From NCBI GenBank assembly GCA_016000265.1, contig JAECRL010000013.1:7387-71386 (forward strand): 64,000 bases of DNA, given 5' to 3'. Position 1 is the stretch's first letter. Each line of letters begins with the position of its first letter. Below are positions 1-64,000 of this stretch, in pieces. The notes beneath the pieces were generated by a model. That model was not told where the DNA came from. It saw only the letters and a program-made list of their open reading frames with translations, and ran no database searches. The stretch comes from Burkholderiales bacterium. Lineage in GTDB: Bacteria > Pseudomonadota > Gammaproteobacteria > Burkholderiales > Burkholderiaceae_C. The position numbers and the translations under genes were made by a program.

Positions 1-683
1 TTGATCATCGGGTCGAGCTTCTTGTACTTCTTGACGCTGTCGCTGTTGAGCTTGGCGTCAAACGCCGGCGACATCATCACCAGGCACTTCGGCGTGGGCA
101 GGCCCTCCAGCTCCAGCGCCTTGAAGACCAGCAGCGTCAGCGTGCCGCCGGCCGAGTCACCGGCCACCGCGATGTTCTCGGGCTTGTAGCCGCGCTTGAG
201 CAGGTCCTTGAAGCCCTCGACCGAGTCCTCGATCTGCGCGGGGAAGGGGTGCTCGGGCACGCGACGGTAGTGGATGGCCAGCACCTCGCAGTTGGCCAGG
301 CGGCTCAGGCGCGTGGTGATGCTGCGGTGGCTGCGCGGGCTGCCCGCGCAGAAAGCGCCGCCGTGCAGGTACAGCAGCGCGTGCTTCGGCTGAGGCGTGG
401 CTTTCGGCGTGATGCGCTCGGCCGTCATGTGGCCCACCTTCACGTGCTCGACCTTGACGCCACCGCCCGGCGGCATCGACACCGACAGCGTGTGCAGCAC
501 GGCGCGCTGCAGGCCCACCGGCATCGGCGGCTTGATCACCGGCTTGAACAGGAAGCGCAGGCTGGCGCGCATCAGGGCCGAGGTGATGCCCTCCAGCACA
601 CCCGGCACGGGCGGGTAGCTGCGCTGGATGGGCGCCGAAGCGGATGCGGAGGTGGCGGGGGTGGGGTTCATGACGGCGGACAT
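1..683 (-). CDS. Alpha/beta hydrolase, HSL-family esterase/lipase (3' end runs off window start)
   Basis: Not in ORF track because no stop in window. Manual translation from ATG at 683: MSAVMNPT...LLYLHGGAFCAGS...YRRVPEHPFPAQIED...IAVAGDSAGG; HGG oxyanion and GDSAG nucleophile motifs. Confidence 0.9.
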   Translation of the reverse strand, partial: MSAVMNPTPATSASASAPIQRSYPPVPGVLEGITSALMRASLRFLFKPVIKPPMPVGLQRAVLHTLSVSMPPGGGVKVEHVKVGHMTAERITPKATPQPKHALLYLHGGAFCAGSPRSHRSITTRLSRLANCEVLAIHYRRVPEHPFPAQIEDSVEGFKDLLKRGYKPENIAVAGDSAGGTLTLLVFKALELEGLPTPKCLVMMSPAFDAKLNSDSVKKYKKLDPMI

Positions 684-739
684 GTTCGGGTCGGTCGATC
701 CTGCGTTGACTTCGGTCGTGACGGCAGCAACACGGGGCC

Positions 740-1582
740 TCAGCCCAGCATGCCCTTCTTGGCAAACAGGGTGATGAGCGGTTGATACCACGAACCCAGC
801 ACGCGCACGAGCTTGTCGAGGAACTTGGCATCCAGGCCGACCAGCACGCGGCGCTGGTTGCCCTCGACCGCGGACAGGATCTGGCGCGCCGCGCTCTCGG
901 CGGTCGTCGCGTTGAGCAGCTTGTCGAACTTGGCGCGGGCCTCTTCGGTCTTGCCCCCGGTGGCGCGGTGCATGCTCTCGTCCATCTTGGCCGTGCGTGC
1001 GATGTTGGTGCGGATGCCGCCCGGGTGCACGCAGGTTGCGCTCACGCCGCACTGGGCCATGTCCAGCTCCTGGCGCAGCGCCTCGGTGTAGCCGCGCACG
1101 GCGAACTTGCTGGCGTTGTAGGTGCCCTGGGTGGGCACGGACAACAGGCCGAACAGGCTGGAGGTGTTGACGATGTGGCCTTCACCGGCCTTCTTGAGGT
1201 GCGGCAGGAAGGCCTGGGTGCCCCAGACCACGCCCCAGAAGTTGATGCCCATGATCCACTCGAAGTCTTCGGGCTTGACCGTCTCGACGAAGGCCCCGAG
1301 CGCCACACCGGCGTTGTTGAAGATCAGGTTGACCTGGCCGTGGTCGCGGGCGGTCTGGTCGGCCCAGGCGTACATGGCCTCGCGGTCGGCCACGTTGAGC
1401 TTGGCGGTGGTGACCTTGACGCCCAGCTTGGAGGCCATCGAGGCGGTCTCGGCCAGGCCCTTCTCGTTGACGTCGCTCAGCGAGAGGTGGCAGCCGCGGC
1501 GGGCCAGCTCCAGCGCCAGGGTGCGGCCCATGCCGGATGCAGCGCCCGTGATGGCGGCGACCTTGTTCTTGAAGTTCTTCAT
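740..1582 (-). CDS. Short-chain dehydrogenase/reductase (SDR)
   Basis: MKNFKNKVAAITGAASGMG (TGxxxGxG), NNAG, YNASK (YxxxK); start set at ATG 1582. Confidence 0.93.
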   Translation of the reverse strand: MKNFKNKVAAITGAASGMGRTLALELARRGCHLSLSDVNEKGLAETASMASKLGVKVTTAKLNVADREAMYAWADQTARDHGQVNLIFNNAGVALGAFVETVKPEDFEWIMGINFWGVVWGTQAFLPHLKKAGEGHIVNTSSLFGLLSVPTQGTYNASKFAVRGYTEALRQELDMAQCGVSATCVHPGGIRTNIARTAKMDESMHRATGGKTEEARAKFDKLLNATTAESAARQILSAVEGNQRRVLVGLDAKFLDKLVRVLGSWYQPLITLFAKKGMLG

Positions 1583-1840
1583 GTGGGTCCTCGGTGTCTG
1601 CCCGCCTGGCGTGGCGCGCTCGGTTGTCATCGCTGGGGAGCGAGCCAGGCCAGAGGGCCCGCAGACACAGGAAGCACCGCGATCTGCGGCCCACATCGCC
1701 CCGCAGCCACCCCACCAGCCCCCCGCCGCCACAAACGTGAGGCAAGATGCCGTGTTGGTCGCTCGGGCGGCCAGGCGCCCAACGGTGCGAAAATCCCGGG
1801 TGTCTGTCGGCCTCGGCCTGACACAGTCCTGACCAGGGTC

Positions 1841-1879
1841 ATTTGACAATGGTCAATTTCAAAATGGTATTTGACAATG
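1841..1879. promoter_or_regulatory. Putative TetR operator / divergent promoter region
   Basis: Palindrome TTGAC-AATG-GTCAA at 1843-1856; ATTTGACAATG repeated at 1841 and 1869; AT-rich patch just upstream of the TetR gene. Confidence 0.5.
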
Positions 1880-2614
1880 CCCGTTTCCAGAACGAGGGTT
1901 AACCCTGAAGCCCCCTCCACCACGGGGACAAACGGCCGGCGTTACGGCGGGGTCGACTCCGATGAGCGACAGCGCCAACGGCGCGCACGCCTGATCGAGG
2001 CCGGCCTGGCCGTGTTCGGGGAGCAGGGCTACCACCAGTCCACCGTTCGGGACGTCTGCAAACAGGCGCAGCTCACCTCGCGCTACTTCTATGAGTCGTT
2101 CGAGAGCATGGAGGCGCTCTTTCGCGCGGTGTTCGCCGAGGTGAACCGCCAGCTCATGCAGGCCACGATCCTGTCGCTGGCCACCTGCCAGCCCGAGCCG
2201 GACAAGCTCGCCGAGGCCGCGCTGCGCACCTTCCTGGAGTTCATCCGCGAAGACCCGCACCGCGCCCGCGTCGCCCTGATCGACGCCGCCAACGCCGGCG
2301 AAGGGCTGACGGTGCTGTCCGAGCAGGCCTCGCAAGACTTCGCCTTGCTGATCGCCGGCTTCATGCAGCAGATGTTCCCCAACCTCGAGGACAGCGGCCT
2401 GGACTTCAACATGCTGGCCAACGGCCTGGTGGGCGCCAACACCCGCGTGGCCACGCAGTGGGTCGCCGACCGCTGCAAGGCCCCCCTGGAGAGCGTGCTG
2501 CACAACCTGCTGACGCTGTTCAAGGCGTGCACCGCCTACGCCCGCGAGCAGGAGCAGGCTCAAGCCAAGCTCAAGCAACCGGCGCAGGCCGAAGCCAAGC
2601 GCAAGTCCGCCTGA
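1877..2614 (+). CDS. TetR/AcrR family transcriptional regulator
   Basis: RRARLIEAGLAVFGEQGYHQSTVRDVCKQAQLTSRYFYESF N-terminal HTH; divergent from SDR/esterase. Confidence 0.92.
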   Translation: MPVSRTRVNPEAPSTTGTNGRRYGGVDSDERQRQRRARLIEAGLAVFGEQGYHQSTVRDVCKQAQLTSRYFYESFESMEALFRAVFAEVNRQLMQATILSLATCQPEPDKLAEAALRTFLEFIREDPHRARVALIDAANAGEGLTVLSEQASQDFALLIAGFMQQMFPNLEDSGLDFNMLANGLVGANTRVATQWVADRCKAPLESVLHNLLTLFKACTAYAREQEQAQAKLKQPAQAEAKRKSA

Positions 2615-2671
2615 CGACGCCTGGGCCACCCCCGGCCGGCCCGGGGCCTGCGCTCAGCGCCCGGGCGGCGC

Positions 2672-3964
2672 TCAGATGAAGAAGCCCTCGAACAGCGCCA
2701 CCAGCCACTGAATCGGGTTGACCGACAGCACGCGCTTGCGGTCGCCTTGCTGGTCTTGTTCGATGACGCGCAGCACCGGCTTCGTGTCATCGACCAGGTT
2801 GTTGTAGAAGTCCACCACCGACTTGTGGCCGGCTTCTTCGATGCCGGTGCCGGTGAAGTCCAGCGTGACCAGGGTGTGCGACTTGAGGAACGGGCGCCAG
2901 ACCGGCAGGTAGTAGCCGGTGTTGCCCGCCGCGCGCAGCTGCGAGACCCAGTTGTTCAGGTCGCGGCGCCACAGCACGTTGATGGCGGCGTCCTTGTCCT
3001 TGCCGGTGAGCGACGCGATCTCGGGGTAGAAGCTGTTGTACGAGAAGGCCGAGAAGATGCCGTCTTCCTGGAAGGCCATGTAGCCGAAGCGGTCCTTGGG
3101 GAAGACCTTGGGCAGGCCGCTGTTGAGGGTCGACAGGTCGGAGACGTCGCCGGCCTGCGGGAACTGGCTGATCAGCTCGGTGGCCACGCCATCGGCGCGG
3201 TCCACGCCCCACAGCGAGCGCACCTTGTTTTGCAGCGGCAGCGAGGGGTACTGCGCCGAGGTGCCCGACTGAGGCGCCGGGAACAGCGGGCCGGAGTCCG
3301 CCGCCAGGGCCGATTTGGCCGGGTTCAGGGCCAGGCGCAGCACGCCGTAGTTGGCCGTGGCCCCCACGCCACCGGCCGAGGAGCCCGACACCAGCAGGTG
3401 CTCGGGCTTGGGCAGGTTGGCGGCCATCCAGGCGCCCAGCGCCTTGGCGTTCTTGTAGCCGCGGTGGTAGTAGACGGTGGGCTTGGCGGCGTCGGCGTCG
3501 TTGTAGGTGATGATGTTGGCGCCGGTGTGCACGTCGCCCGTGCAGTAGGGCACGTAGACGATGTTCCAGTTCTGCGTGTAGATCTTGCCCAGCAGCGGCG
3601 TGCGGGTGATCAGCGGCGTGGCCATGCCGAAGCCCGCCAGGTTGAGCTGGCTGAAGTAGTTCTCGGGCACGCCATTGGGGTTGGAGGCCACCTCGGTCAG
3701 CTTGCCCTTGCCCAGGCAGCCGTTCTGGTTCCAGCAGGCACCGCCGCCCTCGAAGTACACCAGGGTCTTGGTGGTCATCGGGGTGCGGTTGACGAACACC
3801 CGAGCCGGGGTGCCGTTGCCGCAGGACGCGCCCGACGCCGCCGGCAGCGTCACCGGGGTCCACTTGTAGTACTCGACGGCGGCCTGGGCCAGCATCGGCA
3901 GGCTCAGGGCGAGGCTGGCGAGCAGGGCGGGGCGGTGGAGGGCGGGGCGGTGGGTGGGGCGCAT
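2672..3964 (-). CDS. Secreted pectin acetylesterase/Notum-like alpha/beta hydrolase
   Basis: Signal peptide ending AQA; YFEGGGACW, YVPYCTGDVHTG and SGSSAGG motifs typical of the family. Confidence 0.8.
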   Translation of the reverse strand: MRPTHRPALHRPALLASLALSLPMLAQAAVEYYKWTPVTLPAASGASCGNGTPARVFVNRTPMTTKTLVYFEGGGACWNQNGCLGKGKLTEVASNPNGVPENYFSQLNLAGFGMATPLITRTPLLGKIYTQNWNIVYVPYCTGDVHTGANIITYNDADAAKPTVYYHRGYKNAKALGAWMAANLPKPEHLLVSGSSAGGVGATANYGVLRLALNPAKSALAADSGPLFPAPQSGTSAQYPSLPLQNKVRSLWGVDRADGVATELISQFPQAGDVSDLSTLNSGLPKVFPKDRFGYMAFQEDGIFSAFSYNSFYPEIASLTGKDKDAAINVLWRRDLNNWVSQLRAAGNTGYYLPVWRPFLKSHTLVTLDFTGTGIEEAGHKSVVDFYNNLVDDTKPVLRVIEQDQQGDRKRVLSVNPIQWLVALFEGFFI

Positions 3965-4198
3965 GGGCGGGTCCAAATCAAGGAGCAGCAGGGAGCAGCG
4001 GGGAGCGGCAGGGTGCCGCTGGGTCTCGTGGGCATGCTGAATCGAGTGGCTCGTTTAATGAACCGCGTAAACCCCGAAACCCGATCACATCCACCCAGTT
4101 GAACGCCGGGTCAACCCCGGGGGCTGCGGGCGACAGGCTCGGCCGCGCAGGGGCTTGAGCAGATGCCTTAACCTCGGGGCTTCCCATCAGGAGATCGA

Positions 4199-5266
4199 AT
4201 GAAGCACTGGCCCCTCGCCGTCCCCCTGCTCGCCGCCGCCATCCTCGGCGCCAGCCTGTCGACGCCCCTGCCCGCGTGGCTGGCCGGGGTCTGCGGGTGT
4301 GCGCTGATCGGGGCCGTGATCGCGGCGGTGCACCACGCCGAGGTGGTGGCCCACCGCGTGGGCGAGCCTTTCGGCACCCTGGTGCTGGCGGTGGCCGTGA
4401 CGGTCATCGAGGTCGCCTTGATCGTCTCCATGATGCTGGCCGGCGGGGCCGACAAGGCCGCCCTGCCGCGCGACACCGTGTTCTCGGCGGTGATGATCAT
4501 CTGCACCGGGGTGGTGGGCCTGTGCGTGCTGGTGGGGGGCCTGCACCACCATGAGCAGCGTTTCCAGCTCGATGGCGCAGCTTCCGCGCTGGCGGCCCTG
4601 GTTGTGCTGGCGGGGCTGACGCTGGCCATGCCCTCCTTCACCACCAGCTCCGTGGGGCCGACCTACACCGTCTCGCAACTGACCTTCGTGGCCGTGTCCT
4701 CGCTGGTGCTGTGGGCCGCCTTCGTTTTCGTGCAGACGGTGCGCCACCGCGATTACTTCCTGCCCCCCCACGACGCCGACGACGAGGACATCCACGCCCA
4801 CCCGCCCACGAACACCCAGGCCTGGTTGAGCTTCGGCCTGCTGGTGCTCTCTCTGGTCACCGTGGTCGGGCTGGCCAAGCAACTGTCGCCTTACATCGAG
4901 TCGGGCGTGGTGGCCATGGGGGCGCCCAAGGCGGTCATCGGCATCGCCATCGCCTTGCTGGTGCTGCTGCCCGAGACCTGGGCGGCCATCCGCGCCGCCC
5001 GCGCCGATCGCCTGCAGACCAGCATGAACCTGGCGCTGGGCTCGGCGCTGGCCAGCATCGGCCTGACGATCCCGGTGGTGGTGGTCGCGGCGGTGTGGCT
5101 GAACCTGCCGCTGGAGCTGGGCCTGGCCCCCAAAGACCTGCTCATGCTGATGCTGACCTTCCTGGTCAGCGCCATCACGTTGAGCACCGGGCGCACCAAC
5201 ATCATGCTGGGTGCGGTGCACCTGGTGCTGTTCGCGGCCTTCCTGTTCCTGTCGCTGGTTCCCTGA
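4199..5266 (+). CDS. Ca2+/H+ antiporter, ChaA-like (CaCA superfamily)
   Basis: Multi-TM; HHAEVVAHRVGEPFGTLVLAVAVTVIEV and LLPE...SMNLALGSALASIGLTIP alpha-repeats. Confidence 0.9.
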   Translation: MKHWPLAVPLLAAAILGASLSTPLPAWLAGVCGCALIGAVIAAVHHAEVVAHRVGEPFGTLVLAVAVTVIEVALIVSMMLAGGADKAALPRDTVFSAVMIICTGVVGLCVLVGGLHHHEQRFQLDGAASALAALVVLAGLTLAMPSFTTSSVGPTYTVSQLTFVAVSSLVLWAAFVFVQTVRHRDYFLPPHDADDEDIHAHPPTNTQAWLSFGLLVLSLVTVVGLAKQLSPYIESGVVAMGAPKAVIGIAIALLVLLPETWAAIRAARADRLQTSMNLALGSALASIGLTIPVVVVAAVWLNLPLELGLAPKDLLMLMLTFLVSAITLSTGRTNIMLGAVHLVLFAAFLFLSLVP

Positions 5267-5316
5267 CGGCCCGAAGGGGCTTGGGACAGGGCTTGGCGCC
5301 ATGGGGCCCAGCCTTT

Positions 5317-5339
5317 AACATGCATTTTTAATGCAACTT
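5317..5339 (+). promoter_or_regulatory. NsrR binding site upstream of hmp
   Basis: AACATGCATTTTTAATGCAACTT fits the 11-1-11 NsrR box (AAGATGYATTT-N-AAATRCATCTT); lies 13 nt before the hmp ATG; nsrR is adjacent. Confidence 0.8.
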
Positions 5340-5351
5340 AAAGGACCCCCG

Positions 5352-6575
5352 ATGCTCCCGGCCCCCATCCGCGACCTCGTTCGCAGCACCGCCCCCCTGC
5401 TCCAGGCCCACGGCGAGACCCTGACGCGCCACTTCTACGCCCGCCTCTTCGAGCACCAGCCCGAGCTGCGCGCCGTCTTCAACCAGGGCCACCAGCGTTC
5501 GGGTCAGCAGCAGCAGGCCCTGGCCGGCGCCGTGGCCGCCTACGCCGCGCACATCGACGACCCGACCCCGCTGGCGCCGGTGCTGGAGCGCATCGCCCAC
5601 AAGCACGTCAGCCTGGGCATCCGAGCCGAACACTATGGCGTGGTCGGGCGACACCTGCTGGCCTCCATCGCCGAGGTGCTGGGGCCCGATCTGGCCACAC
5701 CCGAGTTGATCGAAGCCTGGCGCCAGGCCTACGGCCAACTCGCCGAGGTGCTGGTCAACGCCGAAAACAAGCTCTACGCGCAAGCGGTCTCGCAAGACGG
5801 CGGCTGGAGCGGCTGGCGGCGCTTTCGCATCGACGCCACCCACCTGGAGTCCAGCGAGGTGCGCTCCTTCGTGCTGAGCCCGCAAGACGGCGGCGCGGTC
5901 TGCGCGCACCTGCCTGGCCAGTACGTGTCGGTGCGCCTGACGGTGGACGAAGGCCGCCTGCAGCAGGCCCGCCAGTACAGCCTGTCGCAGGCCGCCAACG
6001 GGCGCACGCTGCGCATCTCGGTCAAGCGCGAAGACGCGGTGGCCACCGAGGGCGGCGGCATCCAGCCCGCGGGCATGGTCTCCAACACCCTGCACGACCA
6101 CCACCAGGTCGGCGACGTGGTCGAGGTGGCGCCCCCCATGGGCGAGTTCGTGCTGCACACCGACCGCAGCACGCCGGTGGTGCTGCTGAGCGCCGGCATC
6201 GGCGTCACCCCCATGCGCGCCATGCTGGAGCACCTCGGGCGCCACCAGCCGCAGCGCCACGTGTGGGCGCTGCACGCCGCGCGCGACCGCTCGGCCCTGG
6301 CCCTGCACGGCGAGGTGACGTCCCTGCTGCGCGACCTGCCCCACGCGCACCACCGCACGCACCTGGAAACGCTGGACGCGGCCTCGGCCGACGAGGGCAT
6401 GCTGCGCGGGCGCATGGACCTGGGCGCGCTGTCCGGCTCCCTGCCCCTGCGGGATGCGGACTTCTACCTCTGCGGCCCACTGGGCTTCATGCGCGCGCAG
6501 ATCCGCAGCCTGCGCGACCTGGGTGTGCCGGCCAACCGCATCCACGCCGAGGCCTTCGGCACCGGCGGGGTCTGA
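5352..6575 (+). CDS. hmp: Flavohemoprotein (NO dioxygenase)
   Basis: Globin (FNQGHQRSGQQQQALA, IAHKHVSLG) + FAD domain (RQYSL) + NAD domain (SAGIGVTP, FYLCGP, EAFG); AAGGA RBS before ATG 5352. Confidence 0.95.
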   Translation: MLPAPIRDLVRSTAPLLQAHGETLTRHFYARLFEHQPELRAVFNQGHQRSGQQQQALAGAVAAYAAHIDDPTPLAPVLERIAHKHVSLGIRAEHYGVVGRHLLASIAEVLGPDLATPELIEAWRQAYGQLAEVLVNAENKLYAQAVSQDGGWSGWRRFRIDATHLESSEVRSFVLSPQDGGAVCAHLPGQYVSVRLTVDEGRLQQARQYSLSQAANGRTLRISVKREDAVATEGGGIQPAGMVSNTLHDHHQVGDVVEVAPPMGEFVLHTDRSTPVVLLSAGIGVTPMRAMLEHLGRHQPQRHVWALHAARDRSALALHGEVTSLLRDLPHAHHRTHLETLDAASADEGMLRGRMDLGALSGSLPLRDADFYLCGPLGFMRAQIRSLRDLGVPANRIHAEAFGTGGV

Positions 6576-6596
6576 GCGATCCACTACCATGCGCCG

Positions 6597-7046
6597 ATGC
6601 AACTGACGCACTTCACGGACCTGGGCCTGCGTGTCCTGATGTACCTCACCCAGTCACAGGTTCTGCCGTCCCCGCCCCCCCAGCCACCCGTCACCATCGG
6701 CGAGATCGCACAGCGCTTCGACGTCTCCCGCCACCACCTCGTGAAGGTGGTGCAGCACCTCAGCCAGCGCGGCTGGGTGCACGCCACGCGCGGCAAGGGC
6801 GGCGGCCTGAGCCTGGGCCGCGCACCGGGCGAGATCCGCCTGGGCGAGCTGATCCGCGACCTCGAAGGCTCACGCTCGCTGGTCGACTGCAACGCGCCGC
6901 CTTGCGGCCTCCAGGGCCACTGCCAACTCAAGGGCATCCTCGATCAGGCCCTGCAAGCGCTGCACGACAAACTCGACGAATTCACCTTGCAGGACGCGGT
7001 GGCCTCGCCCACTCGCGAGACGCTCATCCAGCTGATTCGGCGCTGA
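6597..7046 (+). CDS. nsrR: Rrf2 family NO-sensing repressor NsrR
   Basis: MQLTHFTDLGLRVLMYL, HLVKVVQHL, RGKGGG, LVDCNAPPCGLQGHC (three Fe-S Cys); adjacent to hmp. Confidence 0.9.
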   Translation: MQLTHFTDLGLRVLMYLTQSQVLPSPPPQPPVTIGEIAQRFDVSRHHLVKVVQHLSQRGWVHATRGKGGGLSLGRAPGEIRLGELIRDLEGSRSLVDCNAPPCGLQGHCQLKGILDQALQALHDKLDEFTLQDAVASPTRETLIQLIRR

Positions 7047-7914
7047 GTTCGTCGCCGCGGGCGGCCTTGAGCCAGTCACGCGGCGACTGCCCCGTGCGCG
7101 CGGCAAACACCCGTGACAGCGCCGATGGGTTGGCGTAGCCCAGCTCCTCGGCCAGCAGCTTGATGGACTGCCCCTGGCGCAAGCGGGCCTGCGCCAGCAT
7201 GATGCGCCAGTCGGTGAGGTAGTCGGCCGGGGTCTGCCCCACGACCTCTCGGAAGGTGTTGGCGAACACCGTGCGCGACATGCCCGCGCAGTCGGCCAGG
7301 CGCTCCAGCGTCCAGGCCTCGCCCGGGGCCTCGTGCACCGCCACCAGGGCCCGCGCCAGGCGCGGCTCGGACAGCCCGGTGATCAGCCCCGGCTGGATGC
7401 CCGCCTCCTGCGGGTGGTCGAGCAACCAGCGCAGCAGCTGCAACAACACCACCTCGAAGAGCCGGTCGGCCATCAGGCGCTGGCCGCAGCGCACGCGGTC
7501 GGTCTCGGCAAACAGCAGCGTCAAGGCCGCGTCGAGCCCGTCCACGCGCGACAGCGGCAAGGCGATGAGCGGCGGCAAGGCCCGCGCCAGGGGGTTGCTG
7601 GCGCCGCCCTCGAACAGCAACTTGGCGCAGGTGAAGTCCGACCCTTCGAGCGGCGGGTTGTGAAAGCGGTGCGTGAGCGGGCGCGGGTACAGCAGCAGCG
7701 TCGGCTCTTTGAGCGCCAGGCGCTCGGGCACGTCGCGCCCGCCGGGATGCGAGACCTCCAGCATGCCGCGGCGCAGCACGTGCAGGTGGCCGTGGCCCTC
7801 CCCCGCGTCGAAGTGGCTCAGCCCGCACAGCGCCCCGGTGTGCGAGAGCTGCGCGCGAACGCGAAAGCGCTCCAGCAAACCGGAGAGGCGGTCAACAGGG
7901 GGCTGGGGGCTCAT
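7024..7914 (-). CDS. AraC family regulator with Cupin_6 domain, RclR-like (copy 1)
   Basis: DRLSGLLERF, GALCG and DFTC cysteines in the cupin domain; C-terminal AraC HTHs (WTLERLADCAGMSRTVF, LGYANPSALSRVF). Confidence 0.85.
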   Translation of the reverse strand: MSPQPPVDRLSGLLERFRVRAQLSHTGALCGLSHFDAGEGHGHLHVLRRGMLEVSHPGGRDVPERLALKEPTLLLYPRPLTHRFHNPPLEGSDFTCAKLLFEGGASNPLARALPPLIALPLSRVDGLDAALTLLFAETDRVRCGQRLMADRLFEVVLLQLLRWLLDHPQEAGIQPGLITGLSEPRLARALVAVHEAPGEAWTLERLADCAGMSRTVFANTFREVVGQTPADYLTDWRIMLAQARLRQGQSIKLLAEELGYANPSALSRVFAARTGQSPRDWLKAARGDELSAESAG

Positions 7915-7919
7915 GGCGG

Positions 7920-7946
7920 TACGAAATGGCATGTCTTGCGTACGAA
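7920..7946. promoter_or_regulatory. Putative AraC tandem binding site
   Basis: TACGAA at 7920 and 7941 (21-bp period) in the divergent intergenic region; same geometry at 20658/20679. Confidence 0.45.
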
Positions 7947-8011
7947 CTGTATCAACGAATGCGACTCGCCTCCAGATACTGCCCTCACCCCCACACATTC
8001 AAGGACGGAAC

Positions 8012-8779
8012 ATGCAAACCCGCTCGACCCTCTCCCTGCTGGCCCTGGCCACCAGCCTGACCTGCTCCTTCGCCTGGGCACACGATGGTGCCCACAAGGC
8101 GGCCCACCAGGGCGGCATCCAGGCGCCCGCCGTCAAGAAGACGGGCAAACCGCCCTTCGACATCATCCACACCAAGGTCACCACCGAGGGCAACACCGCC
8201 ATCTTCCACATGGCCGTCTCCGGCAAGGCCGGCCTGAGCCGCCCGACCAAGTCCGGCAAACTCGCCGGCAGCCAGGTCTTCTCGTACGTGTGGCCCACCT
8301 CGCTGGACCCATCGACCGTGGGCTTCGAGCCCAAGGCCGGCATCCTGGCCTTCGCGGTGACCTCTCACCCCGACTTCGACGACACCCCGCTGTTCGACGA
8401 AAACGGCGACGGCAACGCCACCAACGACGGCAACGTGTGGCACTCGCACTGGGTCGTGCTGCAACCCGATGACGCCTGCGGCAAAGGTGCGCTCAAGGTC
8501 GTCGACATCCCCGAAGGCGCCAAGCCCAAGCTGCCCAAGACCTGGCCGGGCCTGCCCATCCTGATCGACAGCCCGGGCTGGTCGCCCAAGATCAGTCAGG
8601 ACACGGTCGAGGTGCGCGTGCCCTTCGACGACATCGGCGCCGTCAACGCCGGCAGCTTCGACGGCGTGACCGCCGCGCTGCGCGTCAACGCCAGCGTGCA
8701 CAACCCGCTGCTGTGCGTCGTCAACGTCTTCAAGGTCGCCTCCGGCAACCTGTCCCTGCCGGGCAAGGTCAATCAGTGA
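8012..8779 (+). CDS. Secreted hypothetical protein, probable metal-binding
   Basis: Signal peptide ending AWA then HDGAH; DFDDTPLFDENGDG acidic loop and WHSHWVVL motif; AAGGA RBS. Confidence 0.75.
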   Translation: MQTRSTLSLLALATSLTCSFAWAHDGAHKAAHQGGIQAPAVKKTGKPPFDIIHTKVTTEGNTAIFHMAVSGKAGLSRPTKSGKLAGSQVFSYVWPTSLDPSTVGFEPKAGILAFAVTSHPDFDDTPLFDENGDGNATNDGNVWHSHWVVLQPDDACGKGALKVVDIPEGAKPKLPKTWPGLPILIDSPGWSPKISQDTVEVRVPFDDIGAVNAGSFDGVTAALRVNASVHNPLLCVVNVFKVASGNLSLPGKVNQ

Positions 8780-8841
8780 CCTCGGCCCTGTCCATCCCCG
8801 CCATCCCCGCCGTCCCCCCCTCCCACCCGAAAGGAACCACC

Positions 8842-9375
8842 ATGTCCCGCGTCAACCTCCAGCCCCAGCAAGCCCCCGCCGCCAGCCAGCCCCTGCTGGC
8901 CCAGATCAACCAGGCCTTCGGCGCCACGCCCAACATGTTCAAGGCCGTGGCCAACTCGCCGGCCGCGCTGCAAAGCATGTGGGCCGCCTTCGGGGCCCTG
9001 GGCACCGGCACCCTGGGTGCCAAGCTCGGCGAGCAGATCGCGGTGGCCATCGCCAACCGCAACCGCTGCGAGTACTGCCTGGCCGCGCACACCGTGCTGG
9101 GCCAGAACGCCGGCGCCTCCGCCACCGAGATGGCCGCCGCCCAGGTCGGCCAGTCCGATGATCCGCGCACCGCCGCCGCGCTGCGCTTCGCGCTCAAGGT
9201 CGTCACCGATCGCGCCCAACTCGCCGACGGCGACGTGGCCGAGCTGCACGAAGTCGGCTTCAAGGACGAGCAGGTCGTCGAGATCCTGGCCCACGTGGCT
9301 TTGAACCTCTACACGAACTACATCAACGTGGCGCTCAACGTGCCGGTCGACTTCCCCAAGGTCGCCCTGAAGTGA
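8842..9375 (+). CDS. AhpD/carboxymuconolactone decarboxylase family peroxidase-like protein (copy 1)
   Basis: PNMFKAVANSP, EQIAVAIANRNRCEYCLAAH (ExxxxxxxxxxxCxxCxxxH). Confidence 0.88.
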   Translation: MSRVNLQPQQAPAASQPLLAQINQAFGATPNMFKAVANSPAALQSMWAAFGALGTGTLGAKLGEQIAVAIANRNRCEYCLAAHTVLGQNAGASATEMAAAQVGQSDDPRTAAALRFALKVVTDRAQLADGDVAELHEVGFKDEQVVEILAHVALNLYTNYINVALNVPVDFPKVALK

Positions 9376-9391
9376 GTCAAGAGGCCGCCCG

Positions 9392-9862
9392 ATGAACCTC
9401 CAGATCGACGCCAGCGAATGGCTCAACACCCAGGCCCCCTTGTCGCTGCAGGCGCTGCGCGGCTCGGTGGTCGTGGTCACGGCCTTCCAGATGCTGTGCC
9501 GGGGCTGCGCTCAAACCAGCCTGCCGCAGGCCCGCAGCCTGCACCTGGCTTTCGCTCGGCCAGACCTGGTCGTCATCGGGCTGCACAGCGTGTTCGAACA
9601 CCACGAGGCCATGACCCCCACGGCCTTGCGGGCCTTCGTTCACGAGTACCAGCTGCCGTTTCCCATCGCCATCGACCGCCAGGTGCCCGGGGCCACGCTG
9701 CCCGCCACCATGCGCGCGTGGGACCTGCAGGGCACCCCGAGCATGCTGGTCTTCGACCGCCAGGGTGACTTGCAGGCCCACCACTTCGGGCACATGGACG
9801 ACCTGCGACTGGGCGCGCTGCTGGGTCAATTGATCGCCCAACCCACCCCCGAGACACCATGA
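9392..9862 (+). CDS. Redoxin/TlpA-like thioredoxin-fold protein
   Basis: LRGSVVVVTAFQMLCRGC (CxxC), VIGLHSVFEHH, LQGTPS. Confidence 0.8.
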   Translation: MNLQIDASEWLNTQAPLSLQALRGSVVVVTAFQMLCRGCAQTSLPQARSLHLAFARPDLVVIGLHSVFEHHEAMTPTALRAFVHEYQLPFPIAIDRQVPGATLPATMRAWDLQGTPSMLVFDRQGDLQAHHFGHMDDLRLGALLGQLIAQPTPETP

Positions 9863-10122
9863 AAATCGCCGTCTTCGACACCCACGTGCGCCGCCCCGAC
9901 GGCTCGCGCATGCACTTCGACATCCTGGTCGACGACCAGCACAAGGACATCGACACCGTGCTGGCCCACGGGCGCCGCTACCTGGCCGCCAAGGGCCTGG
10001 CGCCCGAGACCCTGAGCGCACGCGAGTGCAGCTTCTGTCACACCGAGCCGGGGCACCCGAACATCGAAGCAGAAATCCTCAAAGAAGGGTTTGCCATCAT
10101 CGAGATGGAAAACTGCCACTGA
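9859..10122 (+). CDS. DUF2024 family protein
   Basis: MKIAVFDTHV...MHFDILV...ECSFCH...GFAIIEMENC pattern; ATGA overlap with upstream gene. Confidence 0.8.
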   Translation: MKIAVFDTHVRRPDGSRMHFDILVDDQHKDIDTVLAHGRRYLAAKGLAPETLSARECSFCHTEPGHPNIEAEILKEGFAIIEMENCH

Positions 10123-10144
10123 AGCACAACGATTCAACCAGGGA

Positions 10145-10172
10145 GGCCGCCACATGCGGCCATTTTTGTTTT
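10145..10172 (+). terminator. Rho-independent terminator
   Basis: GGCCGC-CACAT-GCGGCC hairpin followed by ATTTTTGTTTT. Confidence 0.7.
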
Positions 10173-10272
10173 CAGATTCGTTTTCACAGCGCCTTCACAC
10201 CCGATGCGCCATTCAGACCGCGTGGGTTTCAAACGGTTTCAAACACCCCCTTCCGCCCCCCTAACATGCCAA

Positions 10273-10301
10273 TTGACAGCACCCGACTCGGCCCATAAAG
10301 T
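10273..10301 (+). promoter_or_regulatory. Sigma70 promoter of the propeller/diiron operon
   Basis: TTGACA (10273-10278), 17 nt, TAAAGT (10296-10301). Confidence 0.7.
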
Positions 10302-10314
10302 TTCGAGTCGAAAC
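10300..10314. promoter_or_regulatory. Palindromic operator overlapping the -10/+1 region
   Basis: Perfect inverted repeat GTTTCGA-G-TCGAAAC; related GTTTCAAAC direct repeats at 10226 and 10236. Confidence 0.55.
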
Positions 10315-10357
10315 ATCAAGAGATGCATTCAAACATTCAACCAGGAAGGAAATTGAA

Positions 10358-11629
10358 ATGAAATCGAGAAACGCCCGAATCCTCGGCGCCATGGCCCTCG
10401 CGTTCGGCAGCCTCTCCGCTCAGGCGCACGTGGTCAGCGCGGTCAACATGATGCATTGCGACCTCATCTTGATCAACGCCGACACCGACGAAATGGTCAT
10501 GACCCCGCTGATGGACCTGCTCGGCTGGCCCGACGCCGTCTGCCAGCACAGCTGGATCCTGCCCAATGAATCCAAGGTGTTCATCTCCACCGACGCCAAC
10601 CAGGGCGTGGGCACCAAGGTGGCCGCCCTGACGATCAAAAGCATCGACTGGGCCAACAAGAAGGTCGACCTCTCGCTGGACGCCTTGATCCCCATGGGCC
10701 AGGCCGCCACCCTGTCGTCCATCCCCGTGCCGACGCAGACCAGCCCCCTGCAGCCCATCCCGCCCGTGCCCTCGGCCTGGTTCCCGAAATACTCGCAGAT
10801 TCACGGCCCCACCCTGCTGCCCGGAACCGATTTCTCCTACCTCACCGGCTACACCGACTCCAATATCTACGTCATCAACAACAAAACCAACAAACTGGTT
10901 ACCAAGCAGAGTTTCGGAAACGCCAGCCGGCAAATGCATGGCATTTATTTCAATTCCATCGGTTCTTTGGGCCTGAGCGCGCCCTACCAGTTTGACCTCA
11001 ACCAGGTCAACGTCTACCGGCCCAACCCGCGCACGGGCGTGCTGACCCAGTTGGGCGCCATCCGCCTGGGCTCGCGCGCCGAGTACGCCGCCTTCTCGCA
11101 CTTCGTGACCTGGGTGGGCAACCGCTACGCCTACATCGGCACCATGCAGTCCGACAAGACCAGCCTGACGCCGTCTGGCGCCAAGGTGATCGGCCCCAGC
11201 GTGTGGCGCCTGGACACCGCGACCCTGACGGCCACCCGCGTGCTCGGCCCCACGCCGCACGTCAACGGCACGGGCGTCTACCGCCCGGCGTCGGACGTGG
11301 CGGTGGTGGGCAACACCCTGATCGTGGCCGAAGAAGACACCCTGGACGGCGCCGTCGGCCCCGGCTACATCGCCTTCTTCGACATCGCCGACCTGAACCG
11401 CCCCCGCCTCATCAAGCGACTGGTGCCCGGCGTGGACCTGCCGGCGGACTTCAAGGTCGCCCACGTCATCAGCGTGCCCGACGACCAGGTCTTCGCCTAC
11501 GTGTCGAGCTACCACAGCAACCACCTGATCAAGCTGGAGATCGCCACGCAAAAGGTGCTGAAGGTCTACTCCGCCGCGGACGGCCTGGACATGCCGCACG
11601 GTGAGTTCATCTCGGGCAACCTGCGCTGA
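10358..11629 (+). CDS. Secreted beta-propeller protein with recurring His motifs, function unknown
   Basis: Sec signal ending AQA, mature N-terminus His24; blade-like repeats QH64SWILP, IH149GPTLLP, MH194GIYFN, SH248FVTW, SD313VAVV, AH369VISV, PH414GEFI; AGGA RBS. Confidence 0.75.
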   Translation: MKSRNARILGAMALAFGSLSAQAHVVSAVNMMHCDLILINADTDEMVMTPLMDLLGWPDAVCQHSWILPNESKVFISTDANQGVGTKVAALTIKSIDWANKKVDLSLDALIPMGQAATLSSIPVPTQTSPLQPIPPVPSAWFPKYSQIHGPTLLPGTDFSYLTGYTDSNIYVINNKTNKLVTKQSFGNASRQMHGIYFNSIGSLGLSAPYQFDLNQVNVYRPNPRTGVLTQLGAIRLGSRAEYAAFSHFVTWVGNRYAYIGTMQSDKTSLTPSGAKVIGPSVWRLDTATLTATRVLGPTPHVNGTGVYRPASDVAVVGNTLIVAEEDTLDGAVGPGYIAFFDIADLNRPRLIKRLVPGVDLPADFKVAHVISVPDDQVFAYVSSYHSNHLIKLEIATQKVLKVYSAADGLDMPHGEFISGNLR

Positions 11630-11636
11630 CCCGAAC

Positions 11637-11667
11637 GGAGGGGCGCGGGCTGGGTCAGCGCCCCTCC
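11637..11667. other. Intergenic RNA hairpin without U-tract (possible stability/processing element)
   Basis: GGAGGGGCGC (11637-11646) and GCGCCCCTCC (11658-11667) form a perfect 10-bp stem. Confidence 0.5.
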
Positions 11668-11707
11668 AACTGCGCCCAAAACACATTCAATCAGCTGAGG
11701 AATCCAC

Positions 11708-12694
11708 ATGCAAACGCAAGCCACCTCCCCGAGCGCCGCGCTCGCAGCCGCAGCCGCTGTGACCCCCGACGCCTCCCGCTCCATGGCCCTGCTGGGCCGC
11801 ATCGCCAAAGGCTGGGGCCAGCGCGCCCAGGTCAAGCAGCGCGAACTCGACCTGGCCTACGACGCCAGCCGCCCCGACTTCCTCGAGAGCCTGCTGCCCT
11901 TCCACCTGCACCCGCTCTACGAGTCGCTCGACGAGCGCACCAAGGGCCGCATCCTGTCTTGCGGCTGGCTCATCTACAACGAGAAGACGGTGGCCATCGA
12001 GCTCGACATCGTCAGCCCCGCCTGCCACGACATCCTCTACGAGAACGTGCCCGGCCTGGACACCGAGTGGGCCAAGGAGATCGTCTGCGAGACCCTGGTC
12101 GACGAGGCCTATCACCTGCTGCTGGTCAAGAACGCCAACCGCCTGACGCGCGAGGTGCGCGACCTCTCCCACATCCGCATCCCGCAGTTCGCGCTGGTGC
12201 GCCAGATGCAGGAAGAGCAAGCCCGCCACACGCCCGCCTGGGCGCCGATGCTGGTGCGCCTGAGCACCGCCGTGGTCTCCGAGATCTTCATCAGCGACTA
12301 CCTGCACCAGCTGTCGGAAGAGGAGTCGATCCAGCCGCTCAACCGCGCCACCGTGGCCGCGCACCGCCACGACGAGCTGGCGCACTCCAAGATCTTCGCC
12401 GAGCTCACACGCGCCTTCTTCCAGGCGCTGAGCAGCTCACAGAAGTCCTTCTTCGCCGAGACCCTGCCCAAGTCCATCCACTGGTTCGCCGACAAGGAGC
12501 TCGACCTGTGGCTGGACGTGCTCAAGCAACTGGGCGTGGGCCAGGCCGGCACGATCATCGAAGACAGCCGCCAGATCAACCAGGTCGCGCTGGAGCGGGT
12601 GGACTACTCCGGCGTCATCCAGTTGGCCGAAGACGTCGGCATCCTGGACACGCGCGAAGGCCGCAGTGCGTTCAGCCACGCCGGCCTGATCTGA
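11708..12694 (+). CDS. AurF/CmlI/DnfA-family non-heme diiron N-oxygenase
   Basis: E98, D132-E133-x2-H136, E192, H219-x2-D-E223-x2-H226: same spacing as the AurF ligand set E101/E136/H139/E196/H223/E227/H230, including the extra His. Confidence 0.9.
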   Translation: MQTQATSPSAALAAAAAVTPDASRSMALLGRIAKGWGQRAQVKQRELDLAYDASRPDFLESLLPFHLHPLYESLDERTKGRILSCGWLIYNEKTVAIELDIVSPACHDILYENVPGLDTEWAKEIVCETLVDEAYHLLLVKNANRLTREVRDLSHIRIPQFALVRQMQEEQARHTPAWAPMLVRLSTAVVSEIFISDYLHQLSEEESIQPLNRATVAAHRHDELAHSKIFAELTRAFFQALSSSQKSFFAETLPKSIHWFADKELDLWLDVLKQLGVGQAGTIIEDSRQINQVALERVDYSGVIQLAEDVGILDTREGRSAFSHAGLI

Positions 12695-12703
12695 GGAGCG
12701 CAC

Positions 12704-12868
12704 GTGAGCTGGGAATGCCTGATCTGCAACTGGCGCTACGACCCCGTCACCGGCGCGCCGGCGGCGGGCATCGCAGGGGGCACCCCCTTCGACGAGCTGC
12801 CGCACGACTGGACCTGCCCCGACTGCGGGGCCGCCAAAGAAGATTTTTTTGAAGTGGAGGCCCCATGA
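12704..12868 (+). CDS. Rubredoxin (54 aa, missing from ORF track)
   Basis: GTG start after GAGGAG RBS; MSWECLICNWRYDPVTGAPAAGIAGGTPFDELPHDWTCPDCGAAKEDFFEVEAP*; CxxC...WxCPxCG; TGA overlaps the next ATG. Confidence 0.95.
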   Translation: MSWECLICNWRYDPVTGAPAAGIAGGTPFDELPHDWTCPDCGAAKEDFFEVEAP

Positions 12869-13575
12869 GCCCGAAAAAAACACAGGTGGTGGCCATCCAG
12901 CACCTGGCATTCGAAGACCTCGGCTCGTTCGAGGCCGTGCTGCGCGAGCAGGACATGGACATCACCCACCTGCAAGCGGGGGTCGACGACGTGAGCCAGG
13001 CGCTGGCGCAGGCCGACATCGCCGTGGTGCTGGGCGGCCCGATCGGGGTCTACGAAACCGAGGCCTACCCCTTCTTGCTCGACGAGATCGAAGCCCTGCG
13101 CCAGCGCATGCTCGCGCGCAAGCCCACGCTGGGCATCTGCCTGGGCTCGCAGCTGATGGCGCAGGCCTTTGGCGGGCGCGTGTACCCGGGCGGCCAGAAA
13201 GAGATCGGCTGGGGGGAGCTGACGCTGTCGGACAGCGGGCGGCGCTCGCCCCTGCAGCACCTGCAAGGCGCCGCGGTGCTGCACTGGCACGGCGACACCT
13301 TCGAGTTGCCGCCGGACGCCGAGCTGCTGGCCTCGTCGCCGCTGTACGCCAACCAGGCCTTTCGCATCGGCAGCAACCTGCTGGCCCTGCAATGCCACCC
13401 CGAGGCGCAGGCGCGCACCTTCGAGCGCTGGCTGATCGGCCACGCCGGCGAGCTGGCCTCGGCGCGCCTGGACGTGCCCACCTTGCGGGCGCAGGCTCAG
13501 CGCCTGGGCCCCACGCTGGAGCGCGCCAGCCAGGCCATGCTGCGCGAGTGGCTCGCCGACCTGGTCTGGGCCTGA
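12865..13575 (+). CDS. Stand-alone class I glutamine amidotransferase (DnfC-like)
   Basis: QHLAFEDLG, VLGGPIGVY, LGICLGSQ (Cys nucleophile), LHWHGDTF, LQCHPE (His-x-Glu). Confidence 0.9.
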   Translation: MSPKKTQVVAIQHLAFEDLGSFEAVLREQDMDITHLQAGVDDVSQALAQADIAVVLGGPIGVYETEAYPFLLDEIEALRQRMLARKPTLGICLGSQLMAQAFGGRVYPGGQKEIGWGELTLSDSGRRSPLQHLQGAAVLHWHGDTFELPPDAELLASSPLYANQAFRIGSNLLALQCHPEAQARTFERWLIGHAGELASARLDVPTLRAQAQRLGPTLERASQAMLREWLADLVWA

Positions 13576-14280
13576 ATGCCAGCCACCTCGCCCGTCGTCC
13601 ACCTCGGTGTGGTCGAGCGCGTGCTGTGCGGCACGCCCCGGCCCCTGCCCGGGCGCGGCCGCAGCTCGCTGGGGCGCACCGAGGTGGACGCCCTCGACGT
13701 CGGGCTGCTGGGCGTGGCGGGCGACGACTTCGGTGACCGCACCCACCACGGCGGCAGCGAGAAGGCCCTGCACCAGTACCCCGCCGAGCACCTGCCCCGG
13801 TGGCAGCAGGCGTTGCCCGATGACGCCGCGCGCTTCCAGGTCGGCGCCTTTGGCGAGAACCTCTCCAGCCGCGGCCTCGACGAGCACGGCCTGTGCATCG
13901 GCGACACGCTGCGCATCGGCTCGGCCACCCTGCAGGTCTCCCAAGGCAGGCAACCCTGCTGGAAACTGGGGGCGTACTTCGGCCGCGACGACCTGGCCAG
14001 CCTGGCCCAGGCCAGCGGGCGCCTGGGCTGGTACCTGCGCACGCTGGAGCCCGGTCGCATCCGCGCCGCCGACGCCATCGAGTTGCTGGCGCGCCCCAAC
14101 CCGGACTGGAGCGTGGACCGCGTGCACCGCGCCGTCTTCGAGCGGCGGCACACCCCGGCCGAGCTGCAGGCGCTGGCCGAGCTGCCCGGCTTGAGCCCGC
14201 GCTGGCGCGCGCTGTTTGCGCGCCGACTGGCCTCACCCCACGAGGAGGAGCCCACCGCCCGGCTGACCGGCCCGCCATAA
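13576..14280 (+). CDS. MOSC domain protein, YiiM-like
   Basis: HHGGSEKALHQY, FGENL, SQGRQPCWKL, GWYLRTLEPG and C-terminal 3-alpha region. Confidence 0.88.
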   Translation: MPATSPVVHLGVVERVLCGTPRPLPGRGRSSLGRTEVDALDVGLLGVAGDDFGDRTHHGGSEKALHQYPAEHLPRWQQALPDDAARFQVGAFGENLSSRGLDEHGLCIGDTLRIGSATLQVSQGRQPCWKLGAYFGRDDLASLAQASGRLGWYLRTLEPGRIRAADAIELLARPNPDWSVDRVHRAVFERRHTPAELQALAELPGLSPRWRALFARRLASPHEEEPTARLTGPP

Positions 14281-14290
14281 TCACCGCACG

Positions 14291-14914
14291 ATGAGCAAGA
14301 AGACACCTGAATGGGAGAGCCTGACGCACCGCCACGCCCCCGTCGGGTCCGAGCAGGCGTTCGAAGCCACGGCGCTCAGCCTCGGTGAGCTGTTCCTGTA
14401 CGAAACGCACCGCTTCGCCACCCGGCATCGCCTCGACGTGGTGCACCTGAGGGCGTTGAGCTTCCTGCAGCAGGCCAACAAGTACAGCGACACCTCGGTG
14501 GCGCTGGTTGACCACCTGGGGCTGACCAAGGGCACCGTCTCCAAGTCGATCGCGCTGCTGGCCCAGCGCGGCCTGCTGCGCAAGGTGCCCGACCTGGTGG
14601 ACCGACGCCGCCTCCACCTGCAGCTCACCGACGCGGGCCAGGAGACCGCCCGGGCGTTCGCCGAGCACCTGCAGTGGTCGCGCCTGACGGCCTTGCTGAC
14701 GCCCGAGCAGCGTGCGGCGGTGGACGGGGCGCTCAAGACCATCCTGCGCACCAGCCAGCAACTCAACGAGCGGCGCACCTTCGGCCTGTGCCGGACCTGT
14801 CGCCGCTTCCGCCCCGAAGGCGACGGCGGCTTCTGCCTGCTCACCCAGGAGGCGCTGACGCCTCACCAGACCCACCAGCGCTGCCGGGAGCACGAGCCGC
14901 CCCCCGCGCGCTGA
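14291..14914 (+). CDS. MarR family regulator with C-terminal Cys/His cluster
   Basis: LGLTKGTVSKSIALLAQRGLL...DRRRLHLQLT winged HTH; C-terminal FGLCRTCRRF...FCLL...RCREH. Confidence 0.85.
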   Translation: MSKKTPEWESLTHRHAPVGSEQAFEATALSLGELFLYETHRFATRHRLDVVHLRALSFLQQANKYSDTSVALVDHLGLTKGTVSKSIALLAQRGLLRKVPDLVDRRRLHLQLTDAGQETARAFAEHLQWSRLTALLTPEQRAAVDGALKTILRTSQQLNERRTFGLCRTCRRFRPEGDGGFCLLTQEALTPHQTHQRCREHEPPPAR

Positions 14915-14938
14915 CACGACTCGAAAGAGACCCCGCCC

Positions 14939-15172
14939 ATGCACGCGCAATACCGCATCGACATCCTCAAGGACGGCGCCCTCTGGGGTGCGCTGCACAT
15001 CGACCACCCCCAGTCCGAGGCCGCGCTCCACGAGATGCTGGCCGTGCTGCGGGGCCAGGGCTACACCTGCCGCGTGATGCAAGCCAGCGGCGAGCGCCGG
15101 CTGCTGGAGAGCACGCCCGCGGGCGTCTCCTTGCTGTTTCGCGAACCGATCTTCCAGGCCCGAGCCGACTGA
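14939..15172 (+). CDS. Small hypothetical protein (77 aa)
   Basis: Protein-like ORF with host codon usage, GERRLLESTPAG...REPIF; follows marR in the same orientation. Confidence 0.6.
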   Translation: MHAQYRIDILKDGALWGALHIDHPQSEAALHEMLAVLRGQGYTCRVMQASGERRLLESTPAGVSLLFREPIFQARAD

Positions 15173-15182
15173 GCGGCAGCGC

Positions 15183-15199
15183 CGCACCACTGCGGTGCA
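15183..15199. promoter_or_regulatory. NtrC-type binding site
   Basis: cGCACC-ACTGC-GGTGCa fits TGCACC-N5-GGTGCA. Confidence 0.6.
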
Positions 15200-15216
15200 A
15201 AACCCCATCCTGGGGC

Positions 15217-15232
15217 AGGCACACCGTTTGCA
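15217..15232 (+). promoter_or_regulatory. Sigma54 (-24/-12) promoter of nirBD
   Basis: aGGCACACCGTTTGCa: GG-N10-GC with the TGGCAC/TTGC consensus. Confidence 0.7.
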
Positions 15233-15252
15233 TGGTGAGTGACGCGTGTCAA

Positions 15253-15348
15253 CGGGGTGAAGTCGCCCCGCCCCTCGCGCACACGCTCCGCTGACGATGG
15301 CGGACGCAGCCGGATGCCCGCGCCACCGCGGGCCGTCCCGGTCTTGTT
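15253..15348 (+). promoter_or_regulatory. Putative ANTAR (NasR) dual-hairpin leader with competing terminator
   Basis: Hairpin 15253-15270 (loop GAAGTC) and 15287-15304 (loop GACGAT), both hexaloops with G4; downstream GCCCGCG/CGCGGGC stem plus TCTTGTT; NIT-ANTAR regulator encoded in the operon. Confidence 0.5.
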
Positions 15349-15455
15349 CACCCCCACCTCACACAGAGCCCCACCCCCGCGGCCAGCGCCCTCGCCTGCC
15401 AGCGGCGGCCTCTCTGTGCCCCCTCATCGCCCCATCAGCGCCCCAGGAGCACCCC

Positions 15456-17966
15456 ATGAAAATCATCGTTGTTGGCCACGGCATGGTCGGCCACCAGTTC
15501 CTCGACAGCCTGGCTGCGACCGGCTTGACGGGCTGCGAGGTCACCGTCCTGTGCGAAGAGGTCCGCCCCGCCTACGACCGCGTGCACCTCTCCGAATTCT
15601 TCGCCGGCAAGAGCGCCGAGGACCTGTCCCTGGTCGAGCCGGGCTTTTTCGAGCGCACCGGCTTCGACCTGCGCCTGGCCGCCCGCGCCGCCAGCGTCGA
15701 CCGGCGCACCAAAACGGTCACCACCACCGACGGCGAACAACTGAGCTACGACAAGCTGGTGCTGGCCACCGGCTCCAACCCCTTCGTGCCCCCGGTGCCG
15801 GGCCGCGACCGCCCGCACTGCTTCGTCTACCGCACCATCGAAGACCTCGAGCGCATGCAGGCCTCGGGCGCGAAGTCCCGCACCGGCGTGGTCGTCGGTG
15901 GCGGCCTGCTGGGCCTGGAGTGCGCCAAGGCGCTGCGCGACATGGGCCTGGAAACCCACGTCGTCGAGTTCGCCCCGCGCCTGATGGCGGTGCAGGTCGA
16001 CGAAGGCGGTGGCCGCATCCTGCGCAGCAAGATCGAAGAGCTGGGCGTGCAGGTGCACACCGGGCGCAACACGCTGGAGATCGTCGACGGCCGCGAGGCC
16101 CGCCACCGCATGGTGTTCGCCGACGGCTCCCACCTGGAGACCGACATGATCGTGTTCTCCGCCGGCATCCGCCCGCGCGACGAGCTCGCCCGCCAGAGCG
16201 TGCTGGCCGTGGGCGCGCGCGGCGGCATCGCCATCGACAACCACTGCCGCACCAGCGACCACGACGTCTACGCCATCGGCGAGTGCGCGGCCTGGCACGA
16301 CCAGACCTTCGGCCTGGTGGCACCGGGCTACGACATGGCCCGCGTGGCCGCCAAACACATCGCGGGCAACAGCGAAGCGGCTTTCACGGGCGCCGACATG
16401 AGCACCAAGCTCAAGCTGATGGGGGTGGACGTGGCCAGCATCGGCGACGCCCACGGCAAGGCCCCGGGCTGCCGCAGCTACCAGTACGTCAACGAGGGCA
16501 AGCAGGTCTACAAGAAGATCGTGACCAGCGCGGACGGCAAGACCCTGCTGGGCGCCGTGCTGGTGGGCAACGCCGACGAATACGGCGACCTGCTGCAGAT
16601 GGCGCTCAACGGCATCGCCCTGCCCGAGGACCCCGAGTTCCTCATCCTGCCCAGCAGCGACGGCCAGGCCAAGCCCGGCCTGGGCGTGGACGCCCTGCCC
16701 GACAGCGCCCAGATCTGCTCGTGCAACAGCGTGAGCAAGGGCCAGATCTGCGCGGCCGTGGGCGAAGGCGCCACCGACATCGCCAAACTCAAGGCATGCA
16801 CCAAGGCGGGCGCGACCTGCGGCGGCTGCGTGCCCCTGGTCACCCAGGTGATGAAGGCCGAGATGGCCAAACGCGGCATGGCGGTCAACAACCACCTGTG
16901 CGAGCACTTCGCTTACTCGCGTCAGGAGCTGTTCCACCTCATCCGAGTCGGCCAGATCAAGACCTTCGACGAGCTGCTGACCCAACACGGCAAGGGCCTG
17001 GGCTGCGACGTCTGCAAGCCCACGGCGGCCAGCGTGCTGGCGTCGGTGTGGAACGACTTCGTGCTCAAGAAGGACCTCGCCAGCCTGCAAGACAGCAACG
17101 ACTACTACCTGGGCAACATCCAGAAAGACGGCAGCTACTCGGTGGTGCCGCGCATGCCCGGTGGCGAGGTCACGCCCGACGGCCTGATCGCCGTGGGCCA
17201 GGTCGCCAAGAAGTACGGCCTCTACACCAAGGTCACGGGCGGCGCGCGGGTCGACATGTTCGGCGCCCGCGTCGAGCAGCTGCCGCTGATCTGGGAGGAG
17301 CTCATCGCCGCGGGCTTCGAGTCGGGCCACGCGTACGGCAAGTCGCTGCGCACGGTCAAGAGCTGCGTGGGCAGCACCTGGTGCCGCTACGGCGTGGGCG
17401 ACAGCGTGGGCCTGGCCGTGGAGCTGGAGAACCGCTACAAGGGCCTGCGCGCGCCGCACAAGATCAAGTTCGGTGTCTCGGGCTGCACGCGTGAATGCGC
17501 CGAAGCGCAAGGCAAGGACATCGGCGTGATCGCCACCGAGAAGGGCTGGAACCTGTACGTGTGCGGCAACGGCGGCATGAAGCCCCGCCACGCCGAGCTG
17601 TTCGCCTCCGACCTGAGCAAGGACGAGCTCATCCGCCTGATCGACCGCGTGCTGATGTTCTACGTGCGCACCGCCGACCGCCTGCAGCGCACCAGCACCT
17701 GGCGCGACAACCTCGAAGGCGGCCTGGCCTACCTGCAGGGCGTGATCCTCAACGACAGCCTGGGCCTCAACGCCGAGCTCGAAGCGCAGATGCAGCACGT
17801 GGTCAACACCTACCAGTGCGAGTGGAAGACCGCCGTGACCACGCCCGAGGTGCGCCAGCGCTTCCGCAGCTTCGTCAACAGCGACCAGGCCGACGAGCAC
17901 ATCGTGTTCGTGGAAGAGCGCGGCCAGATCCGCCCGGCCCGAGCCGAAGAACGCACGACCGCCTGA
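15456..17966 (+). CDS. nirB: Assimilatory NAD(P)H nitrite reductase large subunit
   Basis: MKIIVVGHGMVG, GGGLLGLE, CSCN...CGGC BFD domains, KSCVGSTWCRYG and SGCTRECAEAQ siroheme/4Fe-4S motifs; AGGAG RBS. Confidence 0.97.
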   Translation: MKIIVVGHGMVGHQFLDSLAATGLTGCEVTVLCEEVRPAYDRVHLSEFFAGKSAEDLSLVEPGFFERTGFDLRLAARAASVDRRTKTVTTTDGEQLSYDKLVLATGSNPFVPPVPGRDRPHCFVYRTIEDLERMQASGAKSRTGVVVGGGLLGLECAKALRDMGLETHVVEFAPRLMAVQVDEGGGRILRSKIEELGVQVHTGRNTLEIVDGREARHRMVFADGSHLETDMIVFSAGIRPRDELARQSVLAVGARGGIAIDNHCRTSDHDVYAIGECAAWHDQTFGLVAPGYDMARVAAKHIAGNSEAAFTGADMSTKLKLMGVDVASIGDAHGKAPGCRSYQYVNEGKQVYKKIVTSADGKTLLGAVLVGNADEYGDLLQMALNGIALPEDPEFLILPSSDGQAKPGLGVDALPDSAQICSCNSVSKGQICAAVGEGATDIAKLKACTKAGATCGGCVPLVTQVMKAEMAKRGMAVNNHLCEHFAYSRQELFHLIRVGQIKTFDELLTQHGKGLGCDVCKPTAASVLASVWNDFVLKKDLASLQDSNDYYLGNIQKDGSYSVVPRMPGGEVTPDGLIAVGQVAKKYGLYTKVTGGARVDMFGARVEQLPLIWEELIAAGFESGHAYGKSLRTVKSCVGSTWCRYGVGDSVGLAVELENRYKGLRAPHKIKFGVSGCTRECAEAQGKDIGVIATEKGWNLYVCGNGGMKPRHAELFASDLSKDELIRLIDRVLMFYVRTADRLQRTSTWRDNLEGGLAYLQGVILNDSLGLNAELEAQMQHVVNTYQCEWKTAVTTPEVRQRFRSFVNSDQADEHIVFVEERGQIRPARAEERTTA

Positions 17967-17989
17967 GCCCCGCTGCAAGGAGACCCCAC

Positions 17990-18358
17990 ATGAGCCACGC
18001 CGCCCCCCACGCTGCCTCCACGTCGACGTCGACCTGGACCCCCGTCTGCGCCGCCGACGACATCCTGCCCAACACCGGCGTTTGCGCCCGCATCGAGGGC
18101 ACCCACGTCGCCATCTTCCGAGTTGGCGCGGACCGCTTCTTTGCCATCGACAACGTCGACCCCAAATCGGGCGCCAGCGTGCTCTCGCGTGGCCTGGTGG
18201 GCAGCCTGGGCGAGCGCATCGTGGTCGCCTCGCCGCTCTACAAGCAGCACATCGACCTGCGCACCGGCGAGTGCGTGGAGTCGCCCGAGCTGTCGGTGCG
18301 CGCGCACGCGTTGCGCATCGAGGCCGGTCGGGTGCAGGTTCAACTGAGCCGGGGCTGA
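17990..18358 (+). CDS. nirD: Nitrite reductase small subunit
   Basis: WTPVC...ILPNTGVCA...VAIFR...DNVDPKSGASVLSRGLVG...VASPLYKQH; AAGGAG RBS. Confidence 0.95.
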   Translation: MSHAAPHAASTSTSTWTPVCAADDILPNTGVCARIEGTHVAIFRVGADRFFAIDNVDPKSGASVLSRGLVGSLGERIVVASPLYKQHIDLRTGECVESPELSVRAHALRIEAGRVQVQLSRG

Positions 18359-18472
18359 GGGCGCATGCCTGCGGGCGGCGGCGGGCAAACGGGGGAAAAT
18401 GAGGCTGGCGGGGCGCGTCCCCTGCCGCTTGACCCCGTCGACTCCCCCCACCGCTCGCACCGTCGCCCGCCC

Positions 18473-19810
18473 ATGCCCCTGTCCGTCTCCAGCCTCGTCC
18501 TGCGCGCCAAGGAGCTTGAGCTCGAAGCCCTGCACCACCTCGCCGCCCGCGTCGAGCTCGCCGACGTCATCGGACAGCTCATCCACGCGCTGCAGCGCGA
18601 GCGAGGCGCCACCAGCGTGCACCTCGCCTCGGGCGGGCAGCGCTTCGCCGCCGAGCGGCTGGCTGCGCTGGACGAGGCCGTGCGCATCGAGGCCCGCCTG
18701 CGTGAGCTCTTCGAGGTGCAACGGGGGCCGCAACATGGCGCCAACGCGCGCACCCTGTCGCTGATGGCTTGGGTGCTGCTCGACCTGGACGCGCTGTCGG
18801 GCGGGGGAGAAGGCGGGGGGGAAGGCGGGGGAGCGGAAAAGGGCACCGCCCCCGGCCTGCGCGCGCGCATCGAACAACGCAGCCCCACCGCGCACGAGGC
18901 CGTGGCCGCCTTCAGCCGCCTGATCGCCGGCCTGCTGGAGCTGCTCTTTCACGTCGCCGACGCGTCGCGGCACCCCGGCATCGCGCGCCTGCTGGTGGCC
19001 TTCGTGCACCTGGCGCAGGGCAAGGAAGCGGCCGGGCAGGAGCGCGCCGTCGGGGCCCAACTGTTTGCCTCCGGCCAGTGCGACGAGGCCGAGCAGCAAC
19101 GCGTGGTGCACCTCATCGACGCGCAGGAGCGCAGCCTGGTCACCTTCGAGGAGTTCACCGACCCCACCTTGCGCGCGCGCTGGCAGCAGCTGCAGCTCAC
19201 GCCCGAGGTCGCGCAACTGGAGCGCCTGCGCCGCACCCTGTGCACGGCGCGCCCGCCCGCGCGGCTGGACACCGCGCTCAGCGAAGCCTGGTTCGCGCTG
19301 ACCAGCGCGCGCATCGGCGAGATGGAGCAGATGCTGGCCGCGCTGGTGCACGCGCTGCGACACGACTGCCGCGAACAGATCCGCGCCACCGAGCAGGACC
19401 TGCTGGACTCCGAGGGCCTGCTGCAACGCCTGCGCGACAACCCGCCTGGCCACCCCGGCGCGGTCGACCGCTTCTTCCAGGACGGCCAGCCCCACGCTGG
19501 CGCTCCCGTGCTGTCGGCCTTGCCACAAGGCGAGGCGCAGGCCGCCACGTGGGTGCAGCTGCTGCAAGACCAGTCAAGCCGGCTGGCCCGCATGGAGGCG
19601 GAGCTGGAGGGGGCGCAGCGGGCCCTGCAGGAGCGCAAGGTCATCGAGCGGGCCAAGGGCGCCTTGATGTCGAAGCTGGGCCTCAGCGAAGAAGAAGCCT
19701 TGCGCACCCTGCAGAAGGCCTCGATGGACCAGAACCGCCGCCTGCTGGACGTGGCCCAGGCCACGCTGGCCTTGCCCGACCTGGCGTTCGCTGCGGCGCA
19801 GCGGGGCTGA
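18473..19810 (+). CDS. nasR: Nitrate/nitrite-sensing antiterminator (NIT + ANTAR)
   Basis: LIHALQRERGAT, QGKEAAGQERAVG NIT motifs; C-terminal ERKVIERAKGALM...EEEALRTLQKASMDQNRRL ANTAR. Confidence 0.88.
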   Translation: MPLSVSSLVLRAKELELEALHHLAARVELADVIGQLIHALQRERGATSVHLASGGQRFAAERLAALDEAVRIEARLRELFEVQRGPQHGANARTLSLMAWVLLDLDALSGGGEGGGEGGGAEKGTAPGLRARIEQRSPTAHEAVAAFSRLIAGLLELLFHVADASRHPGIARLLVAFVHLAQGKEAAGQERAVGAQLFASGQCDEAEQQRVVHLIDAQERSLVTFEEFTDPTLRARWQQLQLTPEVAQLERLRRTLCTARPPARLDTALSEAWFALTSARIGEMEQMLAALVHALRHDCREQIRATEQDLLDSEGLLQRLRDNPPGHPGAVDRFFQDGQPHAGAPVLSALPQGEAQAATWVQLLQDQSSRLARMEAELEGAQRALQERKVIERAKGALMSKLGLSEEEALRTLQKASMDQNRRLLDVAQATLALPDLAFAAAQRG

Positions 19811-19814
19811 GGGG

Positions 19815-20648
19815 TCAGCCAGCCTGCGCCCGATGCCGCTTCAACCACGCCGACGGCGAAAGACCGACGTGGCGAGAAAAGGCCCGCGTGAACGCGCTGG
19901 CGCTGCCATACCCCACCTCCAGGGCCGCCAGCCTCATCGGGCGCCCCGCCCGCAACAACCCTTGCGCCACGGTGACGCGCCAGGCAGCCAGGTGCTCACC
20001 CGGGGTGCAGCCCACCACCGCCCGGAAGCGCACGGCGAACCGAGCACGCGACATGCCCGCGTGCTCGGCCATCGCCTCCAGCCCCCAGTCCACCTCGGGT
20101 CGCTCATGCATCGCAACGAGCGCCTTCGAAAGCCGGGGGTCGGCCAGGCCCGCCAGCGTGCCGCCCTGCGTGAGGCCCCGGTCCATGCAGTGCCGAAGGA
20201 GCCGGATCAACAAGACCTCGCACAGGCGATCCAGCGCCGCCTGACGCCCGCTCAGGGGCGTGAAAGCCTCCTCGTCCAGCAAAGCCAGCAAGGCCGCTGA
20301 ACCCGGCAGGTCCGCCAACCGAATCTGCACCACGCTGGGGAGCGAATCGGAGATGGGGTTGGCGCCCCCCACGCCAAAACGGATGTTGGCGCACACCACG
20401 TCCGCGCCCTCGTGCTCGCCCGTGATCAGCTGGTGGGCCTCCGGGCGGGGCATGAACACCAAGGTGGGCTCGTCGATGAGCAGGCCACCTGGCTCGCCCC
20501 CGCTCAAACGCGCCGGCCCCCGTTTGATCAGGTGAACGTGACCGCACCAGGCGTCGCGCTCGAAATGGTGAACCCCGCAGATCCGCCCGACGTGGAAGAC
20601 CCCCGCCTGAATGGCAAAGCGTTGCAACAACAGGGAGAGCCGGTCCAT
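19815..20648 (-). CDS. AraC family regulator with Cupin_6 domain, RclR-like (copy 2)
   Basis: MDRLSLLLQRF, GRICG, DVVCA; C-terminal AraC HTHs (GMSRARF, VGYGSASAFTRAF). Confidence 0.85.
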   Translation of the reverse strand: MDRLSLLLQRFAIQAGVFHVGRICGVHHFERDAWCGHVHLIKRGPARLSGGEPGGLLIDEPTLVFMPRPEAHQLITGEHEGADVVCANIRFGVGGANPISDSLPSVVQIRLADLPGSAALLALLDEEAFTPLSGRQAALDRLCEVLLIRLLRHCMDRGLTQGGTLAGLADPRLSKALVAMHERPEVDWGLEAMAEHAGMSRARFAVRFRAVVGCTPGEHLAAWRVTVAQGLLRAGRPMRLAALEVGYGSASAFTRAFSRHVGLSPSAWLKRHRAQAG

Positions 20649-20657
20649 GGGTGAAAT

Positions 20658-20684
20658 CGAAACGCCTGATCAACTGAACGATAC
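20658..20684. promoter_or_regulatory. Putative AraC tandem binding site
   Basis: CGAAAC (20658) and CGATAC (20679), 21-bp period, same placement relative to the regulator start as at 7920. Confidence 0.4.
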
Positions 20685-20751
20685 CAAAGAACACCCAAGG
20701 TTTCGCGCTTCGGCTCAAAGTTCAGGGACACCCCAACCCCAAGGAGCCCCC

Positions 20752-21324
20752 ATGCCCCCCCGTCCCTACCTCAACACCCTCCACGCGGTCTGCGCAGGCT
20801 CAGCCACCCCGGCCCAGCAAGCCCTGCTCGATCAAGCCCGGCAGCAAGTGGGCTTCATCCCCAACATGTACGCCAACATGGTCAACGAGCCCGCCGTCCT
20901 GAGCACCTACCTCCACGGCTACAGCCTGTTTCGACAGCAGTCCGGCTTGTCGTCCGCCGAGCAGGAGGTGACCTTCCTGGCCATCAGCCGGGCCAACGGC
21001 TGCGACTACTGCACCGCCGCGCACAGCATGATCGCGGACCGGGTCTCGAAGGTGCCCCCCGCCACCTTGGCGGCGATCCGCCAGGGACACGCCATCCCGG
21101 ATGCCCGCCTGGCCGCCCTGCACGCCCTGGCCACCGAGATGGCGTCGACCCAAGGCCGTCCCACCACCGCCACCCTGGCGGCCTTCCTGAACGCGGGGTT
21201 CGAAGAGCGTCACATCCTGCACGTCATCCTGGCCACGGCCGTCAAGGCGCTCAGCAACTTCTCCAACCACGCGTTCGCAACGACGCTGGACGAGCGCTTT
21301 GCGGCCCACGCCATGCCGACCTGA
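20752..21324 (+). CDS. AhpD/CMD family peroxidase-like protein (copy 2)
   Basis: GFIPNMYANM, EQEVTFLAISRANGCDYCTAAH; AAGGAG RBS. Confidence 0.88.
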   Translation: MPPRPYLNTLHAVCAGSATPAQQALLDQARQQVGFIPNMYANMVNEPAVLSTYLHGYSLFRQQSGLSSAEQEVTFLAISRANGCDYCTAAHSMIADRVSKVPPATLAAIRQGHAIPDARLAALHALATEMASTQGRPTTATLAAFLNAGFEERHILHVILATAVKALSNFSNHAFATTLDERFAAHAMPT

Positions 21325-21394
21325 GGTCGACGTGTCAGGTTTTCCAGGCCTGGGCCGACTGAGTCCAGGTCACCTCCCACCACAGGACCTCACC

Positions 21395-21772
21395 ATGCTC
21401 AAAACCCTGTTGATCTCTGCCCTGACCTTCGCGGCCTCCCAGGCCTTCGCCCTGAACATCACGCCGTACAGCGCCGAGGCGCTGAAGTCCGCCCAGGCCG
21501 CCGGCAAGCCCGTGGCGCTGCACTTCCACGCCAACTGGTGCAGCACCTGCCGCACCCAGGAGCGGGCCTTTCTGGGCATGAAGGGGGCCCCGGCGCTCAA
21601 AGACGTCACCCTGTTCGTCGTCGACCACGACAAGGAAAAAGCCCTCAGGCAGGCACTGAAGGTGCGCAGCCAGTCCACCCTCATCGTCTACCAGGGCAGC
21701 CAGCAGACGGCCTTCGTCGCCGGCGAAACCGACCCCGCTGCCTTGCAAGCCGCCCTGAAGTCGGCCCTCTGA
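21395..21772 (+). CDS. Exported thioredoxin
   Basis: Signal peptide ending AFA; FHANWCSTC motif. Confidence 0.85.
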   Translation: MLKTLLISALTFAASQAFALNITPYSAEALKSAQAAGKPVALHFHANWCSTCRTQERAFLGMKGAPALKDVTLFVVDHDKEKALRQALKVRSQSTLIVYQGSQQTAFVAGETDPAALQAALKSAL

Positions 21773-21783
21773 GGAGCGCCCCC

Positions 21784-22518
21784 ATGTCCACCTCCTTGTC
21801 CCTGACGCAACTGGGCCTGAGCCTGGCTGCGGGCGGCCTGACCACGCTGTCCCCTTGTGTCCTGCCGCTGCTGCCGCTGGTGGTGGGCGGCGCCACCCAG
21901 CGCAACCGGCTGGCGCCCGTGGCCATGGGCGTGGGCATGGCCTCGGCCTTTGCCCTGATCGGCGTGGCGGTGGGCGCGCTGGGCCCGGTGCTCGGACTGG
22001 ACACCGACCACGTGCGCACCTTCGGCGCGGTGCTGCTGATCCTGCTGGCCGCGGTGTTCTGGGTCCCCGCCTGGGGCGAGCGCTTCGCGCAGTGGGCCAT
22101 GCCCCTGGCGACGTCGGCTCAGAACGCCAGCGCCGACCTGGACGCCGGCTCCCTCCAAGGCGCCTTCCTGCTGGGCGGTGTGCTGGGGCTGGTGTGGAGC
22201 CCGTGCTCCGGTCCGCTGCTGGCCTCGGCCCTGGCGCTGGTGGTCAGTGAAGGCGGGGCGGTGTCGGGCGCCATCCTGCTCGGTGCCTTCGGTGTGGGCG
22301 CGGCGCTGCCGCTGGTGGGCGTTGCGTACGCTTCGCGCTCCGGGTTCGAACGCTGGCGCGACCGCGCGCTGCGCAGCATGGACGGCGTCAAAAAGGGCTT
22401 CGGTGCCCTGCTGGGCCTGGCCGGGGTGGCCATCCTCATGGGGTGGGACAAGGCCCTGGAAGCGTGGGCCCTCGACCACCTGCCCGAGGCCTGGACCGGC
22501 TTGAGCAGCATGATCTGA
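21784..22518 (+). CDS. CcdA/DsbD-type transmembrane thiol-disulfide electron transporter
   Basis: LSPCVLPLLP and WSPCSGPLL redox Cys motifs; multi-TM. Confidence 0.88.
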   Translation: MSTSLSLTQLGLSLAAGGLTTLSPCVLPLLPLVVGGATQRNRLAPVAMGVGMASAFALIGVAVGALGPVLGLDTDHVRTFGAVLLILLAAVFWVPAWGERFAQWAMPLATSAQNASADLDAGSLQGAFLLGGVLGLVWSPCSGPLLASALALVVSEGGAVSGAILLGAFGVGAALPLVGVAYASRSGFERWRDRALRSMDGVKKGFGALLGLAGVAILMGWDKALEAWALDHLPEAWTGLSSMI

Positions 22519-22536
22519 GGGCGCTCACGGGCCATG

Positions 22537-22568
22537 AAAAAAGGGCCATCCGTTGACCGGATGGCCCT
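22537..22568 (-). terminator. Rho-independent terminator for the minus-strand micropeptide gene (possibly bidirectional)
   Basis: Perfect 11-bp stem AGGGCCATCCG/CGGATGGCCCT with an A6 tract on the left. Confidence 0.75.
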
Positions 22569-22597
22569 CGCGTTTTCACGCTGCGGTCAAGGCCGCA

Positions 22598-22729
22598 TCA
22601 GTTCAGGCAGCAGGCCAGTTGCGCCAGCCAGCAAGCCAGGTCGGCACAGCAGGCATCGGAGGCCCAGGCGGCGGCACTCAGGCTCATCAGCCCGAATGCG
22701 GCGAAGACCCTCGTCGATTTTTTGCTCAT
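22598..22729 (-). CDS. Cys-rich secreted micropeptide (43 aa, missing from ORF track)
   Basis: MSKKSTRVFAAFGLMSLSAAAWA-SDACCADLACWLAQLACCLN*; AGGAG RBS 8 nt upstream, signal peptide and own terminator. Confidence 0.8.
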   Translation of the reverse strand: MSKKSTRVFAAFGLMSLSAAAWASDACCADLACWLAQLACCLN

Positions 22730-22807
22730 GTTGCAAGCTCCTGGTGAGGTGTCAAAGGACCGGTTGTGCGCAGGCCCTTTGCCTGCGCGGCTTCGAGGCT
22801 TGCGCGC

Positions 22808-22828
22808 TCAGTTCGATCCATCCACAGC
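22808..22828 (-). pseudogene. Displaced original 3' tail of lipA (AVDGSN-stop)
   Basis: GCT GTG GAT GGA TCG AAC TGA continues lipA in frame if 22829-25185 is removed. Confidence 0.75.
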
Positions 22829-22835
22829 TGTGAAA

Positions 22836-22921
22836 GTCTCGCTCAATGGGAGAAAAATCGGGCTGGTTGGGGCGATTTGTCTCGGAGCGGGAGAAAACAG
22901 TCTCGCACTGGAAGGAAAAAA
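22836..22921 (+). repeat. Left-end array of putative transposase-binding repeats
   Basis: GTCTCG at 22836, 22879, 22900, each followed by a GGAGAAAA-like tract (spacing 43 and 21 bp). Confidence 0.75.
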
Positions 22922-23051
22922 CCAGCCAGCCGACTGATCGCGAGCCATGCCCCAATGCCCCCAACTTTGACCAGACGCCGCGCAATCAGCCTCCGTGTTG
23001 CCGCTCATTTGGCGGAGCCCTCCACGATCCACAATGCAAACGCGATCCGTG

Positions 23052-24172
23052 TCAGCTACCGCTCGGATCAGGCGATGATCTTGCAGCTTCAGCCAAGCTC
23101 ATCTGGGCGAATGGTCCGTACAGTTTGATGTCCAGGGCTTCTTGATCGACCGCACGGGTCTCGCAAGAGGCCGCGAGGGCGTCTAGCAAGCTATCGCCTG
23201 TTCGTGTCCAAGCTGTCTGCAAAGCCTTGCCGCTGAGGCCGATGTAGGGATGCGATGAATCACGCTCAAACGTGGGAAGCAAGAGGGCCACCTATACGTA
23301 CTGAACCGGTCAAGGAGCCCGACCAAGACTACCAATGCCGCACTGATGCCTCTTTGGCGCTGGACCGCACCATTCGCCCTCTCTCTAGCATCGATCTGCT
23401 CAGGGTTAGCCTTCCCGCTGAGTTCAAGCCCCGTCGCAATCTGTAACTCGGCGCATTCGCCTGCCACGAACTTATGGGGATCAACAGCTGGGCAGTCGGT
23501 GACAGTAAGCTCAAAATCGTCGAGGTCGATTGCCTCTTCCACGGGAACATCAAGCTGCGCGCGAAGCTTTGCTTCGATGTCCTTCTTGGCAGCTTCCGGC
23601 AGCGCGGCCAGGGAGACGCTACTGACCATCACCGTTCCGCCTGCGGCCTTGGGGACTTCGAAGGATGCGTCTGACGCAAAGACGAGGCCCGCCTTTGCAA
23701 GGTCCGAGAACCGGCGGCGATGGACGTACAACTTTGCAAGAATCGACGGTTTTACCTTTTTGGGTTTGGATTTCTTGCCCGTTTTACCCTTGCCTGCGGC
23801 TGGCGCGGTTGCTGGGTCGGCATGGCTGTCAGCGGCAGGGTCGTTCACCGCCTCGTCTTCTGGCTTGTCTGCCTTCAGCAAGCTCGGTAGCGTCCACTTG
23901 AGGGCCGACTCGTTTTTCTTCAGTTGGACGAACCGAACCGTCGTCGGGTCGGTAGAGGAATTCAGAAGAGCAATGTCCTGCTGCCACTCAAGGACGACGG
24001 CATAGTCGCCCGGATTTCGGTGCGCTCGCAGTGCCTCCAGCACTGCGAGCCACACCTGAAAGCTGAAGCCCTTGATGGCATGCCTACCGCCGGTCTCGTC
24101 GCCCTCGAAGTCATGGAAAAGGTCCGTGAGGACCTTCTGCAGCGGTGGTTCCGTCAACGTATTTGCTGTCAT
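23052..24172 (-). pseudogene. Cap4/DUF4297-type PD-(D/E)xK dsDNA nuclease, probably frameshifted near 23290
   Basis: G35-FSF-Q39, E62-WQQ-D66, Q83-L-K85 motifs; main ORF 23183-24172; protein-like frame 23052-23291 joins after a single-base shift at TAT AGG TGG; AT-richer than host. Confidence 0.7.
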
Positions 24173-24470
24173 CAAGCGTCTGGTGCGTGCACAAAACAAC
24201 GGAAAGGCCTGTGTCTCGCGAAATCCCTACTGCATGCGAGCATTGAGTCGTGAAGGATCAATACATCCGAAATATTAGGTATGTAGACTCAACAGTAGCG
24301 ATTATCGCGCCAATTTTTTCGCTAAAGGGTGCCCACAGGGCTGGTCACTGCAGCCCTTCTCATTGCGAATTGTTGATCGACCGCTGCGTGCAATAGCCGT
24401 CGCTGGTCAACCCATGGTTCAGCGTCTGCAATCAGCCTAAAGCTGACCGATGCCCGCGCCCCACCCTACC

Positions 24471-25059
24471 ATGGCGGGCTCACATCCACGAACCGAGACA
24501 CCGAAGCCCAATTCCGTCAGGATGTCTTGCAGAACGCGGTCAAAGCCACCGTCCTGTCGCGATGGCAGGACCTGGAGCTCCCCAATGCCTGGCTGGTGGC
24601 TGTCTGTTCCAGACAGTCTGGAACCTGCAACGCGGCCGCCCGCCTGGCCAGGGCATCAAAGACCACGACCTGTTCTATTTCGATCCCCCCGACCTGAGCG
24701 AGGCCGCTGAAGCGCAGGCCCAGTCCCGGGCAAGGTCCCTGCTGGCTGACCTTGACGCCACGGTTGAAGTGGCCAATCAGGCACGTGTCCACCTCTGGTA
24801 CTCAGGGCACTTCGGGCGACCATGCCCACCGCTGCAGTCGAGCGAAGATGGCATTCGGCGCTTTCTCGTGCTGGAAGCGTTTGTGGGCATTCGCCCCCAT
24901 GAATGCCACGCACCGTTTGGCTTCTCGGGGCTGTACGCGGGCTCGTTCACACCCAACCCACTCACGCCGTATCCGGAGCTGTTTGCCGCCAAGGTGGCCA
25001 GCTACCGAGCACGCTGGCCCACATCAGGGCGCGCGCCGACGCTGCTGAGCGAGACCTAG
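24471..25059 (+). pseudogene. DUF925 family nucleotidyltransferase-like gene, frameshifted
   Basis: QDVLQNAVKATVLSRWQDLELPNAWLVA in one frame, GCLFQTVWN...GIKDHDLFYFD...NQARVHLWY in the next; consistent with loss of one GGCT unit at ~24597-24600; 5' start unclear. Confidence 0.75.
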
Positions 25060-25110
25060 CCCGGGTCCACGCCGGTCACGCACGGCGCCCAAACCCTCGC
25101 GCCAAGCCCG

Positions 25111-25173
25111 TTTTTCTCCGCCTCTTCGAGATTTTTCTCGCCCACTTCGAGATTTTCTCTCTCAGTTCGAGAC
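25111..25173 (-). repeat. Right-end array of putative transposase-binding repeats
   Basis: Three contiguous TTTTCTC-N-TCGAGA units, CGAGA at 25127, 25148, 25168 (21 and 20 bp period). Confidence 0.8.
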
Positions 25174-26193
25174 ATTCACAACAGCCACCCCAGCCTGCAT
25201 GGCCTGCTGGTCGGCGTGGTAGCTCGAGCGCACCATGGCGCCCACCGCCGCGTGCGTGAAGCCCAAACGCTTGGCCTCTTCTTCGTACGCCTTGAAGGTG
25301 TCGGGGTGCACATAACGGCGCACCGGCAGGTGGTGGCCTGAAGGCGCCAGGTACTGGCCGATGGTGATCATGTCGATGCCGTGCTCACGCATGTCGCGCA
25401 TGACCTGGTAGACCTCTTCGTCGGTCTCGCCCAGGCCGACCATGATGCCGCTCTTGGTCGGCACGTCGGGGTGCAGGGCCTTGAACTTCTTGAGCAGGTT
25501 CAGGCTGAACTGGTAGTCGGAGCCCGGGCGCGCTTCCTTGTACAGGCGCGGCGCGGTCTCCAGGTTGTGGTTCATCACGTCGGGCGGCGCGGCCTTGAGG
25601 ATCTCGAGTGCGCGCTCGTCACGGCCACGGAAATCGGGCACCAGGATCTCGATGCGCGTGGCCGGCGACTGCTCGCGAACCTGCTTGATGCACTCCACGA
25701 AGTGCCCGGCGCCGCCGTCGCGCAGGTCGTCGCGGTCCACCGAGGTGATGACCACGTACTTGAGCTTGAGCGCCGCGATCGTCTTGGCCAGGTTGGCCGG
25801 CTCGTTGACGTCGAGCGGGTCGGGGCGGCCGTGGCCCACGTCGCAGAAGGGGCAGCGGCGCGTGCACTTGTCGCCCATGATCATGAACGTGGCCGTGCCG
25901 TGGCCGAAGCATTCGCCGATGTTGGGGCACGAGGCCTCTTCGCACACCGTGTGCAGCTTGTGCTCGCGCAGGATGTTCTTGATCTCGTAGAAGCGCGTGC
26001 TGGGCGAGCCGGCCTTGACGCGGATCCAGTCGGGCTTCTTGAGCACTTCGCCGGCCGGCACGATCTTGATGGGGATGCGCGCGGTCTTGGCCTGGGCCTT
26101 TTGTTTGGCCGACGGGTCGTAGGCGGCGGGAGCCCCGGAGGCAGGCGCTTGTGGCGCAGCCGGGGTCGAAGAGGAGGGGGGGGTCTCGGACAT
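25162..26193 (-). CDS. lipA: Lipoyl synthase (last codons supplied by the mobile element end)
   Basis: [28 protein letters not shown] motifs. Confidence 0.97.
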
Positions 26194-26254
26194 CCCGAAA
26201 CTGTAGCCCATCGGGCGGCCGCGCGGGTGTGTGGTGTGCCGCAAGGCCCCAGGG

Positions 26255-26938
26255 TCAAGGCGCCAGCGCGCGCTCGAGGTGCTGCGCCAGGCGGGCCGCG
26301 GCCTCGTCCCAGCCCACCTGCACGCCCAGGCTGGCCAGGTCGACCGTTTTCAGGCCGTTGTAGCCGCAGGGGTTGATGCGCGCGTAGGGCGAGAGGTCCA
26401 TGTCCACGTTCAGCGCCACGCCGTGGTACGTGCAGTGGCGCGTCACCTTGATGCCCAGGGCGGCGACCTTGCCCAGGCCGCGAAACGGGTCTGACGGGTC
26501 GGCCGGGCCGGTGAGCGCGGCGTGCGCGAACGGGTCGTCCAGCCGCACGTAGATGCCGGGGGCGCCCGCCACGCGGTGGCCCGTGACGCCCAGGTCGGAC
26601 AGGGTGCGCAGCACGGCCTGCTCCACGCGGTAGACGTACTCCTTGACGAAGTAGCCGCGGCGCTTGAGGTCCAGCAGCGGGTAGGCCACCACCTGGCCAG
26701 GCCCGTGGTACGTGACCTGGCCGCCGCGGTTGGTCTGCACCACGGGGATGTGGCCCGGCCCGGGCGGGTTGAGCAGCACGTGCTCGGCCTTGCCGGCCAG
26801 GCCCTGGGTGAACACAGGCGGGTGCTGGCAGACCCAGATCTGGTCGGGCTCGTCGGCGTCGCGCTGCTCGGTGAAGTCCTGCATCGCGCGCAGGGTGGGT
26901 TCGTAGGGCGCCAGGCCCAGGTTCAGAATCGTCGTCAC
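26255..26938 (-). CDS. lipB: Lipoyl(octanoyl) transferase
   Basis: [38 protein letters not shown]. Confidence 0.95.
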
Positions 26939-26975
26939 GCCGCGGTTTTACCACCGCTTCGAGCCCGCGCCCGGA

Positions 26976-28142
26976 TCAGGCCCGGCCCAGCCGCTGGAAC
27001 AGCTGACCGGGCAGGCGGGCCACCTGGCCCATCAGCTCCAGCTCCAGCAGCCGCGCGCCGAGCTCCCCCGGGCCCATGCCGGTGCGCGCCGACAGGGCCT
27101 CCTGGCTGACCGGGTCGTGGCCCATGGCGCGCAGGATGGGGTCGACATCGGCGGCATCGGCGGCCTCATCCGACTCGCTCGGCTCGCTCGGCTCGGCCGC
27201 TCCGATGGCCACCCGGGAGCCAGGCCGCGCGCCCCCGAGGCGCAGCTCTTCGAGCACGTCCTGCGCCGTCTCCACGAGCTTGGCACCTTGCTTGATCAGG
27301 GCGTGACAGCCCCGCGCCTGCGGCGAGTGGATGGAGCCCGGGATGGCCAGCACCTCGCGGCCCAGCTCGCTGGCCAGGCGGGCCGTGATGAGGGAGCCGG
27401 ACTGCACCGCCGCCTCCACCACCAGGGTGCCCCGCGACAGCGCGGCCACGATGCGGTTGCGTTTGGGGAAGTTGGACGGCAGGGGCGGCGTGTCCAGCAG
27501 GAACTCCGACACCAGCAGGCCGTGACGCGCGATGCGCTGGGCCAGCTTGGTGTTGCTGCGCGGGTAGATGTGCTGCAAACCGGTGCCCAGGACGGCCACG
27601 GTGCGCCCACCGATGGGCTGCCCCGCCGCGGCGGGCCGCTCGCAAGACACCAGCGCGCCTTCGTGCGCCGCCGCGTCCACCCCGCGCGCCAGCCCCGAAA
27701 CCACGGTGACACCCGCGTCACTCAAGGCCTGGGCAAAGGCGTGGGCGTTGTCGGCGCCCTGGGCGGTGGGGTTGCGGCTGCCCACCACGGCCACGCTGGG
27801 CGCGCGCAGCAGGGACAGGTCGCCCTCGGCGAACAGCAGCAGCGGCGGGTCGGCGGCCTCCAGCAGGGTGGTGGGGTAGACCGGGTCGGCCAGGGTGATC
27901 ACCGCCCGGGTGGGCGCGGGCACCTCTGGGGAGGCGGGGGGCTCGGCGGCGGCGGGATGCAGCCAGGCCCAGCTGCGCTCGAGCTGCTCGGCCCAGCCTT
28001 CGGGGGCCTGGGTCAGCTTGGCGGGGTCGAGGCGGGGCAGCACGGCGCGGATGGCCGCGGGGCTGGCCGAAGCCACCGCCTGCGGGGAGCCCAGGGCCAT
28101 GAGCAGTTTGCGAGCGGCCAGCGGGCCCACACCGGGCGCCAT
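26976..28142 (-). CDS. dprA: DNA processing protein DprA (true start may be upstream)
   Basis: VAVVGSRNPT, VSGLARGVDAAAH, FPKRNRIVAALS, SGSLITARLA, C-terminal winged helix. Confidence 0.93.
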   Translation of the reverse strand: MAPGVGPLAARKLLMALGSPQAVASASPAAIRAVLPRLDPAKLTQAPEGWAEQLERSWAWLHPAAAEPPASPEVPAPTRAVITLADPVYPTTLLEAADPPLLLFAEGDLSLLRAPSVAVVGSRNPTAQGADNAHAFAQALSDAGVTVVSGLARGVDAAAHEGALVSCERPAAAGQPIGGRTVAVLGTGLQHIYPRSNTKLAQRIARHGLLVSEFLLDTPPLPSNFPKRNRIVAALSRGTLVVEAAVQSGSLITARLASELGREVLAIPGSIHSPQARGCHALIKQGAKLVETAQDVLEELRLGGARPGSRVAIGAAEPSEPSESDEAADAADVDPILRAMGHDPVSQEALSARTGMGPGELGARLLELELMGQVARLPGQLFQRLGRA

Positions 28143-28203
28143 GAGCAGGCGCAGCCAGGCGCCGAGCTCGGCTCGATCGATCGGGCTCGGGCTCAGGCTG
28201 GCC

Positions 28204-29421
28204 TCAGGGCTGGGTGAAGCGGTCGCCCGACTTGACCGGTTCCTTGACGTTGAGGATCAAGGCGTAGGACATGCGGTCGAAGACGCGGAAGACGAACAGC
28301 AGGCCGTGGCGCTCGTCGGGCAGCTTGATGAGGGGCTTGTCGGCCACGGTCATGTCGCGCACGGTGGAGCCGTCGCGCCACAGGGCCAGCACCGCGCCGC
28401 GGTCGAGGCCGTCGCGGCTGCCGCGGTTGAGGGTGACGATCTGGTTCTGCCCGGCGCTGAGCGCCTCGCCGTAGATGGAGACGATCTGGCCGGCCACGTC
28501 CTGGGGCGGCGCGTGCGGGACCATGTTGTCGAACTCGCGCGGCGGCACCGGGGCCAGGCGGTCGCCCACGGCGGCTTCCTGGCGGATGGTGGAGACGGTG
28601 AAGGTCGAGGGGATGACCAGGGGCTTGCCGTCCGCGCCCGTGCCTTCGGCGCCTTCGCGCGTCAGGGCCAGGGTGCCCACGTACTGGGCCTCGTAGCCCA
28701 GGACCTCGCGGGTGCCCGGGTCGCGCAGGGGCTTGGGCTCGCGGAACAGGCGCCATTCGCGGCGCCCGCCGAGTTCGCCGCGGACGTAGGCGGTTTCACC
28801 ACGCGACAGCAGCACGCGACCTTCCTGGGTGGCCACCAGGCGCGGGGCCTTGAGCAGCTCGTCGGACGACTGGAAGATCACGGCCTCGTTGAAGAAGGGC
28901 TCCAGCAGGTGCACGGGCACGGTGGAGATCGCGTCGTCGAGGCTGCCTTCGCGCACGCGGGGCGACAGGCGGGCGTCGCCACCGACGGGCTGGCCCACGC
29001 GCAGGCGGGCGCGGCCGTTGCTCTTGTCGAGGTAGAGCACCTGGCCGGGGAAGATCAGGTGGGGGTTGCGGATTTGCTGCAGATTCATGCCCCACAGCTC
29101 GGGCCAGCGCCAGGCCGACTTCAGGAACAGGCCGGAGATGTCCCACAGGGTGTCACCGCGCTTGACGGTGTGGCTGTCGGGCGCGTTGGGCGAGAGCTCG
29201 GAGAGCGGCACGCCGGCCTGGGACACCTGCTGGGCCGTGGCCTTTTGCTGGGCGGTGATCGGCAGGCTGGCGGCGCCCTGGGCGGACGCCACGCCGGGCG
29301 CCAGCGAGCTCAGGAGCGCCAGGGCAGACAGTGCAGTCAGTGAAGAAAGGGCGGACGCGATGACCGGCATCAGGCGGGGGGCGCGCAGCGGGTTGCGCAG
29401 GGTCAGCTCACGCTGGGTCAT
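28204..29421 (-). CDS. LysM peptidoglycan-binding protein (TsaP-like)
   Basis: Signal peptide; [27 protein letters not shown]...NPHLIFPGQ; usual position between dprA and def. Confidence 0.88.
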
Positions 29422-29635
29422 CGAAACAGCCTCCATAACAGCCTTGACGTGGACAGTGGTGCACCAGATTCGGCAAAATCCGGGCAAGCATCGAAGGATT
29501 CTGCCCGCAAAACTCGGGCGGTCGCAATCGGTATTGCGCCGTGTTACGACAGCTCGCGCGCCCTTCGGCGACGGCCTCGTTGCGCTGCTCCCACAATACA
29601 GCCCCTGTCTCCCCCTTACGGACGAATCGCTCCCC

Positions 29636-30142
29636 ATGGCCCTGCTGCCCATCCTCCGCTACCCCGACCCCCGCCTGCACACCGTGGCCCAGCCCGTGGC
29701 CGAGGTCGACGACGCCATCCGCCAGCTCGTCGACGACATGCTGGAGACCATGTACGACGCCAAAGGGGTGGGCCTGGCCGCCACGCAGGTCGACGTGCAC
29801 CGGCGCGTGGTCGTCATCGACACCAGCGAAGAGCGCAACGAGCCGCGCGTGCTGATCAACCCCGAGATCACCTGGGCGAGTGACGAGATGATCGTGTGGG
29901 AAGAAGGCTGCCTGTCGGTGCCCACCATCTACGACAAGGTCGACCGCCACGCCCGCGTGAAGGTGCGCGCGCTCAACCGCGACGGCCAGTCCTACGAGTT
30001 CGAAGGCGACGAGCTGCTGGCCGTGTGCGTGCAGCACGAGCTCGACCACCTGCTGGGCAAGGTGTTCGTGGAGTACCTCTCCCCGCTCAAGCGCAACCGC
30101 ATCAAGACCAAGCTGGTCAAGCGCGCGCGCGACGACGAGTGA
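29636..30142 (+). CDS. def: Peptide deformylase
   Basis: [19 protein letters not shown]. Confidence 0.97.
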
Positions 30143-30153
30143 GCCACCGCCCG

Positions 30154-31116
30154 ATGAGCAACGCCCCCCTGCGTGTCGCCTTCGCCGGCACGCCCGAGTT
30201 CGCCGCCGTGGCGCTCGACGCCATCCTGGCGGCGGGCCACACCGTGCCCCTGGTGCTGACCCAGCCCGACCGCCCCGCCGGGCGCGGCATGAAGCTGCAG
30301 GCCTCGGCGGTCAAGCAGGTCGCGCTCCAGCACGGCTTGCCCGTGGCCCAGCCGCACAGCCTCAGGCTCGATGGCAAGTACCCCGAAGAAGCCGCGGCCG
30401 CGCGCGACGCCCTGCTGGCCGCGCAGCCCGACGTGATGGTGGTGGCCGCCTACGGCCTGATCCTGCCGCAGTGGACGCTGGAGCTGCCGCGCCTGGGCTG
30501 CCTGAACATCCACGGCTCGCTGCTGCCGCGCTGGCGCGGGGCGGCGCCCATCCACCGCGCCATCGAAGCCGGTGACGCCGAGACGGGCATCACCATCATG
30601 CAGATGGACGCGGGCCTGGACACGGGCGACATGCTGCTGGTGGCGCGCGAGCCCATCCTCGAAGGCGACACCACCGCGCTGCTGCACGACCGCCTGGCCG
30701 CACTCGGCGCCGGACTCGTGGTGGACGCGCTGGCGCAGGCCGGCCGGCTCACGCGCACGCCCCAGCCGGCCGAAGGCGTGAACTACGCGCACAAGATCGA
30801 GAAGGCCGAAGCGGCCATCGACTGGTCGCTGCCAGCCCGCGTGATCGAGCGGCGCGTGCGCGCCTTCGACCCCTTCCCCGGCGTGACTTTCGCGCTGCCC
30901 ACGGGCTCGGGCACCGAGGTGGTCAAGCTGTGGCGCGCCAGCGTGACGCCCGCCAGCGGCCAACCCGGCGAGGTGCTGCACGCCCAGGGCGACACCCTGG
31001 TGGTGGCCTGTGGTGAGCAGGCCCTGGCCCTGCACACGCTGCAGCGGCCCGGTGGCAAGCGCGTGGCCGCGCGTGAATTTCTGCAAAGCTGCGCCCTGCC
31101 GGCCGCATTGGCTTGA
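30154..31116 (+). CDS. fmt: Methionyl-tRNA formyltransferase
   Basis: [43 protein letters not shown]. Confidence 0.97.
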
Positions 31117-31139
31117 AGCGCGGGCACAGCGCCGCATAT
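31112..31139 (+). promoter_or_regulatory. Sigma32 (RpoH) promoter of htpX
   Basis: CTTGAA (31112-31117), 14 nt, CCGCATAT (31132-31139). Confidence 0.7.
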
Positions 31140-31200
31140 AAACTGGTGCCACCATGAGGTGGTGTCTTCCATCGCTTGACGGGTCAGGAGGCCCGAAACC

Positions 31201-32046
31201 ATGTTCAACATGATGAAAACCGCCATCCTGATGGCGGCGATCACCGCCCTCTTCATGGCCATCGGCAGCATGCTGGGCGGACGCGCCGGCATGATGCTGG
31301 CCCTGGTCGTGGCCGTCGGCATGAACTTCTTCAGCTACTGGTTCTCCGACAAGATGGTGCTGAAGATGTACAACGCCCGCGAGGTCGACGAGACCTCGGC
31401 GCCGCGCTTCTACGGCATGGTGCGCGAGCTGGCCCAGCGCGCGCAGATGCCCATGCCCAAGGTCTACCTGATCGACGAGGCCGCACCCAACGCCTTCGCC
31501 ACCGGCCGCAACCCCGAAAACGCCGCCGTGGCCGCGACCACCGGCATCCTCAACGTCCTGACCGAGCGCGAGTTGCGCGGCGTGATGGCGCACGAGCTGG
31601 CCCACGTCAAGCACCGCGACATCCTCATCAGCACCATCAGCGCGACCATGGCCGGTGCCATCTCGATGCTGGCGAACTTCGCGGCCTTCTTCGGCGGGCG
31701 CGACGAGGAGGGCCGCCCGACCAACCCGATCGCCGGCATCGCCGTGGCCATCCTGGCGCCCCTGGCCGCCAGCGTGATCCAGATGGCCATCAGCCGCGCG
31801 CGCGAGTTCGAGGCCGACCGAGGTGGCGCCGAGATCAGCGGCGACCCGGCGGCCCTGGCGAGTGCGCTCGACAAGATCCACCGGTACGCACAGGGCATCC
31901 CGCTGCACGCGGCCGAGGCCCACCCCGAGACGGCGCAGATGATGATCATGAACCCGCTGTCCGGTGGCGGCCTGCGTGGGCTGTTCTCGACCCACCCGGC
32001 CACCGAGGAGCGCATCGCCCGGCTGATGGCGATGGTGCGCCGCTGA
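31201..32046 (+). CDS. htpX: Membrane zinc metalloprotease HtpX
   Basis: [15 protein letters not shown] (HExxH), [16 protein letters not shown]; AGGAGG RBS. Confidence 0.96.
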
Positions 32047-32065
32047 AGTCGATTTGCCTCGATCG

Positions 32066-32120
32066 ATCCGTGACGCAGCGCACGGATCCCCCCCGAAGCC
32101 CCCTTGCCAAGGGGGCTTCG
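32066..32120. terminator. Two GC-rich hairpins after htpX (terminator/REP-like)
   Basis: CGAAGCCCCCTT/AAGGGGGCTTCG 12-bp stem at 32094-32120 and GATCCGTG/CACGGATC stem just upstream; no clear U-tract. Confidence 0.45.
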
Positions 32121-32217
32121 CGCATGTGGGGGGCATCAAGCCCGCAGGCAAAGCGCCGATAGCCCCTCAACGAGCCATCCCTTGGGATCCCTGGATGGTG
32201 TCTTGTTGAGGAACGGG

Positions 32218-35200
32218 ATGCAGTCTGATATCCAAGAGACACGACGCGAGTCCAGGCGCCTGCTGCAGGTGTCGTGGCTGGTGCTGGTGGTGGGGGTGGC
32301 TTTGAGCGCGTGGACCTGGCGCGAAGCCAGCGTGCGCCTGCAACACGAAGCCGACATGGCCTTCGATGCCCAGGCGCGCAGCTTCACGCAGCACCTGCAT
32401 CAGCTCGTCGACCACCACCTGGACGTGCTGGTGAGCTTCCAGGCCATGTTCCGCGTGACCGGCGAGGTCGATGAGCCGACCTTTCAGGCGCATTACCAGA
32501 CCCTCAAAGCCGAGCAGGAGTACCCCGCCTTGCTGGCGGTGCAGTACTCGCCGCTGATTCAGCACGCCGAGCGCGCCCGCTTCGAGGCGCGCATGCAGCG
32601 GCTGCACCCCGCCTTTCGCATCAACCCGCCTGGCGAGCGCAGCGAGTACCTGCCGGTGCTCTACAACGAGCCGATGGCGCGCAACCGCGTGGTCTTCGGC
32701 TACGACATCGCCTTCGAGCCCACGCGGCGCCAGGTGATGGAGGCCGCGCGCGACAGCGGCCGCATGCAGATGTCGCCGCCCATTCGCCTGCTGCAAGGCG
32801 GCCCGGACCCGCTGGCCGTGCTGGTGCGACTGCCGGTGTACCGACCCGGCCTGCCGCTGGAGACGACCGAGCAGCGCCGCGCGGCCTTCTCCGGCATGGT
32901 GGGGGGCGTGGTGCGCATCTCCGACCTGATCACGCAGACGCAGACCGGGCGCGACTGGAAAAAGCTGCACCTGCGCATCAACGACACGCTCAGCTCGGAC
33001 GACGGTGCTGGCACCGGCTCGGGTGATTTGTACGACAGCACCCGCAGCGGCCCCAGCGCCTTTCGCCCGCCCACGCAGGTGCAGGCCAACGACGCGCGCG
33101 TGCAGCAGTTCTCCCTGGCCAGCCGGCACTGGACGCTGCACTTCACGCGCCCCGCGGTGCGCCCGATGCTGCAGCCCTACCCCCTGGCCCTGCTGTTGGG
33201 CGGGCTGGTGGGTTCGGCGGCGCTGTGCGCCTTGTTCCGGGCCGCGGCCTCACGCCACGCCCGCGCCGCCGAGATGGCGCAACGCCTGAGCCAGCAGGCC
33301 CGCGACAGCGAGGACCGGCTGCGCTCGGTGATGGACCACACCATCGACGGCATCCTGTGCGTGGCCCCCTCGGGGCGCATCCTGAGCGTCAACCAGGCGG
33401 TCTGCCGCATCTTCGGCCACAACGAGTCGGCCATGCTGGGTCAGCACCTGAGCATGCTGCTGCCGGCGGCCGGCAAGCTGGAGGCCGGCAAGCGGGTGGA
33501 GTCCTTCCTGAAGGTGCAGCGCGTGGGCATGGACGGCCTGGGGCGCCACACCGAAGGCTTGCGCGCGGGCGGGCAGCACTTCCCGCTGGACCTGGCCATC
33601 AGCAGCATGGAGCACGATGGCATCCGGCAGTACATCGGCATCGTGCGGGACCTGAGTGCGCAGCAAGCCGCGGAGCGGGCCGTGCTGGAGGCGCACCGCC
33701 AGCTCAACGAGGTCGACGAGATGCGCCGCGTGATCGTGCACAGCGCGCCTTACGCCATCTTCGTGCTCAACCTGCAGGGTGTGATCCAGACCGTGAACCC
33801 GGCGGGCGAGCGCCTGCTGGGCTACAAGGCCAATGAGCTGGTGGGGCGCTGCTCGGCGCAGCATTTCTTCGACGCCGAGCAGCTCAGCGAGCGGGCACAC
33901 CTGTTGTCGATGCGACTGGGCCGCGAGGTCGACCCCGGGTCGGTGCTGTCGCACCTGGCGCGCACCGCGGCCCACCTGCCCAGCGAGTGGACGCTGCAGC
34001 GCAAGGACGGCTCGCACCTGGTGGCCGAGCTGCTGGTGACCGAGCTCAGCCAGGAGTTCAGCTCGCTGACGGGCTACCTGGCCATGGCCTACGACGTGAC
34101 CTCGCGGCGCGAAGCGGAGGACCAGGTTCAGCACATGGCGCTGCACGACGCGCTGACCGCGCTGCCCAACCGCAACATGCTGCAAGAGCAGTTGCGCCTG
34201 AGCCTGAGCGCCGCCGAACGCGAGGGCCGGCGCATGGCGATGATGTTCCTGGACCTCGACCGCTTCAAGAAGATCAACGACAGCCTGGGCCACCACATCG
34301 GCGACAGCGTGCTCATCGAGGTGGCGCGGCGGCTGCGGGAGGCCACGCGCAGCTCGGACGTGGTCGCGCGCCTGGGTGGCGATGAGTTCGTGGTGATGCT
34401 GCCCCACATCGCGGAGCCCGACGATGGCGAGCGGGTGGCGCACAAGCTGCTGGCGGCGTTCACCGAGCCACTGCGCATCGGCCCGCACGAGCTGCGCGTG
34501 ACGCCCAGCATCGGGCTGGCGCTCTACCCCGAGCACGGCACGGATGCGATCACCCTGATGCGCCACGCCGACCTGGCCATGTACCAGGCCAAGCACCGCG
34601 GGCGCAACCGCGTGCAGGTCTACAGCGAGCAGATGGACTCGCCCACGGCCGAGACGCTGGTGCTGGAAAACGACCTCTACAAGGCGCTGGAGCGCAACGA
34701 GCTGCGCCTGCACTACCAGCCTCAGTTCGATTGCCGCAGCGGCCGCATCACGGGCGCCGAGGCGCTGCTGAGGTGGCAGCATGGCGAGCGCCTGGTGCCC
34801 CCGTCCGACTTCATCCCACTGGCCGAGGAAACGGGCCTGATCGTGCCCATGGGCGAGTGGGTGCTGCGCCAGGCCTGCCTGACCGCGCAACGCTGGCGCG
34901 AGCAAAGCGGCTGGCCCCTGCGCATCGCGGTGAACCTGTCGGCGCTGCAGCTGGACCAGCCCGACCTGATCGAGACCGTTTCGCGCGCGCTGCACGACAC
35001 CGGTCTGCCGGCCACGGCGCTGGAGCTGGAGATCACCGAGAGCGTGGTGGTGCGCGAATCGCTGCGCGCCGCCGACGTGCTGACGGAGCTTCGCACGCTG
35101 GGCGTGGGCATCGCCATCGACGACTTCGGCGTGGGCTACTCCTCGTTCGCCTACCTGCGCGAGCTGCCGGTGGACCGCTTCAAGCTCGACCGCAGTTTCC

Positions 35201-35478
35201 TGTCGGCCGTGCCGCAAAGCAGTGGAGACAGCCGCCTGGTGGGCGCGCTCATCGCCATGGGACACCGACTGGACGTGGGCATCGTGGCCGAGGGCGTGGA
35301 GACCGAGGAGCAAGCCGAGTTCCTGCGCAACCACGGCTGCGACGAGGCCCAGGGCTACCACCTGGGCAAGCCGATGCGGGAGGCGGACTTCGAGGCGCTG
35401 TTGCTGGCGCACTCACAAACGCACTCACAAACGCACCACACCGACCCCGCCGGGGCCGTGACCCCCAGCGCTCACTGA
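32218..35478 (+). CDS. CHASE-PAS-PAS-GGDEF-EAL c-di-GMP signalling protein
   Basis: TM-CHASE (YLPVLYNEP, VFGYD)-TM, two PAS domains, DLDRFKKINDSLGH...RLGGDEF, AEALLRW...DDFGVGYSS. Confidence 0.93.
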   Translation: MQSDIQETRRESRRLLQVSWLVLVVGVALSAWTWREASVRLQHEADMAFDAQARSFTQHLHQLVDHHLDVLVSFQAMFRVTGEVDEPTFQAHYQTLKAEQEYPALLAVQYSPLIQHAERARFEARMQRLHPAFRINPPGERSEYLPVLYNEPMARNRVVFGYDIAFEPTRRQVMEAARDSGRMQMSPPIRLLQGGPDPLAVLVRLPVYRPGLPLETTEQRRAAFSGMVGGVVRISDLITQTQTGRDWKKLHLRINDTLSSDDGAGTGSGDLYDSTRSGPSAFRPPTQVQANDARVQQFSLASRHWTLHFTRPAVRPMLQPYPLALLLGGLVGSAALCALFRAAASRHARAAEMAQRLSQQARDSEDRLRSVMDHTIDGILCVAPSGRILSVNQAVCRIFGHNESAMLGQHLSMLLPAAGKLEAGKRVESFLKVQRVGMDGLGRHTEGLRAGGQHFPLDLAISSMEHDGIRQYIGIVRDLSAQQAAERAVLEAHRQLNEVDEMRRVIVHSAPYAIFVLNLQGVIQTVNPAGERLLGYKANELVGRCSAQHFFDAEQLSERAHLLSMRLGREVDPGSVLSHLARTAAHLPSEWTLQRKDGSHLVAELLVTELSQEFSSLTGYLAMAYDVTSRREAEDQVQHMALHDALTALPNRNMLQEQLRLSLSAAEREGRRMAMMFLDLDRFKKINDSLGHHIGDSVLIEVARRLREATRSSDVVARLGGDEFVVMLPHIAEPDDGERVAHKLLAAFTEPLRIGPHELRVTPSIGLALYPEHGTDAITLMRHADLAMYQAKHRGRNRVQVYSEQMDSPTAETLVLENDLYKALERNELRLHYQPQFDCRSGRITGAEALLRWQHGERLVPPSDFIPLAEETGLIVPMGEWVLRQACLTAQRWREQSGWPLRIAVNLSALQLDQPDLIETVSRALHDTGLPATALELEITESVVVRESLRAADVLTELRTLGVGIAIDDFGVGYSSFAYLRELPVDRFKLDRSFLSAVPQSSGDSRLVGALIAMGHRLDVGIVAEGVETEEQAEFLRNHGCDEAQGYHLGKPMREADFEALLLAHSQTHSQTHHTDPAGAVTPSAH

Positions 35479-35963
35479 TCGGTGGCCTGCACCTGTCGGC
35501 GCCGCTCGACGTAGCCCACGGAGGTGACGCGGCTGTTGTCCGGGCAGGTCGCGGTGCCGTTGCAGGCCACGGCGTCGATGACGAAAACGCGCACGTTCTT
35601 GTTGGTGTAGACGGGCAGCTCGTCATTCGAGCCGTTTTCACCCTCGACGTACAGCGCTGAGTTGCAGCTGACCGTCACCCACACGCCCAGTTCGGTGCGC
35701 AGGTCCAGCGTCTGGCTGGTGTTGTTGCAGGTGGTCCAGCCGCCCCTCAGGGCCTGGTAGAGGCCCCACTCGGCGCCGGAGTTGGCGGCGCGTTGCGCGC
35801 GGGCGGCGTCGATGTCTTGTGCGGAGCTGACCTGCTGGGTCCAGCTCATGCGAGCGATGGCGCCCCCCAGCACGCTGAGCACGACCAGCACCAGCAAGGC
35901 CGCCACCACGCCGAAGCCTTCGGCCCGGGGACGCATGGGTTTCATGGGACTCATGGGACTCAT
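35472..35963 (-). CDS. mshP: MSHA minor pilin MshP
   Basis: GFGVVAALLVLVVLSVLGG pilin-like N-terminus; AQRAANSGAEWG; VERRRQV C-terminus; cluster position. Confidence 0.8.
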   Translation of the reverse strand: MSPMSPMKPMRPRAEGFGVVAALLVLVVLSVLGGAIARMSWTQQVSSAQDIDAARAQRAANSGAEWGLYQALRGGWTTCNNTSQTLDLRTELGVWVTVSCNSALYVEGENGSNDELPVYTNKNVRVFVIDAVACNGTATCPDNSRVTSVGYVERRRQVQATDQ

Positions 35964-35969
35964 GGGACG
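35934..35969. repeat. 9-bp tandem repeat spanning the mshO stop and mshP start
   Basis: CATGGGTTT-CATGGGACT-CATGGGACT-CATGGGACG, giving MSPMSPMKPM. Confidence 0.8.
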
Positions 35970-36826
35970 TTCACCACGTGGGCGCCGTGCGAAAGGCTGG
36001 CCGTCTCGCGGTTGCGCGTGAGGGCCAGCTCCAGGTAGACGAAGCCGCTTTGCTGCGTGGCGCCTTTGTTGGGGTCGTAGATGAAACGGCAGCGGCTGAC
36101 CTGTGTGGCCAGGACGGCCCCGCCGGTGGTGGCCGGGCAGGCCGTCGGGTAGGCCGCGCTGAAGTCGCCTTTGATGCGATAGAGCGTGCCGGTGCCGGTG
36201 GCGCCATCGGCGCTGAGGCCGGGGTTGTCGCACACGTAGAACACCGACTGCTCCGCGCTGGAGACGACCTGGAAGCGCCCGCCGCTGTAGCCCGGCGAGA
36301 CCTGCAGGGAGCCGATGCTCAGGCGCAGCGTGCCCTGGTCGCTGGTGGGCGTGGCCACCGCCGTGATGGCCGAGCGGTTGCTGCCCACGTGCACGTCGTT
36401 GCCGTTCTGGTTGTTGATGACGACGAAGTCGCCCACGGCCGGGGTGCGCGACAGCGTGGAGAGCACATCGAAGCTGGTGGTGGGCTGGGAGGTGTCGACG
36501 AAGGCGGCGTTGTTGGCCGCGTTGGGGCCCATGCGGTAGCGCCCCCCGGCGATGGTGGGCGTCAGCTCGAAGCACGTGATCGCGGGCGTGCGCAGGGAGT
36601 TGGGCACGGCCTGGCGGATGTCGCGCACCATGCGGCGCAGGGCCGTGTCGCCCATGTCGCTGAGGGCGGAGCGGTCGCGCGTGTCGGTGTAGGCCACGAT
36701 GGCGGGGCGCACGAACACGGCCACCGAGGCGCCGATGATGGTGATGAGCACCATCACCACGACCAGCTCGATCATGGTGAAGCCGCGCGAGCGGGGCGAA
36801 GGCAGGTGGCGTGGCAGGGTGGGCAT
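35960..36826 (-). CDS. mshO: MSHA minor pilin MshO
   Basis: RGFTMIELVVVMVL prepilin motif; RMVRDIRQAVPNSLR; HVVNVP C-terminus. Confidence 0.88.
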   Translation of the reverse strand: MPTLPRHLPSPRSRGFTMIELVVVMVLITIIGASVAVFVRPAIVAYTDTRDRSALSDMGDTALRRMVRDIRQAVPNSLRTPAITCFELTPTIAGGRYRMGPNAANNAAFVDTSQPTTSFDVLSTLSRTPAVGDFVVINNQNGNDVHVGSNRSAITAVATPTSDQGTLRLSIGSLQVSPGYSGGRFQVVSSAEQSVFYVCDNPGLSADGATGTGTLYRIKGDFSAAYPTACPATTGGAVLATQVSRCRFIYDPNKGATQQSGFVYLELALTRNRETASLSHGAHVVNVP

Positions 36827-36828
36827 GG

Positions 36829-37290
36829 TCACGGTTCGGCGTAAGGGGTGCGCCAGGTGGTGAGCGTGACGGAGTCGGTGCCCCGCGTGACGGTCACGAC
36901 CACGGTCTTGGCCGGCACGCCCACCCAGGTGCCTTCGGTGACGGCCACCGCCAGGGTGTAGGCCTCCAGGCCTTGCACCGCCGTGCCCTCGATGTCGCAG
37001 ACGCGGCCGTTGGTCGGGTAGGCGTCGTAGTCGCTGACGTCGTCGAAGGTGGCGCGCTCGCAAGCCGCGCTGGTTTGTTTGGAGGCCCCGCTGTAGGGCC
37101 GCAAGGCGATTTCTTCGAGCATCTCCTCGGCCACGGCCATGAGCTGCTTGCGGGCCACCGGGTCGCTGCTGTTGCGCACGCTGGCCTGGAACACCGAGAG
37201 CACCCCCGCCAGGCCCACGCCGATGATGACGATGGCCATGATGACCTCCATCAGGGTGAAGCCGCGCGAGCGGCGTCGCTCATTCGACAT
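36829..37290 (-). CDS. mshD: MSHA minor pilin MshD
   Basis: RGFTLMEVIMAIVI; AEEMLEEI; FDDVSDY. Confidence 0.85.
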   Translation of the reverse strand: MSNERRRSRGFTLMEVIMAIVIIGVGLAGVLSVFQASVRNSSDPVARKQLMAVAEEMLEEIALRPYSGASKQTSAACERATFDDVSDYDAYPTNGRVCDIEGTAVQGLEAYTLAVAVTEGTWVGVPAKTVVVTVTRGTDSVTLTTWRTPYAEP

Positions 37291-37813
37291 GGCCGGTCTC
37301 CCCCCTGATCGTGATGGCGGCCGCGGAGATGGGCGTGAGGGTTCGGTCGGCGGCCGAGGCGCCGGCGCCATCGGTGGTCACGCGGCCGTCGGGCTGGAAG
37401 TAGAGGGTGCCCGCCGGGGTGCCCGCAGGCGACAGGCCGGTGGTGGCCTGCGCGTTGGCGGAGACGGCGAAGTTGGCGCTGCCATCGGGCCCGGGCAAGG
37501 CGGCGTTGCAGGTGGCGCTCGGGTTGGCCGTGGCGATGCGCATGGCCACCGTCGTGTTGGTGACGGTGACGCACACCAGGCGTCGGTGGCTGACCGCGGT
37601 CTTGTGGGCCAGGCGCATGGCGCTGACCAGGTTGTCGCGCCAGGCGTCGTCGCGGATGCCGATCATGGCCGTCAGCTTGGGGAAGACGAAGGCCGACAGG
37701 ATGCCGCCGATGGCCAGCACCACGACCATCTCGGCCATGGTGAAGCCGCGCTGGGGCCGCTGGCACGGCTGGCACGGCTGGCAGGGGGCGCGCTTGGGAC
37801 GGGGCTGGTTCAT
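37280..37813 (-). CDS. mshC: MSHA minor pilin MshC
   Basis: RGFTMAEMVVVLAI; YFQPDGR; ITIRGETGHV; N-terminal PCQ repeats from a 9-bp tandem repeat at 37760-37786. Confidence 0.85.
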   Translation of the reverse strand: MNQPRPKRAPCQPCQPCQRPQRGFTMAEMVVVLAIGGILSAFVFPKLTAMIGIRDDAWRDNLVSAMRLAHKTAVSHRRLVCVTVTNTTVAMRIATANPSATCNAALPGPDGSANFAVSANAQATTGLSPAGTPAGTLYFQPDGRVTTDGAGASAADRTLTPISAAAITIRGETGHVE

Positions 37814-37937
37814 GGCGGGTTGGCGACGTGGCGGGGGGAAGCCCCCGTGCGGGAATTATGCACAGCCGCGCCCGGCGGGGTGCACCGTTGTTGTGCCGGG
37901 ATTCGGGCCCAGATCGAGCGATCTGGGCGCGGCCGCG

Positions 37938-40900
37938 TCAGAACAGGTCGACGGCGTGCATGACCTTGCGGGACTCCGGCGCGAACACCCCGATGGTGGC
38001 GCGCGCGGAGGGGTCGAAGTCCCCCGTGCCGCTGCACGCGCCGTGCTGGCCTCGCAACCAGCTGCGCTGGGCGCCGGTGCTGGCGGGGTGGGCCGACAGG
38101 CAGGAGGCGTCGGTGGTGGAGTCGCCCAGGTTGACGGCCAGGTCGATGGTGCCCGTGGCCCCGCCCGTGGGGGCCGACAGCAGGATGCCGCCCTGCCCGC
38201 TGACCGCCGCGAAGCCCGAGGCCGTGATGCCGCCCCAGGGCGAGGACTCGGCGCCCTTGTGGTCCTGGTAGCGCGCCAGCACCACGGCGCTGGCGGGCAC
38301 GCTGGTGCAGCTGTCGTCGGTGTTGAGCACCCAGGTGCGCCCGCTCCAGTAGTGCAGCTGCAACGGCACGCTCAAGGGGGTCTGCCCGGAGCCAAAGGCG
38401 TTGGAGAGCCTCAGGCGCCCGCTGCGCAGGGCCACCGAGCCCTCGGTGCCCCCGCTGGAGCTGACGCTGCCCGGCGCGACCTCGGTGGCGCGCAGGCTGA
38501 CCAGCGTGGGCGAGGTGGCGCGGCTGGAGAAGGTGAAGCTCGGGGTGGTGAGCACGGCCTCGCCGCGCACGAAGCTGGAGGCGGCCACCGCGGTCTGGCT
38601 CAGGCTGCCAGTGCCCGCGTTGGTGACGGCGCTCAGGGTCGCGGCCTTGGCGAAGCTGGCCGACATCGTGCCGGTGCCATCGTGGTTTTCGGTGACCTCG
38701 CCCTGGGCGTTGCGCGCCGTCACCTTCACCTTGAAGGGCTGGCCGCTGTAGGTGAAGGCGGACTTGCCGGTGGCCGCGCAGGCCTGGGTCACGCCGACGT
38801 CGAAGCGCGCCGGCACGAAGGGCCCGACGCCCGAGGTCGTGCCGCTCACGCTCACGCCGCTGGTGCCGTAGATCGAGGTGTCGTTGACCGTGGCGCTCAG
38901 ATCGGGCGCCCCCACCTCCGACCAGCGCATGGCGCTGGAGGTGGCCACCCCGGCGTTGACCGGCCCCAGGCTGCCGGAGAAGGTGCCGGCCTTGGCCGCG
39001 CCGCCCGTGGGCGACTGGCCCGTCTTGCTCAAGGTGAGCACGACCTTGGGCGACTCGTTGCCGAAGTTGCTCATCAAGCCACCGCCGGCGTTGCGCGCCC
39101 GCACCGTGGCCGTGAAGTCGCTGCCCGCCACGTAGGGTCCCGAGGTCGTGATCTCGAGGTTGTGGGGCACGGCCACGAAGGTGTCGCTGCCCGTGAGGGA
39201 CAGGCCCGAGTCGGCGCCCGAGCCGCTGTGGGTGGCCGCCACCGTGAGCTGCCCCGCGTCGGCGTAGCTGACGTCGACCTGGGCGCGCCCATTGGCGTCG
39301 AACGCCAGGCTCAAGGACTGGCCCGTGCCGTCGCACGCCAGCGCCGCGCTGCCCGTTGCATTCAAGCCGGCGCCGTTGACGAGCACCGGCACGCTGCCGG
39401 CGTTGGGGTTGCCGTAGGCGCAGGTGAATCGCACGGTCTTGTTGACGTTGGCGAAGGCAGAGACGCAGCGGGTGGCGACCTCGCCGGTCTTGATGGCGTA
39501 GACCGAGACGCTCTGGACCTCGCCCGCGGCGTGGTTGGGCACGTCGAAGCTCAGGGCCGAGGACTGGGTGGTGTAGACGCAGCTCTTGCCGCTGCCGGCG
39601 GGCGTGCCCATGCCGCAAAACACCGGGGGGTTGTTCGTGGGGGCCTGCGACAGGCCGGTGAGGCTGGCCGTCACCTCCGCGGGGGTGGTGGCGTAGGCCG
39701 TGACGGAGGCCTCCCCGGCGCCGTTCGTGGTGAAGCCGAAGCTGCTGACCGGCGTGGCCCCGCTGAGCACCAGGGTGCCCGACACCCCGTTGGTGATGCG
39801 GGTGCTGCAGCCCGGGTCGGCACAGGCCTTGATGGTGTAGGTCACCGGGTTGCAACTCAGGCCCGTGGCGCTGGAGGTGGTCACCTCCATGTGGTGCGGC
39901 GGCGTCACCAGGTTGACGGCGCAGCTGCCCGTGCTGGTGGCCGGCACCCCCATGCCGCAAAACACCTTGGGCGTGTTGCTCGGGGTGGGCGAGTGGGCGG
40001 TCATGCCCACCGTGCCGGTGCCGGCGCCGTTGTAGCGCAGGGTCACCGTGGCCGAGTTGGCGGGGCCCGCCGGGATGCTGAAGGCCTGGGTGGCCACGCT
40101 GGGCGAGGCACCGGTGAAGCTCAGCGTGCCGGTCACGCCCGAGGTCCAAGGCAGGCTGCAGTCCGCGTTGCCGCAGGCCGTGACCGTGTAGGTGAAGTCG
40201 GAGCCGACCGCCGTCGAACTCGCCGGCGCGGTCACGCGCAGGTGATGGGGGGCGACCGCGGCGTCCACGTAAGTGAGGTAGTCGACCTTGAACGACTGAA
40301 CGGTGTCGCTGGAGAGGAAACCGCAGTTGCGGCAGTCGTAGGTCTGGAACTCGACCTTCTTGATCTTGACGCCGTTGCTGGGCTCGTACTTCACGTACAG
40401 CGGGTAGTACTGGATGGCGTCACCGAGCAGCCAGCCCAACAGAAAGTTGTAGACGTCGTTGAGCCAGTTCTGGGAAACGTAGGCGCCCACGCACTGCGCG
40501 TTGTACTTGTCTCGGCAGTTCTTCAACGTCACCACGCTGTTGTCGGCCAGCGTGAGGTTGATGAGCATGGTGTTTTCGGCGCTGAACTGCGCGCCCCACA
40601 AGAAGCCCACGTATGGCGTCGGGTTCGCGAAGGTGACCGTGATCGAGGTGCTGTTGTTGTTGAGCCCCGAGTACACGGACAAGGCGTTGCCCGTGAAGCC
40701 CAGCAGCGACGACGTGGCCGACTGCGTCACGCTGCCGGTGTCGGAGCCCAGCGAGCACACCCAACCCACGAAGATCAGGTAGTAGCGGTTGCAGTCGCCG
40801 ATGGAGGTGGTGTAGCTGAGGCGGGCGCCCTCGCCTTCCAGCGTGTTGGGCCCGAAGTCGACGTGGCGCTGGTTGGCCGCCGACACCGGGGGGAGCGTGC

Positions 40901-41006
40901 TCCAGTTGGTGTAGACCGACAGCCCCGCCCAGGCGGGCAAGACGCACAGCGCCAGCAGAAAAGCCGCGGCGGCCTGGCGAAGGCTGAACCCCTTGAGCGA
41001 ACGCAT
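37938..41006 (-). CDS. mshQ: MshQ-like pilus-associated adhesin (DUF6701 C-terminus)
   Basis: Signal peptide; GPFVPARF, RSGRLRLSNAFGS, NTDDSCT, WLRG...DPSARATIGVF C-terminal motifs; inside msh cluster. Confidence 0.8.
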   Translation of the reverse strand: MRSLKGFSLRQAAAAFLLALCVLPAWAGLSVYTNWSTLPPVSAANQRHVDFGPNTLEGEGARLSYTTSIGDCNRYYLIFVGWVCSLGSDTGSVTQSATSSLLGFTGNALSVYSGLNNNSTSITVTFANPTPYVGFLWGAQFSAENTMLINLTLADNSVVTLKNCRDKYNAQCVGAYVSQNWLNDVYNFLLGWLLGDAIQYYPLYVKYEPSNGVKIKKVEFQTYDCRNCGFLSSDTVQSFKVDYLTYVDAAVAPHHLRVTAPASSTAVGSDFTYTVTACGNADCSLPWTSGVTGTLSFTGASPSVATQAFSIPAGPANSATVTLRYNGAGTGTVGMTAHSPTPSNTPKVFCGMGVPATSTGSCAVNLVTPPHHMEVTTSSATGLSCNPVTYTIKACADPGCSTRITNGVSGTLVLSGATPVSSFGFTTNGAGEASVTAYATTPAEVTASLTGLSQAPTNNPPVFCGMGTPAGSGKSCVYTTQSSALSFDVPNHAAGEVQSVSVYAIKTGEVATRCVSAFANVNKTVRFTCAYGNPNAGSVPVLVNGAGLNATGSAALACDGTGQSLSLAFDANGRAQVDVSYADAGQLTVAATHSGSGADSGLSLTGSDTFVAVPHNLEITTSGPYVAGSDFTATVRARNAGGGLMSNFGNESPKVVLTLSKTGQSPTGGAAKAGTFSGSLGPVNAGVATSSAMRWSEVGAPDLSATVNDTSIYGTSGVSVSGTTSGVGPFVPARFDVGVTQACAATGKSAFTYSGQPFKVKVTARNAQGEVTENHDGTGTMSASFAKAATLSAVTNAGTGSLSQTAVAASSFVRGEAVLTTPSFTFSSRATSPTLVSLRATEVAPGSVSSSGGTEGSVALRSGRLRLSNAFGSGQTPLSVPLQLHYWSGRTWVLNTDDSCTSVPASAVVLARYQDHKGAESSPWGGITASGFAAVSGQGGILLSAPTGGATGTIDLAVNLGDSTTDASCLSAHPASTGAQRSWLRGQHGACSGTGDFDPSARATIGVFAPESRKVMHAVDLF

Positions 41007-41236
41007 GCGACGACCCCCCTCGATACAATTTGCGACAGGCTGATTGTGCGAGGGTATAGCCAATTAGGGTTACCCAAACCCGACAAAGTGGCCCGCCATC
41101 GCGCACCATTTCACGGGCCTTTGTGCTGCGTTCGCACACAAGGGGAAGCGGGCCTCGAAAACAACTTGGCCGCCAAGGGATCTCTCCCGTTGGCGGCCCG
41201 GTCCCCATTCACGCAGCAGGGTGCAAGGGGTCAGGC

Positions 41237-41701
41237 TCAGTTGCCCCCGCCGATGCCCTGGAAGTCGGCCGTGCGGGTGGTGGAGCCGTTCACGCCGGTC
41301 AGCGTGCAGGTGGCGGTGGTGCCGTTGGCCGTGATGTCGACGCCTGCCGTCTTGGGCGCCACGGTGAAGGCCGTGTTGCCGATGGTGAAGGCGCCGCTGG
41401 TGGCGTCGGGCGTCACGCCCTGCAGCAGCGCGCCAGCGAACTTGCACTCGTTGATCTTGGTGCACTTGGCCGCGGATGGCGCATGCCCCACGGCCGAGCA
41501 GCCCGCGTAGTTGACCGACATGGCGCTGGCCAGGTTGCCGGCCACGCCGTTGACGGTGGAGTCGACCGCCTCGGTGCGCAGGTCGATGAACTTGGGCAAG
41601 GCGGTGGCCGCCAGGATGCCCAGGATGACGATGACCACGATCAACTCGATCATGGTGAAGCCGGTCTGAAGACGGGCGGAAGGATGGCGAACTGATTTCA
41701 T
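41237..41701 (-). CDS. mshA: MSHA major pilin
   Basis: TGFTMIELIVVIVILGILAATALPKFIDL; C-terminal cysteines. Confidence 0.85.
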   Translation of the reverse strand: MKSVRHPSARLQTGFTMIELIVVIVILGILAATALPKFIDLRTEAVDSTVNGVAGNLASAMSVNYAGCSAVGHAPSAAKCTKINECKFAGALLQGVTPDATSGAFTIGNTAFTVAPKTAGVDITANGTTATCTLTGVNGSTTRTADFQGIGGGN

Positions 41702-41785
41702 GGCGACCTCTTTTCTGCAAAAGTGAACCGGACCCTGCGTACCGGCTTAAACACGCACGTTCCCGTGCTCTTTCGGCAACTTGCC

Positions 41786-43018
41786 TCAATGCTTGAGGGT
41801 GACTTGCCCCAAATTCCACATCGGAAGAAACACACCCAGCGCCAGCACCAGCACGAGCGCACCCATGAAGATGATCAGGATGGGCTCGATCTGCTGCGAC
41901 AGCGTCTTGAGCGAGTACTGCACCTCGTTGCTGTACATCTCGCCGACCTCGTCGAGCAGGTCGTCGAGCATGCCGGTCTCCTCCCCGATGGCGATCATCT
42001 GCAGCGCCATCGGCGTGAACACCCCGGTGCTGGCCGCGGCCGAAGCCAGGGCCTCACCGCGCATGACCCGGTCCTTCATCGCCTCGATGCTGGCGCTGAG
42101 GTGGGCGTTGTCGGCGGTCTGGGCCACGCCCGTGAGGGCGCGCTCCATGGGCACGCCGCTGCGCAAGGACAAGGAAAACGCCCGCGCGAAGCGCGACAGC
42201 GCCGCCTTGACCACGATGGGGCCCACCAGCGGAAAGCGCAGCACCCAGCGGTCCCAGATGGCGCGCCCCTCGGGAGACTGGCGCCAGTGACGCCAGGCGA
42301 AGAAGGCCGCCACGCTGCCGACCGCCAGCAGCCCGCCGTTGTTGACCGTGAAGTCCGACGAGGCCACCAGGATCTTGGTGGTCATGGGCAACTCGGCGCC
42401 CATGCTCTTGAAGACGCCGGCAAACGAGGGGATGACCATGACGTTGATGACCCCGATGGCGCCGCCCATGGCCATGACCACGAAGCTGGGGTAGCGCATG
42501 GCCGACTTGACCTGCTGGCGCATGCCGCTTTCGAACTGCAAGTGCTCGGCCAGGCGCTTGAAGACCTCTTCGAGCCGGCCGGAGGCCTCGCCCACGCGCA
42601 CCATGGAGACGTAGAAGTTGTCGAACACCTTGGGGTGCTGGGCCATGGCCGCCGACAGGTCCACGCCCGACTCCAGGCTGCGCCGCAGCTCGGCCACCAC
42701 GTTCTTGAACGTCGGGTTGACCGCGGTTTCCTGCAGCCCGTTGAGGGCGCGCAGCAGCGGCACGCCGGCCTTGATGAGGGTGTAGAGCTGCTTGCTGAAC
42801 AGCATCACGTCCTGGTCCTGCACCTTCGGGGCCATCCAGCTCGGCGCCTGCAAAGGAGCGGAGATGGCCTTGGCGGCGCTGGCCGCGTCGGGCTTGATGG
42901 TCAGCGGCACCCAGCCCTTGGCCAGCAGCTCCTCGGCCACGGCGGCGGCGGTGGCGGCCTCCTGCGTGCCCTGGATGGGGCCATGGGGGCCGCGTGCGGT
43001 GTAGTGAAAGCGGCTCAT
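41786..43018 (-). CDS. mshG: Pilus platform protein MshG (PilC/GspF family)
   Basis: LFSKQLYTLIKAGVPL, MVRVGEASGRL, AMRYP, IAIGEETG, IEPIL. Confidence 0.93.
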   Translation of the reverse strand: MSRFHYTARGPHGPIQGTQEAATAAAVAEELLAKGWVPLTIKPDAASAAKAISAPLQAPSWMAPKVQDQDVMLFSKQLYTLIKAGVPLLRALNGLQETAVNPTFKNVVAELRRSLESGVDLSAAMAQHPKVFDNFYVSMVRVGEASGRLEEVFKRLAEHLQFESGMRQQVKSAMRYPSFVVMAMGGAIGVINVMVIPSFAGVFKSMGAELPMTTKILVASSDFTVNNGGLLAVGSVAAFFAWRHWRQSPEGRAIWDRWVLRFPLVGPIVVKAALSRFARAFSLSLRSGVPMERALTGVAQTADNAHLSASIEAMKDRVMRGEALASAAASTGVFTPMALQMIAIGEETGMLDDLLDEVGEMYSNEVQYSLKTLSQQIEPILIIFMGALVLVLALGVFLPMWNLGQVTLKH

Positions 43019-43025
43019 GCGGGGC

Positions 43026-44735
43026 TCACTCCTCGATCTCGGCGCTCACGCGCATGGCCTCGTCGACCGTGGTCAGCCCCTCCATCACCAGGCGCACGGC
43101 GTCGCGGCGCAGCGTCTGGCCGGCCATCTGCTCGCGGGCCTTTTGCGTGAACAAACCGGGCTGCGGGTGGGCGATGGCGTCGATCAAAGGCAGCGTCATC
43201 TCCAGGAACTCGTAGACACCGGTGCGCCCGCGAAAGCCCGTCTGGCCGCAGTCGGGGCAGCCCTTGCCTTTGCGCAGGCGGCTCAAGTCGGCGTCGGGCC
43301 CGGCCAGCCGGTGCAGCATCGCCACCTCGTGGTCCTCGGGGGTGTGCGGGGCCGAGCACGCCGGGCAGATGGTGCGCACCAGGCGCTGAGCCACCACCAG
43401 TTGCAGCGACATCGAGACCATCCAGGCGGGCACGCCCATGTCGATGAGGCGCGCCGGCGTGGAGATGGCGTCGTTGGTGTGCAGCGTCGACAGCACCAGG
43501 TGGCCCGTCATCGCCGCGCGCATGCCGATCTCGGCGGTCTGGCGGTCGCGCATTTCGCCCACCAGGATGACGTCGGGGTCCTGGCGCAGCGCCGAGCGCA
43601 GCACGCGCTCGAAGGTCAGGTCGATCTTGTCCATCACCTGCACCTGGTTGAGGCCGGGCAGGCGGTACTCCACCGGGTCTTCCACGGTGATGATCTTGCG
43701 CTCGGTGCTGTTGAGCACGTTGAGCGCGCCGTACAGCGTGGTGGTCTTGCCGGAGCCGGTCGGGCCGGTCACCAGGATCAGCCCGCTGGGCTTGTCGATG
43801 GCGCGGTAGAAGGCCGCGCGCATCGGCCCGGGCAGGCGCAGCTTGTCGAGGTCCAGCATGCCCGAGCTCTGGCTGAGCAAACGCATGACCACCGACTCGC
43901 CGTGCTGCGACGGCAGCGTCGAGATCCGCACGTCCACCGTGCCATCCTTGAGGCGCACGGCGAAGCGGCCGTCTTGCGGCAGGCGCTTCTCCGAGATGTC
44001 CAGCCCGGACATCAGCTTCAAGCGCAGCGCCACGGCCGAGGCGATCTTGGCATCGGCTTCGGTCTGCACGTGCAGCACGCCGTCGATGCGAAAGCGGATG
44101 CGCAGTTGCTTGTCCTGCGGCTCGATGTGGATGTCGGAGGCGCGCAGGCGCAGCGCCTGCTCGAACACCGAGTACAGCAGGCGCACCACTGGCGCGTCTT
44201 CGTTGCTGGTGGAGTCCATGCCCAGCAGGTCGCCCAGGTCGGTCTCCAGGCTGGCGAGCTCCGAGGTCAGCTCGCGCGCCAGGCCCTCGATCTCCTGCTT
44301 GCTGCTGTAGACGCGGTCCAGCGCCACCTGCAGGTGGGTCTCGGTGATGACGGCCAGCTCGATGTTGCGCTTGAGCAGGCGGCCGATCTCGTCGTAGGCG
44401 TAGATGTCCGTCGGGTCGGCCATGCCCACCATCAGGCCGTTGGGCGGGTCGTCGAGCACGATGGCGCGCAGGCGCCGCGCGTGGCCCTCGGGCAGCTGCT
44501 GGGCCAGCTCCGGGCGCAGCGGGAAGTGCGCCAGGTCGATGAAGGGCGAGCGCAGCTGGCGGGCCACCGCCTTGGCGATCTGCGCCTCGGTGATCCAGTC
44601 GTGGTCGACCAGCACCTGGCCGAGCTTGCGCCCGCTGCTGCGCTGCTCGCCCAGGGCCTGCTCCAGCTGTTCGTTGGAGATCAGGTTGTCCTGGACCAGC
44701 AGGTCACCCAGACGGAAGCGCTGAGGGCGTGACAT
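43026..44735 (-). CDS. mshE: Pilus assembly ATPase MshE with MshEN domain
   Basis: RLGDLLV N-terminus; GPTGSGKTTT Walker A; LRQDPDVILVGEMRD; CxxC...CxxC. Confidence 0.95.
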   Translation of the reverse strand: MSRPQRFRLGDLLVQDNLISNEQLEQALGEQRSSGRKLGQVLVDHDWITEAQIAKAVARQLRSPFIDLAHFPLRPELAQQLPEGHARRLRAIVLDDPPNGLMVGMADPTDIYAYDEIGRLLKRNIELAVITETHLQVALDRVYSSKQEIEGLARELTSELASLETDLGDLLGMDSTSNEDAPVVRLLYSVFEQALRLRASDIHIEPQDKQLRIRFRIDGVLHVQTEADAKIASAVALRLKLMSGLDISEKRLPQDGRFAVRLKDGTVDVRISTLPSQHGESVVMRLLSQSSGMLDLDKLRLPGPMRAAFYRAIDKPSGLILVTGPTGSGKTTTLYGALNVLNSTERKIITVEDPVEYRLPGLNQVQVMDKIDLTFERVLRSALRQDPDVILVGEMRDRQTAEIGMRAAMTGHLVLSTLHTNDAISTPARLIDMGVPAWMVSMSLQLVVAQRLVRTICPACSAPHTPEDHEVAMLHRLAGPDADLSRLRKGKGCPDCGQTGFRGRTGVYEFLEMTLPLIDAIAHPQPGLFTQKAREQMAGQTLRRDAVRLVMEGLTTVDEAMRVSAEIEE

Positions 44736-44756
44736 GGTTTGACTCCGGCTCTGGGC

Positions 44757-46478
44757 TCAGGGGGCGCCGTTGAACTTGGCCGCGCCCAGCTCGACCGAGG
44801 GCCAGCCCTGGCCATCCTCGCCGATCACGGTCGGCTTGATGAGGATGATCAGCTCCTGCTTGGTCTCGCTGGTGGACTGGTAGCGGAACAGGCCGCCCAC
44901 GCCCGGCACGGCGCTCAGGCCCGGCACGCCGCTGCGGTCGGCGTTGTTGCTCTGGCGCATGAGGCCGCCGATGGCCACGATCTGGCCGTCCTGCACGCGC
45001 ACGATGCTGTCGGTCTCGTTGATCGAGCTCGACGCCAGGGGCAGGCGGTAGGAGCCCAGCTCACCCAGGTCGATGACCTTCTCCTTCTCCGCGACCTGGC
45101 TGATGGCCGGGTGCACATGCAACATCACCGTGCCGTTCTCGTCGATCTGAGGCGTCACGTCCAGCGAGATGCCACTGAAGAAGGGCTGCAGCGTCAGCGT
45201 CGGCGAGCTGGTGGTGCTGCTGCCGGTGCTGGTCTGCGTGGTCGTGATGCCGGTGACGAACAGCTCGTCGCTGCCCACCTTGAGGACGGCCTTCTGGTTG
45301 TTGAGCGTGGCGATGCGCGGGCTGGAGAGCACCTTCACGTCGCCCTGGGTTTCGAGGAAGGACAGCAGCGCGGCGAAGTTGGCCGACTGGAAGGCCAGGC
45401 CGTAGAAGCCCTTGCCGAGCTTTTCCGTCACGGCCGAGACACCGGCGTTGACGGTGATGTTGTTGTCCTTGAGCGAGCCCGTGTTGGTCAGGCTCACGCC
45501 CGGGGCCATGCCGATGGCGCCGGACTTGACGTTGCCGCTGTTGATGCCGCGAAACGCCGTCCAGTTCACGCCCGTCTCCGAGCCCTTGCTCAGGCCCACC
45601 TCGACGATCTTGGCCTCCAGCATGACCTGGCGCTCGATGGTGAGCTGGATGGCGCGCAGGTAGTCGGCCACCTGGCGCAGCTCGGCCGGGGTGGCACGCA
45701 CCACGATCACGCCCGCACCGGGGTTGAGCGTGACGGCGCGCCCGGGCTCCTTGCCCACCATGTTCTGCAGCGCGTCGTTGACCTCGCGCCAGAAGTCGGT
45801 GTCGGAGGTCATGCGCACGGACGACGTGTCCTGGCCGCGGGTGCCCGAGCCGCCCGAGCCGGTGGAGCCCGTGCTGGCCGCGCCCCCGCCGCTGGAGCCC
45901 GGCTGGGCGATGGAGCTGGAGCTCACGCGCAGGTCGGAGGCCCCCACGCGGCGACCGGGCAGGTAGTTGATCTTGTAGAGCCGGGTCTGCACGGTGTTGG
46001 GGTAGACGAACACGCGGTTGCCCGAGGCCATGCGGAAGTCATAGCCATGCAACTCGCGCAGCGTCTCCAGCGCCTCCGGCACCGTGGTCTGCTTGAGCGA
46101 CAGCGTGACCGTGCCCGCCAGATCGGGCGAAACCAGGATGTTGTAGGCCGTGTTCACGCCCAACTGCAAGAACACCTGGGCGGCCGGCGCGTTGTTGACC
46201 GACAGGTCGAAGCGCGCCTCCGCGCTGCGGGGGGCGGGGGCCGCGATGGGCGCCGCAATGGGCGCTGCGATCGGGGCGACCAGGGCAGCCGGTGCGGCCG
46301 GGGGCACCGCCGCCGCCAGCAGGCGCGCCGAGGGCAAGGCACCCAGGGTGGTGCTCATGCGGCCGGTCATGCGGCCGGTCTCGGCGGACGTCAGGGACTC
46401 GGTGGCAGAAGCCAGGATCGGCGAGAAGGCCAGGCTGCAAGCCAGCGCCGCCGCGATGCGGGTTCGGATCATGTTCAT
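44757..46478 (-). CDS. mshL: Secretin MshL
   Basis: ERQVMLEAKIVEV, LSSPRIATLNNQKAVLKVG, PFFSGISLDVTPQI, VAIGGLM. Confidence 0.93.
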   Translation of the reverse strand: MNMIRTRIAAALACSLAFSPILASATESLTSAETGRMTGRMSTTLGALPSARLLAAAVPPAAPAALVAPIAAPIAAPIAAPAPRSAEARFDLSVNNAPAAQVFLQLGVNTAYNILVSPDLAGTVTLSLKQTTVPEALETLRELHGYDFRMASGNRVFVYPNTVQTRLYKINYLPGRRVGASDLRVSSSSIAQPGSSGGGAASTGSTGSGGSGTRGQDTSSVRMTSDTDFWREVNDALQNMVGKEPGRAVTLNPGAGVIVVRATPAELRQVADYLRAIQLTIERQVMLEAKIVEVGLSKGSETGVNWTAFRGINSGNVKSGAIGMAPGVSLTNTGSLKDNNITVNAGVSAVTEKLGKGFYGLAFQSANFAALLSFLETQGDVKVLSSPRIATLNNQKAVLKVGSDELFVTGITTTQTSTGSSTTSSPTLTLQPFFSGISLDVTPQIDENGTVMLHVHPAISQVAEKEKVIDLGELGSYRLPLASSSINETDSIVRVQDGQIVAIGGLMRQSNNADRSGVPGLSAVPGVGGLFRYQSTSETKQELIILIKPTVIGEDGQGWPSVELGAAKFNGAP

Positions 46479-46975
46479 TCCTTTCGTCCTCGCTGGGGCA
46501 CGGCCACCGTCGGGGTCTTGTCAATCTGGCTGTCGCCCAGCAGGCTCAGTCGCACGCGGCCACGGGGGCCTTGAAACACCACGTCGTGGCGGCCGATGGC
46601 CACCAGCTGCCAGCCGCCCTCCCGGAGCCGGGCTCCGGGCTCCAGCAAGACGTCGTTGACCAGGGCCACGCTGCGCCCGTTGCGCTCGTCAAACCGAATG
46701 GCCTGCAGGCGCAAGGGCTGGGGTTTGGGCGCGGCGGCCTGCGACGCCGACGACGCCGCGCCCGACGCAGCCAGGGCCGCACCCGGCGCCCCCTCGGCGC
46801 GCCCCGGGTTGGCGGCGGCGGCCTTGTCAGAGCGGGCCACCCCCGGTGGCGGTCGGGTCGGGTCGCTCAGGCCCTGCAACGAAGCGGCGTGGGCAAGGGG
46901 CCCGACGTGAACAGCCAGCAGCACCCACAGCGCGGCTCGGCCACTCAAACGACGAATCGGGAAGGGCGGGCTCAT
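46475..46975 (-). CDS. mshK: MshK
   Basis: LSDPTRPP; LQAIRF...ALVN; ATGA overlap with mshJ. Confidence 0.8.
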   Translation of the reverse strand: MSPPFPIRRLSGRAALWVLLAVHVGPLAHAASLQGLSDPTRPPPGVARSDKAAAANPGRAEGAPGAALAASGAASSASQAAAPKPQPLRLQAIRFDERNGRSVALVNDVLLEPGARLREGGWQLVAIGRHDVVFQGPRGRVRLSLLGDSQIDKTPTVAVPQRGRKE

Positions 46976-47706
46976 GGGGCGATCTCCAGCGTGTCGCGAT
47001 CGGGGCTGAAGGTGTGCACCTCGAGCGTGAGAACGAGTTGGGCGTCTTCGTTGGCGCTCAGCGTCATGCCGTCCCACAACAGGCGACGCGGCAGCTGCTC
47101 GACGCTGCGCAGCCAACCCACCAGGTCCAGGTAGCCGCCAGCGACGCTGACCTCCAGGCCGTGGCTGAACAGCACCGGCGTGGCGTTCTCCATGCCGGCG
47201 GGCGGCTGGAACTTCACCTCGGTGGGCGGCAAGGTGCGCATGGCCTTGAGCTTGAGCTGACCGTTCTGCACCAACAGGCCCTCCAGCAGGGCCTGCATCT
47301 CGCGCGCCGGCGCCATCATGGACTGCTGCTTGGCCAGCTCCTGCTCGCCATCGGCCAGGCGCTTGCGCACCAGCTCGCGCTCTTTCTCTGCGGCCAGCAA
47401 GCGGTTGGCCAGCTCGATGCGCTTGCGGTTGATCTCGTTTTGCAGCGCATCGCGGCCGGTCACCGCCTGCTGCTCGCGGCTGCGTGCGGCCTTGAGCTGC
47501 TCGAAGGCCGGCGTGATCATGAAGGTGTCGAAGACGAACCAGATCAGCGCCAGCACGGCGATGATCAGCAAGCGCCGCTCATTGGGCAGGCGAGCGTCGA
47601 ACTGGCGACGCCCCTGCCGCCAGCGCATCTGCACCTCGGGCAACCAGCGGTCCAGGCCCGGCAAGGACAGCTTGGCCTTGGGCAGGTTGAAGTCGAGCCC
47701 CTTCAT
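46972..47706 (-). CDS. mshJ: MshJ (PilO-like)
   Basis: LPNERRLLIIAVL TM, coiled coil, HGLEVSVAGGYLDLVGWLRSVEQLP. Confidence 0.85.
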   Translation of the reverse strand: MKGLDFNLPKAKLSLPGLDRWLPEVQMRWRQGRRQFDARLPNERRLLIIAVLALIWFVFDTFMITPAFEQLKAARSREQQAVTGRDALQNEINRKRIELANRLLAAEKERELVRKRLADGEQELAKQQSMMAPAREMQALLEGLLVQNGQLKLKAMRTLPPTEVKFQPPAGMENATPVLFSHGLEVSVAGGYLDLVGWLRSVEQLPRRLLWDGMTLSANEDAQLVLTLEVHTFSPDRDTLEIAP

Positions 47707-49265
47707 GGCGCCCCTTTCTTGCTGAGGCGGTCCACGGCGTCGCGACCCCGCAGGGTGAATTCGGTGACGCCGACCGGGACCTTGTCGCCCTCGCCGATGT
47801 CACGCATCTCGATCTGGGCGAAACGCCGCCCCTTGAAACGGTCTTCCTGCTCCAGGCGGCGCAGGTACTGTGGCAGCGCCGCCGGGTTGGTCATGCGCCC
47901 CGTCAGCTCGACGTCGCGGCCATCGCCGCGCACCTTCAGGTTCGTGATCCACAGACCCGACTGGCTCTGGCGCCCCAAGGCCACCAGGAAGTCCGAGTAC
48001 CCCATCGACGCCGACGACATGCGCCCCTGCAGCACCTCGCGCAACTGGGTCTGCATGACCTCGCGGCGACGCAACTCATCGAGCTCACGCGTGACGTTGC
48101 TGGCCTCCGGGGCCGTGGCCAGGCGCTGCAAATTGGCCAGCTCGGCCTCGACTTGCTGCACCCGCCCACTGGCCTGCGAAGCCATGATCGTCAAGGCGCC
48201 TCCGGCCAGCAGGCCGATGGCGGCGGCCAGCCCCGCCAGGCGCAGGCCCATCACCGCCCCCCATGCGCCCGACTGCTCATCGGCACCCGGGTCGTCGACC
48301 AGCTTGAGTTGCTGGCGCCCGCGCGCCTGAGACAGCGGACGCAAGGCCGCGCCCAGCGCGCACAGCTCGGGCAGGCTCGGCGAGCGCGCGCCCCAGTCGA
48401 CCACGCCCTCCACCACCGACACGTCCACCCACTGCGACAGCACGAAGGCCTGCACGGGCACGTAAATCAACTCCGACAGCTGGGTGATGACCTCTTCGCC
48501 ACTGCCCGCCGGCAGCACCACGGACAGCCCCTGCAGGCTGACCTGGCTGTGCATGCGCTCGAAGGTGTCGATGGTGCGCAGCACCTCCAGCGAGGTGCGG
48601 CTGAGGGCGCCCTCGCGCGACTCGCTGGACGCGGTCATCGCCGCGCCGTGCACCTCGATGTGCCGCATCATCACCAGCTCGCCCTGGTAGGTGATCACCA
48701 GCAGCCCCCCGTTGTCGCCGAAGACCAGCAGCGCGTGCGCCTTGCCCTCTTCCTCGACCAGGGCGCTGAGGTTGCGCAGCGCCGTCTCCTCGACCTCCAG
48801 GGCCGACCAGCCCATGCCCGCGTCATCGGCGGCCAGGGTCAGCGCCGCGTGCTGCTCGCGCGGCACCACGACGGTCAGCGTCGGGTTGTTCTGACGCAGC
48901 TGGGTGGCCTGCGGCACCTCCAGCACGTCGATGATGGCGTCGTCGACCCCGAAGTCGACCTGATCGCGCAAGGACCAGCGCAGCGCATCGGCCCACTCCG
49001 GGCGCGGCACGTCGGGCGCGGCGATGGACACCAGGCGGCAACCCGCTGCGGGCACCAGGCCCACGAGGTGAGCCTGGTTCAGGCGCCTGCTGCGCTGCAA
49101 GGCCCGCAGGCCGGCGGTCAGGTTGCTCGCGTCGACCTTGCCGACCCAGTTGACGACGGGGCGCTGATCGGCGGCATGGGTCACCTCCACCGCGACGACG
49201 ACGGCGCCATCCTGGGCCACGCCGACCCAGGAAGCTGATGATGGTGACTGACGACGAAACGGCAT
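47703..49265 (-). CDS. mshI: MshI (PilM-like + PilN-like)
   Basis: APDVPRPEWADALRWSLRDQVDF, ALEVEETALRNL, LEVLRTIDTFER; TM then GLWITNL...LPQYLRRL. Confidence 0.85.
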   Translation of the reverse strand: MPFRRQSPSSASWVGVAQDGAVVVAVEVTHAADQRPVVNWVGKVDASNLTAGLRALQRSRRLNQAHLVGLVPAAGCRLVSIAAPDVPRPEWADALRWSLRDQVDFGVDDAIIDVLEVPQATQLRQNNPTLTVVVPREQHAALTLAADDAGMGWSALEVEETALRNLSALVEEEGKAHALLVFGDNGGLLVITYQGELVMMRHIEVHGAAMTASSESREGALSRTSLEVLRTIDTFERMHSQVSLQGLSVVLPAGSGEEVITQLSELIYVPVQAFVLSQWVDVSVVEGVVDWGARSPSLPELCALGAALRPLSQARGRQQLKLVDDPGADEQSGAWGAVMGLRLAGLAAAIGLLAGGALTIMASQASGRVQQVEAELANLQRLATAPEASNVTRELDELRRREVMQTQLREVLQGRMSSASMGYSDFLVALGRQSQSGLWITNLKVRGDGRDVELTGRMTNPAALPQYLRRLEQEDRFKGRRFAQIEMRDIGEGDKVPVGVTEFTLRGRDAVDRLSKKGAP

Positions 49266-49395
49266 GCCGGACTCCGAGACTCTTACGTCGGAGATGCTGC
49301 CAGAGCCTTTTTTGCCAAGTGGAAGGAATAAACGCCGCTTCGTGCGGTATTTCTCGCCACCCCGCGCCATCGAAGCCCAGCCGGGCGCCGCGCGC

Positions 49396-51738
49396 TCAGT
49401 TCAGCAGGCGAGCCGGGTCGGCGTCGAGCTTGGCCAGCGCCTGGCGCGTGGCGCGCGTCGTCAAAGACTCCTCTTCGACGGGCAGCATCAGGCCGGCTTG
49501 CAAGAAGGCGCCCAGGCGATGCAGCTGGAACAGCACGCCCCGCCCTTGCGGCGTCACGAACAGGCTGAGCTGCTTGTGCAGGCCCTGCCAGGCCAGCTGA
49601 ACCTGCTCGCTGCGGCCCCGGTAGTCCAGCTGGAACCAGGCCCCGATCTGCAGCTCGCGCGCCCAGGCCTGCATGGCCGGTGTGGGCATGGAGCCGCCCT
49701 CGGCCACGACCTCCAGGTCCTCGGACTCGTGGCCGGACAGGTCGCGCAAGGTGGCCGCGTCGAGCTCGATGTTCGCCAGGTCCGGCAGGATGTCGTCGAG
49801 CGCCTCCAGGCGCTGCGTGACCTCCAGCAAGTGCGCCGACGACAGCGGCGCCGAACGCGCCGAGAACGCCGCCGCCAGCGCGGTGTTGAGCGCCTGGATG
49901 TGCGCGTCCTGCGCCGGCGCGGCCAGGCCGGCGCGCATCATGCCCTCGCGCACCAGCTTCAAGAGCGGCGGCAGGCGGCGCAGCACCTCGGCGCGCTCCT
50001 CGCGCGAGGTCTTGGCACTGGCCGACCAGATCAGGTCCACCGCGGCGTGCTTGAGCGCGCGCGTTTCCTCGCTGGCCTGACCGGTCTGCACGGCGCTGTG
50101 GGCCAGCACGTCGGCCCAGACGCGAAAGAGGAAGTCGCGCACCCCGGCGTGCACCGGCACCGACTCCAGCATCTTGCGCAGCTCGATCGTGTACTGAATG
50201 GCCCAGGTCTCGCGCTGCTCGACCTGCTGCGCCAGGGACACGCCCTTGCGGCTGGCGGCGTGCTCGTCGCGGAAGTAGGTCTCCAGGAAGCGCTCGAACT
50301 CGGTCAGCACGGTCTGGAAGACCTTGCGCCCGGTGTCCGGGTAGGCCTCGACCACCTGCACGATGCGCTTGATCTCCTGGTTGAGCGCGTCCTCGCTGTC
50401 CTGCGCCCCGGAGACGAAGCCCATCACGCACGAGCCCATGCGGTCGATCAGGCGGCGCGCCGGGTGGCTGGTGGAGGCGAAGAAATCGGGCTCGCCCACG
50501 GCCACGCGCAACACCGGCATCTGCAGGCGGGCGAACCACACGCGCACCGTCGCCGGCAGGCGCTCTTCCGTCAGGATGGACTGGAACAGCAGCGCCACGA
50601 CCTCGATGGTGGCGCGCTCAGCCGGGCTGGCGGCGGCCTGCTTGAGGGTGGTGCGGTCCCGCTCCAGGTCGCGCAGCGCGACCTCCGGCGTGGTGGCCAC
50701 CCCGCCCTGCGGCTCGGCGCGGCGGCGCACCGCCTCGCCCACCTGTCGAATGGCCAGGCCCAGCGTGGGCGACACCACCGACGAGGGCGCGACGGCGGGC
50801 GGCGAGCCGCTCGGGCCCCCGCCCTGGCCTCCCCCTGAGGACGTGGCCAGGAAGCCCGACACCTGGCGCGACACCAGCGCGCTCAGCTGCCCCAGCACCG
50901 CTTGCGAACGCGAGGCCGTGCGCGACATGGCCGGCGTCTGCGTCATCAGGCGGGTTTCTTCGTGGGCGCGCCCCAGGGGCTGCAAGCCGCTGTTGCTGCC
51001 CCCCGGCGGGCGCGGCGCATCCAGCTCGCCCGGGCGGGTCGGCGCGGGGGCGTTGTCGCGGGCGCGCCGGATGAAGGGTCGCAGGTCGATCTCCGGGCGC
51101 ACCCCCTGCTCCAGCAGGGCCTTGTTGGCGTGGTGGTAGCCCTCCTGCACCCACTGCGCCACCTCCTGGTGCAGCACCGTCTGCAAGGTCTGCCAATGCT
51201 CGGGCGAGAGCTCGGCCTCAGCCCAGGCGTCGGCCACCTGGCGGGCCAGCCAGTGCGGGCTGAGCACATCGGTCGCCGCCGAGGCCGGGTGCACCGCCGC
51301 GGCGATGGACTGCAGGCGCGCGTTGAGGTCGGTGTACTCCTGGCCGGTCAGGTCCGAGACCGCCTGGGCCAGGCGCGACGCCGTCAGCTCCAGGTCGAGC
51401 TGGCTGTCGTCCACCAGCGTCAGGGGGATGTCGACCAGGGGCGCACCCGAGCGGGCCGCCTTGGCTCGCACCAGGCGCACGGGGCGGCCGGTGCGCAGGT
51501 CGGACAAGGCCTGGTGCAGCGTCGTGTCGAGGGCGGCGTGCCAGGCGCGGATGGCGCGTGGCAGGTCCAGCGCCAGGTCGCGCCGGCGCGAAGACAAGGC
51601 CGGCTCAGCCGCCTGAGCGGCCAGCAGGCGCGCGCCGTCCAGGCAGGCCTGGATGAGGCCGCGCGAGCCGCGGGTCAGCGCGTCCAGGTGCGCGACGCGG
51701 GCGTCGATGGCCAGCGCGCGAGGAGAGCCCAGGGTCAT
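49396..51738 (-). CDS. DUF1631 family protein
   Basis: IEVVALLFQSIL...ARLQMPVLRVA...HPARRLIDR; C-terminal GAWF...QLAWQGLHKQLSLFV. Confidence 0.75.
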   Translation of the reverse strand: MTLGSPRALAIDARVAHLDALTRGSRGLIQACLDGARLLAAQAAEPALSSRRRDLALDLPRAIRAWHAALDTTLHQALSDLRTGRPVRLVRAKAARSGAPLVDIPLTLVDDSQLDLELTASRLAQAVSDLTGQEYTDLNARLQSIAAAVHPASAATDVLSPHWLARQVADAWAEAELSPEHWQTLQTVLHQEVAQWVQEGYHHANKALLEQGVRPEIDLRPFIRRARDNAPAPTRPGELDAPRPPGGSNSGLQPLGRAHEETRLMTQTPAMSRTASRSQAVLGQLSALVSRQVSGFLATSSGGGQGGGPSGSPPAVAPSSVVSPTLGLAIRQVGEAVRRRAEPQGGVATTPEVALRDLERDRTTLKQAAASPAERATIEVVALLFQSILTEERLPATVRVWFARLQMPVLRVAVGEPDFFASTSHPARRLIDRMGSCVMGFVSGAQDSEDALNQEIKRIVQVVEAYPDTGRKVFQTVLTEFERFLETYFRDEHAASRKGVSLAQQVEQRETWAIQYTIELRKMLESVPVHAGVRDFLFRVWADVLAHSAVQTGQASEETRALKHAAVDLIWSASAKTSREERAEVLRRLPPLLKLVREGMMRAGLAAPAQDAHIQALNTALAAAFSARSAPLSSAHLLEVTQRLEALDDILPDLANIELDAATLRDLSGHESEDLEVVAEGGSMPTPAMQAWARELQIGAWFQLDYRGRSEQVQLAWQGLHKQLSLFVTPQGRGVLFQLHRLGAFLQAGLMLPVEEESLTTRATRQALAKLDADPARLLN

Positions 51739-51814
51739 GAGAATGGAAAAGGCCGATCAGCCCACCCGCAACAGGGTGTCACCGACCGGCCCGTGAGTTC
51801 CGGTTGAGCCGACT

Positions 51815-52831
51815 CTACACCACCGCCCCGGCGTGGGGGTCGTTGGGGTCGATGTCTTTCTTGGTGGCCTTGACCAGGTCCTCGCGCTTGACGCCCAGCC
51901 ACATCGCGATGGCCGCGGCCACGAACACCGAAGAGTAGATGCCGAAGACGATGCCGATGGTCAGGGCCAGGGCGAAGTAGTGCAGCGTCGGGCCGCCGAA
52001 CAGCAGCATGGCCAGCACCATCGCCTCGGTCGAGCCGTGGGTGATGATGGTGCGGCTCGTCGTCGAGGTGATGGCGTGGTCGATGACCTCCGACGTGCTC
52101 ATCTTGCGGAACTTGCGGAACGCCTCGCGGATGCGGTCGAAGATCACCACCGACTCGTTGACCGAGTAGCCCAGCACCGCCAGGATCGCCGCCAGCACCG
52201 ACAGCGAGAACTCCCACTGGAAGAAGGCGAAGAAGCCCAGGATGATGACCACGTCGTGCAGGTTGGCGATGATGCCGGCCACGGCGAACTTCCACTCGAA
52301 GCGGATGGCCAGGTAGATCATGATGCCCAGCACGGTCACGCCCAGCGCCAGGATGCCGTCTCGCGCCAGCTCGTCACCCACCTGCGGGCCGACGAACTCG
52401 GAGCGCTGCAGGCTCAGGGGCTCGCCGCCCGCGGCCTGACACACCTGGCGGTCGCCCTTGTCGGTGGACTGGAGCGCCACCTGACCGCCTTCGGCCGTGC
52501 ACAGCGCGGTGAAGACCTTGCCCACCAGCTCGGTCTGCTTCATGCCGCCGCGCAGGGGCAGGCGAATGAGCACGTCGCGCGAGGTGCCGAAGTTCTGCAC
52601 TTGCACCTCACCCAGCCCCAGCGACTCGACGGCGTGGCGGGTCTTGGGCAGGTCGGCGGCTTGCGCGTACTGCACCTCGATGAGCGAGCCACCGGTGAAC
52701 TCGATGGAGAAATGCAGGCCGCGGGTGATCAGGAAAAAGACGGCGGCCGCGAAGGTCAGGAACGAGATGACGTTGAAGATCAGCGCGTGCCGCATGAACG
52801 GGATGTCGCGCTTGATGCGGAAAAATTCCAT
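51815..52831 (-). CDS. secF: Protein translocase subunit SecF
   Basis: SIEFTGGSLIEV, EFVGPQVG, NLHDVVI, GYSVNESVVIFDRIRE. Confidence 0.97.
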   Translation of the reverse strand: MEFFRIKRDIPFMRHALIFNVISFLTFAAAVFFLITRGLHFSIEFTGGSLIEVQYAQAADLPKTRHAVESLGLGEVQVQNFGTSRDVLIRLPLRGGMKQTELVGKVFTALCTAEGGQVALQSTDKGDRQVCQAAGGEPLSLQRSEFVGPQVGDELARDGILALGVTVLGIMIYLAIRFEWKFAVAGIIANLHDVVIILGFFAFFQWEFSLSVLAAILAVLGYSVNESVVIFDRIREAFRKFRKMSTSEVIDHAITSTTSRTIITHGSTEAMVLAMLLFGGPTLHYFALALTIGIVFGIYSSVFVAAAIAMWLGVKREDLVKATKKDIDPNDPHAGAVV

Positions 52832-52855
52832 GGTGTTGTGCTCCGCTTGTTGCGC

Positions 52856-54712
52856 TTAGGCCTGGGGCTTCCAGATCTGGCCGATCGACACGCTCTTGAG
52901 CTTCTTCTGGCGGCCATACCAGAGGTTGACCAGGCCGCGCGAGAAGAACACCGCCGAGAACATCGACGTCAGGATGCCCAGGCAGTGCACCACCGCGAAG
53001 CCGCGCACCGGGCCCGAGCCGAAGGCCAGCAGCGACAGGCCGGCGATCAAGGTCGTGACGTTGGAGTCCAGGATGGTGGACCAGGCATGCTCGTAGCCGG
53101 CGTGGATGGCCGACTGCGGCGAGATGCCGCTGCGCAACTCCTCGCGCACGCGCTCGTTGATCAGCACGTTGGAGTCGATGGCCATGCCCAGCGTCAAGGC
53201 GATGGCCGCGATGCCCGGCAGCGTCAGCGTGGCCTGCAGCATGGACAGCACCGCCACCAGCAGCAGCAGGTTGACCGACAACGCGATGGTCGAGAACACG
53301 CCGAACAGCAGGTAGTAGGCCATCATGAAGAGGCCCACGGCCGCGAAGCCGTACACCAGGGAGTTGAAGCCCTGGGTGATGTTCTCGGCGCCCAGGCTGG
53401 GGCCCACGGTGCGCTCTTCGATGATCTCCATGGGCGCCGCCAGGCTGCCGGCGCGCAGCAGCAGCGCGGTGTCGGCGGCCTCTTCGGTGCTCATGCGCCC
53501 GGAGATCTGCACGCGACCGCCGCCGATCTCGCCGCGGATGACCGGCGCCGTCACGACCTCGCCCTTGCCCTTCTCGAACAGGATGATGGCCATGCGCTTG
53601 CCCACGTTCTCGCGGGTGACGTCCTTGAAGATGCGCGCACCACGGGCGTCCAGCGTCAGGTGCACGGCGGCTTCCTGGTTCTCGTCGAAGCCGGTTTGCG
53701 CGTCGGTCAGGTTGTCGCCGGTCAGCACCACCTGGCGCTTGACGATGACGGGCACGCCGCCACGCTCCAGGTAACGCTCGGAGCCGAACGGCACCATGCC
53801 ACCGGCCAGCGCGGCCTGGGCTTCGGTGCTCTCGTCGACCATGCGCACCTCCAGGGTGGCGGTGCGGCCGATGATGTCCTTGGCCTTGGCCGTGTCCTGC
53901 ACACCGGGCAGCTGCACCACGATGCGGTCCAGGCCCTGCTGCTGGATCACGGGCTCGGCCACGCCGAGTTCGTTGATCCGGTTGTGCAGGGTGGTGATGT
54001 TCTGCTTGAGTGCCTGCTCCTGGATGGCGCGCTCCGAGGTCGGCTTGAGGGTGCCCACCAGGGTCACGTCACCGGATTCGTCGGCGCCGTCCACCCAGGC
54101 CAGGTCGGGCAGGCTCTCGGTCAGCAGCGGGCGCGCGGCGGTGCGGGCGGCCGCGTCGCGAAAGCGCACGGAGACGGACTTGTCATCGCGGCGGATGCCG
54201 CTGTGGCGGATGTCCTTGTCGCGCAGCAGGGTGCGGATGTCGCCCGACAGGCTTTCGGCCTTTTGCGTCAGCGCCGCCTTCATGTCGACCTGCATCAGGA
54301 AGTGCACGCCGCCGCGCAGGTCCAGGCCCAGGTACATGGGCTGGGCGTGCAGGCTGCGCAGCCAGTGCGGCGAGCGCGAGACCAGGTTGAGCGCCACGAT
54401 GTAGCGCGGGTCGGCCGCATCGGGGTTGTAGGCGCGGGCGATGGCGTCACGCGCCTTGATCTGCGTGTCGGTGTCCTTGAAGCGCGCGCGCACCGAGGTG
54501 CCGTCCAGCTCGGTGAAGTCGGCCTGAAGACCGGCCTCCTTGAGCACGGTCTCGACGCGGGCGACGTCGTCCGTCGACAGCTTGACCGTGGCCTTGCCGC
54601 TGGAGAGCTGCACCGCCGGTGCCTCCCCGAAGAAATTGGGCAGGGTGTAGACCGTGCCGATGAGCAGGGCCACGGCGATGATCAGGTACTTCCACCAGGG
54701 ATAGCGGTTCAT
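52856..54712 (-). CDS. secD: Protein translocase subunit SecD
   Basis: LGLDLRGGVHFLM, RINELGVAEP, VGPSLG, GMAIDSNVLINERVREE. Confidence 0.97.
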   Translation of the reverse strand: MNRYPWWKYLIIAVALLIGTVYTLPNFFGEAPAVQLSSGKATVKLSTDDVARVETVLKEAGLQADFTELDGTSVRARFKDTDTQIKARDAIARAYNPDAADPRYIVALNLVSRSPHWLRSLHAQPMYLGLDLRGGVHFLMQVDMKAALTQKAESLSGDIRTLLRDKDIRHSGIRRDDKSVSVRFRDAAARTAARPLLTESLPDLAWVDGADESGDVTLVGTLKPTSERAIQEQALKQNITTLHNRINELGVAEPVIQQQGLDRIVVQLPGVQDTAKAKDIIGRTATLEVRMVDESTEAQAALAGGMVPFGSERYLERGGVPVIVKRQVVLTGDNLTDAQTGFDENQEAAVHLTLDARGARIFKDVTRENVGKRMAIILFEKGKGEVVTAPVIRGEIGGGRVQISGRMSTEEAADTALLLRAGSLAAPMEIIEERTVGPSLGAENITQGFNSLVYGFAAVGLFMMAYYLLFGVFSTIALSVNLLLLVAVLSMLQATLTLPGIAAIALTLGMAIDSNVLINERVREELRSGISPQSAIHAGYEHAWSTILDSNVTTLIAGLSLLAFGSGPVRGFAVVHCLGILTSMFSAVFFSRGLVNLWYGRQKKLKSVSIGQIWKPQA

Positions 54713-54775
54713 GCGGTCCTCGACTGCGCGTGCGCGGCGGCGGCCGACGCGCGGCCCCGCCAGCTCGGCGAATGC

Positions 54776-55102
54776 TTACTTGTTGTAGGTGCCCTTGGGC
54801 AGCACCTGGATGATGGCGACGCGCTGGATCTGCAGCTCCACGCCATTGGCCACCTCGACGTTGACGAAGGTGTCGCCCAGCTTGCTGATCTTGCCGACCA
54901 GGCCGCCTTGCGTGACCACCTCGTCGCCCTTGGACAGGGCGTCGAGCATGGCCTTGGTTTCCTTTTGCCGCTTCATCTGCGGGCGGATCATCACGAAGTA
55001 CAGGACGACGAACATCAGCACCAGGGGCAGCATGCTCATCAGGCCACCGGAGGCGCTGGCGGCGGGGGCCGCGGCTTGGGCGTAGGCTTCGGAAATCAAC
55101 AC
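54776..55102 (-). CDS. yajC: Preprotein translocase subunit YajC
   Basis: LISEAYAQ, YFVMIRPQMKRQKE, GDEVVTQGGLVG; GTG start after AAGGA. Confidence 0.95.
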   Translation of the reverse strand: MLISEAYAQAAAPAASASGGLMSMLPLVLMFVVLYFVMIRPQMKRQKETKAMLDALSKGDEVVTQGGLVGKISKLGDTFVNVEVANGVELQIQRVAIIQVLPKGTYNK

Positions 55103-55235
55103 GGTCAGGGTCCTTCTCGAACAAAGGGCCGAGGCGCCTGCCCATCCTGCGACATGCAGAACGGCGGGCACGCCGGCCAGAGTGGGTCAGATTGTATGCG
55201 GGCGCCGTGACGGCGCCGTCAACGCGAGGCCCGCG

Positions 55236-55532
55236 TCAAAGCACGTACTTGGCCAGGGGCAGGCTGGTCAGGGCGCGGTAGATGTTGTCAAGCTGCTCGC
55301 GGCTGGTGGCCGTGACCGTGACGGTCAGGCCCAGGTAGGTGCCGCTGCTGCTCGGGCGGCGCTGGATCGTGTCCGCGTCGAAGCCGGGGTCGTGCTGAAC
55401 GACCACGGCGACGACCGACGCCACGAAGGCCTCGGAGTGCGTGCCCATGACCTTGATGGGAAAGGGGCTCGGGTACTCGATGAGCGACCGCTCGGGCGGG
55501 ATGGTCGGGTTGACCGGTTGGTGCGAACTCAT
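55236..55532 (-). CDS. ybeD: DUF493/YbeD family protein
   Basis: LIEYPSPFPIKVMG, RPSSSGTYLGLTVTV, REQLDNIYRAL. Confidence 0.9.
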   Translation of the reverse strand: MSSHQPVNPTIPPERSLIEYPSPFPIKVMGTHSEAFVASVVAVVVQHDPGFDADTIQRRPSSSGTYLGLTVTVTATSREQLDNIYRALTSLPLAKYVL

Positions 55533-55551
55533 GGCAGGCTCCGGTCGTGGC

Positions 55552-56784
55552 TCACTGGATGCCCAGGCGCAGCGCGTCCCAGGCGCGACCCAGCCAGCCG
55601 GCGCTGGGCACCTCGTCGAGCGACTGCAGCGGCAGCGACTGCCACGGCTGGCCCGACAGGGTCACCTGAATGCGGCCCACGGCCTGCCCCTTGCTCAAGG
55701 GGGCGAGCAGCGGGTCATTGCGCGTCACCGAGGTCTTCACGGCGGCGGCCTGGCCGCGCGGCACCACCACCACGATGGGCTGGGTGCGGCCCAGGCGAGC
55801 GGTGCTGGCCTGGCCCTTCCAGACGGGGGCGGTGGTCACGGGCTGGTTGGCGTCGAAGAGCTTGACGACGTCGAAGGCGCTGTGGCCCCAGTTGAGCAGC
55901 TTCTGGCTCTCGTTGGCGCGGGCCTCGGGGGAGGCCGTGCCCACCACCACGCTCAGCAAGCGGCGCTCGCCCCCCGAGGTCGGGCGACGCGAGGTGGCGA
56001 TGAGGCAGTAACCGGCGGCGTCGGTGTAGCCGGTCTTGAGGCCGTCGACGGTCGGGTCGCGAAACAGCAGCAGGTTGCGGTTGCCCTGCTTGATGCCGTT
56101 GAAGGTGAAGTCCTTCATGGAGTAGTACGGCAGCGAGTTGGGGAAGTCCAGGATCAGGCGCGTGGCGATGATCGACAGCTCGCGTGCCGTGCTCACGTGG
56201 CCCGGGGCGGTCAGGCCTTCGGGGTTGGCGAACTTCGTGGCCTTCAGGCCGAAGGCCTGGGCCTGGCGGTTCATCATCTCGACGAACACCTCGACGGTGC
56301 CGCCCACGCCTTCGGCCAGGGCCACGGTGGCGTCGTTGCCGCTCTGCACGATCATGCCCTTGATGAGGTCATCGACCTTCACGCGGCTGTTGACGTTGAT
56401 GAAGGAGCGCGACGCGCCCGTCATGCCGGTGCGCCAGGCGCGCTCCGAGACGGGCAGCTCCTGGGCCAGCGAGAGCTTGCCGCTTTGCAGGGCCTGGAAG
56501 ACCAGGTAGGCGGTCATCAGCTTGGTCAGCGACGCGGGCTCGACCGGCTGGTCGGCGTTGCGCCCGGCCAGGGTCTGGCGGCTGGAGAGGTCTTGCAGGA
56601 TGAAGGCGCGTGCGGCCACCTCGGGCGGCTGGGGCATGGCCGTGGTCGGCTCGGCGAACAGCGAAGCCGGCGAGGCCGCGGCCTGCGCCTGGGCGCCCGA
56701 GACGGGCAGCAAGGCCACGCTCAGGGCGGCCAGGGAGGAGAAGGTCGCGCTCAGCAGGAGGCGACGGGAGGGGGAAGCAGTCAT
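55552..56784 (-). CDS. D-alanyl-D-alanine carboxypeptidase (PBP5/6, DacA family)
   Basis: PASLTK (SxxK), QSGND (SxN), GLKTG (KTG). Confidence 0.93.
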   Translation of the reverse strand: MTASPSRRLLLSATFSSLAALSVALLPVSGAQAQAAASPASLFAEPTTAMPQPPEVAARAFILQDLSSRQTLAGRNADQPVEPASLTKLMTAYLVFQALQSGKLSLAQELPVSERAWRTGMTGASRSFINVNSRVKVDDLIKGMIVQSGNDATVALAEGVGGTVEVFVEMMNRQAQAFGLKATKFANPEGLTAPGHVSTARELSIIATRLILDFPNSLPYYSMKDFTFNGIKQGNRNLLLFRDPTVDGLKTGYTDAAGYCLIATSRRPTSGGERRLLSVVVGTASPEARANESQKLLNWGHSAFDVVKLFDANQPVTTAPVWKGQASTARLGRTQPIVVVVPRGQAAAVKTSVTRNDPLLAPLSKGQAVGRIQVTLSGQPWQSLPLQSLDEVPSAGWLGRAWDALRLGIQ

Positions 56785-56860
56785 GCCGTCAATATGGGGT
56801 CAAGGAGGGGGAAACACAAGGCGGGGCGCTCGACCAGGCGGGGCGCTCGCCGCCGACTCG

Positions 56861-57553
56861 TCAGGGCGCGGCAGAAACCGCCGACGCCACCGCGCGGGAG
56901 GCGGCCTCGGCGCGCAGGTGCCGCGAGACGACCTCGCGCAGCACGCCGAGCTGGCCGTGGAAGAAATGGCCGGCCCCGGGCACCACCGTCACCGGCAGCT
57001 GCTGCGGGCGGGCCCAGTCGAGGATGCTGGCCAGGGGCACGACGTCGTCTTGCTCGCCTTGCACCACCAGGGTGTGGGCAGGCACGGCCGGCACGTCGAA
57101 GTTCGAGGTCGCGGGGCTCACGAGCACCAGCGTGGCGGGCGCGCGCACGGCGGGCTGGTCGGCCGCGGCCTGCGTCAGGCGCGCCGCGGCCTGGGCCGCC
57201 ACGTGCCCGCCAAACGAAAACCCGGCCAGGGCGAGCGGGTGGGCGGCCAGGGCGGGGTCGCTCAGGTGGTGCGCCACCACCGCGAGCATGTCGGCGGTCT
57301 CGCCGCGGCCTTCGTCCCAGGCGGATTCGGAGCGACCGACGCCGCGGAAATTGAAACGCACGGCTCGCCAGCCAGCCAGCACGAAGGCGCGCACCAGGGT
57401 GTGGACCACCTTGTTGTCCATCGTGCCGCCCTTGAGCGGGTGCGGGTGGGCGATGACGGCCAGGCCACGCGGGGCGCCAACGGGGTCTTCAACAACCACC
57501 TCCAGCTCACCGGCCGGGCCGTCGATGGTCAGGGATGCGGGGCGCCCGAGCAT
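56861..57553 (-). CDS. Alpha/beta superfamily hydrolase
   Basis: HPHPLKGGTMDNKVV, RFNFRGVG, AGFSFG, GAGHFFHG. Confidence 0.9.
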   Translation of the reverse strand: MLGRPASLTIDGPAGELEVVVEDPVGAPRGLAVIAHPHPLKGGTMDNKVVHTLVRAFVLAGWRAVRFNFRGVGRSESAWDEGRGETADMLAVVAHHLSDPALAAHPLALAGFSFGGHVAAQAAARLTQAAADQPAVRAPATLVLVSPATSNFDVPAVPAHTLVVQGEQDDVVPLASILDWARPQQLPVTVVPGAGHFFHGQLGVLREVVSRHLRAEAASRAVASAVSAAP

Positions 57554-57879
57554 CAGCGGCCGACGTCGTCGGGCAGCACCAGGCGCTCGACCACCTCGCC
57601 GCCCAGCAGGTGGCGATCGACGATTTCGTCGATGTCGCTGGCGTCGACGAAGGTGTACCAGGTGCCCTCGGGGTAGACCACCGCCACCGGCCCGCCGGCG
57701 CAGCGATCGAGGCAGCCGGCCTTGTTGACGCGGACCTGCCCTTTGCCGTTGCGCCCGGCTGCGGCCACGCGGGCCTTGCAGTGGTCGAAGCCGGCTTTGG
57801 CGCCGTGGTCGGCGCAGCTGGACTCGCCGTTCACGCGCTGGTTGAGGCAGAAGAAGATGTGGCGCTCGTAGTAACCCAT
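57553..57879 (-). CDS. Thioredoxin-like [2Fe-2S] ferredoxin
   Basis: HIFFCLNQR...SC...VNKAGCLDRCAGGPVAVVYPEGTWY. Confidence 0.9.
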   Translation of the reverse strand: MGYYERHIFFCLNQRVNGESSCADHGAKAGFDHCKARVAAAGRNGKGQVRVNKAGCLDRCAGGPVAVVYPEGTWYTFVDASDIDEIVDRHLLGGEVVERLVLPDDVGR

Positions 57880-57889
57880 GCGAGTCATT

Positions 57890-59047
57890 CTAGTGGTTGG
57901 CGCCTGGCGAGGCGGGCGCGGGGCCTTCGCGAACCAGCAGCCGCGTCGCCAGCCAGACCAGGGCCACGTAGGGCCACAGGATGCCGAACCAGCGCGACAG
58001 GCCGTGGAAGCGGATGAAGCGACCGTGCTCCCAGGCCTGCAGGGTCTGGGCGTAGTACGGGTCGGGCGGCGCCAGGTGCACCAGCACCACCAGGCCCAGC
58101 AACACGGCCACGCCCACGCCCGCGCAGGCGGTGCGACTGAGGTTGACCAGCAAGGACGCGGAGGCCGCCCCCAGCAGCAGCCCCGCCGAGGCCGGCAGGG
58201 TCACCCAGCTGAAGGCGTGACGCGGGCCGAAATTGAGCGCCGACGACAGCGCCGTCACGCCGATGCCGGCCAGCACCAGCAGGGTCAGCAGCACGATGCG
58301 CAGGGTGCGCGGGCGCGCGAGCGCGCAGGCCACGCACAGCGGCGCCAGCAGGCCGAGCGCCACGGTGAGCGCCTCGACGCCCCCGACCCACGGGCCGCTG
58401 ACGAGCGAAAGCGGGGTGGAGGCCCACATCTGCAAGGGGTCGTCGGGCAGGAGCCAGCGCTGCAGGGCCGTGTCGCGGGTGAGGTCCACCAGGACGACGC
58501 GCAAGTGCGGCAGCGCCTGCCCCTCGGCCAGCGGCAGCGGCGGGGGGAACAACAGGCCCACGGGCCACAGGCTCAGCAGGGCGAGGCCGTGCCCGGCCTG
58601 CGGGATGAACCAGCGCTGGCGCAGCCGGTGCCAGGCCTCCACCACCCCCAAGGCATGCAGGGTGATGGCCGCGAGCACGCCCCAGGCCGCCCCCAGGGTG
58701 TTGAGCACCCAGTCAGACAGGGATGGCACCCGCCCCGGCAAGGTGAACTGCAGCAACTCCAGGCTGTAGGACAGCCCCGAGGCGATGAGCAGGGTGCGAA
58801 ACGCCGCCGACGGCGCGCCGTGGTGAGAGCGCAACCAGGCCAGGCAAAGCACCAGCCCGAAGGGCAGGTAGCCCAGCAGGTTGGCGGTGACGTCGTCCAT
58901 GACCTCGCTGGGCTGCTTGGGCAGCAGCCAGCCGAAGACCTGGGTGTCGGGCCAGTGCCAGCCCGTCAGCGGGTGCAGGGTGGCGTAAGCGATCAGCAAG
59001 CCCGCGGCCCAGGACAGCGGCCAGGCGGAGCTGCGGTGCAGCGACAT
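57890..59047 (-). CDS. VanZ family membrane protein
   Basis: ANLLGYLPFG, SLELLQFTLPGRVPSLSDWVLNTLG. Confidence 0.85.
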   Translation of the reverse strand: MSLHRSSAWPLSWAAGLLIAYATLHPLTGWHWPDTQVFGWLLPKQPSEVMDDVTANLLGYLPFGLVLCLAWLRSHHGAPSAAFRTLLIASGLSYSLELLQFTLPGRVPSLSDWVLNTLGAAWGVLAAITLHALGVVEAWHRLRQRWFIPQAGHGLALLSLWPVGLLFPPPLPLAEGQALPHLRVVLVDLTRDTALQRWLLPDDPLQMWASTPLSLVSGPWVGGVEALTVALGLLAPLCVACALARPRTLRIVLLTLLVLAGIGVTALSSALNFGPRHAFSWVTLPASAGLLLGAASASLLVNLSRTACAGVGVAVLLGLVVLVHLAPPDPYYAQTLQAWEHGRFIRFHGLSRWFGILWPYVALVWLATRLLVREGPAPASPGANH

Positions 59048-59055
59048 GCTGGACC

Positions 59056-59505
59056 TCAGCCGACGGCGGGCTTGAGCACCACGAGGAAGGTGATGGCCGC
59101 GAACAGCACGACCGAGCCCTCGTTGAAGACGCGGAACCACTGGTGGCTGCGCCGGTTTTTCAGCGCCTCGAAGTCACGCAGCAGGCGGCGGCAGACGTGG
59201 TGGTAGCCGATGGCGCCCAGCACGAGCGTGAGTTTGATGTGCAACCAGATCTGGCCCGGCCCCTTGCCGATGCCGAAATGCAGCCACAGCAGCAGGCCGA
59301 GGGCCAGCGCCGGGATCATCAACAGCGTGGCAAAGCGGTAGAGTTTGCGCGCCATGAGGAGCAGGCGCTCGCGCTCGGCGTGGCTGTCGGACGGCACGGT
59401 GGCCAGGTTGACGAACAGACGCGGCAGGTAGAACAAACCGGCGAACCAGCTCGCCACGAAGATGATGTGCAGGGCCTTGACCCAGCCGTAGGCATTGGCG
59501 CTCAT
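59056..59505 (-). CDS. hemJ: Protoporphyrinogen oxidase HemJ (CopD family)
   Basis: WVKALHIIFVASWFAGLFYLPRLFV, WLHIKLTLV, FRVFNE. Confidence 0.88.
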   Translation of the reverse strand: MSANAYGWVKALHIIFVASWFAGLFYLPRLFVNLATVPSDSHAERERLLLMARKLYRFATLLMIPALALGLLLWLHFGIGKGPGQIWLHIKLTLVLGAIGYHHVCRRLLRDFEALKNRRSHQWFRVFNEGSVVLFAAITFLVVLKPAVG

Positions 59506-59564
59506 GCGGTGATTATGGCCATGCTCTGCCTCCCGATTGCTGCCGTGCACAACAAAAGAAACGG

Positions 59565-59680
59565 GCAAAAAAGAGCCCCGGCACGAGCCGGGGCTGTGAA
59601 GCCTTAACGCTGTCATCACGGTAAGGCACCTGCTCAGGGAGGAAAAGCAGGGAATGAGGCCTTGCGGCGTATCATTCACC
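59565..59680 (-). ncRNA. Small RNA divergent from hemB (anti-hemB motif-like)
   Basis: Minus-strand TATAAT (59685-59690), internal hairpin CCTGCT/AGCAGG with TTTCCTCCCTG loop, intrinsic terminator; position matches the Burkholderiales anti-hemB RNA motif. Confidence 0.7.
59567..59595 (-). terminator. Rho-independent terminator of the sRNA
   Basis: AGCCCCGGC/GCCGGGGCT 9-bp stem, then CTTTTTT on the minus strand. Confidence 0.85.
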
Positions 59681-59691
59681 GACGATTATAG

Positions 59692-60813
<1,122 letters not shown>

Positions 60814-60827
60814 AGCCGGGTCACCGC

Positions 60828-62075
60828 GTGCGACTCTTCCTCATCCACGACCAGTTCACCGAGCTCAGCGAGTGGCCGGCGAGCCTGCCGGCCCAGGGCT
60901 TCCTGTGGGTCACGACCAGCCGACGGGTCTTCGAGGTCAAGCAGCCCGACATCCAGCAGCACCTGCAGCGCCTGGCCGGCGGCAGCCTGATGGACCTGCA
61001 CGTCACCGACCTGCTCAACCCGCAACTGCCCTCGCAGTACGACTACACCTCGTGGTACGACATCCTGGTGTTTCGCCGCCTGGCGGCGGGCCAGCGCACC
61101 GAGCGGCTCTTCCTGGATGAGGCGCACGGCACGGCGTCGTCGGCGCGCCAGGCGCTGGCCGCCATCGACACCAGCCCGGTGGGCTTCGCGGTGTTCGACC
61201 GCGTGCTGCTGACGGTGCACCCGGCCGACTGCTCGGTGCGCGATTTCTTCGAGGCGCGCCTGAGCCAGATGATCCCGCACGCGGGGCGCGCCACCGAAGC
61301 GCCGCCCGTGGCGGCCCCGGATCTGGCCGCGGCCGTGCCGGTGGACCTGCCCGCCGACCTGGCCTCGGCCACGGCGCCACCCGAGCCGATCGGGGGCGCC
61401 ACCGACCCGGTCGCACCGCGCTTTCACGAAACACGGGGCAGCACCTCGCGCCTGCCGCCCAGCCCGGCCGACCTGATGCTGCGCATCGTCAACCACATGG
61501 TCGACAGCTACCTGGACCTGCGCCGCCTGCTGACGCGCCAGTTCGCCTACCTGCAGCAGGAGCTGCTGAGCAACCGCAACCAGTTCAAGCACTGGCAGGC
61601 GCTGCTGGAGGCGCGCAACACGCTGCACATGCTGGAAGACACCTGCGAGGACCAACGCAGCGCCGTGCAGGAGTGGATCGATGCGCTCGACGAGTGGCCC
61701 GTGCCGGCCGAGTCGCAGGCCGCGCGGGAGCGCGAGGTGCTGCGCGTGCGCTCGCGCGACGTGCACGAGCACATCGAGCGGGTGCTGGCCCATGTGCGAC
61801 GCCTGGAGAGCTCGGCCGAAAGCGCCGTGCAGATCCACTTCTCGGCGCAAGGCAGCCGCACCAACGACATCATGCGCACGCTGACGGTGCTGACGGCCAT
61901 CTTCCTGCCGCTGAACCTGATCACCGGCCTGTTCGGCATGAACTTCGACGCCATGCCGCTGATCCACGCCAGTGGTGGCTTCTGGATCGCCTTCGGTCTG
62001 ATGATCGGCGTGGCGGTGGGCCTGGTGTGGTGGTTCCGCCGCCGGCGCTACCTGGGCGACCCGCCGCGGGACTGA
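60828..62075 (+). CDS. CorA family Mg2+/divalent cation transporter
   Basis: NDIMRTLTVLTAIFLPLNLITGLFGMNF (GMN motif), two C-terminal TMs. Confidence 0.9.
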   Translation: MRLFLIHDQFTELSEWPASLPAQGFLWVTTSRRVFEVKQPDIQQHLQRLAGGSLMDLHVTDLLNPQLPSQYDYTSWYDILVFRRLAAGQRTERLFLDEAHGTASSARQALAAIDTSPVGFAVFDRVLLTVHPADCSVRDFFEARLSQMIPHAGRATEAPPVAAPDLAAAVPVDLPADLASATAPPEPIGGATDPVAPRFHETRGSTSRLPPSPADLMLRIVNHMVDSYLDLRRLLTRQFAYLQQELLSNRNQFKHWQALLEARNTLHMLEDTCEDQRSAVQEWIDALDEWPVPAESQAAREREVLRVRSRDVHEHIERVLAHVRRLESSAESAVQIHFSAQGSRTNDIMRTLTVLTAIFLPLNLITGLFGMNFDAMPLIHASGGFWIAFGLMIGVAVGLVWWFRRRRYLGDPPRD

Positions 62076-62920
62076 AGCCGCGATTGCAGCTCGCGCGCCA
62101 GGCACAGGTCGTCCCAGGCCAGGGCCTTGTCGGCCGGGTTGCGCAGCAGGTAAGCCGGGTGGTAGGTGACGACGACGGGGACGCCGGCCAACTCGTGCAC
62201 GCGCCCACGCAGCTTGCCGATGGGCTCGCTGGTCTTGAGCAGGGACTGCACGGCGAACCGGCCCATGGCCAGGATGAGGTCCGGCTGGACCAGCGCGACC
62301 TGACGCAGCAAGAAGGGCTCGCACTGCGCGACCTCCTGCGGCTGCGGGTTGCGGTTGGCGGGCGGGCGGCACTTGAGCACGTTGGCGATGTAGACCTGGT
62401 GGCCCTCGGGCGCCTCGCCGCGGCTGAGGTCGAGCGCCGCGAGCATGCGGTCGAGCAGCTGGCCGGCGCGCCCGACGAAGGGCTCGCCTTCGCGGTCTTC
62501 CTGCTCGCCCGGGGCTTCGCCCACGATCATCCAGCGCGCCTTCTTGTGGCCCACGCCGAACACCGCCTGGCGCCGCCCCTGGCACAGGCCGCAGGCCTGG
62601 CAACCCGCGACGGCCTGCTCCAGCTCGGGCCAGTCCAGGGCGTCGACGCCAGCGGGGCGGGGGCCGAGTTCGATGGCGGGGGCCCGCTCGGTTGGGCGCT
62701 CGGTTGGGCGCTCGGTCGGTCGGTCGGGCGGGCGGGCGACGGGGCGAGCGGGCGGGGTGGCCGGCTCGGGGAGCGGCTCGGGGAGCGGCTCGCTGGCGGG
62801 CTCGGCGCTCTCGGGCACCGGCACCGGCACCGGCGCAGGCTCGGCCTGGCGCGCCACCGGCCAGAACGGGGGCACGCCCATCTCGCGCAGCATCGCCAGC
62901 TGGCGCTCACCCCAGCTCAT
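62048..62920 (-). CDS. Family 4 uracil-DNA glycosylase with Pro-rich N-terminal linker
   Basis: CQACGLC, VGEAPGEQED, LKCRPP, YHPAYLLR. Confidence 0.93.
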   Translation of the reverse strand: MSWGERQLAMLREMGVPPFWPVARQAEPAPVPVPVPESAEPASEPLPEPLPEPATPPARPVARPPDRPTERPTERPTERAPAIELGPRPAGVDALDWPELEQAVAGCQACGLCQGRRQAVFGVGHKKARWMIVGEAPGEQEDREGEPFVGRAGQLLDRMLAALDLSRGEAPEGHQVYIANVLKCRPPANRNPQPQEVAQCEPFLLRQVALVQPDLILAMGRFAVQSLLKTSEPIGKLRGRVHELAGVPVVVTYHPAYLLRNPADKALAWDDLCLARELQSRLQSRGGSPR

Positions 62921-63467
62921 CGCGGGCCTCCGGCAGGGGGATGCTCAGGCGCATGACCAGCGCGTCCTCGCGGCCTTGTTCGGCCGGGTAGTAGTTGCGG
63001 CGCACGCCGATGTCGACGAAACCTTCGCGCTGGTACAGGGCGCGGGCGGGGGCGTTGCTGGGCCGCACCTCCAGCCAGAGGGCCGCGGCGCGCTGGACAC
63101 GACAGCGCTCGGTCAGCTCGGCGAGCAAGGCCCGGGCCACGCCCCGACCCTGGTGCGCGCGGGCCACGGCGATGTTGAGCAGGTGAACCTCGTCGACGCC
63201 ATCCATGGCCACGCACACGGCCCCCACGCGGGCCGAGGCGGGGTCGATGAGCACGCGGCACCAGTAGCCCGCGCGCAAGGACGAGCGGTAGTTCTCCGGC
63301 GTCCAGGCGTGCACGGGGTGCAGGCAGGCGTCGCGCTCCATGTCGACGACGGCGGCGATGTCGGCGTCCTGCAAGGGGCGCACGACCCAGCCCTGCAACC
63401 CGTGCGCCCCGCGCAGATCACGCAGATCGGCGTCCGGGCAGGGGGAGGGCGTCGTGGTCACGGGCAT
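62907..63467 (-). CDS. rimI: Ribosomal protein S18 alanine N-acetyltransferase
   Basis: HLLNIAVARAHQGRGVA, WLEVRPSN, RRNYYP; follows tsaB. Confidence 0.9.
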   Translation of the reverse strand: MPVTTTPSPCPDADLRDLRGAHGLQGWVVRPLQDADIAAVVDMERDACLHPVHAWTPENYRSSLRAGYWCRVLIDPASARVGAVCVAMDGVDEVHLLNIAVARAHQGRGVARALLAELTERCRVQRAAALWLEVRPSNAPARALYQREGFVDIGVRRNYYPAEQGREDALVMRLSIPLPEARDELG

Positions 63468-63528
63468 GGGCGGGGTGAGGAGGACAGAGTGAGAGGGGCG
63501 GAGGATCGGAGGGGGCGCACGAGGGCGA

Positions 63529-64000
63529 TCAGGCCGGCATCATGCCCGAAGGCGCCTGCCGTTCGGCCGTGGTCTGGGCGACCTTGTCGCGCACGTAGCA
63601 AGGCAGGGCCAGGGCGGGGTCGACGCATTCGCCGCGCGACCAGGCCCGGCGTGCCAGCGTGGCCAGGGCCCGCCCCGTGGGCGCGGCCTGCGGGTGGAGC
63701 GGGCGCACCCGGCTCAGGCCCTCGAAGGCGGGCGCGCAGGCGTGCCAGGCGTTGCCACAGACTCGCACGCCCGCCGAATCGGCCGCGCTCATGGCCTGGC
63801 CGGTGCCTGCGGCCGCGTCCGACCAACGCCGACGGGGCTCGTCCAGGGGCCACAGCGCCGCGGCCACGTGCTCGCGCCAGCCCGTCGAGGCCGACCAGGT
63901 GAACGCCGCGACGTACAGCTCGCCCATGCGGGCGTCTTGCAGCACCCACAGCACGTCGCCATCGGTGAGCTCGTCGGGTGCGGCCTGCTGGCGGGCGTCC
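63529..64000 (-). CDS. tsaB: t6A biosynthesis protein TsaB (5' part outside window)
   Basis: DARMGELY, PCYVRDKVAQT; tsaB-rimI-udg order. Confidence 0.85.
   Translation of the reverse strand, partial: DARQQAAPDELTDGDVLWVLQDARMGELYVAAFTWSASTGWREHVAAALWPLDEPRRRWSDAAAGTGQAMSAADSAGVRVCGNAWHACAPAFEGLSRVRPLHPQAAPTGRALATLARRAWSRGECVDPALALPCYVRDKVAQTTAERQAPSGMMPA

Follow-up and report, generated by a model that had tools for sequence, protein, structure and literature searches.

Tn7 inserts through its TnsD pathway at attTn7, at the 3' end of glmS, and its tnsA gene adjoins the glmS-proximal right end of the element. Related elements use other conserved sites: Tn6230 inserts at parE, and type I-F3 CASTs occupy guaC, ffs, rsmJ and yciA. 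In Tn6022, the comM gene is disrupted and a separate selector, TnsF, is bridged by TniQ (PMC10293859). In the papers searched, among them Faure 2023 and Benler 2021, lipA is not mentioned as a site of Tn7-like elements, and the initial annotation knew of no lipA site either.

The window (the whole stretch of 64,000 nucleotides analysed here) contains a small element in the last codons of lipA, the lipoyl synthase gene, and larger elements occur at the same place in other Burkholderiales. The elements at lipA share with Tn7 the TGT/ACA tips, the 5-bp target-site duplication (TSD), asymmetric arrays of ~20-bp sites, an insertion that is orientation-specific and keeps a set spacing from conserved coding sequence at the 3' end of a housekeeping gene, a packed-site end that faces the target gene, and the tandem or successive occupation of the site. 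The autonomous lipA elements also share TnsA, TnsB, an AAA+ adaptor and a TniQ-domain selector. They differ from Tn7 in the target gene itself and in the point of insertion, which lies inside the last codons and not downstream of the stop, so that tail and stop codon have to come from the end of the element. Furthermore, the selector is a short TniQ of about 340-355 aa instead of the 508-aa TnsD, TnsC is of the ~300-aa TniB type, no gene resembling the second-pathway gene tnsE was seen in the lipA elements, and their tns operon lies at the gene-distal, spaced-site end and reads toward the target. The comparison with the right end of Tn7 that was drawn from the window alone thus holds for repeat architecture and orientation, but not for the tns genes, which are found at the lipA-distal end.

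With Tn6022/AbaR at comM, Tn6230 and the CASTs, the lipA elements have in common a Tn7-like core that is redirected to another conserved chromosomal gene, as well as defence-rich cargo, non-autonomous derivatives and scars at the site. Unlike Tn6022, they carry no conserved extra gene after tniQ and their target gene stays open; unlike CASTs, which are guided by RNAs, they have no guide RNA. Mini-Tn7 and MITE-like derivatives resemble the window copy in having intact ends and a TSD without a transposase, whereas the window copy is a natural deletion derivative, with a truncated lmuA and a broken NTP-transferase gene, that is stranded without a helper. The suggestion that the 3' end of lipA may be an attachment site is now supported by recurrence in at least seven genera and by larger elements with tns genes. 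The reading favoured here, with a probability of about 0.88, is that the 3' end of lipA serves as the attachment site of a Burkholderiales clade of Tn7-like elements, of which the window copy is a non-autonomous deletion derivative.

The element in the window

The window copy has TGT...ACA termini (TGTGAAAGTCTCG... on the forward and TGTGAATGTCTCG... on the reverse strand), a 5-bp TSD and packed or spaced ~20-bp repeats, all of which are found in Tn7-like elements (Table 1). The repeat units are 21 bp long and have the form TCTCG-N8-GAGAAAA. Three occur at each end, packed on the lipA side and spaced on the distal side, and they are putative binding sites of a TnsB-type transposase. No further exact copy of the repeat units exists in the 3.56-Mb genome to which the window belongs, and shuffled sequence contained no tip matches. 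The GC content of the element is ~58%, compared with ~70% in its flanks. Over 71 nt, the lipA-proximal end is identical to the ends of autonomous elements in two other genomes, G401 and G402. Joining the flanks confirmed that removal of the element and one TSD gives a lipA tail ...QAGVAVDGSN* (the asterisk denotes the stop), while the present tail reads ...GVAVVNVSN*. As the initial annotation had noted, the last codons and the stop are read from the transposon end, which provides the last 19 nt of lipA. The genome carries a single copy of this gene.

Table 1. Features of the window, transposition genes of the G401 element, and transposon ends read in the frame of lipA
Feature	Location or size	Strand	Details
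Non-autonomous Tn7-type element	22829-25180		2,352 bp, without transposase, in last codons of lipA
TSD, lipA-side copy	25181..25185	.	ACAGC on +, GCTGT in lipA sense
TSD, distal copy	22824..22828	.	ACAGC; last 3 bases (TGT, lipA sense) are the tip of the older, probable relic end
lipA-proximal ('right-type') end	25106..25180	-	Tip TGTGAATG and three contiguous 21-bp units from 25172, 25152 and 25131; encodes VNVSN*
lipA-distal ('left-type') end	22829..22922	+	Tip TGTGAAAG, unit 1 at 22837, 22-bp gap, units at 22880 and 22901
Truncated lmuA (Lamassu Cap4/DUF4297 nuclease)	23183..24199	-	PF14130 1.5e-16; PADLOC LmuA 1.5e-33, profile positions 4-199 of 370
NTP_transf_6 nucleotidyltransferase gene, N-terminal part frameshifted	24450..25059	+	PF06042 1.8e-35
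lipA (lipoyl synthase)	25162..26193	-	Pfam Radical_SAM 3.2e-26 and LIAS_N; alternative start 26211 possible
lipA stop codon	25162-25164	-	TGA from element
Transposon-derived lipA 3' end	25162-25180	-	19 nt: last base of a Val codon, VNVSN, stop
lipA junction, lipA sense			...GGG GTG GCT GT/T GTG AAT GTC TCG AAC TGA; element from the slash on
lipB	ORF 26255-26938		Upstream of lipA
Probable relic of older lipA-proximal end	22791..22826	-	TGTGGATGGATCGAACTGAGCGCGCAAGCCTCGAAG; starts exactly 20 nt after QQ codons; gives tail VDGSN*
tnsA (G401)	248 aa		PF08722/PF08721
tnsB (G401)	641 aa		Sub-threshold Pfam only: Mu-transpos_C 1.5e-5, rve 4.4e-4, HTH weak
TniB-type tnsC (G401)	295 aa		PF05621, 5e-61
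tniQ (G401)	354 aa		PF06527, 3.5e-29
Family 1 end in frame			T GTG AAT GTC TCG AAC TGA; tail VNVSN*
Acidovorax end in frame			T GTC AAT GAC TCG AAG TAA; tail VNDSK*
Ideonella end in frame			T GTC AGC GAC TCG AAG TAA; tail VSDSK*
Hylemonella end in frame			T GTG AGC GAT CAG AAT TAA; tail VSDQN*
Polaromonas end in frame			T GTC AAC AAT CAG TAG; tail VNNQ*
Collimonas end in frame			T GTG AAA AAT CAG TAG; tail VKNQ*

Between its ends the window copy has two genes, both defective. Homology of its lmuA to the full-length gene stops at ~23404, the deletion breakpoint, and only the N-terminal half of lmuA is kept. Two metagenome contigs, L107 and L108, share 98-99% identity with the element between the lipA-proximal tip and ~23404, beyond which they diverge; both (L107 in positions 1-2930) represent its parental form and contain a full-length lmuA for a Cap4-type nuclease, followed by lmuB (2.6e-111), beside the NTP_transf_6 gene. 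At the other end, the 184 bp at positions 22828-23011 share 96% identity with the distal side of the large element in G402. The window element is thus a deletion derivative of a Lamassu-carrying element that kept the ends and lost the middle. Its NTP_transf_6 gene is 86% identical to the copy in the genome G455, and intact versions of 220-242 codons are found in the contigs L107 and L105.

Neither the window element nor the whole of its own genome encodes TnsA, TnsB and TnsC: homologues of these proteins and of TniQ were found nowhere in that genome by tblastn and with the TniQ Pfam model, and it contains no further copies or ends of the element. A helper could sit in the missing part of the assembly, which is 93% complete. 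Because both ends and the TSD are intact and a transposase is absent, mobilisation in trans must have occurred, probably by a helper that has since been lost.

Recurrence at lipA and the transposition genes of larger elements

To compare sites, the offset is defined as the number of nucleotides that lie between the QQ codons of the conserved YHADQQ motif and the TGT tip. When 185,579 reference genomes were searched for the tip plus the first unit, ten matches were obtained, seven of them in Aquabacterium. The other three (in Pseudomonadales, Vicinamibacteria and Bradyrhizobium) have no repeat arrays and were dismissed as chance matches, as was the sole match among 400 family genomes, which lies at a gene start in G157 and also lacks repeats. 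The plasmid collection yielded nothing beyond weak NTP_transf_6 similarity. Among the seven are three lipA-proximal ends, each adjoining the 3' end of lipA, in G401 (uncultured Aquabacterium), G402 (ANIsp_002) and G412 (5N352), and two distal ends with matching TSDs, in G401 (GTCGT) and G402 (GTGGG). The lipA tails were also surveyed in 58 Aquabacterium genomes. G455 has a family-1 end at lipA with a mutated tip (TATCAATG), and a metagenome scan revealed four more junctions (L104, L106, L107 and L108), bringing the family-1 ends at lipA to eight other Aquabacterium genomes or metagenome contigs.

The prediction that TGT-ended elements recur at a fixed position was borne out in these genomes, mostly at an offset of 20 nt. 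This value applies to G401, G402, G412, G455, L106 and L108, and also to G445 (C11 ~18130-18212; L061/L095) and G425 (C55; L062/L096), where a second, related end type with units of the form TCAGAAG-N-GAGAAAA (sequence TGTCGGCCTTCAGAAGTAAATGAGAAAA...) adjoins lipA. No tns genes or distal end were detected in the 18-20 kb of sequence covered at the latter two ends, and a close TniQ is absent from both genomes. The offset is 19 nt in L107, 23 nt in the window and 14 nt in L104, a decayed copy whose mutated tip is 6 nt nearer to the QQ codons, consistent with a 6-nt deletion. Among 16 aligned sites from seven genera, 13 have offset 20 and one each has 19, 21 and 23; L104 is the 17th. The packed-site end faces lipA at every aligned site, and the junction 5-mers or TSDs (GTCGT, GTGGG, GTGGT, GTTCG and others) and the flanks vary from site to site. 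The outcome that the initial annotation had named as refuting a lipA site, with ends at unrelated random sites and never at other lipA genes, was not seen; all ends of the family with an intact tip adjoin lipA, and the displaced distal junctions in A. parvum, described below, keep lipA-downstream sequence from the TSD on. The sole end away from it, in contig L105 (TARA_B110001454_G_scaffold207289_1, 56-3417), is a decayed lipA-proximal end (tip TGCCAATG, two units) that lies with an NTP_transf_6 gene directly downstream of glmS and may be a remnant within an island that occupies the classical Tn7 site.

In the search for tniQ or tnsD in larger versions, tnsA, tnsB, tniB and tniQ were indeed found in the large elements. 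The four genes of G402 are the same as those of G401, with 95-99% amino-acid identity; tnsA and the tniB-type tnsC score above the Pfam cut-offs in both genomes, and the tnsB assignment is based on size, position and the sub-threshold Mu-transpos_C and rve matches. A 282-aa ORF after tniQ and ORFs of 208 and 301 aa before tnsA were considered as further transposition genes and rejected, as they have no homologues and low-complexity translations and are spurious frames over opposite-strand genes (an HTH-type regulator, PAAR-like and other cargo). In none of the relatives compared is tniQ followed by a conserved gene, which leaves TniQ as the only candidate selector. An AlphaFold model of this protein (41-sequence alignment, pLDDT 80.9) matches, over ~350 alignment columns each, the TniQ of a type I-B CAST (8fcu_P, 6.7e-5) and the TnsD of a TnsD-TnsC-DNA complex (8v32_J, 1.4e-4).

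The TniQ clade extends well beyond Aquabacterium. At E<=1e-10, 1,229 homologues were retrieved, mostly 335-372 aa long and ~50% identical, with source names that include Rhodoferax, Polaromonas, Hylemonella, Undibacterium, Collimonas, Acidovorax and Ideonella. One named genome was inspected for each of six genera (Polaromonas, Hylemonella, Acidovorax, Collimonas, Undibacterium and Ideonella). Each of these genomes has lipA 8-30 kb beyond tniQ and convergent with tnsA-tnsB-tniB-tniQ, and in each a TGT tip with contiguous ~21-bp units follows the (Q/E)Q codons at offset 20, or 21 in Undibacterium. Distal ends with matching TSDs were located in Ideonella (GTGGC; restored tail GVA*) and Undibacterium (CAGAT); an exact search for the TSD plus TGT found none in Hylemonella, Acidovorax and Collimonas. 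Altogether, the association between the TniQ clade and lipA holds in eight of the eight genomes examined. In Polaromonas sp. UC242_47 (L111, 2909-8206), a 1,765-aa gene with a weak SACS-like match is located between tnsB and tniB and splits the operon.

Replacement tails, older insertions and target selection

Insertion at this position takes little or nothing away from the LipA protein, since many lipA genes end near offset 20: about 23 of 53 readable Aquabacterium tails stop no more than two codons from it (AGVV*, AGVA*, AGVQV* and others). Each end type provides an in-frame stop after 4-7 codons in the frame set by offset 20, although these stops are not independent trials because the ends are homologous. 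At offset 19, as in L107, a TGA within the tip ends the protein immediately. The retention of the stop while the neighbouring sequence diverged suggests selection to keep LipA short. The tail-swapped LipA of the window is likely functional, as indicated by its intact frame, the single-copy status of the gene and the natural variability of the tail.

The tail VDGSN*, which the initial annotation obtained by removing the element, appears to be itself a degraded transposon end left over from an earlier insertion at offset 20. Read in the sense of lipA, the restored site is GGGGTGGC/TGTGGATGGATCGAACTGAGCGCGCAAGCCTCGAAG, where the slash marks offset 20. The restored tail and the 20 bp past its stop are identical to the live end (TGTGAATGTCTCGAACTGAGAGAGAAAATCTCGAAG) in 28 of 36 positions. 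This resemblance to the element's own lipA-proximal end implies that the seemingly native allele is not pristine. In the nearest relative, G437, whose lipA 3' end is 96% identical to that of the window and lacks the element, the relic is better preserved and longer (CGTCGATGGCTCGAACTGAGAGAGCAAACCTCGAAGCTGTGGAGGTGAACGGG, 30 of 36 identical), and a fused remnant of the last unit comes after it. The likeness runs past the stop codon into the second repeat unit, and protein conservation cannot explain it. Alternatively, VDGSN* might be no fossil, and the transposon end might have evolved to copy an ancestral Aquabacterium LipA tail. This would account for the presence of CGAACTGAG in register in the live end, the window tail and the unrelated tail GVGAIPAN* of G402 and G422, and the early in-frame stop in all ends of the clade means that the ends were clearly shaped by the gene. 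However, the likeness extends to CCTCGAAG in the second repeat unit and, in G437, to the fused last unit ...GGAGGTGAACGGG. Moreover, the short tails that stop at or near offset 20 are apparently the basal state in Aquabacterium, and GTCTCG/TCTCG recurs in all six repeat units and is thus dictated by the transposase and not by lipA. Copying is therefore an improbable explanation, and a fossil end is preferred.

According to the fossil reading, the common ancestor of the window genome (G000) and G437 would have carried an element at offset 20 that was later deleted to about 40-55 bp, leaving VDGSN* as the LipA tail. The 2.35-kb mini element would then have entered 3 bp beyond that point, with duplication of GCTGT and VVNVSN* as the new tail; owing to this shift, its TSD includes the TGT of the fossil. 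A fixed lipA site, as originally proposed, is supported by the recurrent offset of about 20, but not strictly kept in the window, where the offset is 23. The restored tail of G401 (GGTGGATGTCTCGAAG, 13 of 16) looks like another fossil end, and several other Aquabacterium lipA tails begin with TGT at offset 20.

Autonomous members of the clade would use TnsA and TnsB as a heteromeric cut-and-paste transposase, together with the short TniB-type TnsC and a single short TniQ. At the 16 occupied sites in seven genera, the closest DNA with strong conservation, ATGGTGCG...TAYCAYGCNGAYCARCAR (ATGGTGCG...CAGCAG), lies 20-65 nt upstream of the insertion. TniQ may bind this part of the lipA coding sequence and, via TnsC, direct insertion in one orientation ~20 nt beyond the QQ codons, within the final codons of lipA or immediately ahead of them. 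At the occupied sites, LipA keeps its catalytic body and gains a short replacement tail from the packed-repeat end. The geometry is the same as that of TnsD on glmS, and recognition of lipA by TniQ is suggested by this analogy and by the co-occurrence of the two genes. The spacing is not absolutely fixed, as the offsets of the window (23), one metagenome copy (19) and Undibacterium (21) demonstrate, and mechanistic details may differ from those of Tn7, given the lipA-distal tns operon. A more far-reaching proposal, with somewhat less than an even chance of being right as a whole, is that the short TniQ, without a TnsD-like extension or partner, reads the lipA sequence alone, that the end has been selected to encode a working LipA C-terminus, and that decayed ends were repeatedly fixed as the tail, which would explain much of the LipA tail diversity in Aquabacterium and its relatives.

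The 3-bp shift in the window would also be explained if this insertion had been aimed by the pre-existing relic end, with the transposase or TnsC recognising end-like DNA, and not by a TniQ reading lipA. The window copy is the only one at offset 23, its target relic matches the live end to the degree described above, and the TSD overlaps the TGT tip of the relic. Sites free of a relic, however, are used at offset 20 in Ideonella and in the G402/G422 pair, and offsets of 19 and 21 are also seen elsewhere. In Tn7, a target that contains end sequences is protected from insertion (target immunity) and does not attract it. Guidance by the relic is improbable, and selection by TniQ remains the preferred reading for the window as well.

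Much less probable is a single ancient insertion that was inherited vertically and diverged without repeated homing, although most sites occupied by family 1 fall in one genus. The two TSD copies are identical within a genome and differ across genomes, and the elements vary in cargo and in size, from 2.35 kb in the window to 50.2 kb in G401. Close relatives have empty sites, among them G437 and also G422, which is 99.0% identical over 800 bp, ungapped, to the restored site of G402. Together, these three observations rule out one inherited insertion for practical purposes, and the occupation of seven genera, the divergence of the ends and the two successive events recorded in the window itself are also at odds with it. 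Chance insertion via a non-targeted pathway, or integration of an island by a site-specific recombinase, would suit the single copy in the window genome but is hardly credible in view of at least 15 occupied lipA sites inside a 5-bp window, the lack of an encoded integrase in the window element, and the 5-bp TSD and TGT/ACA tips, which are marks of transposition.

Cargo, implications and minor observations

Repeated homing to lipA adds this gene to the short list of Tn7-like homing genes, for which both occupied and empty alleles occur in nature. The compact machinery of four genes and the lipA site might be developed into a tool for site-specific single-copy integration in Burkholderiales, comparable to mini-Tn7 at glmS. 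The locus is also a clear case of a mobile element inside a coding sequence that keeps the gene alive through a tail and stop codon of its own, and the ends of fossil transposons can persist as protein-coding sequence. In genome annotation, the varied C-termini of LipA, as well as 'orphan' repeats that follow the gene, can be interpreted as transposon scars.

The region downstream of lipA emerges as a hotspot of defence islands. The cargo seen comprises Lamassu, ORC/Cdc6-like and phosphoesterase proteins, T5orf172/DUF4041, GmrSD, RAMP proteins and T6SS PAAR. In the 50-kb element of G401 (L029-L031; contig 11561-61728), an ORC/Cdc6-like ATPase and a calcineurin-like phosphoesterase are found among conflict-type cargo, PAAR/T6SS-like genes lie directly upstream of tnsA, and a DUF4041/T5orf172 protein and a two-component system are also encoded. 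Two ORFs of 430 and 362 aa without assigned function adjoin the lipA-proximal end of this element and recur in G402.

Just downstream of the restored lipA site, the window contains a gene for a small Cys-rich secreted peptide (22598-22729, reverse strand) that is conserved in G437 (L099). About 290 bp, including a small membrane-protein-like ORF, separate the relic end from this gene in G437 and are missing from the window.

In A. parvum B6, lipA itself is unoccupied and has the tail GVR* (L123, contig 165). Contig 363 of the same assembly (L063-L065; 9814-9841 and 24290-24380) carries two distal-type ends in the same orientation, away from lipA. One of them is truncated after the first unit and is followed by a 535-bp copy of lipA-downstream sequence, 94.8% identical, that begins exactly at the 5-bp TSD. 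These ends look like displaced fossil junctions, perhaps brought about by rearrangement, by transfer with flanking DNA or by a mixed assembly.
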